From Macrostomum hystrix (taxonomy: Eukaryota; Animalia; Platyhelminthes), in the NCBI GenBank assembly GCA_950097015.1, contig CATNEN010000002.1, forward strand, positions 2,418,001 through 2,482,000: a DNA stretch of 64,000 bases. The letters run 5' to 3'. How positions within the stretch are numbered: the first letter of the stretch is position 1; every line of letters begins with the position of its first letter. Below the pieces are notes generated by a model. The model did not search any database and was not told where the DNA came from. It saw only the letters and a list, made by a program, of their open reading frames with translations. Shown piece by piece: positions 1-64,000 of the stretch. The translations under genes and the position numbers were made by a program.

Positions 1-372
1 AGGGAGATGAAGGGAGACGAAGAGAGATGAAGGGAGATGAAAGGAGTTTAAGGAAAATGAAGGAAGATGAAGGGAGATGAAGGGAGATAAATGGAGATGA
101 AGGAAAATGAAGGAAGATGAATGAGATAATGGGAGATAAAGAAAGATGATAGAAGGAGATGAAGGGAGATAATGGGAAATGAAGAGAAATAAAGGGAGAT
201 AGAGGGAGAGGAAGGGAGACAAAGGGAGATGAAGGGAGATGAAGGGAGATGAAGGGAGATGAATAAGAATGAAGGGAGCGAAGAGAGATGAAGAGAGATG
301 AAGGGAGATGAAGGGAGATGAAGGGAGATGAAGGGAGATGAAGGGAGATGATGGGAGAAAAAGGAGATTAGG
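1..372. repeat. Purine-rich 10-bp tandem repeat (GAAGGGAGAT)n
   Basis: Repeated GAAGGGAGAT units with variants; runs off the window start. Confidence 0.95.
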
Positions 373-894
373 GAGCTATTTGAAAATATTGATGAAAAAC
401 AAGCAGAAAAGCATTGTCTATTCAGGAAAAATAGTAAAATATTTGCAGCAAAGCTAGTTCCAAGTGATATTCGCAGAGATGGAACTGAATCAAGTTGCAG
501 CTCTGCAGCAGCTCGGTCAGTGGCATGTTACTGATACTGTGCTCTCAGTCAAAGCCCAGGAGATATGAAATATTCGAATCGAATTTGTGATTGATGCTGC
601 TTAGATGAAACTGACAGCGGCCCAGTTCGCTAGCTTCAAATAGCTGGCGTGATTTCACTTTTCGCGGATTTTATCTAGCCGACCTGCAGCTGCATCCCTC
701 CAATTCCGCTCTATAGGCCCAGCTTTCAATTTATAAGCCGTGACGCAATCGTGCGACCGGTGTTACGCAATCAAGTAAATTATCAACTGAAATTTACAAA
801 AAATTGAAGGTGTTTGCTACACGGAATTTCTATACATTTTGTGTATCCAATTCTGATTGCTTCAATTGAAAGTCTGATATGAAGATAGTGATTC

Positions 895-1525
895 AGAAAG
901 TGCGGGATTTAGTTTTCTTTGTCGGATGTTTGAAGGATTTAAATTCGCGATTCGGAATGTGGGTTTCAATTTTGGATGTAGGATTCCAATTTTGGATGTG
1001 GGATTTTTTTTTGGGGTGTGGGATTTCGATGTTGGATGTGGATTTCGATGCTGGATGTGGGATTTCGATTTTGAATGTGGGATTTCGATTTTGGATGTGG
1101 GATTTCGATTCGGGATGTAGGATTTTTTATTCGGGATGTGGGATTTCGATTTGGGATGTAGGATTTTTTATTCGGGATGTGGGATTTCGATTTGGGATGT
1201 AGGATTTTTTATTCGGGATGTGGGATTTCGATTTGGGATATGGGATTTCGATTTTGGATGTGGGATTTTTTATTCGGGATGTAGGATTTTTTATTCGGGA
1301 TGTGGGATTTCAATTCGGGATGTGGGATTTCGATTCGGGATGTAGGATTTTTTATTCGGGATGTGGGATTTCGATTTGGGATGTGGGATTTCGATTTGGG
1401 ATGTGGGCTTTTTTATTCGGGATGTGGGATTTCGATTCGGCATGTGGGATTTCATTTCAAGATATGAGATTTCGATTTGGAATTTTTTTTAGATTCTTTT
1501 TCGATTTTAGATTTAGATTTTTAGA
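895..1525. repeat. Degenerate G/T-rich minisatellite (GGATGTGGGATTTCGATTT-like)
   Basis: Tandem GGGATTTCGATT / GGATTTTTTATTCGGGATGT units; the overlapping ORFs are repeat translations. Confidence 0.9.
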
Positions 1526-2022
1526 TTCTTTTTTTAGATTCTATACGCATTTTTTAGGATGTGCGTATAGCATTTTGATTAATTAGTGCGAATTTTTTTT
1601 CATTTTTTGAAGATCCATCGTAGAATTTATACAGCCGTTAACCTCTAGATCCAAAGGATACTGTGATTGCGGCTTAACTTAGCCATTGACCATGCCAATG
1701 AAAACATGAAATCGCAAATCATAAAAACGGAAACAAGCCTTGTGAAATAACAAAATTGTTCAGATCATCGATTTTGCCAAAACTCAACTTCCGATGCTTT
1801 AGAATGAACCCGACCAGATTAAATTTTATGGGCCACGAATTTCAGGTTTTTTCTGTTCAGCTTTGCGGTAATTTTAGTCAGTATTAAAAAAATTGTTTTT
1901 TTTAAAAAAAAATGTTACACATTGGCATTCGGCAAAGAGCAGAACTCAGAAAAATGATTTATTTATAAAAAATTTGTTAAATTTTTTTACCGCTGAATCA
2001 CTTATTGATTATTTTCTGACGT

Positions 2023-2593
2023 AGTGACAGAATCATGCCTGAAATAGTGACTGAATCATGCCTGAAATAGTGACTGAATCATGCCTGAAGTACTGACTGA
2101 ATCATGCCTGAGGTACTGACTGAATCATGTCTGAAGTACTGACTGAATCATGCCTGAAGTACTGACTGAATCATGTCTGAAGTACTGACTGAATCATGTC
2201 TGAAGTACTGACTGAATCATGTCTGAAGTACTGACTGAATCATGCCTGAAATAGTAACTGAATCATGCCTGAAATAGTGACCGAATCATGTCTGAGGTAC
2301 TGACTGAATCATGTCTGAAGTACTGACTGAATCATGCCTGAAGTACTGACTGAATCATGTCTGAAGTACTGACTGAATCATGTCTGAAGTACTGACTGAA
2401 TCATGTCTGAAGTACTGACTGAATCATGCCTGAAATAGTAACTGAATCATGCCTGAAATAGTGACCGAATCATGTCTGAGGTACTGACTGAATCATGTCT
2501 GAAGTACTGACTGAATCATGTCTGAAGTACTGACTGAATCATGCCTGAAGTACTGACTGAATCATGTCTGAAGTACTGACTGAATCATGTCTG
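2023..2593. repeat. 23-bp tandem repeat (TGACTGAATCATGTCTGAAGTAC)n
   Basis: About 25 near-identical 23-bp units with TGCC/TGTC and AATAG/AGTAC variants. Confidence 0.95.
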
Positions 2594-3227
2594 ACTAGAC
2601 TCATTATCAACAAGACTCTAGCTAAATAACTCGCTGATCAGAACCGCTATTTTTAGTATAACTTGCAGTTGGGATAAAAATCCCACACAAAACTGAGAAG
2701 GCGACAAAAGCAAAGTGTTCCGAACAAGCCGTCATCCTGATGTTCATTGCTGTATAAACACCAAACACAGCGCGGTATGCCATCGCCAATGTACACACCG
2801 AGTACGCGCGCCCCGCCTTGGTGACAAACCTCAACTTACTCTGCGGAATGAAATCAACTTGAGGTACGCGAGCCGGACGGACAGCTCGCCAACCAATGGG
2901 AGCAGACCTCACTGTACGCCGAAACTGAGCGCCCTCCAAGGGTAAGGGGAGGGAGGACGGGTGGGTGGCGTGTGAGGGGAGAGGATAAGAAATAGCCGGA
3001 GTGACGCAGCAGCCGGGACAGCTCTAGTTCAGACTAGAGGGTCCCAGACACCCACCCCAATCCTCTTCCTCCTTTTTCCTGTTCCCCTTCCCGCCTACCT
3101 TGGCTCAGCGGGTCCACTTTGCTTTGCGTTTTCCACTTCCTGGTCCCAGTCGAATTTCTGCGGCTGTGGAAGCAGCCAAACAACAGGCGGCGATCAGCTG
3201 ACTGTTCTGTTATTGAGAGCCCGCAGC

Positions 3228-3463
3228 ATGAAGGACAAGAAGATGAAGCCATCCTCCCATCATCAAAGGCATCGGCGTCATCATCAGCATCAGCAGCAGA
3301 ACCTGCGGGCAAGTCAGCAGTCGCACAAATCACTGGCCGCTTCATTGAGCTGCTTCAACAAGGCAGGAAGCTCCTGCAGCTCCTGCGACACAGACGAGGA
3401 TGCAGCCAGGTTCACCGGCATGCAGGATGAGGAGGCCACGGCACCCGGATCCCCCTGCGACTC
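3228..3463 (+). CDS. PDZ-DH-PH RhoGEF-like gene, exon 1
   Basis: ATG at 3228 (MKDKKMKPSSHHQRH...); donor GTGAGC at 3464, phase 2, compatible with the exon 2 acceptor. Confidence 0.6.
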
Positions 3464-3477
3464 GTGAGCTAGAGCTG

Positions 3478-5625
3478 GGGTTGGGATCTCTAGCTGGTGG
3501 TTGGGATCTGTAGTTAAGGCTTTGGGAGTTAGTTAAGGCTGTAGATAAGGCTTGGGATCTTAAGCTGGGTTTGCGATTTGATTATGGGGTTGGGATCTGT
3601 AGCTGGGGTTGGGATCTATAGATAAGGGTTGGGATCTGTAGCTGGGGTTGGGATCTGTAGCTGGGATTGGGATCTATAGATAAGGGTTGGGATCTGTAGC
3701 TGGGGTTGGGATCTGTAGCTGGGATTGGGATCTATAGCTGGTGGTTTGGGATCTGTAGCTGGTGGTTTGGGATCTGTAGCTGGGATTGGGATCTGTAGCT
3801 GGTGTTGGGGTCTGTAGCTGGGGTTGGGATCTGTAGCTGGGATTGGGATCTGTAGCTGGTGTTGGGGTCTGTAGATGGGGTTGGGATCTGTAGCTGGGAT
3901 TGGGATCTGTTGCTGATGGTTTGGGATCTGTAGCTGGTGGCTGGGATCTGTAGTTAAGGCTTTGGGAGTTAGTTAAGGCTGTAGATAAGGCTTGGGATCT
4001 TAAGCTGGGTTTGCGATTTGATTATGGGGTTGGGATCTGTAGCTGGGGTTGGGATCTATAGATAAGGGTTGGGATCTGTAGCTGGGGTTGGGATCTGTAG
4101 CTGGGATTGGGATCTATAGCTGGTGGTTTGGGATCTGTAGCTGGTGGTTTGGGATCTGTAGCTGGTGGTTTGGGATCTGTAGCTGGTGGTTTGGGATCTG
4201 TAGCTGGTGGTTTGGGATCTGTAGCTGGTGGTTTGGGATCTGTAGCTGGTGGTTTGGGATCTGTAGCTGGTGGTTTGGGATCTGTAGCTGGTGGTTTGGG
4301 ATCTGTAGCTGGGGTTGGGATCTGTAGCTGGTGTTGGGGTCTGTAGCTGGGGTTGGGATCTGTAGCTGGGATTGGGATCTGTTGCTGATGGTTTGGGATC
4401 TGTAGCTGGTGGCTGGGATCTGTAGTTAAGGCTTTGGGAGTTAGTTAAGGCTGATAAGGCTTGGGATCTTAAGCTGGGTTTGCGATTTGATTATGGGGTT
4501 GGGATCTGTAGCTGGGGTTGGGATCTATAGATAAGGGTTGGGATCTGTAGCTGGGGTTGGGATCTGTAGCTGGGGTTGGGATCTGTAGCTGGGGTTGGGA
4601 TCTGTAGCTGGGATTGGGATCTATAGCTGGTGGTTTGGGATCTGTAGCTGGTGGTTTGGGATCTGTAGCTGGGGTTGGGATCTGTAGCTGGTGTTGGGGT
4701 CTGTAGCTGGTGGTTTGGGATCTGTAGCTGGGGTTGGGATCTGTTGCTGATGGTTTGGGATCTGTAGCTGGTGGCTGGGATCTGTAGTTAAGGCTTGGGA
4801 TCTGTAGATAAGGATTGGGATCTGTAGATAAGGCTTGGGATCTGTAGATAAGGCTTGGGATCTGTAGCTGGGTTTGGGATTTGAAGATGGGGTTGGGATC
4901 TGTAGCTGGGTTTGGGATTTGAATATGGGGTTGGGATCTGTAGCTGGTGGTTTGGGATCTGTAGCTGGGGTTGGGATCTGTAGCTGGTGTTGGGGTCTGT
5001 AGCTGGGGTTGGGATCTGTAGCTGGGATTGGGATCTGTTGCTGATGGTTTGGGATCTGTAGCTGGTGGCTGGGATCTGTAGTTAAGGCTTTGGGAGTTAG
5101 TTAAGGCTGATAAGGCTTGGGATCTTAAGCTGGGTTTGCGATTTGATTATGGGGTTGGGATCTGTAGCTGGGGTTGGGATCTATAGATAAGGGTTGGGAT
5201 CTGTAGCTGGGGTTGGGATCTGTAGCTGGGGTTGGGATCTGTAGCTGGGGTTGGGATCTGTAGCTGGGATTGGGATCTATAGCTGGTGGTTTGGGATCTG
5301 TAGCTGGTGGTTTGGGATCTGTAGCTGGGGTTGGGATCTGTAGCTGGTGTTGGGGTCTGTAGCTGGTGGTTTGGGATCTGTAGCTGGGGTTGGGATCTGT
5401 TGCTGATGGTTTGGGATCTGTAGCTGGTGGCTGGGATCTGTAGTTAAGGCTTGGGATCTGTAGATAAGGATTGGGATCTGTAGATAAGGCTTGGGATCTG
5501 TAGATAAGGCTTGGGATCTGTAGCTGGGTTTGGGATTTGAAGATGGGGTTGGGATCTGTAGCTGGGTTTGGGATTTGAATATGGGGTTGGGATCTGTAAC
5601 TGGTGGTTGGGATCTGTAGCTTGGG
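3478..5625. repeat. G-rich minisatellite (GGGATCTGTAGCTGGGGTT-like) in intron 1, with higher-order duplication
   Basis: Hundreds of GGGATCTGTAGCT cores. The block TAGTTAAGGCTTTGGGAGTTAGTTAAGG recurs near 3510, 3950, 4420 and 5080. Confidence 0.95.
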
Positions 5626-6389
5626 ATTTAAATAGGGAATCCTAGATTGGGATTGGATTAGTTTAAAATCTAGAATTGGGGATCGGAAAGTTTATTAAGG
5701 CAACCTTATTTTCGAAATACTCGGTTATTTTAATTAAAATCTAACACAGCTCTTAGATAGCGTACCAACCCGGATCTTAGATCTGAGATCTCAGACCAGA
5801 ATTCTGGAAGATTAGTGACAAACTGGAGCCAGCCTAGTCTATCTCCAATCTCCAATCTTGATATTTAGAAACTCGATCTGGCCAGTATTTCACACTGGAC
5901 TAGCTGCTCAGTATCATTATATCTGCGCGCTCCATCGCCTGTGAGTATGAAGCGGCCCTTGGAGGGTCAGCTCCAATAGATTGATAGCCGATTTTGATAG
6001 GACCAGTTCGACCAATCAATAAGCGAATGTACTTTAGTTGCCAATCTAGCTAATACTGGGACTGCCTGCATTTGTAAAATTATAATGGGATTCTGAAAGC
6101 GTCGAAACTTGATTCCTAATCGAAAAAGACGAGCTGGGGATTTTAATTGGGATTTTTATTAGGATTCGAATTCAATTTGGCTTTGATTTGATTGTACAGT
6201 TTTAATTTAAGCTTGTGCCGCTTTAAACTGTGCAGGCAGTTTTACAATAGCCCAGCTATTCTGTCCCTAACCGAACAATTAGCCGATATGTGTTGAAAAA
6301 AGTTTTTTTATGGTTTTCGTCAAAAGTTAAAACAAATATTGAACTAGCGAATGCTCAGCATTGACTGCTACTATTTCGTTGTATCGCAG

Positions 6390-6645
6390 CACGCGCGTTG
6401 GCTGCATGTCCCTTCGCCGTGACAAGCGATGTTCTGCAACTGCGTCGGGGGCCGCAGCCGGCGCGGCTCTGTCGGATCCTCACCGACTTGACGATGGCTG
6501 GTGCTACGCCCTGAGCACTGATGAGCACCTGCTGCGAATGGGCGATAAGCGGCGCACGTCCGGTTGCTATGAAGACGAAGCGGCGCCAGCTGACGCGTTG
6601 CTAGCAGCAGCCAGTGATCCGTGCGGAAGGACCGAGCAGAGAGCG
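6390..6645 (+). CDS. PDZ-DH-PH RhoGEF-like gene, exon 2
   Basis: Acceptor TATCGCAG at 6389 (phase 2); open frame TRVGCMSLRR...TEQRA; donor GTGAGC at 6646 (phase 0). Confidence 0.6.
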
Positions 6646-6719
6646 GTGAGCACAGGTTGACCAGTTTGAGTACACTTTAAGCCTATCTACCATAAGAAGA
6701 CCGCCGATTTCAATTCCCA

Positions 6720-7330
6720 TCCCAATCTTAATCGCGGATCTTAATCTCAATCTCAATCTTAATCAAATCCAATTTCAATGTCAATCCCAAATTAAATCCT
6801 GAACTAAATCCCAATCTAAATGTCTAATCAAAGCCCAGTGTGAATTTCAAATGAATTCTCCAAATCTAAATCCAAGATCGAATCCCAATCTAAATCCGAA
6901 ATCAAATCCCAATATAAATCCAAAATCAAATCCCAATCTAAATCCGAAATCAAATCCCAATCTAAATCCAAAATCAAATTCCAATCTAAATCCAAAATCG
7001 AATCCCAATCTAAATCCAAAATCGAATCCAAATCTAAATCCAAAATCGAATCCCAATCTAAATCCAAAATCAAATTCCAATCTAAATCCAAAATCGAATC
7101 CCAATCTAAATCCAAAATCGAATCCCAATCTAAATCCAAAATCGAATCCAAATCTAAATCCAAAATCGAATCCCAATCTAAATCCAAAATCGAATTCCAA
7201 TCTAAATCCTAACTCGAATCCCAATCTAAATCCAAAATCGAATCCAAATCTAAATCCAAAATCGAATCCAAATCTAAATCCAAAATCGAATCCCAATCTA
7301 AATCCAAAATCAAATCCCTAAATCAAATTC
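6720..7330. repeat. 24-bp tandem repeat (AATCTAAATCCAAAATCGAATCCC)n
   Basis: Tandem array; the NPNLNPKS and GFDFGFRL ORFs are repeat translations. Confidence 0.95.
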
Positions 7331-7794
7331 AAATGTTGTCCATATACACATTCAGCCTGAAGATTGAAAGCATGAAAGCCAAATTTTGGCCCAATCTCAA
7401 CAGCCTGTCAATCAGTTCTAAGAATCTAGATTGATCATCAATTAGCATTTGGGTCAGGGTCATTAGCACAGAGACTTCGTGTATTACCATGAAGCATGAT
7501 AGTCGCTCTAGAACGGCTAGTAACTATTTTGTTAATCTAATCCGTTTTTATGTACTTTCCTGCTGGCAACCAACTTGAAAGACCCTGGCTTTTTATCTGG
7601 TTTCATCAACTAAGAAATAGGGTGTACTTTTATGGAGGAAAATGATAGAGGAGTCACACTAATAATTTTGACAACTGCAGCTACGCTTGCAAAATAGTCA
7701 GCTAGTTTATACTTGTAATTTCTAAATAGTTTTGGCACGCTGAAACTGGCTTGCTGTGAACTCGGCATGAAATGAGGAACCCCCCTTCTGTCTC

Positions 7795-8045
7795 ATTCTG
7801 CCTGTCCCCGCTCCCTCTTCCTCTCTCCCTCTGCCTCTACTCCTCCCTCTTCCTCTCTCCCTCTGCCTCTACTCCTCCCTCTTCCTCTCTCCCTCTGCCT
7901 CTACTCCTCCCTCTTCCTCTCTCCCTCTGCCTCTACTCCTCCCTCTTCCTCTCTCCCTCTGCCTCTAGTCCTCCCTCTTTCTCTCTCCCTCTGCCTCTAC
8001 TCCTCTCTCTTCCTCTCACCCTCTCCCTCTCCTCTCCATCTCCCT
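7795..8045. repeat. Pyrimidine-rich ~30-bp repeat (CTCTCCCTCTGCCTCTACTCCTCCCTCTTC)n
   Basis: Directly visible CT-rich tandem units. Confidence 0.9.
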
Positions 8046-9240
8046 CCCAAAGAATTTTCAAAGCATCACTCATGCCGCAAGGTCAGACTCATCAGGTTTA
8101 TTGCTGTCTGGAAGCAACCAGCAGCAGAAGACTAGACATGAGAATGCAATACAATTCGCTGCTTTGGTATGCAAATCAGGGCTGACTGCTAACCGCCCCA
8201 AAACCCTTCTCCCCCCGGCGTCAACTGTCAGATCCCATTCTGGTATCCGGGGGGGATTTGGTTGGGCTAAGTCTGCAGCTGCAATCGAACAAAAGAAAAA
8301 TCTGAAACGGTCGCATGAAAATGCACTTAGCTAGCTAGGGACAACCAACTGAAAGGCAAACGTGCAAGCAAATGCAGTTGCAAGGAGAATAATGTGGGCT
8401 GCCCTGTCGACGGTCATTACTGCGGCTTTTTTTGGCTTTAAAAGGCCAAATTCAGCAGGCGCAGAGTCAGCGCAGACAGGTACAACTCTGATTGTATCGG
8501 GTGTGAAGCAATATCTGAGCCTTTGACGGCTGGGGAAATGCATACCTGGGCGCATTGCTGTTAGTTGACTATGCGAGAAGAAAAAACACAGCCTTGCAGA
8601 TTAAAAGTCCAAATACATACAGCAAGCTACCTCCATCTGCAGTTGTTACCATGCAGCCGCTGTTCCGTCCCGAGACTGAAATCGAGGGGGAGAAATATGG
8701 AGGATCTGAACAGATAGTGCTGGGATCTGACAGGCCCCTCTATATTCCACTTGGCCCCAGGCAGTCTAACTAAATCTTTCACATTGTCCATCTATCGGGC
8801 CACGGCAAAGTGCAGCTTGTAGGGAAGAGTTGTGCTTGGTGCCACAATGGCTGTGTTGGCAAATTTAGTCGTATTGGGGGGTCTAAGCACGCTGGATCGT
8901 AGATATAGCTCTAGTCGAAAAGTAAAGGTCAGGTGAAACATTGTCTTATATATTTCCTGCTACCAATAGATCGGCTATAGACCACAGCCTGTCCCAGGTG
9001 CACTTAATCAGTTGGAATTCCAGGAAATATAACCTGTGCTGGGTGGTGATGCAGTCAATTTTGCAAAGTTTGTTTCTGCAAGATGGTGCACAGACTATCA
9101 GTCAGGCAGCCAGAGCCCAGAGGATAGATAAAATCATTTATTGTCGAAGGCTTTCTTGATTTGTCCAACGGAAACAGATAAGCAGAGTGTACGTTCATTG
9201 AATTAATTGGGAAAGAGTTTAAAAAATACATGTACAAGTT

Positions 9241-9597
9241 GTACATCCATTTAATGAATCGGGAAAGAGATTGAAAGAATGTACATCCATTTAATAAATC
9301 GGGAAAGAGATTGAAAGAATGTACATCCATTTAATAAATCGGGAAAGAGATTGAAAGAATGTACATCCATTTAATAAATCGGGAAAAAGATTGAAAGAAT
9401 GTACATCCATTTAATAAATCGGGAAAGAGATTGAAAGAATGTACATCCATTTAATAAATCGGGAAAGAGATTGAAAGAATGTACATCCATTTAATAAATC
9501 GGGAAAGAGATTGAAAGAATGTACATCCATTTAATAAATCGGGAAAGAGATTGAAAGAATGTACATCCATTTAATGAATCGGGAAAGAGATTGAAAG
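9241..9597. repeat. 40-bp tandem repeat (GTACATCCATTTAATAAATCGGGAAAGAGATTGAAAGAAT) x ~9
   Basis: Near-perfect head-to-tail units with no spacers. Confidence 0.95.
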
Positions 9598-9687
9598 TGA
9601 GTGAAAATGTAGATTGTTTCAGTCATGAAAGATTTCAGATAACATAAGCCGCTGACAGGTCGTGAATGTCCACTTCTGTTCGTAAAG

Positions 9688-9914
9688 TACACCAACGCAA
9701 CGCACCCGTCGCATTGTTCTCAGTTCACACTGGACCGCAGCGGAGCGAGCGGCTACGGCTTCACTCTGGTCGGTTCGCAGCCGGTCAGAGTCGGCAAGGT
9801 CGAAGCAGACTCCCCAGCCGGACGGGCCGGCATTCGCAGCGGAGACATTGTGGTCAGCATCAACGGCGAGACTGTTCTCAGCTGCACCTGCGACCGAGTT
9901 GTACACGCTATCAG
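9688..9914 (+). CDS. PDZ-DH-PH RhoGEF-like gene, exon 3 (PDZ domain)
   Basis: A frame missing from the ORF track reads FTLDRSGASGYGFTLVGSQPVRVGKVEADSPAGRAGIRSGDIVVSINGETVLSCTCDRVVHAIR, with a GYGF loop and the SPA-AG-GD-INGE PDZ signature. Donor GTGAGG at 9915. Acceptor is 9687 or 9723 (both phase 0). Confidence 0.85.
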
Positions 9915-11296
9915 GTGAGGCCGAAAAATTGTCTGTGGGGATTTGATGTTTAAGTGGCTAAAATATGGGATTTCTTTGCTGGAGTACTTATTTAATCCCA
10001 TTTTTAGAAGATTGGATAATTTCAACCATGGGACCAAAATCTCCTACTTTGGGATTATTGTCCCGAATCACATGGTCACAATTCCGAATAATGGGATCAG
10101 ACCTTGACAACAGGACCTCGAAATAGACCACGCTATTTCTCCCCAAAGGAAAGACTATAGGGGTATTTCAAATACCCGCTGCCTACTTCATGATAGCTGC
10201 AAAACCGAATGACGGATTTATCTGAAACTGAAAACCAGATTATCTGAAACCAGAGTCCATGTTCTGGATTTTCATAGCGATTGGTTAAATACTTTAGGAG
10301 ACATGGGTACAGAAAGAAAGAAAGAAAATCACAACCATTGATATCATGGGATTAATATGCCAAATCATGGGATCGGAACCTTTAGCCAGGGATCATAATC
10401 TCCTTTTTTGGGATTTTAACCTCAGATCATGAGATAATTATCCCAAATCTTAAGACTCCAAAATCCAACATCGTGTGATAAGTATCCAAAATTCAAATGA
10501 TTATTATCCCTAATCAAGGGATCTAGTCTCAATGCATTCCCTAGTCCCGCCAAAACACTTGGTTTAGGGCTAAAGTAGCTATCCTGAAAATAATTATGAA
10601 GAGGCTACAAGACGAAGGGTAGCAGCCAGATCAATGCGATGAGTCACACCGACACAAGAGTAACCCCGAGGTCGCTAGGCACCCGAGCAAGCTGGCAGGG
10701 CAGAGCAGAAGACAAGGGGATGTGAAGGGTAACAAAATTTCCTGTGTGGAAACGAGCGACACTCAAAAAAGCATGGGGGTGAGGGGAGTGGAGAGGGGAG
10801 AAAGGGGAAAGGCGGAACAGCTGAAAAAATGATGGCTTCTCTTCGTAGTTGAAGGGGGATACAACATTTTCTGCGGCCTCTGGGATCTCCGTGTGGGTTG
10901 AGTTGCAGTAGGAAGAGAGAGACAAAAGTGTGACACAATTCTCGTATATAGCAACGAGTAGTCCTGGGTCATGTTGATTGTCGAGGAGCCCTCGATAGAT
11001 AAAAATATAACACCTAGGCCAGTTGTTATAGCGCGCTTGTAATCCAGGCCTTGGTAACAGTTGAGAGAGCAACTCAAGCTTAAGTTCCCAAGTCTTGCCT
11101 TCCCGCTCCGTTGTCTGAAGCTCCGAGGGATCTAAGCTCTGGGAAATTGTACTTTTGCGAATCTGCTCCACACGAATCAATGGTACTGGTAGGGATTTGC
11201 ACAGATTTGGGTTATAGATTATAGAAAAATGATTCCAATCATAGCTAGGCCTCGCGTTTTTAACCAAATCCCATATCCGATCCCGCACTAACACAG

Positions 11297-13403
11297 GCTC
11301 TGTCCCTACCGCCTGGACATTGGCGTTCAACGGTGGCTAGAACCACCGCCAGAGGAAGTTGCGACCGAGCTGCCTCTCATGGCACAACTGCCTCAGCAGC
11401 AGCAGCAGCAGCAGCAACCGACGCCTCCTCCCCTCCCAATGTCCCCGATTCCACAGCCGAAGCCGACCACTCCGACGCCGTCGCATCTGCAGCAGCTGGC
11501 AGTGACTGGTGATTTCGGTTCGCTCTCGATTCGCCGACGAATTCAGCATCGACCTCAGCGCAGCGCCATTTCCCAGGTCGCTTCTGTTGCTGCGGCAGGA
11601 ATAGTCGGAGTCGGAGTAGGCGGCGGCGGCGGCGGTGGCAGTTGTCGCTCGCAGCTGCTGGAGGTTCGCGGCTTCGCTAGTCCATCGCCAACCCCTGCCG
11701 GTGCAATCGCCACTCTTGGCCGAGCTCGCTCCGCCGTAGTCCTGGAGGAGCTGCGCCAACGGCCTCAGCAACAGTACCTGTACCAATATCAGTACCAGCA
11801 CCAGCAGCAGTACCAGCTACTCCAGCAACAGCAGCAGCAGCGGCAGCAGCAGCAGCAGCAGCAGCAGCAGTATCAGCAGCAGCGTATACTCAGTCCACAG
11901 CCGCAGCAGTATCGCCGTGTTCAGCAGCAGCCGCAGCAGCAGCAGCAGCAGCATAGCCAGCTGCTTCAATGCCAGTCGGCCATCTGCGAAGTGGCCGACT
12001 GTTGTCAGCGTCTTGGCCGTCAGCGCGCCATCTCTCAGCTGGTGCTGCGCGAAGAGTCCTTCGCCAGAACCCTGACAACCTGCCGGCGTCACTATCGACG
12101 CCGTCTGGCGCGTCGGCTAGCTGAGGATGAGCTGCGCACTCTTTTCTTCAACCAGGACGCTCTGCTGGCCGCCACACGCACCGCCCTGCAGCAGATTCGC
12201 AGCAGCTGCGGCAATTCAGCAAACTCGGCAGAGGTGGATAACATCGGCCAGATCTACCGAGCCCGTCTATTTCAGCTGTGCGACGACTATCGCGAGTACG
12301 CGCAGAACCTGGCCGAGGCAGGCCTGCCACTGCTGGAGCGGCTGCGCGCCACGGTGCCCAGTCTGGTCGCGGACGTCTACATGCCGGGCGAGCAGTTCGA
12401 GGACGAGGAGCAGGAGGATGTCAAAAATCAGGAAGAAGACGCTTGCGACAACGAAGATGAGCTGCTGCAACCGCCGCCTCTTCGCACCTGCCTGCTGCGG
12501 CCGGTCTCGCACCTGGCCGGCCTGGCCCGCGACTTCAGCTCCATCCTGGCCTGCACGCCGGCCACCCACTACGACCACCTCTTCGCTGAGGACGTGCAGC
12601 AGAACCTGGAACATTGCGCGTCCCTCATGCCGCAGATGCCGCCAGAGCTTCCGCCAAATCCAATGGTTTCGTCGATGACGTCAAGCTCTATGCAGCTCTT
12701 GCCGCCGCAGTCGCCGGCAGCGCAGCGCGACCAGCAGCAGAGGCATCCGACAACATCGCCGACAGCCCACAGCCTGGTGGCGTCATCCTCGGGAGTCTCG
12801 AGCGAACAGTCAGGCGCAGCTGCCGCGATCGAAATGCAGCATCCACATCTCCATCATCAGCTGCATCTTCTTCCCCAGCAGCAGCAGCATCAGCAGCAGC
12901 AGCAGCAGCATCAGCACTCGCAGTCCGACGCGGGTGGAGGTGGCGTTAGCGAGCTGACCGCCTTGCAGCAGCGTCTGATTTTCCCGGGCCACGTGAGGCC
13001 GTTTCACCTACCGGCTCCCGGGCGCAGACTGGCCCTTTCCGGCGAGCTGCTCTGGCACCCGACACCGCAGCAGCAGCAGCAGCAGCTCATGCTGCAGTCC
13101 CGTCGAGTGCACGTCGTTCTCCTGACCGACCTGCTCTTGTTGACTCAGCGGCGGCCAGGCGACTCCTGCCTTCTGGCTTTGGCGGAACCCTGCCGCCTCT
13201 CCGGCTGCTGCCAGGCCGCCTTCGACTGTCCAGGACGCCTCTTTCAGCTGGCCTTCTCGCCGCTATCGTTGAACACTGCCAGCTCGGCTGCGGTGGCAGG
13301 CGGCGGCGGGCTAGTGCTTCTGCTGGAGGCGCCAAGCTTGGAGGCCAAGCAGCTGTGGCGACTTTGCATTGCCCAGTTGCTGCTGAGTGGCATCACAGCC
13401 TGA
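11297..13403 (+). CDS. PDZ-DH-PH RhoGEF-like gene, exon 4 (PDZ end, polyQ, DH and PH domains)
   Basis: Acceptor CTAACACAG at 11296 (phase 2) gives ...AIR-LCPYRLDIGVQR, completing the PDZ domain. DH motifs: RQRAISQLVLREESF, LFFNQ, LLRPVSHL, ILACTPATHYDH. PH motifs: RRLALSGEL, VHVVLLTDLLLLT, LEAPSLEAKQLW. Stop at 13401-13403. Confidence 0.85.
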
Positions 13404-13604
13404 TGCTCATTGTTTTCCGTTCTGTGATCGATCGATAAACTCGAAAGATTATAACTAATTTGCTATCGGAACTATTTTGCCTGTCTAGCCATGTCAAGCC
13501 CTTCGAAGCAAGATTAATTGCTGAAAATGCTTGTGTCACCTAACAGTAAAAGGATTAAGAGGGCATATCAAATACTCTTTCTTTTCTTTTTCTGTATCTC
13601 CTAA

Positions 13605-13720
13605 AATATTCAACCAATCACCACGAGAATCCAGCACACGGGCTAAAACTGTCCTAAAATTGATGGTAAAACATCGGCATTGTAGAGCTATGTCGTCGGG
13701 TGTCTGGTGGCATATCTTAG
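13605..13720 (+). repeat. Dispersed repeat family copy (related copies at ~39020-39260 and ~50950-51200)
   Basis: Shared motifs CAACCAATCACCA...GGCTAAAA...AAAACATCGGCAT...TCGTCGG..GT.TGGTGGC in all three loci. Confidence 0.65.
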
Positions 13721-15638
13721 GCAGTGGGTATTTGAAACAGCCTGATGGTATTTTCTTAGAAAGAAAACAAGCGCAGTCAATCTAGTGTTAAAGAACGTTG
13801 AAAAAGATGAGAAGAAAGTTGCCGGTTTTAAGATGGCAAAAGCGCCCTGACTTTTTGTTATACTGCTGTAGAGAGACCAAAATTTGCACGATTGTACAAC
13901 CCGATGTCTTTCAGAATAACTCGTGGGTTTTGCTTTAGTTAATCCGGAGAAAAATCACAACTAGACCAGCGCCAGCTCGGGATTAAAGTAATTAAAGTGG
14001 ATCGGGCTCGAGCAGATCTGAGTAGTTCTGATTGGGCGTCTGATTAGATTTGCCCAGTTTCATGTTAGTCATCCTTCCTGAGTGATCCTAAGCCAGAGTT
14101 GAGCAATTTCGTTGTCCTTGAGTAGGATTTCTCTGCTAGAGAAATTCTCTGCTAGGATTTCTCTTCACAATTCACATTCGTTGGACGATAAAGTGCCTCG
14201 ATTGTTTAATGCTCGTTTCATTCTTATCACTGATTTCTGTCTCGTGATCGAATAAGCTTGATTCACATGTACTCTGTGAAACTTAATTTAGACTTAGCTG
14301 CTCCTGCTAAAATCTTTATTTTTATTCACCTGAACCATAGGTGATTTTTATTTTTTGACCATCAAAACATTGTCAATACCATGTCCATTTTTTCTCATTT
14401 TTCCCCGAAAAGTCTGTCCTTCACCAATGGTTACGGCTCAACCAATCAGTAATAAGTAGGGGTTAAAAATACCCCTTTCTTATCTGCGATTGGCTGTGCT
14501 GCCGAAGCTTCATGCAGCTGTTTTTACAAGAGAAATAAGGGGCTGCATGAAGGGGGTTGTTAAAGCAGCCAATCAGCAGTTAATAAAGCAGTTAACGAGC
14601 CTTGAATCTGTATCATTTAAACTAATCGCTATTTTTAGACTTAACTACAGTCCACCAGTCGTTTAGCTCCAAAAATGTTGGCGTGTACGCAGATTTTGTC
14701 ATTCAAAAAGTTATTTTATGTTTTCGCTACCAAACTATTAGTTATATGATTGACAATACTCCAAAAAGTTTATGCTCTTTTACATTAGAAGAGCAATGCA
14801 AACTTGTACACAGTTTTACCATTTGTACACCCATGGATGCTTACTCTAAGATATAGTTCCGTGATTTCTTTCTCCGACACCAATAGTCAGTAAGTTTTTA
14901 CTAAAAACCCTTTCGAACACGTGAAAACTGATTTTATAACGACTCATATATGACTCAACTATGCAAGTTTGCTCACCATGAACGAATAACTTGTCATTCT
15001 TGTTACTCATACTCATTGTTTCCATACAACTTTTACTTATAGAACGTAGTTTCAAAAATTAGGAAGTAATCATTAGCTATCCAGTGTAATCAGCCAGTGC
15101 ATGAGTAACTAACTAGTCACGCAACCTGTTTCTCTTTTCTCACACAAGTTTTCTCGAACCGCGCGCCAGAGTTTATTTTTCTTCTGTTCAAAAGAAGCGG
15201 CAAGAGAAGCGGCTAGTCTCGGTTGCTAGCATTGACCATGCACACAAACACTGCGACAAAGCTTTCAAATATAGTTCTCATCGCTCCGCTTGCAGTTTAT
15301 TGTAAAACCAACGCCACGTCTCACAATTTTCTAGCTTGGAATTTTTATAAAATCAAAATAGTTTTTTGCAAAGTATGACTGTGTGTAGACAGTAAATTAT
15401 AACTTACTTTACTTTACTTTACAAAAACTTTTTTGCCTATAAATAATTATCGAAGAAAATTTGAACCAATAAATAGGACGTAAAAGACAAAAGACAAGCC
15501 ACATTAACAGAACTGTACCTGTAGATGCGCTAATCGAAATTGCCGAGGAGCTGTGTACCATTAAACAGCATGACGAGAATAAGCTCAATATTTAAAGCGT
15601 TTTTATTCTAAAAAGAGCTCGACTATTTTCAACAAAGA

Positions 15639-17063
15639 TCACTCGGGCCGCAGGCTCCGTTCCGTCACCGACACGAAGACGCCCGAGCAGCGCACGGACC
15701 GGCCGCTGTTCCAAGCATAGCTCGCTGCCTTCTGCAGTGCCGGACGCGGACTCGCGACTGTCGCAGAGCTAGCACAGGCCACCCTGGCGAACACTCGCAT
15801 TCCTTGTCGTAGAACCCGAAGCAGCTGAGCTCGCACAGCCGGGCGACCAGCCAGGACGCTCTTCATGTCGATCACAGATTGACCGCGACGAAGACGACGC
15901 GTGCAGGAGGCGGAGATGACCCGGCCGAACAGCGGGAAGCGTCGGGCTCCTGGACGAGGCTGCACAGCGACCTCGACAACGTGTCCAGCGCCTCCATCGA
16001 GTGAGCTGCCGAAGCGGCTCAGAAGCGATCGACGCACCGAGCCGCTGCCGAACCGTCGCCATGTCAACCGAGAGACACTGCCGGGCTGTCCGACAAGTCG
16101 CCATGGAGACCAGCTGAGAGAAGCCAGCGGAGCGGGAAGATTCTTGTCAGAGCAGGTCTCTCGACGAACTCTGACTGCTTTTTCAGACGTCGGAGCCTTG
16201 ACAGCTGAAGCTGTCGTTCGTCTCACGGCCGCCTTCTTCATTGCGGAAAACTTTGCATTTGACTTCACTGCCGCCTTCGCTGTAGCCTTGGCCACCTTCC
16301 TACAGCTCGATAAAGTCTTTGCAACTGGCGAAGAACCGCCGCTACTGGCGATCACCGTGGCATCCGATGAACGTCGCACGAGTCCAAGCATCGCGCTCAC
16401 GTCGCTCGACAGAGCCGCACCGTCTCTCGCGCGAACCTCTTGCTCGTAGCGGTCGCGAAGGACGTCGGTGCCGCCCTCTCTGTATGCGATGGCCATGAGG
16501 AAGTCGCGAATGCCTCGGAACTCGGCCAGCGGCAAGCGCAGACCGCCAGACGTCCTTGCAACATGCTCCATGAAGGCCAGAGGAGACGAGCTTCTGTCAC
16601 ACTGCACACAATACACCGTCACTCCGAGCTGTTTCAGCAGGTCAGTCTCAGCCTTCCAGTCGATCTTGTACTTGTTCCTTTCGCTTTTTACCTCGTGTGG
16701 ATACGAGTCTCCGACCAGCACGAGGGCACGGCTGCTGTTGCGTCGCCAGGAGAGTCGGGTCCGTGCCTGCTGCAGCACCAGCTCGTAGCACTCGGGAGCG
16801 TCACCGCCATGTGTGTTTTGCACATTCTTTACAAACTCGACCAGGTCACTTGTTGGTGTTCCAAAGTCTCTGATCTCAGTCTCATAGACGTCTCCATAGT
16901 CTCCGTGAGCAATGAGAGCGATGCGCAGATCCGGTATATCGGTACTCAGTCTCTGCAGCATCTCGGCAATGTTATTGCGCACCTCATTGATCACAGATGA
17001 CATTGAGCCAGTCGTGTCGAATGAGAAGGCCAAGTCGAGTGGCATCAGACCAGAGTGATCCAT
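15639..17063 (-). CDS. vWA-domain protein with K/A-rich linker and degenerate GIY-YIG-like C-terminus, copy A (474 aa)
   Basis: MIDAS-type DLAFSFDTTGSM, GGDAPECYE, LVLVGDSYPH; intronless ORF; TATA and Inr-like TCAGT upstream. Confidence 0.88.
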   Translation of the reverse strand: MDHSGLMPLDLAFSFDTTGSMSSVINEVRNNIAEMLQRLSTDIPDLRIALIAHGDYGDVYETEIRDFGTPTSDLVEFVKNVQNTHGGDAPECYELVLQQARTRLSWRRNSSRALVLVGDSYPHEVKSERNKYKIDWKAETDLLKQLGVTVYCVQCDRSSSPLAFMEHVARTSGGLRLPLAEFRGIRDFLMAIAYREGGTDVLRDRYEQEVRARDGAALSSDVSAMLGLVRRSSDATVIASSGGSSPVAKTLSSCRKVAKATAKAAVKSNAKFSAMKKAAVRRTTASAVKAPTSEKAVRVRRETCSDKNLPAPLASLSWSPWRLVGQPGSVSRLTWRRFGSGSVRRSLLSRFGSSLDGGAGHVVEVAVQPRPGARRFPLFGRVISASCTRRLRRGQSVIDMKSVLAGRPAVRAQLLRVLRQGMRVFARVACASSATVASPRPALQKAASYAWNSGRSVRCSGVFVSVTERSLRPE

Positions 17064-17172
17064 TTGGAGTCAGTGGCGGTTTCGGTTTTGAATGTTCACG
17101 ATTGTCCGATAAGCTTTTTTAGGTAGCGTTCTGCTGTTTGAGTTAATGACTGAACTGGGAACTATCTTCGTT

Positions 17173-17217
17173 CTTATATAAGCATTTCTGCGCGAAATTC
17201 AGCGTGTGGCTACACGC
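17173..17217 (-). promoter_or_regulatory. TATA box (TATATAAG 17173-17180) plus palindrome GCGTGTGGCTACACGC (17202-17217), copy A promoter
   Basis: TATA lies 14 nt upstream of the inverted-repeat arm start; palindrome lies 21 nt upstream of TATA. Confidence 0.6.
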
Positions 17218-17295
17218 CGCCCGACGGCCTGGCCCACACGAGGTCAGCTAGCACGCTTGAAACTAAAAATAACTTCACGTACTTTGCTTACTACT

Positions 17296-17315
17296 TTGCG
17301 TGTGGCCACACGCAA
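17296..17315. promoter_or_regulatory. Perfect 20-bp palindrome TTGCGTGTGGCCACACGCAA
   Basis: Self-complementary; third copy of the promoter motif. Confidence 0.55.
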
Positions 17316-17391
17316 GGCCTTAGACACTTCTCTTGTTGCTTACAGAACTTGTGGAAGCAAACTCACTGTACTGATCTCTCAAAAAGACAGA

Positions 17392-17590
17392 GAATGAGAA
17401 TGAGAGATGAAACAGAGGAGAGATGAGACAGCGGAGAGATGAGACAGCGGAGAGATGAGACGGAGGAGAGATGAGACAGAGAAGAGATGAGACAGCGGAG
17501 AGATGAGACAGCGGAGAGATGAGACGGAGGAGAGATGAGACAGAGAAGAGATGAGACAGAGGAGAGATGAGACGGAGGAGAGATGAGATG
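17392..17590. repeat. GAGATGAGACAG(C/A)GGA minisatellite in the spacer
   Basis: Directly visible tandem units. Confidence 0.9.
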
Positions 17591-17775
17591 TACCGACGAA
17601 TGTACTCAGTTACAATAATTGTGGATACAATAATTCTTGCTACAATAGGTGGGCATGTGATGACAAGCGGATCGCGGGCTCCCTCCGAAAGCGAGATATT
17701 TTTAGAACATAGAGGACGCATTTATAAGTACAATGAGGGAGGAGGGGAGGGTGAAGCGCGAGCAATTCGGTCTTA

Positions 17776-17820
17776 GCGTGTCGCCACACGCGGAATCTCA
17801 CACGACATCGTCTATATAAG
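17776..17820 (+). promoter_or_regulatory. Palindrome GCGTGTCGCCACACGC (17776-17791) plus TATA box (TATATAAG 17813-17820), copy B promoter
   Basis: Same 21-nt palindrome-to-TATA spacing as copy A; TATA lies 15 nt upstream of the arm start. Confidence 0.6.
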
Positions 17821-17930
17821 CAACACTAATCGGCACCAGTTCAGTCATTAACTCAAACAGCAGAACGCTACCTAAAAAAGCTTATCGGACAATCGTGAAC
17901 ATTCAAAACCGAAACCGCCACTGACTCCAA

Positions 17931-19355
17931 ATGGATCACTCTGGTCTGATGCCACTCGACTTGGCCTTCTCATTCGACACGACTGGCTCAATGTCATCTG
18001 TGATCAATGAGGTGCGCAATAACATTGCCGAGATGCTGCAGAGACTGAGTACCGATATACCGGATCTGCGCATCGCTCTCATTGCTCACGGAGACTATGG
18101 AGACGTCTATGAGACTGAGATCAGAGACTTTGGAACACCAACAAGTGACCTGGTCGAGTTTGTAAAGAATGTGCAAAACACACATGGCGGTGACGCTCCC
18201 GAGTGCTACGAGCTGGTGCTGCAGCAGGCACGGACCCGACTCTCCTGGCGACGCAACAGCAGCCGTGCCCTCGTGCTGGTCGGAGACTCGTATCCACACG
18301 AGGTAAAAAGCGAAAGGAACAAGTACAAGATCGACTGGAAGGCTGAGACTGACCTGCTGAAACAGCTCGGAGTGACGGTGTATTGTGTGCAGTGTGACAG
18401 AAGCTCGTCTCCTCTGGCCTTCATGGAGCATGTTGCAAGGACGTCTGGCGGTCTGCGCTTGCCGCTGGCCGAGTTCCGAGGCATTCGCGACTTCCTCATG
18501 GCCATCGCGTACAGAGAGGGCGGCACCGACGTCCTTCGCGACCGCTACGAGCAAGAGGTTCGCGCGAGAGACGGTGCGGCTCTGTCGAGCGACGTGAGCG
18601 CGATGCTTGGACTCGTGCGACGTTCATCGGATGCCACGGTGATCGCCAGTAGCGGCGGTTCTTCGCCAGTTGCAAAGACTTTATCGAGCCGTAGGAAGGT
18701 GGCCAAGGCTACAGCGAAGGCGGCAGTGAAGTCAAATGCAAAGTTTTCCGCAATGAAGAAGGCGGCCGTGAGACGAACGACAGCTTCAGCTGTCAAGGCT
18801 CCGACGTCTGAAAAAGCAGTCAGAGTTCGTCGAGAGACCTGCTCTGACAAGAATCTTCCCGCTCCGCTGGCTTCTCTCAGCTGGTCTCCATGGCGACTTG
18901 TCGGACAGCCCGGCAGTGTCTCTCGGTTGACATGGCGACGGTTCGGCAGCGGCTCGGTGCGTCGATCGCTTCTGAGCCGCTTCGGCAGCTCACTCGATGG
19001 AGGCGCTGGACACGTTGTCGAGGTCGCTGTGCAGCCTCGTCCAGGAGCCCGACGCTTCCCGCTGTTCGGCCGGGTCATCTCCGCCTCCTGCACGCGTCGT
19101 CTTCGTCGCGGTCAATCTGTGATCGACATGAAGAGCGTCCTGGCTGGTCGCCCGGCTGTGCGAGCTCAGCTGCTTCGGGTTCTACGACAAGGAATGCGAG
19201 TGTTCGCCAGGGTGGCCTGTGCTAGCTCTGCGACAGTCGCGAGTCCGCGTCCGGCACTGCAGAAGGCAGCGAGCTATGCTTGGAACAGCGGCCGGTCCGT
19301 GCGCTGCTCGGGCGTCTTCGTGTCGGTGACGGAACGGAGCCTGCGGCCCGAGTGA
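17931..19355 (+). CDS. vWA-domain protein with K/A-rich linker and degenerate GIY-YIG-like C-terminus, copy B (474 aa)
   Basis: Differs from copy A by one residue (SSRRKV versus SSCRKV). Confidence 0.88.
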   Translation: MDHSGLMPLDLAFSFDTTGSMSSVINEVRNNIAEMLQRLSTDIPDLRIALIAHGDYGDVYETEIRDFGTPTSDLVEFVKNVQNTHGGDAPECYELVLQQARTRLSWRRNSSRALVLVGDSYPHEVKSERNKYKIDWKAETDLLKQLGVTVYCVQCDRSSSPLAFMEHVARTSGGLRLPLAEFRGIRDFLMAIAYREGGTDVLRDRYEQEVRARDGAALSSDVSAMLGLVRRSSDATVIASSGGSSPVAKTLSSRRKVAKATAKAAVKSNAKFSAMKKAAVRRTTASAVKAPTSEKAVRVRRETCSDKNLPAPLASLSWSPWRLVGQPGSVSRLTWRRFGSGSVRRSLLSRFGSSLDGGAGHVVEVAVQPRPGARRFPLFGRVISASCTRRLRRGQSVIDMKSVLAGRPAVRAQLLRVLRQGMRVFARVACASSATVASPRPALQKAASYAWNSGRSVRCSGVFVSVTERSLRPE

Positions 19356-19904
19356 TCTGCTGTGTGCTACAGAAAATCCTGATGAGACTTAATTTGTGTT
19401 AATATATCTTGTTTAGTTGCACGTAAAATGGCTCTGTACTTCGATTTAGAGTTCTTTTTTGTCTTTTTTCTATTGTGTTTTGGATTCTGTAAATTATTCA
19501 TATCCTTAGACGTAGTTTTTTTTCGTGATTTTTCCCATCACCAAGTAATTGAATAATCTGCTAATACAATGTTAGTTGGACCGAACTACAGTTTAGAAAT
19601 TTCCATTAATTTCTACTTAGTCTGGCTTTTGTCAGGTTTATCATTTTTAGTATGTTTTTAAATAAAATTTACGAAATGCACTCTCACATTTAATAAACTG
19701 CAGTCGCCGACTTTTTTAGTTCGAAAGAAACTATTTATTTGAGTTCTCTTGGTTCTGTTAGTGTTGAAAGTTTAAGAGAAACGTCAGATTATATTTTAAA
19801 ACTTCATAAGATGTGATTGGAGCTGTAAACTCAATAGTCAGGAGTCCATCTTACAGACTTATTGATTCGATTTACAAATTGCCAACTCATCTCAACAGAA
19901 AATA

Positions 19905-21516
19905 TCAATCGTCAAAGACCTGCGGCTCATCCAGACGACTTTCTTCTAATTCTTCTTTGAGGGTGCCCCTGGATTCCACAGCCAGACAGGCCAGGTCTCT
20001 TTCATCCAGCTGAAATTTCTCCCTAGCAACATCTGCAGCTGATGCGCCCAGAGGAAGGTCTGAGCTGCCTGCCACCGCAAGGGACACCGTTGACGAGTCC
20101 ACTTTAAAGCTGTAAAGAATTTCGTAAGCGTAACCCACAAAAATATTTTCCTTTTAGTTTCGTAGCTAAATTAAATTTTAGCTGGCTAAATTAAAAGCGA
20201 ACGAACCTGCAGCAGAAGACGCTGCACATCTGCTCCAAATTTGCGGCCACTTTCGGTTCGGTTGGATCTGCGAACTCGCCGTTGCTTGTTAATCCGCGCC
20301 ACAGTTTGACGCAGTCGTGCTCAGCCCACGATGCCAAGCAGCGATCGTTTCGACTCCAACGCAGACCGATGATCCAAGACTCATGCCCGGACTCCACTGA
20401 CATTAGCCGGACTAGAGCGTCATAGTCGGCCACCGTCACTCGGCGATCGTGACTTCCTCCAGTTGCTAGAATACGCGACAGACGCGCGAAAGCTAGGGCA
20501 GTCACTGGCGACGCGTGGGCTCGGTACACCAACAAGTTGGACGATGAGGAGGCTGAAGATGATGCCGGATGAAATGTGGCTCGACTTTTTAAACGACGGA
20601 TAATGCTTCGGCAGCTAGCCGCATGAGAAGCCGCAGCTTCAGAGTCCGCTGGCTGCCATAGACAGGTGAAAACTTCTCCGCTAGTTGTGCCGACTGCCTG
20701 TGTCGGTGAGAATCCGTATAGAACTTTTACAACATTTTTCTTATCTAGTAATATTAGTATGAGCAGAAAAATTCTGCAGCAGTAATTATTTATTACAATG
20801 ACTCGCTTGTCAAATGAGATTGTGCACGACAGACAGGGCCGTTGCAACCGTAGGCGGTACAGAGATTTCTCCTCCTTAAAGAAAAAGTATAATAATATTG
20901 TGAGTTTAGTGCTTTGTATGTTATACAGTTAGAAAACAAAATATTTCCATGATGAAGTCTCACCTCAAGGCTGTAGACAATGCACGCTCCGCATGCAGAT
21001 GAGGAAACCATTAGCTTGGAATCTTCGGATATTTGCACCGAGTGCACAAGATTTTTGTGACCTTCAAATAAATTGAAGTACGAGTATCATTGTAATATTT
21101 TTGCTTAAAACTTCACAAATCGGAGCTAAGACACGCACCAATCACTACTTGCTCTAAGTAGGCAGTTCGAGTTAAGAAGTTCGCGAGAGAACCGGTAGCT
21201 CGACCCACCGAGATCCATTTGGAGTCTGGCGAGATGGCCAGGGCAGTGACGCAGCCTGTGAGTGCGCGAAAAAAACGTTAAAACTGCACGAATCGTTCTT
21301 TGACCTGATTAACTAGCTAGCAAACTTACCTGAGTGGGAGGGCTCCAGGTCAGCGACTTGTCGCTGTTTGACCACATTGTAGATTGACACAACTCCGTCT
21401 TCGAATCCAAGAACAAGAATTTCGAGATCGTCGGAAAATGTGGCGCATGCAATCTGCAGTGATGTACAAGCAATCGAGCTCAGCATGTCGTTATTATTTT
21501 CGAATGGACCACACAA
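19905..21516 (-). CDS. WD40-repeat protein (multi-exon; 5' end not resolved)
   Basis: Exonic WD40 motifs: LVLGFEDGVVSIYNV, CVTALAISPDSKWISVG, GHKNLVHSVQISEDSKLMVS, AHASPVTALAFARLSRILATGGSHD, GHESWIIGLRWSRNDRCLASWAEHDCVKLW. GT-AG junctions, e.g. donors GTAAGT near 21328 and GTGAGA near 20964. Confidence 0.75.
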
Positions 21517-23649
21517 CTCCTAGCAGTAGCGCCATTCGCTTATAGGCGAAACCAAGACTATGCTATGCCTGCCGCCAACGCCCATGCAATACACAATCTA
21601 TAGCATGCCAATTATTTGTGTACTTCGGACACACATAACTGCTGATGTAATAGCAGTTCTATCTAAGATACACATGCTCACAAATTGGGGTACTCTGGCT
21701 GTACTTTCAAAAGTTCAGGCATTAACTCACCTATTGACTTCAGAACTCAGCCCCAATGTGGGATAATTTTTATAACAAACTAGCTTTTCTGCGCACTTGT
21801 CTCCTTCCTAAAAATACAAACTGTTGTCTATTCGTGGCTACTTGTATGCAGTAGTAATTGTTAGAGTTGCAAAAAGTAATATTTTGTTAGTTCTGGGTAA
21901 ATTACTAAATATTCTGAGACGGAATGTAATTTATACACTACACTATGCTCTTCTCCGACTTTTGCATAAAAAGATAGGAAGTTGTGGTTAGCAAGCAGGA
22001 AATAAACTATATACCTATAAAAATGCAAAATACAATAGCTCTAGTTTGGTCTAACACCTTTCAGAATGAAGCTGTCTAATTACTTTAAAAGGAAAAAATC
22101 TAACATATGGTTTGTAATAAATTACTGTATACATAAAAGTAAAAATAAGGTTCAAATTTCAAAGCAGGTTACCTCTTCTTTAACATCTTGGTGAAAGATT
22201 TCTACAAGAGTACCCATCTGCCAGTTACACAAAGAAAACATTTGGTATATTTAATATCAACTGACATGTCCAAAGACAAAAGTTTCAAACAAATGTTCAA
22301 GATAATGTCAGAATTGAGTTCTGAAACAGCAGCTTGATGTGAAAGTTTCAGAGATGCATTGATGATTGATCAATATATGAGACTTTATCAAGTTCTAAGC
22401 AGACTTAAGTGTGAATGATCGAAAATTTTATAAAATTAGGAAAAAATGTAGAAAATATGCAATAGAGCAGTTTCTGATCAGTAAAAAAATGACAAGATGG
22501 CAACATAATTTTTATTGATCAATGGCTGCAACATAACTCATTTTGCACATAGCCTTTGTTAGTTAGCTTGTCACTAACAAATTTTATTATTCAGACAAAT
22601 ATATTTCTAGCCATGCATACATTATCTATGCATCTATGTCATTATTAACATTTTTCTGAAAATGCATGTATGTAAGCATTTAATTTGAAACATCACATCA
22701 CACGTGATTTATTATTGATGGGTAAAAACGAAAATTAAATTCAAGGTAAAATCTTCAACCTCTTTCTTGAAACGCACACATTAACGAATCTTTACCTCGC
22801 TCAATGCAACCTTTCCGCTGTCGAAGTTAAGAGATCTTATCGCATTTTAGAAATCATGAGCTGAACGAATAGTGAGCTCTTATTGCATTTTATAAACAGG
22901 TTGCAAGATTCATTAGTCAAATTTTTGGTATCACCTGTAATGATATTTTTTTTAAGTTTGCAAAAGACAATCTAGAATTACAATAAGCAATAAAATTTTG
23001 ATTTCGTAAACACTAAATTTTATGCTTTTGTAATTAATGAACAATCAATTACGTAAATAGTTTTGTTAAAGTGCGCATTAAAAGAGCACTATTTTAGATT
23101 TTTTATATATCGTGCTCGAAAGTTTGATGAAGTCTCTGCGACTGCAGGGACTTCATTCTATAATGAAGTCTGCAGAGTACTAGACTACGAAACAGAGTAT
23201 TTTCCGCAGTGAAGGAACAGTTTCGATTGATCGTCGTCTCAAGAATTTAGCTGGAGGAAGTGGATTTCGCCTTTTGCTTTTAATTGCTTTTGGCTGACAT
23301 TTAACTATAATGGACTTCTATCCATTCTGTTAACAGGCCGAAATTCGAAACCCTCGGCGCGAACAAAGTCCAATTCGGTTGCCTTGGTAACTGGCAGCGC
23401 AACCCGATCGCTGCCTGACATAAGCTGACAGTTGGATTTCCATAGCAAACTGTTCTCGTGGAGGCGCACAGCTCCAGGCCCGCCTCTTCAGAATGGCACA
23501 TCGTGCATATGCTCGATGAGTACCGAGTAAACTCCATGGCTGGCTTCGAGATTTTCTATTATAGCGCTTCTATGACTTCAACTTAAAGTAGCTTACTGTA
23601 CAAAACTTTCTTACTGTCTTTAAAAAATGTAGGTTTTCATTGTCGCTCA

Positions 23650-23817
23650 GTCTCGCCGTCTCACAGTCTCACAGCCTATTGCACAAGTCGCGAGTGTGTG
23701 TCCCGGTATAGAGATGGGTCGCACAAAGGACACAAATTGCTCCAGTGGAGTCAGGAATCGAACCCCCGACCTCAAGTCGTGAGTCCGACGCTCTAACCAC
23801 AAGGCTACAGCCTCTTT
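23650..23817 (-). mobile_element. tRNA-derived SINE family 1 copy
   Basis: GAGGCTGTAGCCTTGTGGTTAGAGCG...GGGGGTTCGATTCCTGACTCCACTGG contains A and B boxes; acceptor and T stems do not pair, so it is not a functional tRNA. Confidence 0.75.
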
Positions 23818-24244
23818 GTCAGATGCAATGCTCAATACGTAAGTATTGGAGTATTGGAGCTCGATACTTTTTAGGATATGAGCACGTGGTAATTCTTTCA
23901 AGTCCTTTGTTTCGATGCATATAGTCCGATACTGTTCTTTTTCCGATTTTTATTTGAAGTTTTTGAGTTATTATTCTCAGAGTAACTTATTCTCGATAGG
24001 CTGATCTATAAACCGCAATCTCTCTAAATGACAATTTTGGGCCTATTATATTTTCTTTCACTTCTGCCAGATCGGAAGAGAAAAAAAGCAAAAAGCGTAT
24101 CGCTTACCCTCTGAGAGCGGTTACTGCTTATTTTTTTTCCTAACGACCAACCCAAACAAATCGACTGTTTTTATTTGAGCTTACGTTCAGTAGTAATTTG
24201 GATTTTAATTAAGCCTCGTCCAGCGTCCAGGCATTGCGAACACG

Positions 24245-25095
24245 ATGAGCGGTCTGTTGGTGGCCCAGTTCGACTCGGACACTCGTCAGTGCTCCGTGTT
24301 CAAGTTCATCGTCGTGTGCCACCTCATCGATGGAAAAGCCAGAGACGGGATCAACGCACTGCACTGCTGTGCTGCTTTCGCCAATGCCAGAGCCTTCAAG
24401 TACATGTCAATGAGCAGGAAGCTGATGGACAGTGTGGGCCTCGAATCTTCAAGCCGCGTGGGTGATGAATGAAGATGACGAAGCCAGCAAGAGCAGCTTG
24501 GTGTGCGGCGAGACACAGCAGTGGCAGTCGGAGTCTGTCGAGTTCACCAATGAAGGACTCAGCTTAGATGGGAAAACGTCCTCTATGCTGCTAATGATCG
24601 AAGATTGCTCCAGCACATGACAAGAGGGTCTCACCTGGCTTCTCAGGCTCCGGGTCAGTGGATTCGCGCCAATTATTCGAAACGTGGACTGCAACATTCT
24701 AATTATATGCTACGACCTGTGGACTGGTCTTACTTCAGGCATTCTTGGGCCCCTGTCCCACAGGAACGACAAAACGAGCAGCAATTTTTATGCCATCTGG
24801 CCTTCAAGCACCTTTTGTACCGTAGAGTTTGTCGATCTTGATGTTTTCTCACCGTCTCGAGATCTAAGACAGGCGCTGTTCATTAGCAACTCAAATGTTT
24901 CTCCTCAAAATTGGATAATTTATGAGTCAGCTGTTGTGGAGGACCCGGGACTTGACCTGCTGCTTCATCATGGGATACGGACGTTCACCCGGCGATAAGC
25001 CACTCACGCTGAACGGCAAAATTCGGGCTGTGCTGATGTTTGACCGCGCACTGACTGAGGCTGAGGTCAGCCTTGCTTTCCAGCTGGTGCACTGA
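24245..25095 (+). pseudogene. Disrupted Cys-containing / LamG (ConA-like) domain gene
   Basis: LamG-like pieces LQAAWVMNE, EGLSLDGKTSS and LNGKIRAVLMFDRALTEAEV lie in different frames, with an in-frame TGA at 24618-24620. Assembly error cannot be excluded. Confidence 0.5.
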
Positions 25096-25245
25096 GGCAA
25101 CATGTGCTCACCGCCTGTGCTCAGCAGCGCACAGCAAAATCGATTATTGGCTTGTGGTGAAGTCGAGTCAACAACAACACAATTGAAAAAATACACTGTT
25201 GTTTGGCTTAAAGCGAAATAGTTTTTAGTCCCAATGACAAACTAC

Positions 25246-28200
25246 GCTTGTCACTCTGTCTCCTTGTCACTCTGTCTCCTTGTCACTCTGTCTCCTTGTC
25301 ACTCTGTCTCCTTGTCACTCTGTCTCCTTGTCACTCTGTCTCCTTGTCACTCTGTCTCCTTGTCACTCTGTCTCCTTGTCACTCTGTCTCCTTGTCACTC
25401 TGTCTGCTTGTCACTCTGTCTCCTTGTCACTCTGTCTGCTTGTCACTCTGTCTGCTTGTCACTCTGTCTCCTTGTCACTCTGTCTCCTTGTCACTCTGTC
25501 TGCTTGTCACTCTGTCTGCTTGTCACTCTGTCTCCTTGTCACTCTGTCTCCTTGTCACTCTGTCTGCTTGTCACTCTGTCTGCTTGTCACTCTGTCTCCT
25601 TGTCACTCTGTCTCCTTGTCACTCTGTCTGCTTGTCACTCTGTCTGCTTGTCACTCTGTCTGCTTGTCACTCTGTCTCCTTGTCACTCTGTCTGCTTGTC
25701 ACTCTGTCTGCTTGTCACTCTGTCTCCTTGGCACTCTGTCTCCGTGTCACTCTGTCTGCTTGTCACTCTGTCTCCTTGTCACTCTGTCTGCTTGTCACTC
25801 TGTCTCCTTGTCACTCTGTCTCCTTGTCACTCTGTCTCCTTGTCACTCTGTCCTCTTGTCACTCTGTCTCCTTGTCACTCTGTCTCCTTGTCACTCTGTC
25901 TGCTTGTCACTCTGTCTGCTTGTCACTCTGTATCCTTGTCACTCTGTCTCCTTGTCACTCTGTCTCCTTGTCACTCTGTCTCCTTGTCACTCTGTCCTCT
26001 TGTCACTCTGTCTCCTTGTCACTCTGTCTCCTTGTCACTCTGTCTGCTTGTCACTCTGTCTGCTTGTCACTCTGTCTCCTTGTCACTCTGTCTCCTTGTC
26101 ACTCTGTCCTCTTGTCACTCTGTCTCCTTGTCACTCTGTCTCCTTGTCACTCTGTCTCCTTGTCACTCTGTCCTCTTGTCACTCTGTCTCCTTGTCACTC
26201 TGTCTCCATGTCACTCTGTCTCCTTGTCACTCTGTCTCCTTGTCACTCTGTCCTCTTGTCACTCTGTCTCCTTGTCACTCTGTCCTCTTGTCACTCTGTC
26301 TCCTTGTCACTCTGTCTGCTTGTCACTCTGTCTCCTTGTCACTCTGTCTCCTTGTCACTCTGTCTCCTTGTCACTCTGTCTCCTTGTCACTCTGTCCTCT
26401 TGTCACTCTGTCTCCTTGTCACTCTGTCCTCTTGTCACTCTGTCTCCTTGTCACTCTGTCTGCTTGTCACTCTGTCTGCTTGTCACTCTGTCTCCTTGTC
26501 ACTCTGTCTGCTTGTCACTCTGTCTCCTTGTCACTCTGTCTCCTTGTCACTCTGTCTCCTTGTCACTCTGTCTCCTTGTCACTCTGTCTCCTTGTCACTC
26601 TGTCTCCTTGTCACTCTGTCCTCTTGTCACTCTGTCTCCTTGTCACTCTGTCCTCTTGTCACTCTGTCTCCTTGTCACTCTGTCTGCTTGTCACTCTGTC
26701 TCCTTGTCACTCTGTCTGCTTGTCACTCTGTCTGCTTGTCACTCTGTCTCCTTGTCACTCTGTCCTCTTGTCACTCTGTCTCCTTGTCACTCTGTCTGCT
26801 TGTCACTCTGTCTGCTTGTCACTCTGTCTCCTTGTCACTCTGTCTGCTTGTCACTCTGTCTCCTTGTCACTCTGTCCTCTTGTCACTCTGTCTCCTTGTC
26901 ACTCTGTCTGCTTGTCACTCTGTCTCCTTGTCACTCTGTCTCCTTGTCACTCTGTCTCCTTGTCACTCTGTCTCCTTGTCACTCTGTCCTCTTGTCACTC
27001 TGTCTCCTTGTCACTCTGTCCTCTTGTCACTCTGTCTGCTTGTCACTCTGTCTGCTTGTCACTCTGTCTCCTTGTCACTCTGTCCTCTTGTCACTCTGTC
27101 TCCTTGTCACTCTGTCTGCTTGTCACTCTGTCTCCTTGTCACTCTGTCTCCTTGTCACTCTGTCTGCTTGTCACTCTGTCTGCTTGTCACTCTGTCTCCT
27201 TGTCACTCTGTCTCCTTGTCACTCTGTCCTCTTGTCACTCTGTCTCCTTGTCACTCTGTCTCCTTGTCACTCTGTCTCCTTGTCACTCTGTCTGCTTGTC
27301 ACTCTGTCTGCTTGTCACTCTGTCTGCTTGTCACTCTGTCTCCTTGTCACTCTGTCTGCTTGTCACTCTGTCTCCTTGTCACTCTGTCTCCTTGTCACTC
27401 TGTCTCCTTGTCACTCTGTCTCCTTGTCACTCTGTCTCCTTGTCACTCTGTCTCCTTGTCACTCTGTCTCCTTGTCACTCTGTCCTCTTGTCACTCTGTC
27501 TCCTTGTCACTCTGTCCTCTTGTCACTCTGTCTCCTTGTCACTCTGTCTGCTTGTCACTCTGTCTCCTTGTCACTCTGTCTGCTTGTCACTCTGTCTGCT
27601 TGTCACTCTGTCTCCTTGTCACTCTGTCTCCTTGTCACTCTGTCTGCTTGTCACTCTGTCTGCTTGTCACTCTGTCTGCTTGTCACTCTGTCTCCTTGTC
27701 ACTCTGTCTCCTTGTCACTCTGTCTCCTTGTCACTGTCTGCTTGTCACTCTGTCCTCTTGTCACTCTGTCTGCTTGTCACTCTGTCTCCTTGTCACTCTG
27801 TCCTCTTGTCACTCTGTCTCCTTGTCACTCTGTCTGCTTGTCACACTGTCTGCTTGTCACTCTGTCCTCTTGTCACTCTGTCTGCTTGTCACTCTGTCTG
27901 CTTGTCACTCTGTCTGCTTGTCACTCTGTCTGCTTGTCACTCTGTCTCCTTGGCACTCTGTCTCCTTGTCACTCTGTCTCCTTGTCACTCTGTCTGCTTG
28001 TCACTCTGTCTCCTTGTCACTCTGTCTGCTTGTCACTCTGTCTGCTTGTCACTCTGTCTGCTTGTCACTCTGTCTCCTTGTCACTCTGTCTCCTTGTCAC
28101 TCTGTCTCCTTGTCACTCTGTCTCCTTGTCACTCTGTCTGCTTTTCACGCTGTCTGCTTGTCACTCTGTCTGCTTGTCACTCTGTCTCCTTGTCACTCTG

Positions 28201-28670
28201 TCTGCTTGTCACTCTGTCTGCTTGTCACTCTGTCCTCTTGTCACTCTGTCTCCTTGTCACTCTGTCCTCTTGTCACTCTGTCTGCTTGTCACTCTGTCTG
28301 CTTGTCACTCTGTCTGCTTGTCACTCTGTCTCCTTGTCACTCTGTCTCCTTGTCACTCTGTCTCCTTGTCACTCTGTCCTCTTGTCACTCTGTCTCCTTG
28401 TCACTCTGTCTCCTTGTCACTCTGTCTCCTTGTCACTCTGTCTGCTTGTCACTCTGTCTCCTTGTCACTCTGTCTGCTTGTCACTCTGTCCTCTTGTCAC
28501 TCTGTCTCCTTGTCACTCTGTCTGCTTGTCACTCTGTCTCCTTGTCACTCTGTCTGCTTGTCACTCTGTATCCTTGTCACTCTGTCTGCTTGTCACTCTG
28601 TCTCCTTGTCACTCTGTCTGCTTGTCACTCTGCCTCCTTGTTACTCTTTCCTATTGTCACTGTCTTATAA
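25246..28670. repeat. 16-bp satellite (CTTGTCACTCTGTCTC)n, ~3.4 kb, about 210 units
   Basis: Continuous array with three main variants (CTCC, CTGC, CCTC). The three >1100-aa ORFs are artefacts. Confidence 0.98.
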
Positions 28671-28690
28671 TGACAGGTAGAGTGAGAATA

Positions 28691-28911
28691 GAAGAGGTTG
28701 TAGCCTTGTGGTTAGGGCGTCAGACTTACGACTTGAAGCTCGGGGGTTCGATTCCCGACTCCACTGGAACAATTTGTGTCCTTTAGCAAGACACTTAACT
28801 CTGCATTGCTAAAGTTCATCCAGCTGTTAAATTGGCCCAATTAGTTAATAAATTATTATTGTCACTCTGTACCCTTGGCCCTTTGTATTTTACAGCAAAT
28901 AAATAAATAAA
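28691..28911 (+). mobile_element. tRNA-derived SINE family 1, near full length, with CORE-like domain and (AAAT)n tail
   Basis: A box TAGCCTTGTGG and B box GGTTCGATTCC, then TGTGTCCTTTAGCAAGACACTTAACTCTGC...CAGCTGTTAAATTGG; ends in AAATAAATAAATAAA. Confidence 0.8.
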
Positions 28912-29354
28912 GTCCACAAAAGGAAAATTGAATTACTCTCTTTATAGAGAAGATCAGCATGATCTCTGCTCGTACTCGTATAATTATCTAATAACTTTTG
29001 AATACAAGTGCATTTCATAAAACTCGTATCTAAGTTTTTTTTCAGAGCCTGAGAAACTGTGTCAGCAATTTGGACTGGCTTTCATTTATCCTGGGAGAAT
29101 TGTGGGGCCGACCACTGGTTGGATTAGTGAAACTCGCAGGAGTAAAACATGGGACGCCGCTGCTGTTGCTGAAGGTAGGTGCCAGTAAGTCTTTAGGGAA
29201 ACCCACCCTGGTTAAGGTTTTGCAGTTCATGCGCCTCCCGCGGATAAGGCGAATAACGGTTGCCATAGCGACTAGGCGAGCAGTCTGGGTGACAAGGCAG
29301 CTTTCGCGCAGCAACTTTTTAGACATGTTAGGTTTTAGATTTATTGGTTTTCAT

Positions 29355-29535
29355 TATTTCCAGATTTCCCCTTATTTACCGTTTCCCGGATTTACCGGTG
29401 TCCCAGATCTACCGGTATCCCGGATTTACCGGTATCCCGTATTAACCGGTTTCCCATATTTACCGGTCTCTCAGATGTACCGGTTTTTTCAGATTTACCG
29501 TTTTCACTTATTTACCGGTTGCTCAGATTTACCCT
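29355..29535. repeat. Degenerate ATTTACCGGT-type minisatellite
   Basis: Repeated TTTACCG(G/T)T units. Confidence 0.75.
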
Positions 29536-29854
29536 GGTTTTTGGTTCGTCATTTGAACTTAAATTTTTGCTAACTTTTACATTTCTACTTTTAGTAGGTA
29601 AGTTAAAAAAAATTCTGATTTTTTTTCTAGTAAAAAGACTTGCCACTCTGAGGATAACTTTCTCGCTGATCGCATTGGCTTTGCGCTAGAGACATCTCTT
29701 CATAATGACTATCCTGCATTTGAGCACAAGCGAGAACTTTTGCTGCTGCTTTACTGGTACACGTCCAGGGCCCTGGGGATCGCGCTTACCTGGAGGGCAT
29801 GTCGAATTGGGATTCTAAACGGTAAACGGTGAACAGTGACTTGTAAGTGATGAT

Positions 29855-30060
29855 TTATGAATGGTGAATGGTGAATGGTGAAGGTGAATGGTGAATGGTG
29901 AGGGGTGAATGGTGAATGGGGAATGGTAACTGGTGATGGTGAATCGTGAATGGTGAATGGTGAATGGTGAATGGTGAATGAGGAATGGTGAATGGTAAAT
30001 TGTGAATGGTGAATGAGGAATGGTGAATGATGAATGGCGAATTGGGATTTGTGAATGGGG
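29855..30060. repeat. (GAATGGT)n 7-bp repeat
   Basis: Directly visible. Confidence 0.9.
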
Positions 30061-30134
30061 AATTTAGAATTAAATAAAGAAAATAGACCTCACTTTTTAC
30101 TTAACAGCTGGTTTGCTTGCGACGTGCACTGATG

Positions 30135-30495
30135 TTATGAGTAGAAATGGGTAGGAATGAGTAAGACTGAGTAGGACTGAGTAGGAATGAATAGGAATGA
30201 GTTGGAATGAGTAGGACTGAGCAGTAATGAATAGGAATGAGTAGGACTGAGTAGGACTGAGTAGGAATGAATAGGAATGAGTAGGAATGAGTAGGAATGA
30301 GTAGGAATGAGTAGGACTGAGTAGGAATGAATAGGAATGAGTAGGACTGAGTAGGACTGAGTAGGAATGAATAGGAATGAGTAGGAATGAGTAGGAATGA
30401 GTAGGAATGAATAGGAATGAGTAAGACTGAGTAGGACTGAGTAGGAATGAGTAGGAATGAGTAGGAATGAGTAGGAATGGGTAGGAGTAGTAGGA
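30135..30495. repeat. (GAGTAGGAAT)n 10-bp repeat
   Basis: Directly visible; overlapping ORFs are spurious. Confidence 0.95.
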
Positions 30496-30909
30496 ACCAC
30501 ATTGCGACAACATGAAAACAAAAAGTGTTTTAAAGTCCATCTATGCATTAAAACAAGCTTACATTCAATTCAATTCAATTAAATTTCTTATTTCAATCGC
30601 TTGGGTGGGCGCGGCTTTAGCTCGCCAGAGGCCAGTAAAGCTAAGCGTGACCAATGAAAACAATCAGACAGAAAAGAAGAGGCGGGGAGTTCAGGCCAGT
30701 GACCTTCCCCCAGCCCATCGCCGCATGCAGTGGGGTCAGAGGGGGGAGGGGGGTGGGGCGTGCCTGTCTAGCCCAACCTCTGGCCCGACTGGCATGGAGG
30801 CCAGCACAAAAACAAATAAAATACTCGTAAAATGAATTATTTTTATTTAGGCCTAAAGATAAACACGATGATGCGGCAGCTTTGCTGCAGTTTACTTGTC
30901 TGTATAGTT

Positions 30910-32777
30910 TTAGTCTCTGTCAAAGCAGTTCATGATTTCTCGGAACTGCAGCAGGCCCGGCTCGGCGCTGATGCCGCCAGTGGCCGAGGACAGCAGAGCC
31001 CCGGCCTCGCCAGTCAGCAGCTTGCGAAAAAGATCCTCGTTGAGGGTCACCTTCACGTCAGGCTTCGGCTTGAGGCCCGTGTTGACGAGGTCCACGATGC
31101 CCTCGCGGATGTGGAATCTGTGTTATCCAATTTGAATATCAAAAGCGCATCTTTCCATCTCTGAGTTTTGGTGCTTGCTGATGGGCTAAATATTATTCTC
31201 AGTAAACTCCCAATCACCACCTACCTTATGACCTTCTCAGAATCCGGAAAGTTGAACTCAACGAGTTTATCCAGATGGCTGCAATCCTCAAAGTTGAATC
31301 GATAGCGAAACATCTGGAATAGCGTCTCCAGATTCACGGAGAAGATTGTCCGAGAGCGCACGTCCTTCCGCAGGCTGGTGTCAATCTTGCCCAGCTCTTC
31401 ATAGGCGCAGGTGGTGTAGTAGTTGTAGCCGTTGGCACTAATCTGACCAGCAGCCAGTTCGAAGATGGCCTTCACTTTCAGCTCACGAGCGGGAGTTGAA
31501 GTCGGGCTCGCTCGCAGAGCAGCTGACGCCAGCTGAAGCGCCCACTGAAAGTCGCTTTTGGCCAGAGCGTCAGAGGCGGCTGTTAAAATTTTGTCTTCGC
31601 CGCCAGCCAGCTGCACCAGCCGCACCGCCTGCTGCTCTGTGCTCAATGGGCTCAGCTCCTCTGCGTAGCCGCTGAACCAGCCGAGGTAGCCGGCAAAGAG
31701 ACCCTTCACGGACCATGCCACGGTGCCGTAGAACTCCTGGAGGTAATCGTGCTCTGCAAGTCGCTTAGTTAGGCTCACCTTTTGCGCGATGTCGTCTGGA
31801 TGCAGTCCGCGATTCATCCAACGCACCGTCTGGTCGTGCACCGTCTGCACAGCATCCCTGTAGGTCAGCAGAAGCTCTCTGATCTGCTTCTTGCCGACGA
31901 TCGGCCGCGTGTGACTGGGCACCAGGTATTCAGCATTTAGGGCGTTCATGCGGTCCAACGACTCGGTCCACAACTCCAGGCTACGAAACGGGGTGCCACG
32001 GATGGCGTACAGGTTAGGGAAAGCCTTGTACACATCATCAGCGCAGAAGAGTGCCTGCTTCTCTGGCCAGTAGACAGCAATCTGATCGTCAGTTTCGCCA
32101 GGTATATGCATCAGCTTCAGCTTTAGTCCAGCGATGGTTACATCCGCCTCGGCAGTGTCCAAGAACCGGTTTGGAGGGACAAAGCCTGAGCGGAACTGCT
32201 TCCGGCCGAAGTTGAGGCCGAAGCCGATGCCCGAGTTTGGTGTGTTTTCTCGCTCAATAAGTGCCCCAAATTGTCTCATCGCGCGCTTGTAGATGACGGG
32301 CCCTGTAACGTAGTTTGTGAGACGGAAGATTTCCATAAGGCTCCGATGGGACCAGATATGCACCGATGAGTTGCCTTCGACGTCTTTCAGGAACGCTTCA
32401 GCTCCGTTCACATGGTCTTGATGGTTGTGAGTATAGACGATTGCCTTCACGGGTGACTTTGTGACTTTTCGGAAGGCTTCGTAAATGAGCTCTGCGGCTT
32501 CCATGGACTCTACCGTGTCGATGATGATGGCTCCTTCGGGTGCCTCAATAAGTATTGAGTTGGCCAGAGCGTAACCTATGGCGACGTAGATGCCCTCCGT
32601 AACCCTCAGCACTTCGGGTTTGTTAAACTCGTTGGCATGTGTCTTGAGCTTTCTGGCATTGTTAGTGTTGGCTCTGCCGTATTCGACTATGCGCTCCACG
32701 GACCGATGCTCTTGCCACTTTGAGCCCACAATGTAGGCAATGAGAGCCACGCAAAGGATACGGAATATGCGCTCCAT
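30910..32777 (-). CDS. Alkyl/aryl sulfatase, SdsA1/BDS1 family (metallo-beta-lactamase, dimerisation and SCP2-like domains)
   Basis: Motifs THNHQDH, PGETDDQ, ADDVYKAFPNLYAIRGT, LVPSHTRP and EFYGTVAWSV...YLGWFSG. ATG at 32777 followed by a hydrophobic N-terminal anchor. Exons 32777-31225 and 31117-30910 (donor GTAGGT, acceptor AACACAG); the last exon encodes FHIREGIVDL...PDVKVTL...FREIMNCFD. Confidence 0.9.
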
Positions 32778-35023
32778 GTTGAAAATTATCTTCTTGAGCA
32801 CTGACTAGTCCGAGGTGAAGACCTCATTGAAAGGGTGTGAAACCGCTTCTTTATGGGCGAAGATTTTGCTTATATATTTGTATTCTTTGCAACGAACTTT
32901 GACCAGCGTCAGATATTTTGCTCAGTATATTTGGTTCGTTTGAAGGTTGCTACTCAAGCAGGTCAAGTGATTTACAGCCGATAAAGGTGGGCGTACTCAG
33001 AATTCAAGTTTCATATACAACTAAACTACCCTCATTGCTCGAGCCTTAAAACAGATTGTCTATCTCAAAAGATATATCTCTATCTCTAAAGAGAAGTACA
33101 TTAAATTATACAGTGAATTGAAGAGTCGAAGTTCAAGCCTGGCTAGAAAAGAAGCGCACATTTGACGTTAAACGGGCAGCAAATAAAATGCATAAAGTTT
33201 CATAGAATGGGCGGTCCGGTTACATCGAGGTGCGTGCCTGCAAGGCCATATCTAGAAAATGATAGCCTAGAGTTGTACATAAGGTGCGTTCAAGTGCTCG
33301 GTAAGCAATGCCATCTAGGAGTCGTTTGCCACTACTAGAGGGACTCCTACGGTAGTTGAATTTTTGTGCGCCTTTTGGTACTGGGTAAATTGTGCACTGA
33401 AAAACAACTGTCGCTAGTCCGTCTGTCTACCAGGAGCCATCTAAAGCCTGTCCCTAATCCCCGAAATGATGTAGATTCTGCCTGCGCCCTTTGGCGATTC
33501 GACCGCTCGGACCAGATCCCCCACGGCCTCGACTGTTCGTCTTTCATACCTCCCCTTGATGGCCTCTTTTTCCCTGTCTCTGCGCAAACTAAACCAATTA
33601 AAGTATCTTCGATTCAATTGGCCACTGATTAAGCGGTTGGCCCAGGCAGCCAAGTCAATTAACGAGTTGGTAACGCGGGAAGAAGAACGATTTCCTGGAA
33701 AAGTTGGGAAATCCAGAGCTCATCACGAATTCCCGCGGGAACTGGGATGCATCTTTTTCTGTCTGCAGCCCGGTCTGTCTGAGAGGCCAGCGATTGCTTG
33801 GACACTCAAGTCCATCAGCAGTCCATCACGCTGCAATGTTTGCACTGTCAGACACTGTATTCGGACTAGAGTTTCTGGGGAGCCGCTATCTCCTGATAGA
33901 CCCATGGGAAGTGAATGAAGTTCGATCGCAATCATTTTCAGGTGAAGTTCGTGATGCTTGCTCGTAGATGCTTCCGTTCTGCCAGAGCCGGAGAGATCTA
34001 GAGATCTAGAGATATAGAGAAACTATGAAGGGAGAAGGAGAGATAGAGAGTGGTGGAGTGCCCATGCGGGCTAAGCGCCACTTTCGCAAAGTGCCTTCCT
34101 CCACTTTCGCAAACGCGGTCCAAATCCGCATCTGGACCTTCCACTTCCTCTTTTTCTCCTTCGCCCCACCCAATGCGCCATAACTCCCAAATATTTTCTT
34201 CATTTCGGACCGTCCCTTTGCTTCTGCGCAAATCGCGGACCATCGAGACCGCACAATATAGAATTTTTCGAGAGTTTTCTCTTCTCTCTTCATAAATCTG
34301 GGCCAGCTTCCTCCACCTTATTATATGGTCTGTTAGTATTAGTGTGTTCGCGATAGCGGGGCAAGTGTGGCATAGTGTAGCAAAAAGTAGCGGAGGCTCT
34401 GCGTGTCAAAATAAATCCTTCGCCTCATTTCACCCCAAGTACAGACGGTGCAGGCAAGGGCAAGCAAGCGAAAGAATAGAATCCCGGTAGCGAGGCCAGC
34501 CAAGCACCAGTATTGTGATTGATTCGACTCTGATCTACAAACCCGTTAAATGGGGCCTTCGCGCTAAATCGACAAGATCTCTGCTGCTCGATCTATCTCT
34601 GACTCGACAAAAAGTGTGCGGCTTGTGTTAAACTGGCTTTTAATTTCGCCCCGCACCGTCATTCGTTATCGGCTTCTTCGGCTCAGCAGCTATCCAGCAT
34701 ATTTTCCTGTCTATGCAGCATCTTCGACAGAGACGAACTGCGCCCTTATCTAGCAGCAGAACTCCGGACCTACCGCCCTTGGGATATTGATCAGGCTCTC
34801 CATCAGGCCAGCCAGTCACAAGCTAGACCCAAAACTCCCCTCTAAGACTGAGCGTCCTTCCCGTGCCAATCGGTCCAAAGCCTCAGCCACTCCTTCCTCG
34901 GCACTTTATCAGTTGCTAGCCTATTTAGATAGGCCCTCCTAACTCTCAGCCTACGAGGTCCTAGTTCCACCTATTAGGCAACTGTCTTTCTTATCCGCTC
35001 TGTTGCAATCCATTGAAAACCGG

Positions 35024-36184
35024 ATGAGCAGCGGTAGCGGACTTTCGTCGCCGAACAAAGCAGCAACAGCAGGGCCTGGTGGCGGCAACTCCAGCAACAA
35101 GTCCGCCAGTCTGACGGTTATCAACGAACTGCCTGAAGCTGAGGCGATAACCCCTACTGCGGAAAGCAGGCTGTCAGTAGCTGCAGCTTCTGCTTCACCG
35201 GATGAATATCACATGACGCCAAAAGCGCCGCTTCCTGCGCCACCGCCTCCAGCGGGTATTTTCGGTGACGCGCGGCCCACGCTGTTGGGACCAGCGGATC
35301 TGCTACGGCTTCAGCGGAAGCATGAGAAGGCATTGCGACGCGCCAATGAGAAGGCGCATGCAGCGGCTGCGGAGGCTAAAAAGCGGAAGAAGCTGAAGAA
35401 GCAGAAGAAGATCCGTGACGAGCGCAACAACAGCGGCAAAGACCGAAATCACCACTATGACGATGAAGAAGACATCGGGGAAGCTGTCGAAGAGGATCCG
35501 GACGAAGAACGGCGTAGTCGCCGTCGCCAGCTCCCAAAAGCGTCGACCTGCAAGAGTGCTCTTGTGGCCATCTACTACACGGTCACAATTCTGTCGGCAG
35601 TGTCGGCAGCGGCCCTACTATTTATCGGGCTTCAATACCGGGTCAAGGGTGCCCTGGTTTCCGGCACTTTGCTGGCTTTCTCAGCTTTCGGCTTATGCAC
35701 AAATCACTGCTTCAGCCAGAGCCTTGGCGTTGCTAAGCAACTTACCCCGCAGGAGGTGGCTGCGGCTAGTGAAGAGCGGCAAATCCTCGAGCGAAGCCTG
35801 AGCTTGGCGCCGCAAGTGCCGCAGCTGCAATCATCAGGGGAAGCCACCGTCACCGAGGAGCGCAAGAAATCGATGACACCGTCGCTTGGACCAGCGGACT
35901 CCCTGCAGCCTCAGCAGCAGCAGCGAATGTCAGTTGCCAGCGCAGTTGACAGCATGCTAGCCAGACGGTTGTCAACCTTGGCTGTGTTCCCGGATCCGGC
36001 TACGCGTCTGATGATGCGCCAGCAGCACCTCCATCATCCGCAGCAGCTGCATCATCAGCGAAGGCGAAGCTCGATGCTTCACCTGGCCAGGTCGATGTCG
36101 CTGGCTGCCGCGGCTCATCACACAGATCCTGGATGGATCGGCCATCCGACAGCAGGCATGGAGGACTACACGGAGTTCGTTTAA
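35024..36184 (+). CDS. Intronless orphan protein with two predicted TM helices, K/E-rich and Q/H-rich low-complexity regions
   Basis: ORF of about 386 aa from ATG 35024; hydrophobic pair VAIYYTVTILSAVSAAALLFIGL and GALVSGTLLAFSAFGLC; GC and codon usage like neighbouring exons. Confidence 0.75.
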   Translation: MSSGSGLSSPNKAATAGPGGGNSSNKSASLTVINELPEAEAITPTAESRLSVAAASASPDEYHMTPKAPLPAPPPPAGIFGDARPTLLGPADLLRLQRKHEKALRRANEKAHAAAAEAKKRKKLKKQKKIRDERNNSGKDRNHHYDDEEDIGEAVEEDPDEERRSRRRQLPKASTCKSALVAIYYTVTILSAVSAAALLFIGLQYRVKGALVSGTLLAFSAFGLCTNHCFSQSLGVAKQLTPQEVAAASEERQILERSLSLAPQVPQLQSSGEATVTEERKKSMTPSLGPADSLQPQQQQRMSVASAVDSMLARRLSTLAVFPDPATRLMMRQQHLHHPQQLHHQRRRSSMLHLARSMSLAAAAHHTDPGWIGHPTAGMEDYTEFV

Positions 36185-37228
36185 TGACATCCGAGCTCCT
36201 CAGAGAGAGAGTGCATAACTCAAACTGTGATATTTGTACTGAAATGTTGTTGAAAACTGCGGAAATCGATTCCATTACTGCTTACTGTGTGAATCCAAGT
36301 GATGTTCAATTTTTCAGATAATTCTGCTGGGTAGCTTAATGTGGGTGCACGTAGCCAAGACAACTAAAAGCAAAATGACGAAGTTTAACGGTTCTTGGAA
36401 ATCAGTTTAAGGTAGTTTAAGGCCGTCAAATTGCATTGAGGAAATATCTACTCATGTCTGGTTCATTTTTAGCTAAATTCATAACTGTGAGCATGTGAGA
36501 CTAGGAAACAAGAAACTAATTTTCTTAAACAAGAAATGCTGCTTATACAGTCGTACTTATTTCAGTGAAGTATCGCCCGTGGCCGGATGGAGTGACATAT
36601 TCATAGTTTTTTTGCTTGCTGAATATTTTCTTAATCATTATTGATTATTCAAGCGGAAAATGTGTTTAACTGCTTGAAAATCTATTACAGAGCTCTTCAA
36701 TTCACTAGTTTATTTTATAAAACCTAACAAACTTGGTTTATAAGGAAACGGACAATAACTTTCTTCATGGCGCAATTTTCGCTTAAAATATCTATCAAAC
36801 TAGCTCGCATTTGTCCACAAATCGAAAATATTGCGTCTTTAGTAGATACGAGTATAAAATAAAAAACTGTGATTTAGTTTTATGAAATATCGAACGCACC
36901 GCAACTTGGACAGCTGTTGGAATTACAGATCTGAGTGTACACTGAGATCTAACAGAACTCGACATGCTGGACGTTAATTCGTGTAGCTTCGTGTCTTTGC
37001 CAGCTCCTCCGAAGTGGCACCTGCCAATCAGGCTTTATCATTACGATTAGCTTCCTAAGCTTCCAATTAGATTCGTTTCATCTGGCTAGTTCATTTTAAA
37101 CGCGTGGCATAGTATTGCAAATAGAAACCTGCTTTATCATTTTCTGTATGTCGAATGCCAAGACTGACCTTCGAATTGTAAATTGGCTTCTAAGAGTGCG
37201 CACTGCAGCGCATGGCAGTGAAAAATTA

Positions 37229-37470
37229 GGGTTCAGTGGCCTAGTAGTAACAAGTCCGACACTAGGACCAAGGTCCGGAGCTCGAATCTACGGCCATCCA
37301 GATTTATTTGGCGCGCAGGAAATCATGTTCGAAAAAAATATGACAGAGAATGCGGGGTGTAATCAAGGAGTTGATTTCTTCAGGGCCGTGAGGGTGAGAG
37401 TGATAGTAGTGTACACAGCCTGACTTCCAGTGTACAGACCTGTGTGAGTGCGCGTTTGGAGGGCTGATCA
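37229..37470 (+). mobile_element. tRNA-derived SINE family 2 copy
   Basis: CAGTGGCCTAGTAG...ACCAAGGTCCGGAGCTCGAATC...ATTTGGCGCGCAG...GTGTACACAGCCTGAC...TGTACAGACCTGTGTGAG; homologous to 49093-49310. Confidence 0.65.
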
Positions 37471-37473
37471 ATA

Positions 37474-37908
37474 GTGTTGAGAACAGGGTTGAGAACAGAG
37501 TTGGCAACTGTGTTGAGAACAGGGTTGAGAGCAGTGTTGAGAACAGTGTTGAGAGCAGGGTTGAGAACAGGGTTGAGAACAGAGTTGGCAACTGTGTTGA
37601 GAACAGGGTTGAGAGCAGTGTTGAGAACAGTGTTGAGAGCAGGGTTGAGAACAGTGTTGAGAACAGTGTTGAGAACAGGGTTGAGAACAGTGTTGAGAAC
37701 AGTGTTGAGAGCAGGGTTGAGAACAGTGTTGAGAACAGTGTTGAGAACAGGGTTGAGAACAGTGTTGAGAACAGTGTTGAGAACAGAGTTGAGAACAGTG
37801 TTGAGAACAGTGTTGAGAACAGAGTTGAGAACAGTGTTGAGAACAGTGTTGAGAACAGAGTTGAGAACAGTGTTGAGAACAGAGTTGAGAACAGAGTTGA
37901 GAACAGTT
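37474..37908. repeat. 12-bp tandem repeat (GTTGAGAACAGT)n
   Basis: About 36 units starting immediately 3' of the SINE family 2 copy. Confidence 0.95.
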
Positions 37909-39615
37909 TCGCAAACATTAGGGTATTGGGGTGAGTGTTAAAGAGCTACTATAAGAAGAAAAGTGGCTGAGCCACTCGAAGTGCTCAGCGTACTTGGTCC
38001 TTTAACTATGCTCAGAGGTCAGCGGAATGAGCAAAATTCCTTCTCACTGGCTGTGGCTTGACTGTCGCCAAATAGAGCTCCAGTGACCGCAGCCCCCGTC
38101 AATGAGTTTTGTTAAGCAGCGAAAGTCAAGCATCTTTCTGTTTTGTTTAACTCGGTGAACTTAGAGCCAAAATTCGAAATACCGAGACCGGATGATTTGC
38201 TTAACTCCCTCACTGTCCCCCAACGCAAGGCTAATCCTATAATCCCCTGGGATTTGAGTCCAATCTGCATATCCATGGCAACGGAGATGTGTTTGCTGCT
38301 CATCTGCCGGCTTTAGATTTGGCTAATGGATGTGCTTAGGAATCAGCTAGAATTAATTTCCCTTTCAAACAACTTTTTCCACTACGATACTTTTTCCACT
38401 GATTCTGAATCGGCTTCTGGCTTCATGATCACGAAAGGACCCAGTTTCTGGACATTGCTCTGCGGAATGTAGCGATTCGATATTCATCATGAACCAGCTG
38501 ATCGGATGACTCAAGTGTCTTCTTCCAGTGAGATGAAAGTCTGTCTCACGAGTAACTTGAAAAGAATTAGAAAATCGCAACATTCTTCAATAGTCAATTT
38601 CGCTGTTGTTAAGCTGTATAAAAAAGTTTTTCATTTACTGAGCCTCCAAGCAAACATGCCATTATTGGCCAACAGTATATCGGATTAGTAAAGGTTGAGG
38701 GCACAAACTGGACGCTAGAAAAAAGAATTAACGCTATAGTCTATGGTAATAAGCACTCGGAAAGAAAGAGACTAATATTAGTAGTAATATAGTGGAATAT
38801 CAAAACCAACACAGAAACTGGAAATAAATAGGGTTGACAAAATATTTATTGATTAGTTATTGATTTGATCATTGAAAGTAAACTTAAAGACTGGAGTAAA
38901 ACAAATATTATCAGAGTCTACTTACAGCACTATCTGGAGTAAATTTGTTATTATTTAACAGTAGAGAGACAGTGGGGGTTAATTCAAATACCCACATTTT
39001 TAGTTTTTCTGAATCTCCCAAAATATTCAAGCAATCGCTATGAAAATCCCGAATCTGGCTAAAATTTTCCGCTCTAACCGATTAAACAACTCCCGGAATC
39101 AGAAAACATCGGCATCGTCGAGATATTCAACGATTGTCGTCGGAGCGTCTGGTGGCAAGAGACACAAATATAGACATATTTTTCTGCTAACAGAATTTCA
39201 TCATGTAACCATGTCACCTATCATTGTTTACTATTGTGGATTGATGAAACATTTTTTTTCATTTTAAACACGTTTGCATTCCCAATAGAGTTTATTCAGT
39301 GCAATTTTAGTTGTCCTTGCCCCCCTGAAGTCTCGGACAAGATCTGCTGAATACTTCACTGATGCGGACTTGGATAGCTTCGAAAGTTCATCGTTAGGGG
39401 CGGAAAATGTTGATTCAGGTGGTGGAATTTCACATAGATTGGTCATTTGGTTTGGGATCAATCGTGAAGAATGCAGTGGGTATTCTAAATACCACCGGGT
39501 CTTTCTGCATGGGAAAAGTTTTACTGTTAAAGTGCAACATAAGACTATAGCTAACAAAGTCAAAGATGCAATCGTTAGATTCAGCAAAAAGCTTTCAAGC
39601 TTTCCGGTTTCTCTG

Positions 39616-41000
39616 TCAGTGGTTCAACTTTTCTCTCACCCGTTGAATGTTCTTTTCGTCGTTCGTCTCCATGACAATGCGTCTCTCGTCCCTGATGGTC
39701 TCAATCTGCTGCAGACAAAACTGCACGTGTAAGCGCTGGTCGCTGTAGTGAGCCAGAGTGAGCAGCTCCTCCAGGTCCGGGTCGTCTTGCAGCTCTGACA
39801 GCCACGCATCAAAGTCGATGCCTTCAGCAGTGCGGAGCCGCTCAGCTTGCAGGCTCCAGATCAGGCAGCGGAAGTTCACGTACAGGTGAGATGCGCGAGG
39901 ATGCGACAGTCTGGCTGTGAGCAAAGTCCGCATGAACTCGGGAATGAACGGAAAGCTCGGTGGAGTGTCGGCCGGGAGGCAGAACCTCCACGCCCAGTCC
40001 GAGTCAGTGCGATCGAAGTCTCGGTGTTTGATCTCAGCCGGCTCCCAGCCTCTCTTGACTTTGTGATGCAGCAGAGCCATCAGGTGCGCATCGGCTTTTC
40101 CGCAGCGATGGAACTTCAAATGCGCCATGACGGTCAAGCAGACGGCTGCGCACTTGCACCAGGGCAGCCCACGGATGAGCTCGATCTGCTTCATCAAGGC
40201 TTCTTCGTCACAAAATTCAGATTGCAGCTCAGTCAGACAATGGTACACAATGCTGTACACATCTAGGCACCTCTCCGAAAATTCATTGCGTCCATCTCGG
40301 ACTTGGGAAGCCACGGGCGGCTGCGTCAGCGGTAACAGAGTAAACAGATGGAAATAAAATCTCTTAGACTTCAACGGTTCCAACTGGCTCATCATCAGCG
40401 TCAACACTACACCACTGTCGTCTCTCAGCTCACTCAGTCGGTCTCGCACCTTCCGCTTCGTGTTTTCGAACTCTCCTCTGATTCCTGCGTTCTTGAAGTA
40501 TATAGGAGCGTCAGGCATGAAGAAGTGCGGCATGCACTCATCGGGCGAGCTGCTGGAGTCGATGAAGCTCAGCATCATGTCGAGGGACTCCTCCAGCAGA
40601 GCCACCAGATTCTGTGGCTGCCACGCTTCGTTTGCGTCGCCGAGGTGCTTCTCCAGCATGAAGAAGAGCAGAGTCTTGGCATGGTAGGTCTTGAGTCCAG
40701 GCGTTGCCAGGAAGAGAGGCAAATATCTCTTGAAGATGAACTTGATCAGTACAAAGAGCTGGCCTTGAACTGTACTCAGGCTTCGCATGATCTTCTTCTC
40801 ATGGAAACTGAAGCTGACCCTGAACTCGTTTCTCTGATTCGGCCTTGTTGCTCGGACCAGGTGGACGAATATGAGTGGGCAGGCGGGCAGCAGTGTCTTC
40901 GTCCTGAGAGGGCAGAGTCCGCTGCAGCACTGCATCGCTTGGCAGATGTCTAGTGAGGGCCGGGAGCCACTGGCAGGAGTTGACACTGCAGGCTGGCTGC
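39616..41000 (-). CDS. Ankyrin-Mab21/cGLR gene, exon 3 (Mab-21 C-terminal lobe plus helical tail)
   Basis: Acceptor TTAATCAG at 41001. Mab-21 hallmarks SLDICQAM, EFRVSFSFHEKKIM, LIKFIFK, LKTYHAKTLLF, WQPQNL, CMPHFFMP. Stop at 39616. Confidence 0.88.
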
Positions 41001-41340
41001 CTGATTAATTATTAATTTTCGTCAAACAGGCATTTTTTCAAACGAAGTTTGACAAATTGCTTGCTAGATTATAATTTTTGCCAACTCAATGCATTTCCCC
41101 CTTATTTGCCACCTTCAGCTCATTAAGTTTCTAACTCAGAAAATACATTTTGACGGGGAAATATCTTAGCTCCGGGAGCTAATTTACTAGCTAAGGTAAA
41201 TAAGGTGGGAATTTCAGTAAATATATTTTCTTTACTCTTCCTTCTAAAGAGGCTAAATTTGCTAGTCTTCGTTTCCAAACGCACAGTTCTAAATCTGAAT
41301 ATGATGGTGCAGCCTCAATTGCAGGTCTCATCAGACTCAC

Positions 41341-41702
41341 CAGATCCGACTGGCACAATGGCGTGGCCTTGTATAACCTTCAGCCTGACGGCATCGTAAC
41401 AGCTGATCTCGCTCCGTCCGTTGCAGCCGCCATCCAGATGAAATCGCTGTCTTGCTTCTAGCACAGTCCAGTCAATGTCGGAGTCTGCCGCGGTCCTGCC
41501 GTTCACCTGCTGCAGGTTGTTGGCCCAGCCCTCCGCGAAGCTGCCCGTGATCTGCCTGTCATCATGAGCCAGGACTCGAGCGACTCCTTCCAGACTGTCA
41601 GCCAGCTGCTGCAGACAGCGGGCCCGCTCCTCAGTGAATCCTGACTCGCGGAGCAGCGAAGACAGATCGATAACTGGCCTTTGCTCCGATTTTGGAGGGG
41701 AC
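41341..41702 (-). CDS. Ankyrin-Mab21/cGLR gene, exon 2 (nucleotidyltransferase catalytic motifs)
   Basis: ITGSFAEGW...DSDIDWTV (G-S plus D-x-D). Acceptor TGCAG at 41703 (phase 2); donor GTGAGT at 41340 (phase 1). Confidence 0.88.
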
Positions 41703-41915
41703 CTGCACTTAAAAAAAGGCAAGATTTTGGTGATAAAATTCAGGCATTGCTTTTGCGTTAACTCGACAAAAAGACAAAGTTACTTGCGGTTCGATCAGTC
41801 ATTTGTAGTTAGTTTAAGTAAACAGTCATATATACATTTTTACACTTTCTCTCTGTGCAATTTATCTCTGTAAACACAGCTAAGCCAGCTATATTTTATG
41901 TACATGCGCTCGTAC

Positions 41916-43150
41916 CTGAGAATCCTGCAATGCTCTCGACAAGCTGTGGACTCGCGGATTTCATTTGGCTCATCTCGCTGACCCAACTTGGCTCCTCGGT
42001 CTGTGGGAGCCTTGGAGGCTCTGGCGTGACCCGCTGTGCGAGCTCGCAACAATGCCGTCCGACCTACGACATCCTCAGCATCCACTGACGCACCGACGTC
42101 CAGCAGCTGCTCGATGAGCTCATGGTGTCCTTCGTCCGCTGCCAGCATGAGCGCTGTGGACCCGCTGCTGTCTCGCAGGTCGATGTTTTCGCAGCTGAGT
42201 TTTCCACAGTCGATAAGAGTTGCAGCCAGTGGAACGTGGCCGCGTCTGATGGAGAGGCAGAGCAGCTGTGCCACCTGAGCTGGCTGCATCTGAGCCAGAG
42301 TGCAATCCAGGATTGAGTTGTCCCCAGAGACGGTAAGGTGCGAGAGCAAGGCGAGCAGGGGAGAGTCCTTCGTGAGCCAGTCCGGTGGAATGGCTGCGGC
42401 ATCAGCTGACGGGTCTCTACTTGAGTACTGAGCAGCTGCTCTCGTGTTGAGAATGGCATTCAGAGTTGAGCAGCTCATATTGGCTGCTGCGGATTTGCAG
42501 AGGCTGGACCAAACAGCTTCTTCTAGCTCCTTGTCAGCAATTGCGTTGGCAAAGTACTTCATCATTGGCCACTTGAAATGAGCAGCTGCACTCACGGCTG
42601 CCTTGAAGCAGAGCTTCTCTCTAAGATGGTGATCGGAGATCCTCAGCATGAGGTATTTTACTACGTGCCACCTGCTCTTAGCTGTCGCCGTGTCCGCCGC
42701 CTTCAAGCAGCTCTGGTCTCGAGTATTCGCGTCAGCGATTGCCTGAACAAAAAAGGTCACGAAGCTGAATGGAGCCCGACCCGCTGCATCGACCAAAGCA
42801 TCTCGACAGAATCCGTCTCTGCTTGGTTGATCAGCGATCGTGTCCACACAATCTTGTTTGGATCTCCACGTGGCGATTTCATTTTTCGGGAAACGTTCCG
42901 ATTCATCAGTTAGTCTGAGCTCGCTCCAAACACTCTGGGCCTGGCCTGTTCGTAGCTGAGGGAAATCCAGAAATGAGCGACTTATCACATGAGATTCGGG
43001 CATTTCGTTCTGTTCATAAGATGGATGATCTTCTTCATCTTCATGAACATCTGCATCGCAAGATTCATAGGTTTGTTTCATAGGTTTCAGAGGCGATAGG
43101 CCGTATATTCTTGACCGTTTCACTGATGCTTTTCCGATGCTGTTTCCCAT
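41916..43150 (-). CDS. Ankyrin-Mab21/cGLR gene, exon 1 (ankyrin repeats)
   Basis: GSTALMLAADEGHHELIEQLLDVGASVDAEDVVGRTAL is a canonical ANK repeat, preceded by degenerate helical repeats. Donor GTACGA at 41915, phase 2. Spliced CDS is 2982 nt (993 aa). Confidence 0.85.
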
Positions 43151-43619
43151 TTTTCTTAGAAGTCTTACTTTCTTGTCGCCTCGTGCTGTGAATCAGGTTT
43201 TTGTGTTGAACTCTAGTATGATTTGTATAATAATATAACATTGACATCTCTGAGATCCTTGAATTAGCTGTCTTCAAGATGTGAGAGACAGCATTGGTGG
43301 GCAAGGGTTTCTTTCTCAAGTTCGAACAATGTGCTGGGGTACCTGAAAAGCTTTCTCGGTTCGTGGAGTATGCTATTTCTGTGCACCTGCTAGTCGAGCG
43401 TTAAAGGCGAGTAAAAGAAAAAGAAAAATAGCCAATTTCTATCCAGCGCATTTCCAGGAATTTTCCGCGGATTTTCCGTTAGCTAATTATAGCAATGGCT
43501 ATGCGCTCAACAGTCCTTTAACGGACAAAGAACTTTTTTGACCAACTGGGTTTAGCAGTTTGTCAGACCTGCATTGGTATTCGTGGTGTTAGCTGGTGTT
43601 GGTGGATTAATAAGATAAC

Positions 43620-43975
43620 AGTGAACAAGCGGACAGATTCAGCTGTGAATAAATGAATTGGTGAATGGGTAAATAGGTACATAGGTGAATAGGTGCATAG
43701 GTGAATAGGTGAACACATACAAGCTGTGAACAGGTGAACAGATACAAGCTGGGAATAAGTGAATAGGTGAATAGGTAAATAGGTACATAGGTCAATAGGT
43801 GAACAGATTCAAGCTGTGAATAAGTGAATTGGTGAATAGGTAAATAGACACATACAAGCTGTGAACAGGTGAACAGATACAAGCTGTGAACAGGTGAACA
43901 GACACAAGCTGTGAACAAGTGAACAGATACAAGCTGTGAACAGGTGAACACATACATGCTGTGAACAGGTGAATA
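43620..43975. repeat. GTGAACAG / GTGAATAG-rich minisatellite
   Basis: Repeated GTGAACAGGTGAACAGATACAAGCT units. Confidence 0.85.
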
Positions 43976-44394
43976 GCCTGCTGAAGTGGACATTGGTAAT
44001 GGGCGAGGCTGCACAATTCTGAATTTAGTCAGAAATTTTTGTCATTTTTCCTTCATAGTCCTGGCGAGGTTCTTGTCCAGGATGACTGTCGCAGGACCAA
44101 GACAATATCTAGCATCTATATTTAGTCGAGAGTGTCAATTGGGGATTATGCGAATAGCGGTAGCAACAAGTTAGATTTACTCATAAACATTCTCAAAAGC
44201 ATTTATTGATTGCTGCAAGAACTTTGTTGGCAACTTAAAACGCAGTTGTTTCGCTCAATTCATATTGTTTTAGATGAGATAATGTATTTCATAATCAAAA
44301 ATTACCAGACAATTAAATTTCAAACCGAGTACATTATGTAAAGGTATATTTCGTGCCACTTCGGCTTTCTTGTGTACTTTTCTTTATCAGCCAA

Positions 44395-47300
44395 TCAGAG
44401 TGGACTATTAAGAATAACTCCGAATAGCGATCTCTCCGCGTCCCAGGTGCTCTTATATTCCGCCTTGCCGAGAGAGTTCTCAGCGGAGCACACGTAGGTG
44501 CCATACGCGTTGTCGCGGCCGATGTTCTCTGCAGTTGTGAAGGTGTCAAGCGATGAAAATTTGGGAGTCGAAATGCAGTGTGTCACTACAGCCAATGCAT
44601 TCTGACTAGCTTTCCTTAGAATATATTCTGGCTTAGATAAATGAATTCTAGTGTCACTATTGACTTTGTGCTTGCTAGGCGATTCTATTTCTTCGCGGAA
44701 ATTCCATGGACTGCCCATACTATTTTTAGCACACGGGAAACCCACTTTACGTGATGCTTTTCAACCAATGGGAAAATAGGAATCATTTTCTCTTTTCCCA
44801 TGTTCTATTTTGTAAATGCGCATTTGATCAGTCGATGGAAAATAGCGGAATTATATTTTAGAAAATAATGATACAGTTTTTTACTATTTTGATTATTTTA
44901 ACAGCCTCAAGCTATATTTTGGCTTCTCTATTGAGTTTTTTTCCACAGTCACACACAATAACCAATGATAATAATGAATAATAATTAATTAAGGCTATTA
45001 AGGCCCTATCCTATTAAGGTTCCTCGGTCGTTCAGTCCATGGACTGGGGAAACGCCCCCACCACCCTCAATTACCCCACCTAATGCTGGTACCCATGTAA
45101 CAAATGTATAAAGTGAAGCAATTTAAAGATAATTGTATTGCTAAACAACACAAATTGTTCACTATTGGAGTCGAGAATCGAACTTCCGACCTTCAAGTCG
45201 AGAGCTTCACGCTCTAATCACAAAGCTCCAACCACACGCGCTGATTGGTTGAACCAATCAATCTAGATAAAAGCGAGTAACAAGTTCACAAACCTATCTA
45301 CCAGCTTTGTTACTTCCTTATCGCTCCTTTCCGATTGAGCAAGCGAGTTGATGTCCTTTCCTTACCTTTTGGTAGTCTGAAATGGAAGGGGTGTTAGAAT
45401 AGCCTTTAGAATCTGTTTGTGTACTTCAATTCATTAAACCACAATGCTTCTAAATCTAAACACTCACTTGTAAACTAGCTGCGACCCGTATGTGTTGGAG
45501 CTCCAATTGCTGTAGTAGGCCTCCTCAAACTGCCTGATCCACCTTGGGGTCTCCAGTTGAACATTGTCCGCGTCGCGCTTGGTAATATCCAGATCCGGGA
45601 ACGGGTAGCCGGCAACGATGCATTCAAAATAAATGTCGCCTTTGCCCGTCTTTGTGATGAATATCCTGCCGTTACTCTCCCGATAGTCGCCTTCGCCAGG
45701 TCGGGCTAAGGGGTCGAGGTTAAACGTACTTTAGCCCGACTAACGCACTTAGGGATGTCAACTTAAGACTCCAGAATGGAGACCTATGGTCAATCATCGA
45801 ACCAAATCAACTGAAATCAGCAGATGGTCGATATAGTTGACCCAGAGTATCCCCAGGGTACCCTGAAATAAAGCGAACCCTAGGACTGAGCGAAACCCAT
45901 TTCCCTGACTCCTGAGCACACAGTACACAGATGATGTACACAGACCCTGATTTCAGGTAAAGTACTATCTTACTGCACCTTTAAGCTGGCCCTAAAGCGT
46001 GCCAATTGTACAGCAAGACCCTTGAACCTTCTCGCTGCAGCTGCCCCCCAAGTTAGTGTGGGCATGCCGCGAGTTCGGTCAGGAATCTTGGTGCTCTGAG
46101 AAACTGAGACCGCTCTGCCACTCACCCCCTCCTGAGTCCAAGCTACTCAGTTGGAAAATGTGACAGGAATGGAATCTTCGACAACGGCCTTGAAGGCGTC
46201 TCTCATGATGCAATCTTGAAGCTTACTCCGCTATAACTGAACCTAATCCGAATTAGCTTTCACAACTTCCAGCAGACTTTCACAACTTCCACAACTTCCG
46301 TGCCTACTGTACAGCTTTTACAACTTCCAGCAGAATCATGTTGCGCGAAAAGCTCTTACTTTGCATGAAAGCCTTGATGGGCACCGACTGAATAAGCAGA
46401 TCTTCAACGCCCGATACGTTGATGAATGACCTGACGGCCACGCACATGAAAATGCCCGAATCGCTCACGGAGCCAGTCTGCAGCGTCAGTGTCGCCTTGC
46501 CGCCCTCCAAACGCTTTTTCATGCCGGAAACCTCGGTGGCAGTGCCGGCTTCCCTCTCATCGTAGAGGCACTTGTAGTTCTTGCACTTTTGTGAGTGTGC
46601 GTGTGATAGGATGCTTGCAAAAATATTCCAAATAGAACGGCTATTTACAGGGCTTTCCAGTTTAACCTACCTTGACCCAGTCCAGGTAGCGATATGCGTC
46701 TGAATTTCTATCCACTTCTGCGTCGTAGTTCTGCAGAGTGCAGGTCAGCTCAATCGGTGGTCCATCGCGGCGCAAATCGACGGTGTCCGGATTTCGAATC
46801 ATCAACGAAGAGTCCGCGATGTCCTTCATTGTGACGACGATGTTGGGCCTCTCGGGAATCGCTGAAGAAAACGATAGTTTGCTAAAATTATCTTAGTGGA
46901 AGGCTGGTGGGACTCCTTCTAAACCGGCCGATCTCTATCTGTACGGACTCACAGACTGGTTCTCTGACTCACTGCTTTGGTCTCTTCACTCACAAAGATT
47001 TAGTAGGCCTGTGCTTAGAGATTCAGGCACTAATCTGGAGGTCGGGAGTTCAAACATCAGCAAAGAAGAATTAATCTGTATTCTCGATTCGCAGCCAACG
47101 GAGAGACAATTCAGCACATTTCGCTGACTTCAGAACATGCACAGGTACATGGATACTGTGTACAGGCACAAACTCACAGGTGATCGTATCTGCTTTGAAG
47201 TTTCTTCAGGCAGTGTACACTCTCAATGTACCTTGGGGTTCGGCTCTCAAGGGCATAAATGGCACGACAAGCCCCGAAGCCTCGGAATCGAGCTCAGGGA

Positions 47301-50300
47301 CATTGGTGAAGAAATGAAACTAAAACAAGTGTCGCCAATGTGTATCTCTAATTCTTACTGAACACAATGATTTTAAAGTAGCGCTGCCCGATGCCCAGCG
47401 AAGGAATCTCGGAAGCATTCTGAGGCCGGACAAAGCAGACAATCTCCTTGTTGTTGAGCGTGTCAGGGATGTCGCTGATTGTCAGAGTGTTGCCCTCCTG
47501 CTTGGCGTAGTGAGGAAGTCCGTTCTGGCCGACTAGATAGAACTCGTACTGGTGCGGGAATGGGATCTCAGAGACTCGACCGCCCCTTCAGAATGGAAAA
47601 AGCAGAACAGCTGATATTGTAGTTGTAAGATGCAGTGAGCAAACAAAAATTTCTTTACCACGCTCGGGTTTAATAAAAGAAATTATATTTTCGATAAGAG
47701 ACTTGTTTCTACGAGTTGATCGAATCTGCAGTATTTGATGGATTCAAAAAACTATCCAGGCAATAAATGTTGCCTAGTCTCTACTAAACTGTCAGTTTTT
47801 CTGAATCATGTCAAGACCACCACTACTCCGCTCCACTTGTTATAAGAGTATATGCAAAATACGAGCTCGTACGTAGCCCTTTTCTAGATACAACTTCATC
47901 CGCCGTTCAAAACGCATATTTAAAATTTAATTCCAATTATGTATAACAAAATAGATAAATAGTAATTGATGTTCTCCCAGCCACCCTAACTCCTCCTAGA
48001 TCATCGTACAACCACGGGCCAATCAGAGCGCGGACTAGCTCTCTTGCTGTTCGGGCATTCTTACTCATCGTATTTAGCGTCGCATCGGATCAGCGCCACT
48101 CCACCGCGGGTCATGTAGAACGTGAGGTAGCTCTTATTGTAGCTGTACCACTTGTAATACTTCATGCGAATGCGGATTTTCGACTGCACTTTCACAAAGT
48201 CGAGCTTTTTTGTGTAGGATGTCACGGCTTTGGTCTCAGGATTCTGTTGTTTAGCTCGGCACTGCCATTGGTAATCGGCGTACCTATCGTAGCTTGGCAC
48301 CCGACAGTAGACAATATTCCACGCTACCTTCATATTTTCGCATTGCTTTATTACTAGAGGCACGTCCGACGCTGTGTATGGGTCATCGTGCACCAGCTCC
48401 AGGTCCGTGCCGTACGGACTTCCAGTCATGTGGCAGTATATGGTCACATTCGGGTCATAGTAGCCGATTCCAGTCGAGCCGAACTGGTCCATCGGAGAGT
48501 AGACAGTGTCGGTCACCGCGAGGCTGTCGTTTTGCACTTTGTACATCATGCCGTAAGTGTCTTTCAGGATGATCTTCAGCTGCAGTGGATCGTCTGAGGA
48601 TCCGAATTTTTACAGACACATTTTTATGAAGGGTTGAGGTAGACTATCAAAACAAAGAATTTCTTATTCAAATGTTAAAAGGCGAGTAAGAAAAAAAAGT
48701 GAAAAAAGTCAGTATATGATATCATACGCACTAAGTAAAAAATCCGTAAATAAACTTACAGTCCATCGACTCGAAGCGCATGGTGATCGACCTGGTTTTG
48801 TATACAAAGTTTTTTTTTGCATAGCAAGTGAAGACCAACTGGTGTACGTCCTTGTCCATAATAAAAGTAATGTTCGCGTAGCTTCGGTTTCCGATCTGAC
48901 CCTCGTCAGCGAACTGTTAAAATAAATTCGGAATGTGTGAAGCTAGTCCAAAGGCCACATTGAATTTTGAGGCTTTCGCAGTGCACCAATGTCTGACAGG
49001 GACAAATGTGGAACAGTAATACAACCTGGAGGGAGTTTGCCTGTGCAAGCATCCGTGTCGACTTATACACAGTCTGTGTGTCTACTACCCGTGGGGGGTT
49101 AGTGGCAGAGCGGTAGCGGTCTAACGCATTTGCCTCACGCACCAAGGTCCCTGAGCTCGATTCCGCGGCGAGGCCACATTCATTTGGGGCGCAGCCGCAG
49201 AGGATGCCCTTGAGGGCCAACCTCCGAGGTACAGTGAGAGTGTACACTGCCTGACGATGAGAAATTCAGGGCGATGTACACACCTGTGTGAGCGTGAGTC
49301 TGCGTACAGTATCTGTGTGCTTGTGTGCTCAGGAGTCAGCGGATTGGGCAGAATTGCCTCCTCGCTTTCTGCAGGAATAGTGTCAATAAATTATATGCTA
49401 TTGCCTGCATCTGCTGCAATTAATATATAATTACTATCGTTTATTTAGCTGATATTATGAATATTCTTACTAGTACTATTGTTATTATTGTTATTAATAT
49501 TTTTACTGGTGGCGAATCGAATGTCGTCAATATTGTACAAAATAATTTCAATACTTCGAGATCCAGAACACTTACAACCACGCCAGGAAGGGTAGTAACA
49601 TTCTTCCCCCAAACATCCCACCAGATCTTGGCTGGCGGCACAGCGTTTTCAACGTAGCAATAGAACGACTGACGCCCGCCATTGATGAAATACCTTTCCG
49701 CAATGATGTATTTCGGTACGGGCGGCTTCTCTGAAGGTGGAAATTGAAACAAAGAGTGCATAGAACAATGACTACATGCAAATTGTTGGTGCCAACCAGT
49801 CCAAAGGCTTGACCGTGACCTCTTCAAGGCTTCAAAACTTGCCCAAGGCCACATATTTTTTTCGTTCGGCTGAAGTTCGAACTCCAAACCTCATAGTAAG
49901 AAATTCGAAGCTCTAACCATTAAGCTACAGCCACTAGCTCTAAAGTTACCCCCAGCTCCTAAGCTTTCTTTCCAATTTAGGCATGGTACCTTCGACTGCA
50001 GTGATGAAGACGTTGTACTCCATGACCTTGGAGAACTGCGCCTCGCGGCCAGGTTGAAAGAAGGTGTGGCAACGGCAATAGTACATGCCAGAGCTGTCGT
50101 GCTTCAAGCCGGTGATGTTCAAATTCGGCTCAGTCTCCGAGTACAATGGAATCATCTTGGGCCGATTGCGTCCGAGCAACTGCCGGGCACTTTTCAGCGG
50201 CTTGTACACCCAGGAATAGCGATGACATGGCAGCCCGTCGTCATCCAGATTGTTGCTGCTAGGCAAGCATGATAAGATGAAGTGTGTCCCCTCAGTAAGA

Positions 50301-53300
50301 TAGACGTTTCTGGTGCCTGCGAGTTTTGGCAAGACTTCAATGTCCGCTTTCTTAGAGTCAAAAGTCGCCGATCTTGTTGACTCTGGCTGGCGCTGGCAGC
50401 TGAATGTGCCCCAGTGCTCCACGCCCAGCGGGTTCAGTACAAGATCGTCGCCATCGCGAGACACTCCAGGCGGTAGCAAGTCTGCCTCAGTCTCGTCCAT
50501 CGAGCTGTAGCGCTGCTTGTTCTGCGCGCCCAGAGGATTCCCCAGCGATACCGCTGACTTTGCGTTGGCCGGCGTGAACTTCCAGTCGATGGGAATGCTG
50601 ACCTTGTTTGGACTGCGGACGATCTTATTGCACTTGAGGCGCACCGCACTGCCCACAGGCTGCTCCACCTTGCTGGTTGGTGACGTCAGTTCCCAGTTAA
50701 AGGGCTGCCCTGTATACGGGAGACAAAAGAAATACTAAATCCAATGAAGGCATGTCTATATTGGCGATATAATCAAGACATGTGAAGTGGGTGCTCAGAT
50801 TTGAAACGGTGAAGTACGAGGACATAATCGCTAAAGAATCATAGTCACGAGGGTCGGGTTTAGGAGCGGAGCAGGGTGCCTTTTTAAGTTGAAAAGACCT
50901 CCGGGTACTGAAGTATTTCAAATACAGAATAAGATCTTTTTCTGCATCTCCAAAGATATGAACAACCAATCACCATGAAAGCACAGAACGCAGGCTAAAA
51001 TTTCTGCGCTTTCTAATGAAACAACTTGCACAATCACAAAACATCGGCATCGTCTAGATATTCAATGATTCTCGTCGGGGTGTATGTTGGCGAAAACCAC
51101 CAACACCTGTACAATTTTTCTGCGAGAAAAGGTTCACCATGTAGCAATGTCGGCTATTATTTTTGACTATACTGTATTGATTATATTGTTGATTTTTTTA
51201 TAACTGAACCAGTTTGGATTCACCATAGAGGCTTTTAAAGAGAAATGTTTGTTGTCCTTGTCGCCAGTGTCTTCGACACGAGATTCGTGCGAATTTATCT
51301 ATAGCTTGAATATTGAGTATATTCATGCATTCAAATTAAACTGTCTAATTAGCACACTTACGTGGCTTAAGAATGATGGGCATTCTTCGACTAACAGTGA
51401 CATTGTTGACCATGTCGCTGACGTGGCATGTCCAATAGCCGGTGTCATTGTCATTATTCATGTCGTGGACGACTGTGCCCGTAAAATTGGCGCCGTTGGC
51501 CTGCTGCTTGATGGCTTCGAAGCGCTCCGAAAGACGCCCAGTAGGGAACGGGAGCCGTGTCAACGTGGCCCTGAACTGGGCTGGTCGCGACGGCTGCATT
51601 GTGGAGTGGACGGTTGTGAGTTATTGTCAAGTTTCTCAAGTTTTAATGTCACTTAGAGAAGAGCGACGAACCTCCTTGGGCACAACTGAGCACTTTAGAG
51701 TGGTGGTGTCGGGGTCCTTGGGATCGCTTCGCAGCACCAACCTCTTCACCGAGCTGCTTTGCACCGTCAGGTTAGAAAATGCCACTGCGGACCCGGATCG
51801 TCTGTTGAAGCCTTCGCATCTGTACCGACCACTGTCTGACGGGCTGGCGTCCTTGATCACAAGGCGGGTCGACTTCTCATCGCGCACCTGGTAGATTCGG
51901 GACGTATCTGCCAAACGACGTCCATCAGAGTCCTGCCACTCCAGCAGCCAGGCGGTGCCGTTGTAGCCGGGTTTTTGTCGCCTGACCAGGCAAGTCAGCA
52001 CCACTGTACGACCGGACGGCACATTCAGGGTCTCTGGCTCCACGGTTGGAACCACGTCTGTGAATGCATCGGCCACGGAGTTGACAGTTATGGTACACAA
52101 CGTGCTGATCCCTGGATCTTACACACAGTAAAATATCCTTAGATATGAACTGCTTTGAATCTGGCTCACTTTATACAGCTTTTAAAACTTTGGATTTACA
52201 CTGGACTTGTAAATTTTGTGAACCAACTATTTTTTTCTTGTCTGAGAAGTAGCGTAGTCATGCAGAGAAGAAGTGCACTTGATATCGCTAATATAAATGC
52301 GCTAGTACACTTAGCATATTGAACTCGGCCATTCGATTTGAATGGCAATAATTAGGTCAAATGGAAACAAAGCTATTGGATAGCTTACACTCTTTACAAT
52401 CGGGTCGCTGTCCTCTTGGTCGGCCCACAATCTTGTCTGCATAGCCTTCCTCGCAGCTGAAATCATTGAACAAGGAGAGCAAGCAGTACATGTACCATGC
52501 ATGAATGAATGCTTGTTTCCCATGTAGAACTTTCGCTTTTCGAATGTGAAATCTTATCTAACCACAACTCGGCAAGCGCCAATTAGACTCTGCTGAGTAT
52601 TTTTACTTGATTTTCCTCAATTATTCTGTCTGAATTGAACTGTTTTTTGGTCTTACGTGTCACAACCCGGAGAGTTCCTGTAGCCTTCTAGGCAGGGAAC
52701 ACACTTCCACCTGTTCACAGTTGAGTTGTAATCCACAATCTTGTGGAAATCTCCGGTTGTCTTGCAGTCCTGACGATAAAATTGTTAAGTCTTGATGTAG
52801 AACATTTGCATTACAGTTTGCTAGCAAACCATTTGGTGATATCAGCTCTGAACTCTGCTTTCACTGTTTAGTTACATCGGTCTAGTTTGCAATCCACATG
52901 CTCTTCGCTCGTGACTACTTGTTGCTTAAATAAATTCATGTTACCCTACAATTTCAGCTGCGGAGGTACAGATTTCAAGAGCCAACTTGTTTCTTGTGTC
53001 GCAGGTTCACATGTCTTATTGAATGCTCAACAATATCTAGTTGCTATCGGCGGCTTTGGCCCAGAGGTCACAGCTGCTGTTAAAACCTAAAAAAATGCGC
53101 CCAGCATCTTAGGAGGCCCTGGGAAGTGGGCGGCATTGCTACAAGCGCTGGTAGTGATGCAGCAGCCCACGATCTCAATGAATGGAGTGGATGAAGGCAA
53201 TGATGCCGACTTGCAAAGATGCAGAAATGCAAACGTGACCCCTGGTACGGGTTATGTCTTTACTAAAAATACATGTAAAAACTGCTTCGATCCTAGATTT

Positions 53301-56233
53301 GCTTGCTGAACCCTTCAAAATTCAAGGTCTCTCTTGTCACGTGTCCCGTCCTATGCGAATCATTTGCTTTCTCAGCGAATCACCTTGTAATTCGCATCTT
53401 TATCAGTTGTAAAACTGCTCCAAAGTGATTTAGGTGCTGGACCGAAGCCTTGCATGTTCCGAGGTTCAATTGCAAATAGCTACTTCTCGGACAAAAATTG
53501 TGAATTTCCCCTGTCCCTCGGCTCCGAAGATTCGCGCAACGCTAACGTCAACTGTGACCTTGAAAGGGCACCAGTGGCGGCGCATGGGGGGGCGGGGGGG
53601 CGGGCTGCCCCCGGGTGACCACCCCTCACCACCCTCAGGGGGTGACCACCCACTTAAAAAAATTGGTACTTTACCATATTTTTTCAAAAGTGTGGTCACC
53701 CCATGGGGCATGGGGGTGGTCACCTGAGACCTCAGGGGGGTGACCACCCAACCACCGCCCCCCCCAGCTGGAGGTCCTGCGCCGCCACTGAAGGGCACCC
53801 GTCTGCTGGTTTTTGGCCTTACCTCACAGAAAGCGCCCTGGTAGGGATTAGGGCAAACAGTGCAGCGCTCTACGGGAGCTGGTTCAGCACCCGAGCTGGT
53901 GTTGGTACTTGACTGGTACGTGACGTTCAGAATGCGCAAGTTCATCTGGCCCTGGAATTGGTAGATCCGGAAGAAAATTCCACGCAGATCAGCGAGGGCG
54001 GTCATCACGTCCATTCTAGTGACGGCCGAACCGTCCATGGCACGCAGGTTCTGCTCGTCGAGTGTCACGGAGAAGCGAGTCTCTGGGGCGCGGTTGGTGG
54101 TTCTGTCCCAAAGCACCAAGGTCTGGCCTCTCCAGCCCTGTTAGTTGGATGAATAAAATTGCATTTGAATGAAAATAACAGATGCCATTGTAGTGCAAAG
54201 CACTCTGTCTTTTTCGACAGAGTATGACAGCAAATGACAGTCAATCTTAATCTCAAGCACTCGCTGCTACGAACGTCTTCTATTCTGCTCAGCAGCTTTT
54301 TCACTTTTCATAACGGCCCCCTGTCAATTTAGCATAGACGCTGTCGCCGTACCTTGATGCCGAAGATTGGGAACGCCGTATCGGCCGTCAGCGCTGTGTC
54401 CATGCGCACGTTGACTCGCACGGTGAAGCTCAATTTGCCGCCGTAGGCTGCCAGCTGAAAATGAAAGTTCACACGATTTCTTTTATTTTACATCACGAAC
54501 TTGGATTCAGAGTGTCCCAGACTGTTGTCTAGCCGTACCCGCTTGCCAGAAAAGCTCGTCAAGAACACGTAGGACTCGTCATCGTCTCGCAAAGCTGACG
54601 AGTCGTCTCCAGTTGGGGCCACGGCTATCTCCGCTCCGGACTGTACTGTGAGCTTTGCACGCGAAGTAGCGTCCTCGTACACTCCGTACAGGCCCCAGCC
54701 CATCAAACGCACCGCGGATGCTTCCACTGGTACTCGCTTCTGCAGTCGTGTGTCAAATGAAACCATGTACAGTTGATAAGCATGTTGAGACAAATTTATT
54801 AACCTATTCTAAACTGATGAGAGACTTTTCTGTACCTCTTCGAAGTAAAGGCCGGCATTTTCGCAAGCATTCGATCGGTCGGAGCAGAAGCAGGGCACAC
54901 ATCCATCCGGGTGGTCCCGCCTGAGACTGTGGAAGCCCGGCTTGCACTTGTCACAGTTTTCACCTTCAACGTTCGCCTGAATTCGAAAGATGAAACAATT
55001 TCCTATCAGTTTTTTTCGTTGCACTTTATGCTCATGTGGCTTTGTACTTTTAGTATTTTCTTTAGGATGAAACAAAATCTGCAGTCAGCTGCTCACCTTG
55101 CAATTGCAGACGTTGTTCTGGCAAATGCCGCCGATGTTGCAGGTCTTCTTGCAGTCGATGCCAGTGGTGACTAAATTCAGTTATCAAATTGTTGCTCAAA
55201 CTTTTCTCAGTGCTTGCCAAGAGCCAGCTAGTCTTTAATAATTATACTAAAAATGAAATGCCTGCTTGCTTGCTGCAATCGAGTAACTCCGGAAGGGATT
55301 TACCGACTTTTATAACTCCTTGACTAAAATATGGCCATACGCTTCTATAGAGCATTGGTTCTCTGATGCTGGGGCGCATTGGTTCTCTGCTGCTGGGGGA
55401 GATTAGGGTTTTTCTGCCTAGGTTGCCAGCCCTTAGGTGATTATGTTTGGGGCCAACAGGTGGGCGGCGTATCAGCTTATTAGGAGGACAGGTTCAATTT
55501 GCATTAGAGGATTGTACAAATCCTGATATTCTGCCTGTGCTCCCCTGAGGGATTTTACTAAACTATGAGTTATACTCAGACCAAGTAACCTATTGCTGAG
55601 CCACTTAACACATATCCTAGTAAGCTACTTTCTATTTTGTAGAAACAAAAACTGTCTCCATTTCACGGTGGGCTCTTGAAAGGGCCTATTGTTTAATGGG
55701 TGTAATCCACCAGCCCACCTTTTCTCTCGCTGCTCTCTCTAAACAAGTCCACACATTGGTTTCTTGTCTTTCCACATTCATCATTTCGTGTCCACCTACT
55801 TCCTTTTAAATAACTAGCCGCTCATTGACCATTAGCTTCTTGTATCAAAACACTAGAAGTTACTCATTAGACTATAAAATAATGATTGAAGGATTTCTAA
55901 TTATAGCTCGTAGACAGCACATCTAAGCTTTGATATTGGATTAAAAAGGTATGTGCAAGAAATCCCTTAAAACTGTATCTCATAAAAAAAACTCACGGGT
56001 TTTCTTAGGATCCGAGTATCTCCTTGTGCTAGACAGTGTCGGTCCGACGGTCACGTCTGAAAATTGAAGACAAAAAAACTTGCCAGTAAAGTAATCGGAA
56101 GCTACTGTGAATAACAACAGAACGTACTAATCTGAATGGGGTCGATGACTTCCAGATCCTGGGCGTTGGCGCTCATTGGCGACAGCAGAAGGCCAAGGAA
56201 TAGGCAGGCCAGGACAACTGCTGGCTGGCCCAT
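44395..56233 (-). CDS. Perlecan-like secreted protein: signal peptide, laminin-EGF, laminin B (IV) domain, multiple Ig domains (multi-exon)
   Basis: Exon 56233-56128 is MGQPAVVLACLFLGLLLSPMSANA (signal peptide); next exon 56056-55997. Exons 55170-55097 and 54976-54836 encode LamEGF (CKANVEGENCDKCKPGFH...GCVPCFC). LamB motifs AYGGKLSFTV, DVMTALADL and VERCTVCPNPYQGAFCE. Ig exons lie at ~51.4-52.1, 50.0-50.7, 49.6-49.7, 48.1-48.9, 47.4-47.6, 46.3-46.9, 45.5-45.7 and 44.4-44.6 kb (DSGRYRCE, DTGYWTC, DSSGMYYC, YGTYVCSAENSLG). Confidence 0.85.
44985..45233 (-). mobile_element. tRNA-derived SINE family 1 copy (intronic, diverged)
   Basis: GGAGCTTTGTGATTAGAGCG...GGAAGTTCGATTCTCGACTCC...AACAATTTGTGTTGTTTAGCAATAC...ATGGGTACC. 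Confidence 0.7.
49093..49310 (+). mobile_element. tRNA-derived SINE family 2 copy (intronic)
   Basis: AGTGGCAGAGCGG (A box) and GAGCTCGATTCC (B-box-like); body shared with 37229-37470. Confidence 0.65.
49780..49935 (-). mobile_element. tRNA-headed SINE with CORE-like motif (intronic)
   Basis: GTGGCTGTAGCTTAATGGTTAGAGC...GGAGTTCGAACTTC, then TGTGGCCTTGGGCAAGT. Confidence 0.6.
53572..53790. mobile_element. hAT-type MITE (219 bp)
   Basis: 13-bp TIRs CAGTGGCGGCGCA / TGCGCCGCCACTG; 8-bp TSD AAGGGCAC at 53564-53571 and 53791-53798; internal GGTGACCACCC repeats in both orientations. Confidence 0.9.
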
Positions 56234-56345
56234 GGCTTTGCGCTGCTGGTCGAAAATAATTTCTAATTAATGTCTAACAAATCCTCAAAGATTGAAGATG
56301 CAAATGTAGAACACCGGCGCCTAGATTTCTGCTGCAAGTGTCCAT

Positions 56346-56445
56346 ATTTATAGCAACGGGTCTTTTAGTGGACCCGTTCACACTGCTCAGGTGGAGAGCG
56401 AGGCGACAACCAATAGAGTGAGGGCTTCGCTGGTCGCTATTGGCT
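56346..56445 (-). promoter_or_regulatory. Core promoter of the perlecan-like gene (TATAAAT, CCAAT boxes)
   Basis: TATAAAT on the - strand at 56346-56352, about 110 nt upstream of the ATG; CCAAT boxes at ~56410 (+) and ~56440 (-). Confidence 0.45.
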
Positions 56446-57164
56446 GGAGCTAAGGCATGCGCATCAGGAATATCTGGAGTCGAGACCTTGAGTCGAGGTC
56501 AGCGCCCCGTACAGTTTTAGCCCATTTGTGAAAATGGATTAAAAACTAAGCATCTAAAGTACATTACTGAACTGAAGATGCACTGAAATCGAGGAAAATA
56601 TGTGAAACTCTTTATCATGCAAGAGCTGATCAGGTAAATCTTCGATGCAAGTACAATTAACCCCGCCACCTTGAGCCGATGCGACACGCGAGCCAAAGCA
56701 CGGCACGCGGGTATATAAAAACCCACACCGCTTAAGGGGTGGATGAGTAAGCAGCGAGAGAAAAGGGGTGGGTGGACAACACCCATTACACAACAGGCCC
56801 TTACAATAGCCCGCCGTGTCATGGAGACAATAAGGAACTTTATCGTAATACTGCGCGTTAAAACGTGTGCAAGAGTACGATATTACATATTCAAATACCC
56901 TCATCTTCTAACTAATTAATCCATCATAAGGCCATGAATAATTTATTTTGTTGACATAAATTGGAGCCTCAATTAAACAAACTTTATACCACTTTCTAAG
57001 GCTCTCAGTCGTATTGCGGGTCCTTTTTACTTGAAATCCGAACAGTTGCGGGATTTATTAGAAACAGTTTGGACCATAGACAATAAAACACTTAAAGCAA
57101 AACTGACAACAGACAGATCGGAATGAAATCGTCAGAGTGCAAAGCAGCGTAGGAAATTGTTCTT

Positions 57165-58256
57165 CTAATTATGAATGGTGACTGTGCAGTCTTTGAAATT
57201 GAAGTCCATGGTTTGGCCAGTCCGTTTTGTGATAGTAGCCATCTGCTTCCCGTCGATGATGGCACTGAAATGCTGGATTTGAATGTCGCAAGTCCTCTTG
57301 TAGTTACGCAACGCACTGAAACTCCGATGCCCAGTTCTTTCCATAATCAGCTGTTCGTCAACATTGGCTTGATACGCCGAGTGGAGCACGTCGCACGGAG
57401 CCAATGGTTAGTGAAACGTCCTTCAATGCCAGCGTCTTTGCACATCTCGGCCATGAACTTCGAAAACGTGTTTTTACCAACGGGGCGGTTGCAAAACCAA
57501 CAACCTACCTGGGTTCGCACAGGACTGCAAGTAGAAGCGTTTCGCTCCAACCGGACGCTTGTTCATATAGTCCTCAAATAGCCGAACATGGCACCTGCCA
57601 GGATCAGTGGATTCGAAGTGCACTACTTCCTTCGGCTTCACTCGACCTGCGAGGCCTCCATTGTTGGTCTTGGAATGTACTTCCTTGTACACCAGGCACT
57701 TGTTGCCGCTTCGAATCTCAACTGACAACTGATCAGTAGTAAGACCAGCGTGTTCTTCACCATCTCGAAGGGCAAAATGGAGCCCATTTAAATAAAAGAG
57801 AGTTCTCACCAACTTCTTCGGTGTGTCATCACTGAGCACGGTATCCTACAGCTTCTCCTCATCAGTCGTACTGATCACGTACCGAAAGAAGTCGACGCGT
57901 CGCACGTCCGAGACAGTCTGCTCCAATCCACCGATCAGAGATACGAGTGTACCGGCAGGATATTTTGAGCCGTCCGTACGAGTGACTTTGTGTATGCACC
58001 TTGACAGCAGAGAATTGATTTCGGAGTCGTTCATGTCTTGCAGAGGCACAGTGCATTCGATGCCAGACTCTTGAAGCCATCGATTGAACGCTTGAACGGC
58101 CCACTTGTTGCTTTTTAGAGTGTTTTGAGCCTTCGTGCTCCGATTAAGATTGCGAATTTCATCCAATGCTGCCTCAGAATTGCCTCGGACTTTTCGAAGT
58201 TGCTGGAGAGCATACGGGTCGCGGCAATCCAACCCTTCACGTTGTATTTCTTCCAA
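57165..58256 (-). mobile_element. Crypton DNA transposon tyrosine recombinase (DUF3504 type), degenerate
   Basis: NTLKSNKWAVQAFNRW, DGSKYPAGTL, FALRDGEEH (R), SKTNNGG (K), NHWLRAT (HxxR), TGHRS and LRNYKR (Y). One in-frame TAG after DEEKL and two frameshifts (~57510, ~57385). Confidence 0.85.
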
Positions 58257-58509
58257 ATCTACTGCCGAAAGGCGATCTGTCGTTACATATGCCTATGCCT
58301 TTAAATGTCATGGTTTAATAACAGAACTTAGCTTTATGTTCATAAACAATTAATAAATTGTGATGACCACGTCAGTTTTTTATTGAGCCTATTTCTTGTG
58401 TTGTTTTACTTATTTGTGTGGATAAAATGAAAACTTTGAGGAATTCTATTCTTGTCCAAAGGATGGAGAATTGGGGAAAACGTCATTATTGGGGATAGTT
58501 ACGATACTA

Positions 58510-58780
58510 GCAACTATGGGGAGCTTTCGGGTAGACTATGGGGAGCTTCTGGGGAGCTTATGGGTAGACTATGGGGAGCTTCTGGGGAGCTTATGGGTAG
58601 ACTATGGGGAGCTTCTGGGGAGCTTATGGGTAGACTATGGGGAGCTTCTGGGGAGCTTCTGGGGAGACTATGGGGAGCTTCTGGGGAGCTTATGGGTAGA
58701 CTATGGGGAGCTTCTGGGGAGCTTATGGGGAGACTATGGGGAGCTTCTGGGGAGCTTATGGGGAGACTATGGGGAGCTTG
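58510..58780. repeat. 33-bp tandem repeat (CTATGGGGAGCTTCTGGGGAGCTTATGGGTAGA) x ~8
   Basis: Directly visible. Confidence 0.95.
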
Positions 58781-60217
58781 TAGCCGCATAGATAAATCTG
58801 TGCTATTACGAAAGGTTTTCACTCTGTCAACCAATGCTACCCTTCTGATAAATCACACTAACCCTATATAACTCATGCTACTCCCACGATAATTCATTAA
58901 AATGTCTCGATAATTTAGCTATATTTCAATAGATCATGCAACCCTCTCAATAGTTTATGCAACACCCTCGAATACTTATGCTTCTGCCATTTACTTGATG
59001 TATCACGCCTGCTATCAATAGATATCTAGCTCTATTATTTTTTAGTTTCGTGTTTTCTTAAAAAAATAACTTTGGAAATATAAAAAAATATTCCTAACTG
59101 TCCTGCTTAAAAACACGCCTAATTCTAAAAAACAATTATGCCATGCATCAGCTATGAGTAAAATATTTCTCCTTGTCTTGAATTCAAAAATGATTGTAGC
59201 AATGCTCAAAAACGTTTCTTTCGTTTCGAAAATAAAAAACGCTAACAGCAAGTATGCTCGAACAGTTTTCATTTAGTGCTTGCAAGAATGCTTGAAAGAA
59301 AGTTAAAATATATAATGAAAGAAACGCTTATACCTTTGCTTAAGGCATTTTCTTATATTTATGAATCTAAAAACGCTGGCAGCGAAAATTCTTTCCTCAG
59401 TTTTGTATCGAAAAACACTTGTTGCTGCAGTCGAAAAATGCTTTATTCTATTCTTAGAGCGAGAAGAATTATTAAGCTAACAAACATTTGCCTCGACTAT
59501 CTCGCGCTAATCAAAAGCGCTTACTATTACCAGTTAACTGTACCTGAAAAGACAAATAAAGAAAAATAATAATAATAATACTGTTATCTACGTTTTTAAC
59601 TGATGATAATAAAATATTATCAACAGCTCCAATAGACTTCGAAGCTAGATGAAAAAACGGCACAATGATTGAAGTCGAGACAATTTGTGACGATATATGG
59701 ACTGCAGTTTTCAGGGATAGAAAGGAGGAGGAAGGGTCTGACTAGCATTGAGAAATATTAAAGCAAAATCTGTGTAACTTACAGAAGTTTATATTTTGTT
59801 AATAATAATGTTAATATTTTGATAAAGAATTCTACCTGTCTATAATTCAGCTACTCGTTCGATAGTCCATAATCAGTCCTCGATAATTTATGCTACCCTT
59901 CAATTAATCATGCCGCCCCTTAATAAGACATGCTACCCCCTCGATAAATTAAGCTACTCCTTGACAATTCATGCTTTCCCCTCAAAAAACCATGCTACCT
60001 CTGCAAGCCTTGCAAATGCCTTGCAAATACAATGTTCTGAAGTGTATTTGCAACTAAATCGAAAAAATATATAGGATGGCACTATTTTGAAGGATAGCAT
60101 GAAAATTGAAGTTTATACCGCAAGATGTCAAGATAAAAAATGTAATGGAAAGAAGGGGAAAGCATCAAATTATCGATGGGTTAGCTTGATATATCGAGGA
60201 ACAGCATGAATTATAGA

Positions 60218-60468
60218 CGTTCGCTTGCTGGAACTCTACACCGGTGATGATGTTTACTTTCAATTTTCGAATTACACGCAGGTACCTCTGTATTCCTGCC
60301 CTGATACAGACTAGAGAAGCAGGCGAATATGACTTTCCATCCTGCCGCTTCAATTTAAAGTAGAAGTACCTTAAGTACTGATTGAGGGTTTCGGCCGGCA
60401 CTTCTGAAACGTCTCGTAGTTTCTTACTCGCGAGGAGATTAAGGAAGCGTTCCCCGTGAATATACATC
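60218..60468 (-). repeat. Inverted partial duplicate of Crypton 2 (matches 61039-61287)
   Basis: Encodes MYIHGERFLNLL...QDGKSYSPASLVCIRAGIQRYLRVIRKLKVNIITGVEFQQAN on the - strand. Confidence 0.9.
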
Positions 60469-60781
60469 GCGAGTGTCAATTTGGCCATTAACTGAAATCT
60501 CAATTCCAGACGACATCATTGTCCAAATTGTCAGCTAGGGGTTAGAAATTAAAGTGGGTGGGGGACGGAAATGGGGGTGTGGGGGCTTCGCCCCCACATC
60601 TTAATATCTGCCACGTCTATGGGAAATCCCAAGGGTTAGAAAAAATCAGTTAGTTCAGTTCCAGACAACGGCAGAACACACGAAATCATAGAGAATAATA
60701 TGTCTATGGTCAAGACGACGGAGTTTTAAAGAGTCGCTGTTCATCGGGCGAGTAGAATCAATTTCATAGAGTCGCGATAGA

Positions 60782-61847
60782 ATGGAAGGCATTCATTTTC
60801 CAATCAATTGGTGCAATGTGCCTATCGACGAATTAGGCAATGTCGACTCGTTCGAACTGAACTTTATTTCCGAGACTTCAAATATCGACCGACGCGACGA
60901 CGAATTTGCAGCGTTCCTTGAATATATTCAAAGTGATCGTTCTAACGATGAACTGCCGTGCCTAGATGGCGAGCAACTTGATGCTAGCGAGATGGATCGA
61001 GTAGAAATTGAAAGCCTACCTGCCGAAACGAGGAAGCAGATGTATATTCACGGGGAACGCTTCCTTAATCTCCTCCCGAGTGAGAAACTACGAGACGTTT
61101 CAGAAGTGCCGGCCGAAACCCTCAATCAGTACTTAAGGTACTTCTACTTTAAATTGAAGCGGCAGGATGGAAAGTCATATTCGCCTGCTTCTCTAGTCTG
61201 CATCAGGGCAGGAATACAGAGGTACCTTCGAAATTCGAAAATTGAAAGTAAACATCATCACCGGTGTAGAGTTCCAGCAAGCGAACGATATGCTTCGAGT
61301 GCAGGTAAGAAAGTTTCACCAAGAAGGAGGCGACGTCCAGCAGTATGAGCCGATTGAAGAGTGCGACATGTCGAAGCTGGCAGATTACTTTCGAGACGGA
61401 AGCGCTGAAGCCGAGCAGGATAGGTTCTTGTTCTATATTCTGTACAGTCTCGGTGAGCGAGGACAAGAGCATCTGAAATATCTGAAGAAACGCGACATCC
61501 TCGAGCTGCGCACTGATGCAGATGGCAAAGAGTACTATTGTCTACCAAAGCTTCCATCGAAGAACAAACCTGCTGATCCTGTGAAGGCCAAGTCCACCAA
61601 GGACAACAAACAGGCCAGAATCTACGAGACCGCCAACGTGCGAAGATATCTGGATCTGCTGCCTTCACAAACAAAGGACGATCATCTTTTTCCTCGGCCG
61701 CTAGCTAGCCACAACGGCAGCGTGACGTATTCGGCGAAGCAAAATCGTGGTGACAACTACTTGCAGCGATTTATGCGAAACTTAAGCGAGAAAGTCGGCC
61801 TGTCGAAGGTTTATACCAATCATTGCATTCGACTGAAAGCAGTATAG
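60782..61847 (+). mobile_element. Second Crypton tyrosine recombinase (different family), frameshifted and 3'-truncated
   Basis: LRYFYFKLKRQDGKSYSPASLVCIRAGIQRYL, LGERGQEH (R), PSKN (K), FPRP and YTNHCIR (HxxR). Frameshift near 61228; ends before the TGH and catalytic Tyr motifs. Confidence 0.85.
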
Positions 61848-64000
61848 TCGATTGTGTATAGTAGCTAAAAATTTCAAGTAGCTGAAATGAATAGGTGTTT
61901 GCAAGCGCTGACCTGCACCCGTGAGAGAAGACTCCTAAGGCGGGCGACAGAGTCGACTTAAATATCCGCCTAGCTACACGCGGGATGCCGCGGAGAGAGA
62001 GAGGAGATGAAGGGAGAGAGAGAAGGAGGTTCAGCGGATGCAGGGAGTGGTCCTATCGGCCTCAGGCTGGCCAGTCCCACTCGTCCCATAGGCCACAGGC
62101 ATGACTGCCGTGCCTACCCAAGCAGTGCTCGAAACCGGCTAAAAGTCTAAGGAGAGGTGTCGGACTGCCCGGAATCGGACAGGACAGGGCTAACTAGTCT
62201 ACTGTCGTCAGTAGTGCGTGCGCAACTGACTCCTGACCTTGGTAGCGGTGGTCGAATCGGCCTAGGCTCCTGTCACAGAACTGCGGAAAGGCTATCGGCA
62301 AAGCGGATAGTTGATCGAGGGTAGCGCCACCACCCAATGCGCCTACGTTGCCACCGCAGGCTAGGCATTTGGGAACTTGGGGAGTACACAGCTCCTAGTT
62401 TATCACGCAGATCTAGACAAGCCGAAAAATAGGGCATTCTGCAACTTCCGTTTTAGACTGGGGGAAGGACCCCAGAATGGATCGAGACACGCCTCAAAAG
62501 GGGATTCCTGAATTCGCGCTACAGGGGTCTAGAAAGGTGGTACTAAGAACTCGAATGAGAATCCATAGCCGGAATCCTACTCATGAAACATCAGACACAT
62601 CCTTTACATTAGACTGCAGCCTACACATTAAGCAACTAACAAATCCGAATCTGTGTGAGTTGAGGAAATCAGTGGCTGGAGAGATTAAGCAGAACACTGG
62701 CTAAGTGATTACGCAAGCGCTGATTACTTAAACCTCGCTCCCGCCCCTGTGGCGGCAGTTGCAAGAGGAGGGGGAAAAGAAGGGGAACTCCATTGGCAAG
62801 GGAGTTTGGCACGTACCCCTTTGATCTGCCGGGAAGAGAGGAAAGCCCGCCAAGGAATCCCCCACACCCCGGCAGAGGTGCACATGCTACGCTCCGCATC
62901 TGCCCGCGAATCCCTAGCTCCCTATTACTCTTATGCACGCGTACAGTTGCCTTCCTGCCGCAGCCTTCAGCTCGGCATCACCAGAGCCCACCCCCTAGGA
63001 GATTAGCCACTCATCTCTGAGGGCTGTCTAACGGATAAATAAAACATGGAGGCGGACACGGAATGAGGGGATTTAAATTGTGCTTTAAATTGGCCTGAAG
63101 TAAAATTGATTGGCTAGAGTGGTAACGTTTATTAAGCCACAGGTCCTAACCCTTGCCCACTAAAGTGCCGCCTAACTTAATGAGTAGTCCCTTAGGATTA
63201 GCAATTAGAAACCGCTGCGCGGGTTACTTATCCGGAGGTCGATCGGCCGCGTGCTGCAATCCCGTAGTTCTCGGGGGTGGGACGGGCAAGATTAGCGAGG
63301 ACGGAGAAGGGAAAGCTTATTGCGATGCTGGCAGGGGCCAACACACCAGGAGCTCAAAGGCTCAATTAGAGGGCTCACCTAAAGAGGTGGCTGTCGCTAC
63401 AAGGGGGATGGGAGCAGGCAATGGGCCTGTGAGCGCTGGTCTGAGCTTATAGCTCTAGGGTCTAAGCCCTATGTGGGGGAATTGGGTCCGGAGTAAGTGT
63501 CCTGGGTCCGGTGGGAGTCCGGCCCGGCAAAGGTAAGTCCGGCGGGGGAGAAGAAGGTCGGAGATGGTCCGCCGGGAAGGTCGAGGTTCTAGAGGGAGCA
63601 GCGCGGAGCGCTTGCTTAAATAGTCTTGCAGCACGCCAACCCCGACATCCATCAAAACAGCCCGCATTCACGCCAGCCTGTCAACGGGGAATCGAAGCGG
63701 CGATGAGCCGCCCCGATTACCCAATGAACCGGCGGCGGGAAACGACAGATGCTCTCCGAGAGCAGCCGCCGGCAGACGGCCAATGATTGTTACTCCGCCG
63801 GGACAATGGGAAGCGCAGGCGCCGACCTGCCTACAGTGACATTTACATGTATCTAAAAGGAGGAAGGTCATAAAGTCGAGCTGGGCTCGAATACTGTAAA
63901 GAAGTGGGGACATGAAGAATTAATGATCACTCATAACGCCCGACTGATTCCCGATATCTGATCGCGGTTTGGAGGGGAATTATGGCCTAAACTACTCATA

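What the first reader, a model, noticed from the sequence alone, without database searches (positions are those of the whole stretch)
39616..43150. Ankyrin-repeat-fused cGAS-like receptor (cGLR) with an intact catalytic triad
Seen: three phase-compatible exons join into a 993-aa protein. It begins MGNSIGK, then has ankyrin and degenerate helical repeats, then a Mab-21 NTase (GSFAEG...DSDID...SLDIC, i.e. GS + DxD + third Asp), then a ~200-aa helical tail. No cGAS zinc thumb is evident. Established: Mab-21/cGAS-like receptors make cyclic dinucleotides in animal innate immunity. Inference: this is an active, possibly N-myristoylated sensor in which the ankyrin repeats rather than nucleic-acid binding control activation, perhaps by recognising a pathogen protein. 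The ligand and second messenger are unknown. The ORF track splits the gene into three pieces and hides the fusion.
Basis: partly seen in the sequence, partly recalled or inferred. Interest (0 to 1): 0.78.

Follow-up and report, generated by a model that had tools for sequence, protein, structure and literature searches.

The report
Flatworm ankyrin-fused cGAS-like enzyme gene
This is a real, expressed three-exon flatworm gene that joins ankyrin repeats to a cGAS-like signalling enzyme with its catalytic residues intact, but the same fusion family from Macrostomum was already catalogued in 2023, so it is a new member of a known kind whose trigger and product remain unknown.

Summary
Three minus-strand exons (43150-41916, 41702-41341, 41000-39616) join in frame through GT-AG introns into a 993-aa protein. 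Public contigs skip exactly both introns, so the ankyrin exon and the enzyme exons lie on one spliced transcript.

The protein has:
- a Met-Gly start followed by a polybasic stretch;
- about five degenerate plus four recognisable ankyrin repeats;
- a roughly 260-aa helical tail with no clear structural relative.

It meets the published cGLR active-site motif literally (ITGS, 20 residues, DIDW, 58 residues, LDI). It has no zinc thumb and is not basic.

The fusion is not new. Li et al. 2023 list ankyrin-cGLR fusions, include Macrostomum lignano members in their domain table, and cloned close paralogues without the ankyrin part. None of those is among their 15 selected active enzymes. This scan has about 39 cGLR notes in the same genome, several on ankyrin-cGLR fusions.

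What I add: the enzyme-plus-tail module appears confined to Macrostomum (69 representatives among 1.84 billion), and most paralogues keep the catalytic set.

Activity, ligand, product and receptor are untested. Verdict: new member of a known kind, modest interest.

The parts
41916..43150 (-). Exon 1 (coding from ATG 43150): N-terminal region plus ankyrin repeats, aa 1-411 and two bases of codon 412
   Evidence: ORF; donor CAG|GTACG; contig joint 41702/41916 in run X1
41703..41915 (-). Intron 1 (213 nt, GT-AG)
   Evidence: Joint 'skips 213', CT..AC on the + strand; sequence
41341..41702 (-). Exon 2: linker and first half of the NTase core (GS loop, DxD strand)
41001..41340 (-). Intron 2 (340 nt, GT-AG)
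   Evidence: Joint 'skips 340' in runs X1, X3 and X4 with 0 mismatches; depth 0 over 41008-41275 in all four runs
39616..41000 (-). Exon 3 coding part (stop at 39616-39618): third catalytic Asp, helical lobe (Mab-21_C), tail
43130..43150 (-). MGNSIGK, an N-myristoylation-type start; followed by a polybasic stretch (aa 2-25, net +6; 43076-43147)
   Evidence: Sequence; MGQNxS / MGNQNS starts in P0022, P0023, P0027, P0061
42371..42865 (-). About five degenerate 33-aa ankyrin-derived repeats (aa 96-260)
   Evidence: 33-aa register; no Pfam hit when scanned alone; BLASTP E 3e-16, and a register-shifted alignment at 1e-14, to the N-terminal repeats of P0027, which score as Ank_2
41975..42370 (-). 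About four recognisable ankyrin repeats (aa 261-392)
   Evidence: Pfam Ank_2 1.9e-10, Ank 2.8e-7
40393..41668 (-). cGAS-like nucleotidyltransferase domain (aa 424-735, interrupted by intron 2)
41540..41551 (-). ITGS (aa 463-466), the activation-loop motif
41468..41479 (-). DIDW (aa 487-490), the metal-binding acidic pair at the start of strand beta2
40945..40953 (-). LDI (aa 549-551), the third catalytic Asp (D550)
39619..40392 (-). C-terminal tail domain (aa 736-993): helices plus a small three-stranded sheet, restricted to the family
   Evidence: AF2 model of the window's own sequence, pLDDT 86, pTM 0.87; no clear structural relative; 69 representatives only, and all ten sampled are M. lignano
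43151..43396 (-). 5' untranslated region (at least this far)
   Evidence: Contigs collinear with the genome across the ATG up to 43396; in-frame stop upstream
39400..39615 (-). 3' untranslated region (at least this far; the laid stretch ended at 39400)
   Evidence: Contigs at 39400-39766

Best explanation
The locus is one expressed three-exon gene of a Macrostomum-type flatworm. It encodes a 993-aa ankyrin-cGLR fusion and belongs to a large clade, seen so far only in Macrostomum, whose architecture is already catalogued. Proposed mechanism (inferred): the N-terminus is myristoylated and, with its polybasic stretch, holds the protein at a membrane. The array of about nine ankyrin-type repeats binds a non-nucleic-acid ligand, either a pathogen protein or a modified host protein. 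Binding releases or organises the cGAS-like domain. That domain then uses D487/D489/D550-bound metal ions and the ITGS loop to make a cyclic di- or oligonucleotide from NTPs. A STING-type receptor reads the signal. The conserved 260-aa tail packs on the enzyme and probably regulates it or mediates assembly. Shown here: gene structure, splicing, expression, fold, motif, and family distribution. Inferred: enzymatic activity, ligand, product, receptor, lipidation. My confidence in the gene and family identity is about 0.95. The figure below is for the mechanism as a whole.
Against: No activity data exist for this protein. Li et al. cloned five M. lignano relatives, two of them close to this protein, as constructs without the ankyrin part. 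They tested them with poly I:C and 45-bp dsDNA, and none carries an 'active' label in Table S3. This fits a missing ligand or a missing ankyrin domain, but equally fits an inactive enzyme. The NTase fold was modelled on a homologue, because intron 2 splits the window's own domain and no reference for the joined protein was available. The exon 1-exon 2 joint rests on one contig in one run. The runs' library type is not on record, so RNA is inferred from intron-free coverage. Only a minority of family members begin with Met-Gly.
Confidence: 0.5

Rival explanations
1. It is a conventional nucleic-acid-sensing cGLR. The NTase domain itself binds dsRNA or dsDNA, and the ankyrin repeats serve only for localisation or for recruiting downstream partners.
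For: dsRNA and dsDNA are the only known cGLR ligands and are widely shared among animals. The fold superposes on the whole cGAS catalytic domain.
Against: NTase pI is 7.7, and 6.6 with the tail, against >8.5 for known nucleic-acid sensors. There is no zinc thumb. Close paralogues tested without the ankyrin part, with poly I:C and dsDNA, are not among the 15 labelled active enzymes.
Confidence: 0.2
2. It is an active nucleotidyltransferase whose product is not a STING-directed cyclic dinucleotide. Examples would be linear 2'-5' oligonucleotides, as made by OAS, or nucleotidylation of a protein or RNA. Its role might not be immune.
For: The catalytic set is shared by the whole Pol-beta NTase superfamily, so the fold alone does not fix the product. 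The extra tail domain has no known counterpart. Li et al. found several cGLR products they could not identify.
Against: The closest structural matches are cGAS and MB21D2 rather than OAS. The gene-family radiation resembles that of immune cGLRs in oysters and corals.
Confidence: 0.15
3. It is a pseudo-enzyme or scaffold. The NTase fold is kept for binding, as proposed for Mab21L1, and signalling runs through protein-protein contacts of the ankyrin and tail domains.
For: Four paralogues (P0013, P0020, P0045, P0046) have lost two acidic residues together and still persist. None of the five M. lignano relatives cloned in the 2023 screen is among the 15 labelled active enzymes.
Against: This protein, and 27 of 31 informative relatives, keep every catalytic residue across 40-60% sequence divergence. 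That pattern is expected only if catalysis is under selection.
Confidence: 0.12
4. It is a gene-model artefact: two adjacent genes (an ankyrin protein and a stand-alone cGLR), or a pseudogene.
For: The exon 1 reading frame runs 25 codons past the donor to a stop, so an ankyrin-only product is conceivable. The exon 1-exon 2 joint is seen in only one contig.
Against: That contig joins 41916 to 41702 exactly at GT-AG. No contig is seen inside intron 1. The frame is open through all 993 codons. Dozens of independently annotated M. lignano proteins have the same ankyrin-NTase-tail order.
Confidence: 0.03

Closest known systems
Macrostomum lignano ankyrin-cGLR proteins in Li et al. 2023 (e.g. PAA68676.1 = BOX15_Mlig016402g1 = P0027; PAA93208.1)
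   Same: Same order of ankyrin repeats, NTase and tail. Same near-invariant signature around the GS loop and the DSDID strand. A myristoylation-type start in P0027. Identity is 50-52% over the full length and 62-64% over NTase plus tail.
   Different: The window's protein is not in the protein collection and lies outside the recent 22-member M. lignano expansion, grouping weakly with P0004. It is therefore another species' copy or an older paralogue line. Its distal repeats are more degenerate and give no Pfam hit when scanned alone.
Human/mouse cGAS
   Different: Only 17-20% identity. No zinc thumb: three residues link the two helices where cGAS has its insertion. No basic N-terminus, and a near-neutral domain. 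The loop between GS and the acidic pair has 20 residues. Ankyrin repeats and a 260-aa tail are added.
Stylophora pistillata ankyrin- and death-domain-fused cGLRs (Li et al. 2023, Fig. 4C)
   Same: A cGLR core fused to ankyrin repeats, in an animal with a radiated cGLR repertoire. The ligand is unknown.
   Different: Different phylum. I could not compare sequences. There is no evidence that the corals share the Macrostomum tail domain: the tail profile's hits whose source I looked up (ten of the new representatives, plus the named hits) are all M. lignano, apart from two unnamed JGI proteins.
MB21D2 and MAB21L1 (human Mab-21 family)
   Same: Same fold and the same Mab-21_C helical lobe.
   Different: Per Li et al., the Mab21L1/2/3 group lacks a predicted functional active site and acts in development. 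The window protein has the full motif and belongs to a radiated clade confined to one genus.

Membership tests
cGLR (criteria of Li et al. 2023) | Active-site motif h[QT]GS X8-20 [DE]h[DE]h X50-90 h[DE]h | tested here: met
   I-T-G-S (463-466), 20 residues, D-I-D-W (487-490), 58 residues, L-D-I (549-551)
cGLR (criteria of Li et al. 2023) | Homology across both the NTase core and the C-terminal helix bundle | tested here: met
   Mab-21_C scores 27.3 bits against a cut-off of 24.1. The NTase core is not seen by Pfam PF03281, even in contiguous homologues. It is covered by the structural match to cGAS 161-521 and by the weak sequence match to cGAS.
cGLR (criteria of Li et al. 2023) | Predicted structural homology to cGAS / CD-NTases | tested here: met
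cGLR (function) | Ligand-dependent synthesis of a nucleotide second messenger | not testable with these tools
Close paralogues were cloned by Li et al., and none is among their 15 labelled active enzymes.
cGAS proper (dsDNA sensor) | Zinc thumb H(X5)CC(X6)C between the core and the helical lobe | tested here: not met
   No insertion in the alignment. Model helices 178-186 and 190-210 are joined by three residues.
cGAS proper (dsDNA sensor) | Basic ligand-binding surface (pI >8.5 for nucleic-acid-sensing cGLRs) | tested here: not met
   NTase domain pI 7.7, NTase plus tail 6.6, whole protein 6.3. This is a bulk pI, not a surface map.
Ankyrin-repeat proteins | Match to ankyrin-repeat profiles above threshold | tested here: met
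   Ank_2 41.6 bits (cut-off 27.3) and Ank 30.9 bits (cut-off 21.1) at aa 298-376. The distal repeats are only homologous to Ank_2-scoring repeats of P0027.
N-myristoylated proteins | Met-Gly start fitting G-{EDRKHPFYW}-x-x-[STAGCN]-{P} (PROSITE-type consensus, quoted from memory) | tested here: met
   G2-N3-S4-I5-G6-K7, followed by a +6 polybasic stretch. The lipid modification itself is not testable here.
Mab21L1-type non-catalytic Mab-21 proteins | Absence of a complete catalytic motif | tested here: not met
   The motif is complete, so the protein is not filed here.

The most novel reading that the evidence does not exclude
This could be a membrane-tethered cGLR that senses a protein or other non-nucleic-acid ligand through its variable ankyrin array. 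A tail domain confined to Macrostomum would act as the switch or assembly module, and the signal would go to the unusual soluble double-STING proteins reported elsewhere in this genome. That would be an NLR-like, protein-sensing branch of cGAS-STING immunity in a phylum long thought to lack the pathway.
Probability: 0.2. Interest if true: 0.7.

Novelty: new member of a known kind. Interest (0 to 1): 0.3.

Why it matters
No ankyrin-fused cGLR has a known ligand or product, and the only known cGLR triggers are dsDNA and dsRNA. Macrostomum is a transgenic, RNAi-amenable flatworm with dozens of these genes. That makes the family a practical place to look for a non-nucleic-acid cGLR trigger. This particular gene adds three things. 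It is a cleanly confirmed gene model in a second genome. It hints at membrane anchoring. And it shows that the enzyme always travels with a 260-aa tail domain found only in this genus. It does not change what is known about the family.

Tried and rejected
- One search used the wrong frame for exon 3, which begins with two bases of a split codon. It was redone.
- Piecewise Pfam scans cannot see the N-terminal NTase half. Contiguous homologues (P0003, P0027) also fail to hit PF03281 at E 0.01, so I relied on structure.
- The exon 2 piece alone gave only chance PDB sequence matches.
The NTase fold was therefore tested on P0003, and only the tail on the window's own sequence.
- (profile A1 against P0018) is circular, because P0018 is a row of A1. 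I discarded it.
- No paralogue and no obvious signalling partner lies in the window.
- I did not verify the STING genes reported by earlier notes, because they lie outside the window and I had no STING query sequence.
- The tree is the quick version with long branches, so the pairing with P0004 is tentative.
Full report
**Observation**

Read on the minus strand, exon 1 ends CAG|GTACG at 41916. Exon 2 starts after TTTTTAAGTGCAG at 41702 and ends CTG|GTGAGT at 41341. Exon 3 starts after TTAATCAG at 41000. Joined, they give 2982 nt with one terminal stop, so 993 aa. A stop lies 13 codons upstream of the ATG at 43150, in frame. A tblastn of the product against the window finds only the gene itself, so there is no paralogue nearby.

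**Transcript evidence**

Four small public runs from one study and one coded organism hold parts of the stretch. I laid them on 39400-43400.
- Contigs in three runs skip exactly 41001-41340, with no mismatches and 46-66 nt on the shorter side.
- One contig in one run skips exactly 41703-41915, with 58 nt on the shorter side. It joins the ankyrin exon to the first NTase exon.
- Depth is zero over 41008-41275, inside intron 2, in all four runs.
- Contigs run collinear with the genome across the ATG up to 43396, and past the stop down to 39400. These are the UTRs.

The library type is not on record. I infer RNA from the intron-free, spliced coverage. The depth of the exact-match contigs is low (3-6). 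Contigs that are 90-95% alike pile up at 100-300 over the most conserved NTase pieces, which indicates more strongly expressed paralogues.

**Domains by sequence**

Pfam finds Ank_2 (41.6 bits, cut-off 27.3) and Ank at aa 298-376, and Mab-21_C (27.3 bits, cut-off 24.1) at about aa 634-696. The best PDB sequence match of exon 3 is cGAS itself, but weakly (E 0.05). The Pfam NTase model PF03281 is not hit, even by contiguous homologues.

Residues 96-260 show a plain 33-aa period. They give no Pfam hit when scanned alone. They align at E 3e-16, and again in a shifted register at 1e-14, to the N-terminal repeats of the M. lignano protein P0027. That region does score as Ank_2. The array is thus about five degenerate plus about four recognisable ankyrin repeats.

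**Relatives**

A word search with exon 3 found 18 proteins. Fifteen are M. lignano, two are unnamed JGI proteins, and one is a distant bivalve Mab-21 protein. A second search, set to admit longer proteins, found 50 clusters at 90% identity, up to 1374 aa. All named ones are M. lignano, and nearly all carry Ank, most with Mab-21_C as well.

Identity of the window protein to these is at most about 52% over the full length and 62-64% over NTase plus tail. None is the window's own product. The genome is therefore most likely another Macrostomum species, or this gene is an old paralogue line. A quick ML tree puts the protein with P0004, outside a recent 22-member M. lignano expansion, but on long branches.

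By domain, identity to the nearest relatives is as follows:

| Region | Identity |
|---|---|
| Helical lobe | about 78% |
| NTase core | 62-66% |
| Tail | about 57% |
| Recognisable ankyrin repeats | 54-58% |
| Distal repeats | about 28% |

**Fold**

Intron 2 splits the window's NTase domain, so I modelled P0003 (residues 17-659), with the family and the window pieces as alignment rows. The model is confident: pLDDT 83, pTM 0.83.
- Foldseek's top 50 PDB hits are all cGAS, MB21D2 or MAB21L1 (E about 4e-7, probability 1.0).

Mapped through the alignment, window G465-S466 sit at the turn from strand beta1 into a helix. D487 and D489 open strand beta2. D550 lies on the neighbouring strand. Where cGAS has its zinc thumb, three residues link two helices.

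**Membership**

Li et al. 2023 define cGLRs by three criteria: the motif h[QT]GS X8-20 [DE]h[DE]h X50-90 h[DE]h, homology over both lobes, and predicted structural homology to cGAS. The window protein reads ITGS, 20 residues, DIDW, 58 residues, LDI. All three criteria are met, the third by proxy.

It is not a cGAS orthologue. It has no zinc thumb, and the NTase pI is 7.7, against >8.5 for known nucleic-acid-sensing cGLRs. In the family alignment, 27 of 31 informative rows keep GS, both Asp of the pair and the third Asp. Four paralogues have lost two acidic residues together. This pattern suggests that catalysis is under selection in most members, including this one.

**The tail**

Residues 736-993 lie wholly in exon 3, so I folded the window's own sequence (aa 730-993). 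The model has pLDDT 86 and pTM 0.87: a helical bundle with a small three-stranded sheet. The searches gave nothing convincing:
- Foldseek against PDB: best E 0.2.
- The Atlas fold search: TM 0.5 or less, to TPR proteins.
- A tail profile against the bivalve Mab-21 protein: nothing.

Since the family scans left the tail open, I ran the exhaustive profile search. Only 69 representatives among 1.84 billion match at E 0.001 or better. Every non-fragment among the new hits has the family's NTase directly upstream of the tail. All ten representatives I looked up, including the two weakest, are M. lignano. NTase plus tail is thus one module that, in this collection, is confined to Macrostomum.

**N-terminus**

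MGNSIGK fits the usual myristoylation consensus, which I quote from memory. Residues 2-25 carry six basic and no acidic residues, a layout like the myristate-plus-basic membrane anchors of Src-type proteins (my own knowledge). P0022, P0023 and P0027 begin MGQN[LQ]S, and P0061 begins MGNQNS. Most other complete models do not begin Met-Gly. Lipidation is plausible, not shown.

**What is already known**

Li et al. 2023 (bioRxiv 10.1101/2023.02.22.529553, PMC9980059) say the following:
- 87% of about 3000 cGLRs are single-domain, and ankyrin- and TPR-fused forms exist.
- A coral has ankyrin- and death-domain-fused cGLRs.

Their domain table lists Ank_2 in M. lignano proteins, including PAA68676.1. 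Their cloning table has five M. lignano proteins, rows 89-93. Rows 92 and 93 share this protein's signature, and row 93 is P0027. The constructs start just before the NTase, so the ankyrin repeats were left off. The column that labels the 15 active enzymes is empty for all five rows. That shows they were not selected, not that they are inactive. The authors themselves say many cGLRs look inactive in vitro, probably for want of the right ligand. I found no later paper on ankyrin-cGLR function.

Earlier notes of this scan list about 39 cGLR findings in this genome. Three follow-ups reach the same conclusion about the 2023 catalogue, which I checked myself. The notes also report soluble double-STING genes about 6.5 Mb away, which I could not check.

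**How it most likely works**

Shown: one spliced, expressed gene; an ankyrin array; a cGAS-like domain with a complete, conserved catalytic set; a tail specific to the family.

Inferred: the ankyrin array, or the array together with the tail, holds the enzyme off until a ligand binds. The ligand is more likely a protein or other non-nucleic-acid molecule than dsRNA or dsDNA, given the neutral domain and the fast-diverging distal repeats. The enzyme then makes a cyclic nucleotide signal for a STING-type receptor, and the protein may sit on a membrane.

The rivals, with my odds, are:
- a conventional nucleic-acid sensor whose ankyrin repeats act as an adaptor (0.2);
- an NTase with another product or role (0.15);
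- a pseudo-enzyme (0.12);
- a gene-model artefact (0.03).

**Verdict**

The mechanism is untested. The kind is already catalogued, so this is a new member of a known kind. The genus-restricted NTase-plus-tail module and the possible membrane anchor are modest additions.

Noticed in passing
window 43645-43973: A compound tandem repeat (units of 8, 25, 50 and 65 nt built on GTGAATAG / GTGAACAG...ATACAAGCT) lies about 500 nt upstream of the gene's ATG, beyond the last transcript contig (43396). It gives the spurious repetitive minus-strand ORFs at 43563-44016.
   Followed up: partly
window 37473-37907: A 12-nt unit (AGTGTTGAGAAC) is repeated 36 times at 88% match. It is open in ORFs on both strands (37304-37918 minus, 37474-37941 plus).
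   Followed up: no
window 31221-32801 (-): An uninterrupted 526-aa ORF has metallo-beta-lactamase and alkyl-sulfatase dimerisation domains (E 1.6e-20 and 7e-35). An intron-free enzyme gene of a mostly bacterial type is unusual in an animal genome. Its origin was not examined.
   Followed up: partly
window 25234-28786 (+): ORFs of 1140-1168 aa are open in all three plus-strand frames over the same 3.5 kb. Base skew there is extreme (AT skew -0.75, GC skew -0.42) and there is no Pfam hit. This is probably a long simple-sequence tract rather than a gene.
   Followed up: partly
window 39668-39935, 40472-40605, 41410-41543: Contigs only 90-95% alike pile up at summed depth of about 35-310, by bin and run, on the most conserved NTase pieces. 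Exact-match contigs of this gene have depth 3-6. Paralogues seem far more strongly expressed than this copy.
   Followed up: no
P0020 (M. lignano, 1185 aa), P0016, P0053: Some family gene models carry extra domains. P0020 has protein-kinase domains behind ankyrin, NTase and tail, and has lost two catalytic acids. P0016 has a tail fragment followed by a kinase domain. P0053 has Ig domains plus a tail fragment. These could be real fusions or merged gene models.
   Followed up: no
P0010, P0015 (JGI contigs of 3238 and 2867 nt): Two family members come from JGI metagenome contigs without an organism name. They are presumably flatworm DNA in environmental samples, and are the only hits not labelled M. 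lignano.
   Followed up: no
window 41840-41915 (-): The exon 1 reading frame continues 25 codons into intron 1 before a stop, so intron retention would give a 436-aa ankyrin-only protein. No contig lies within the intron.
   Followed up: partly
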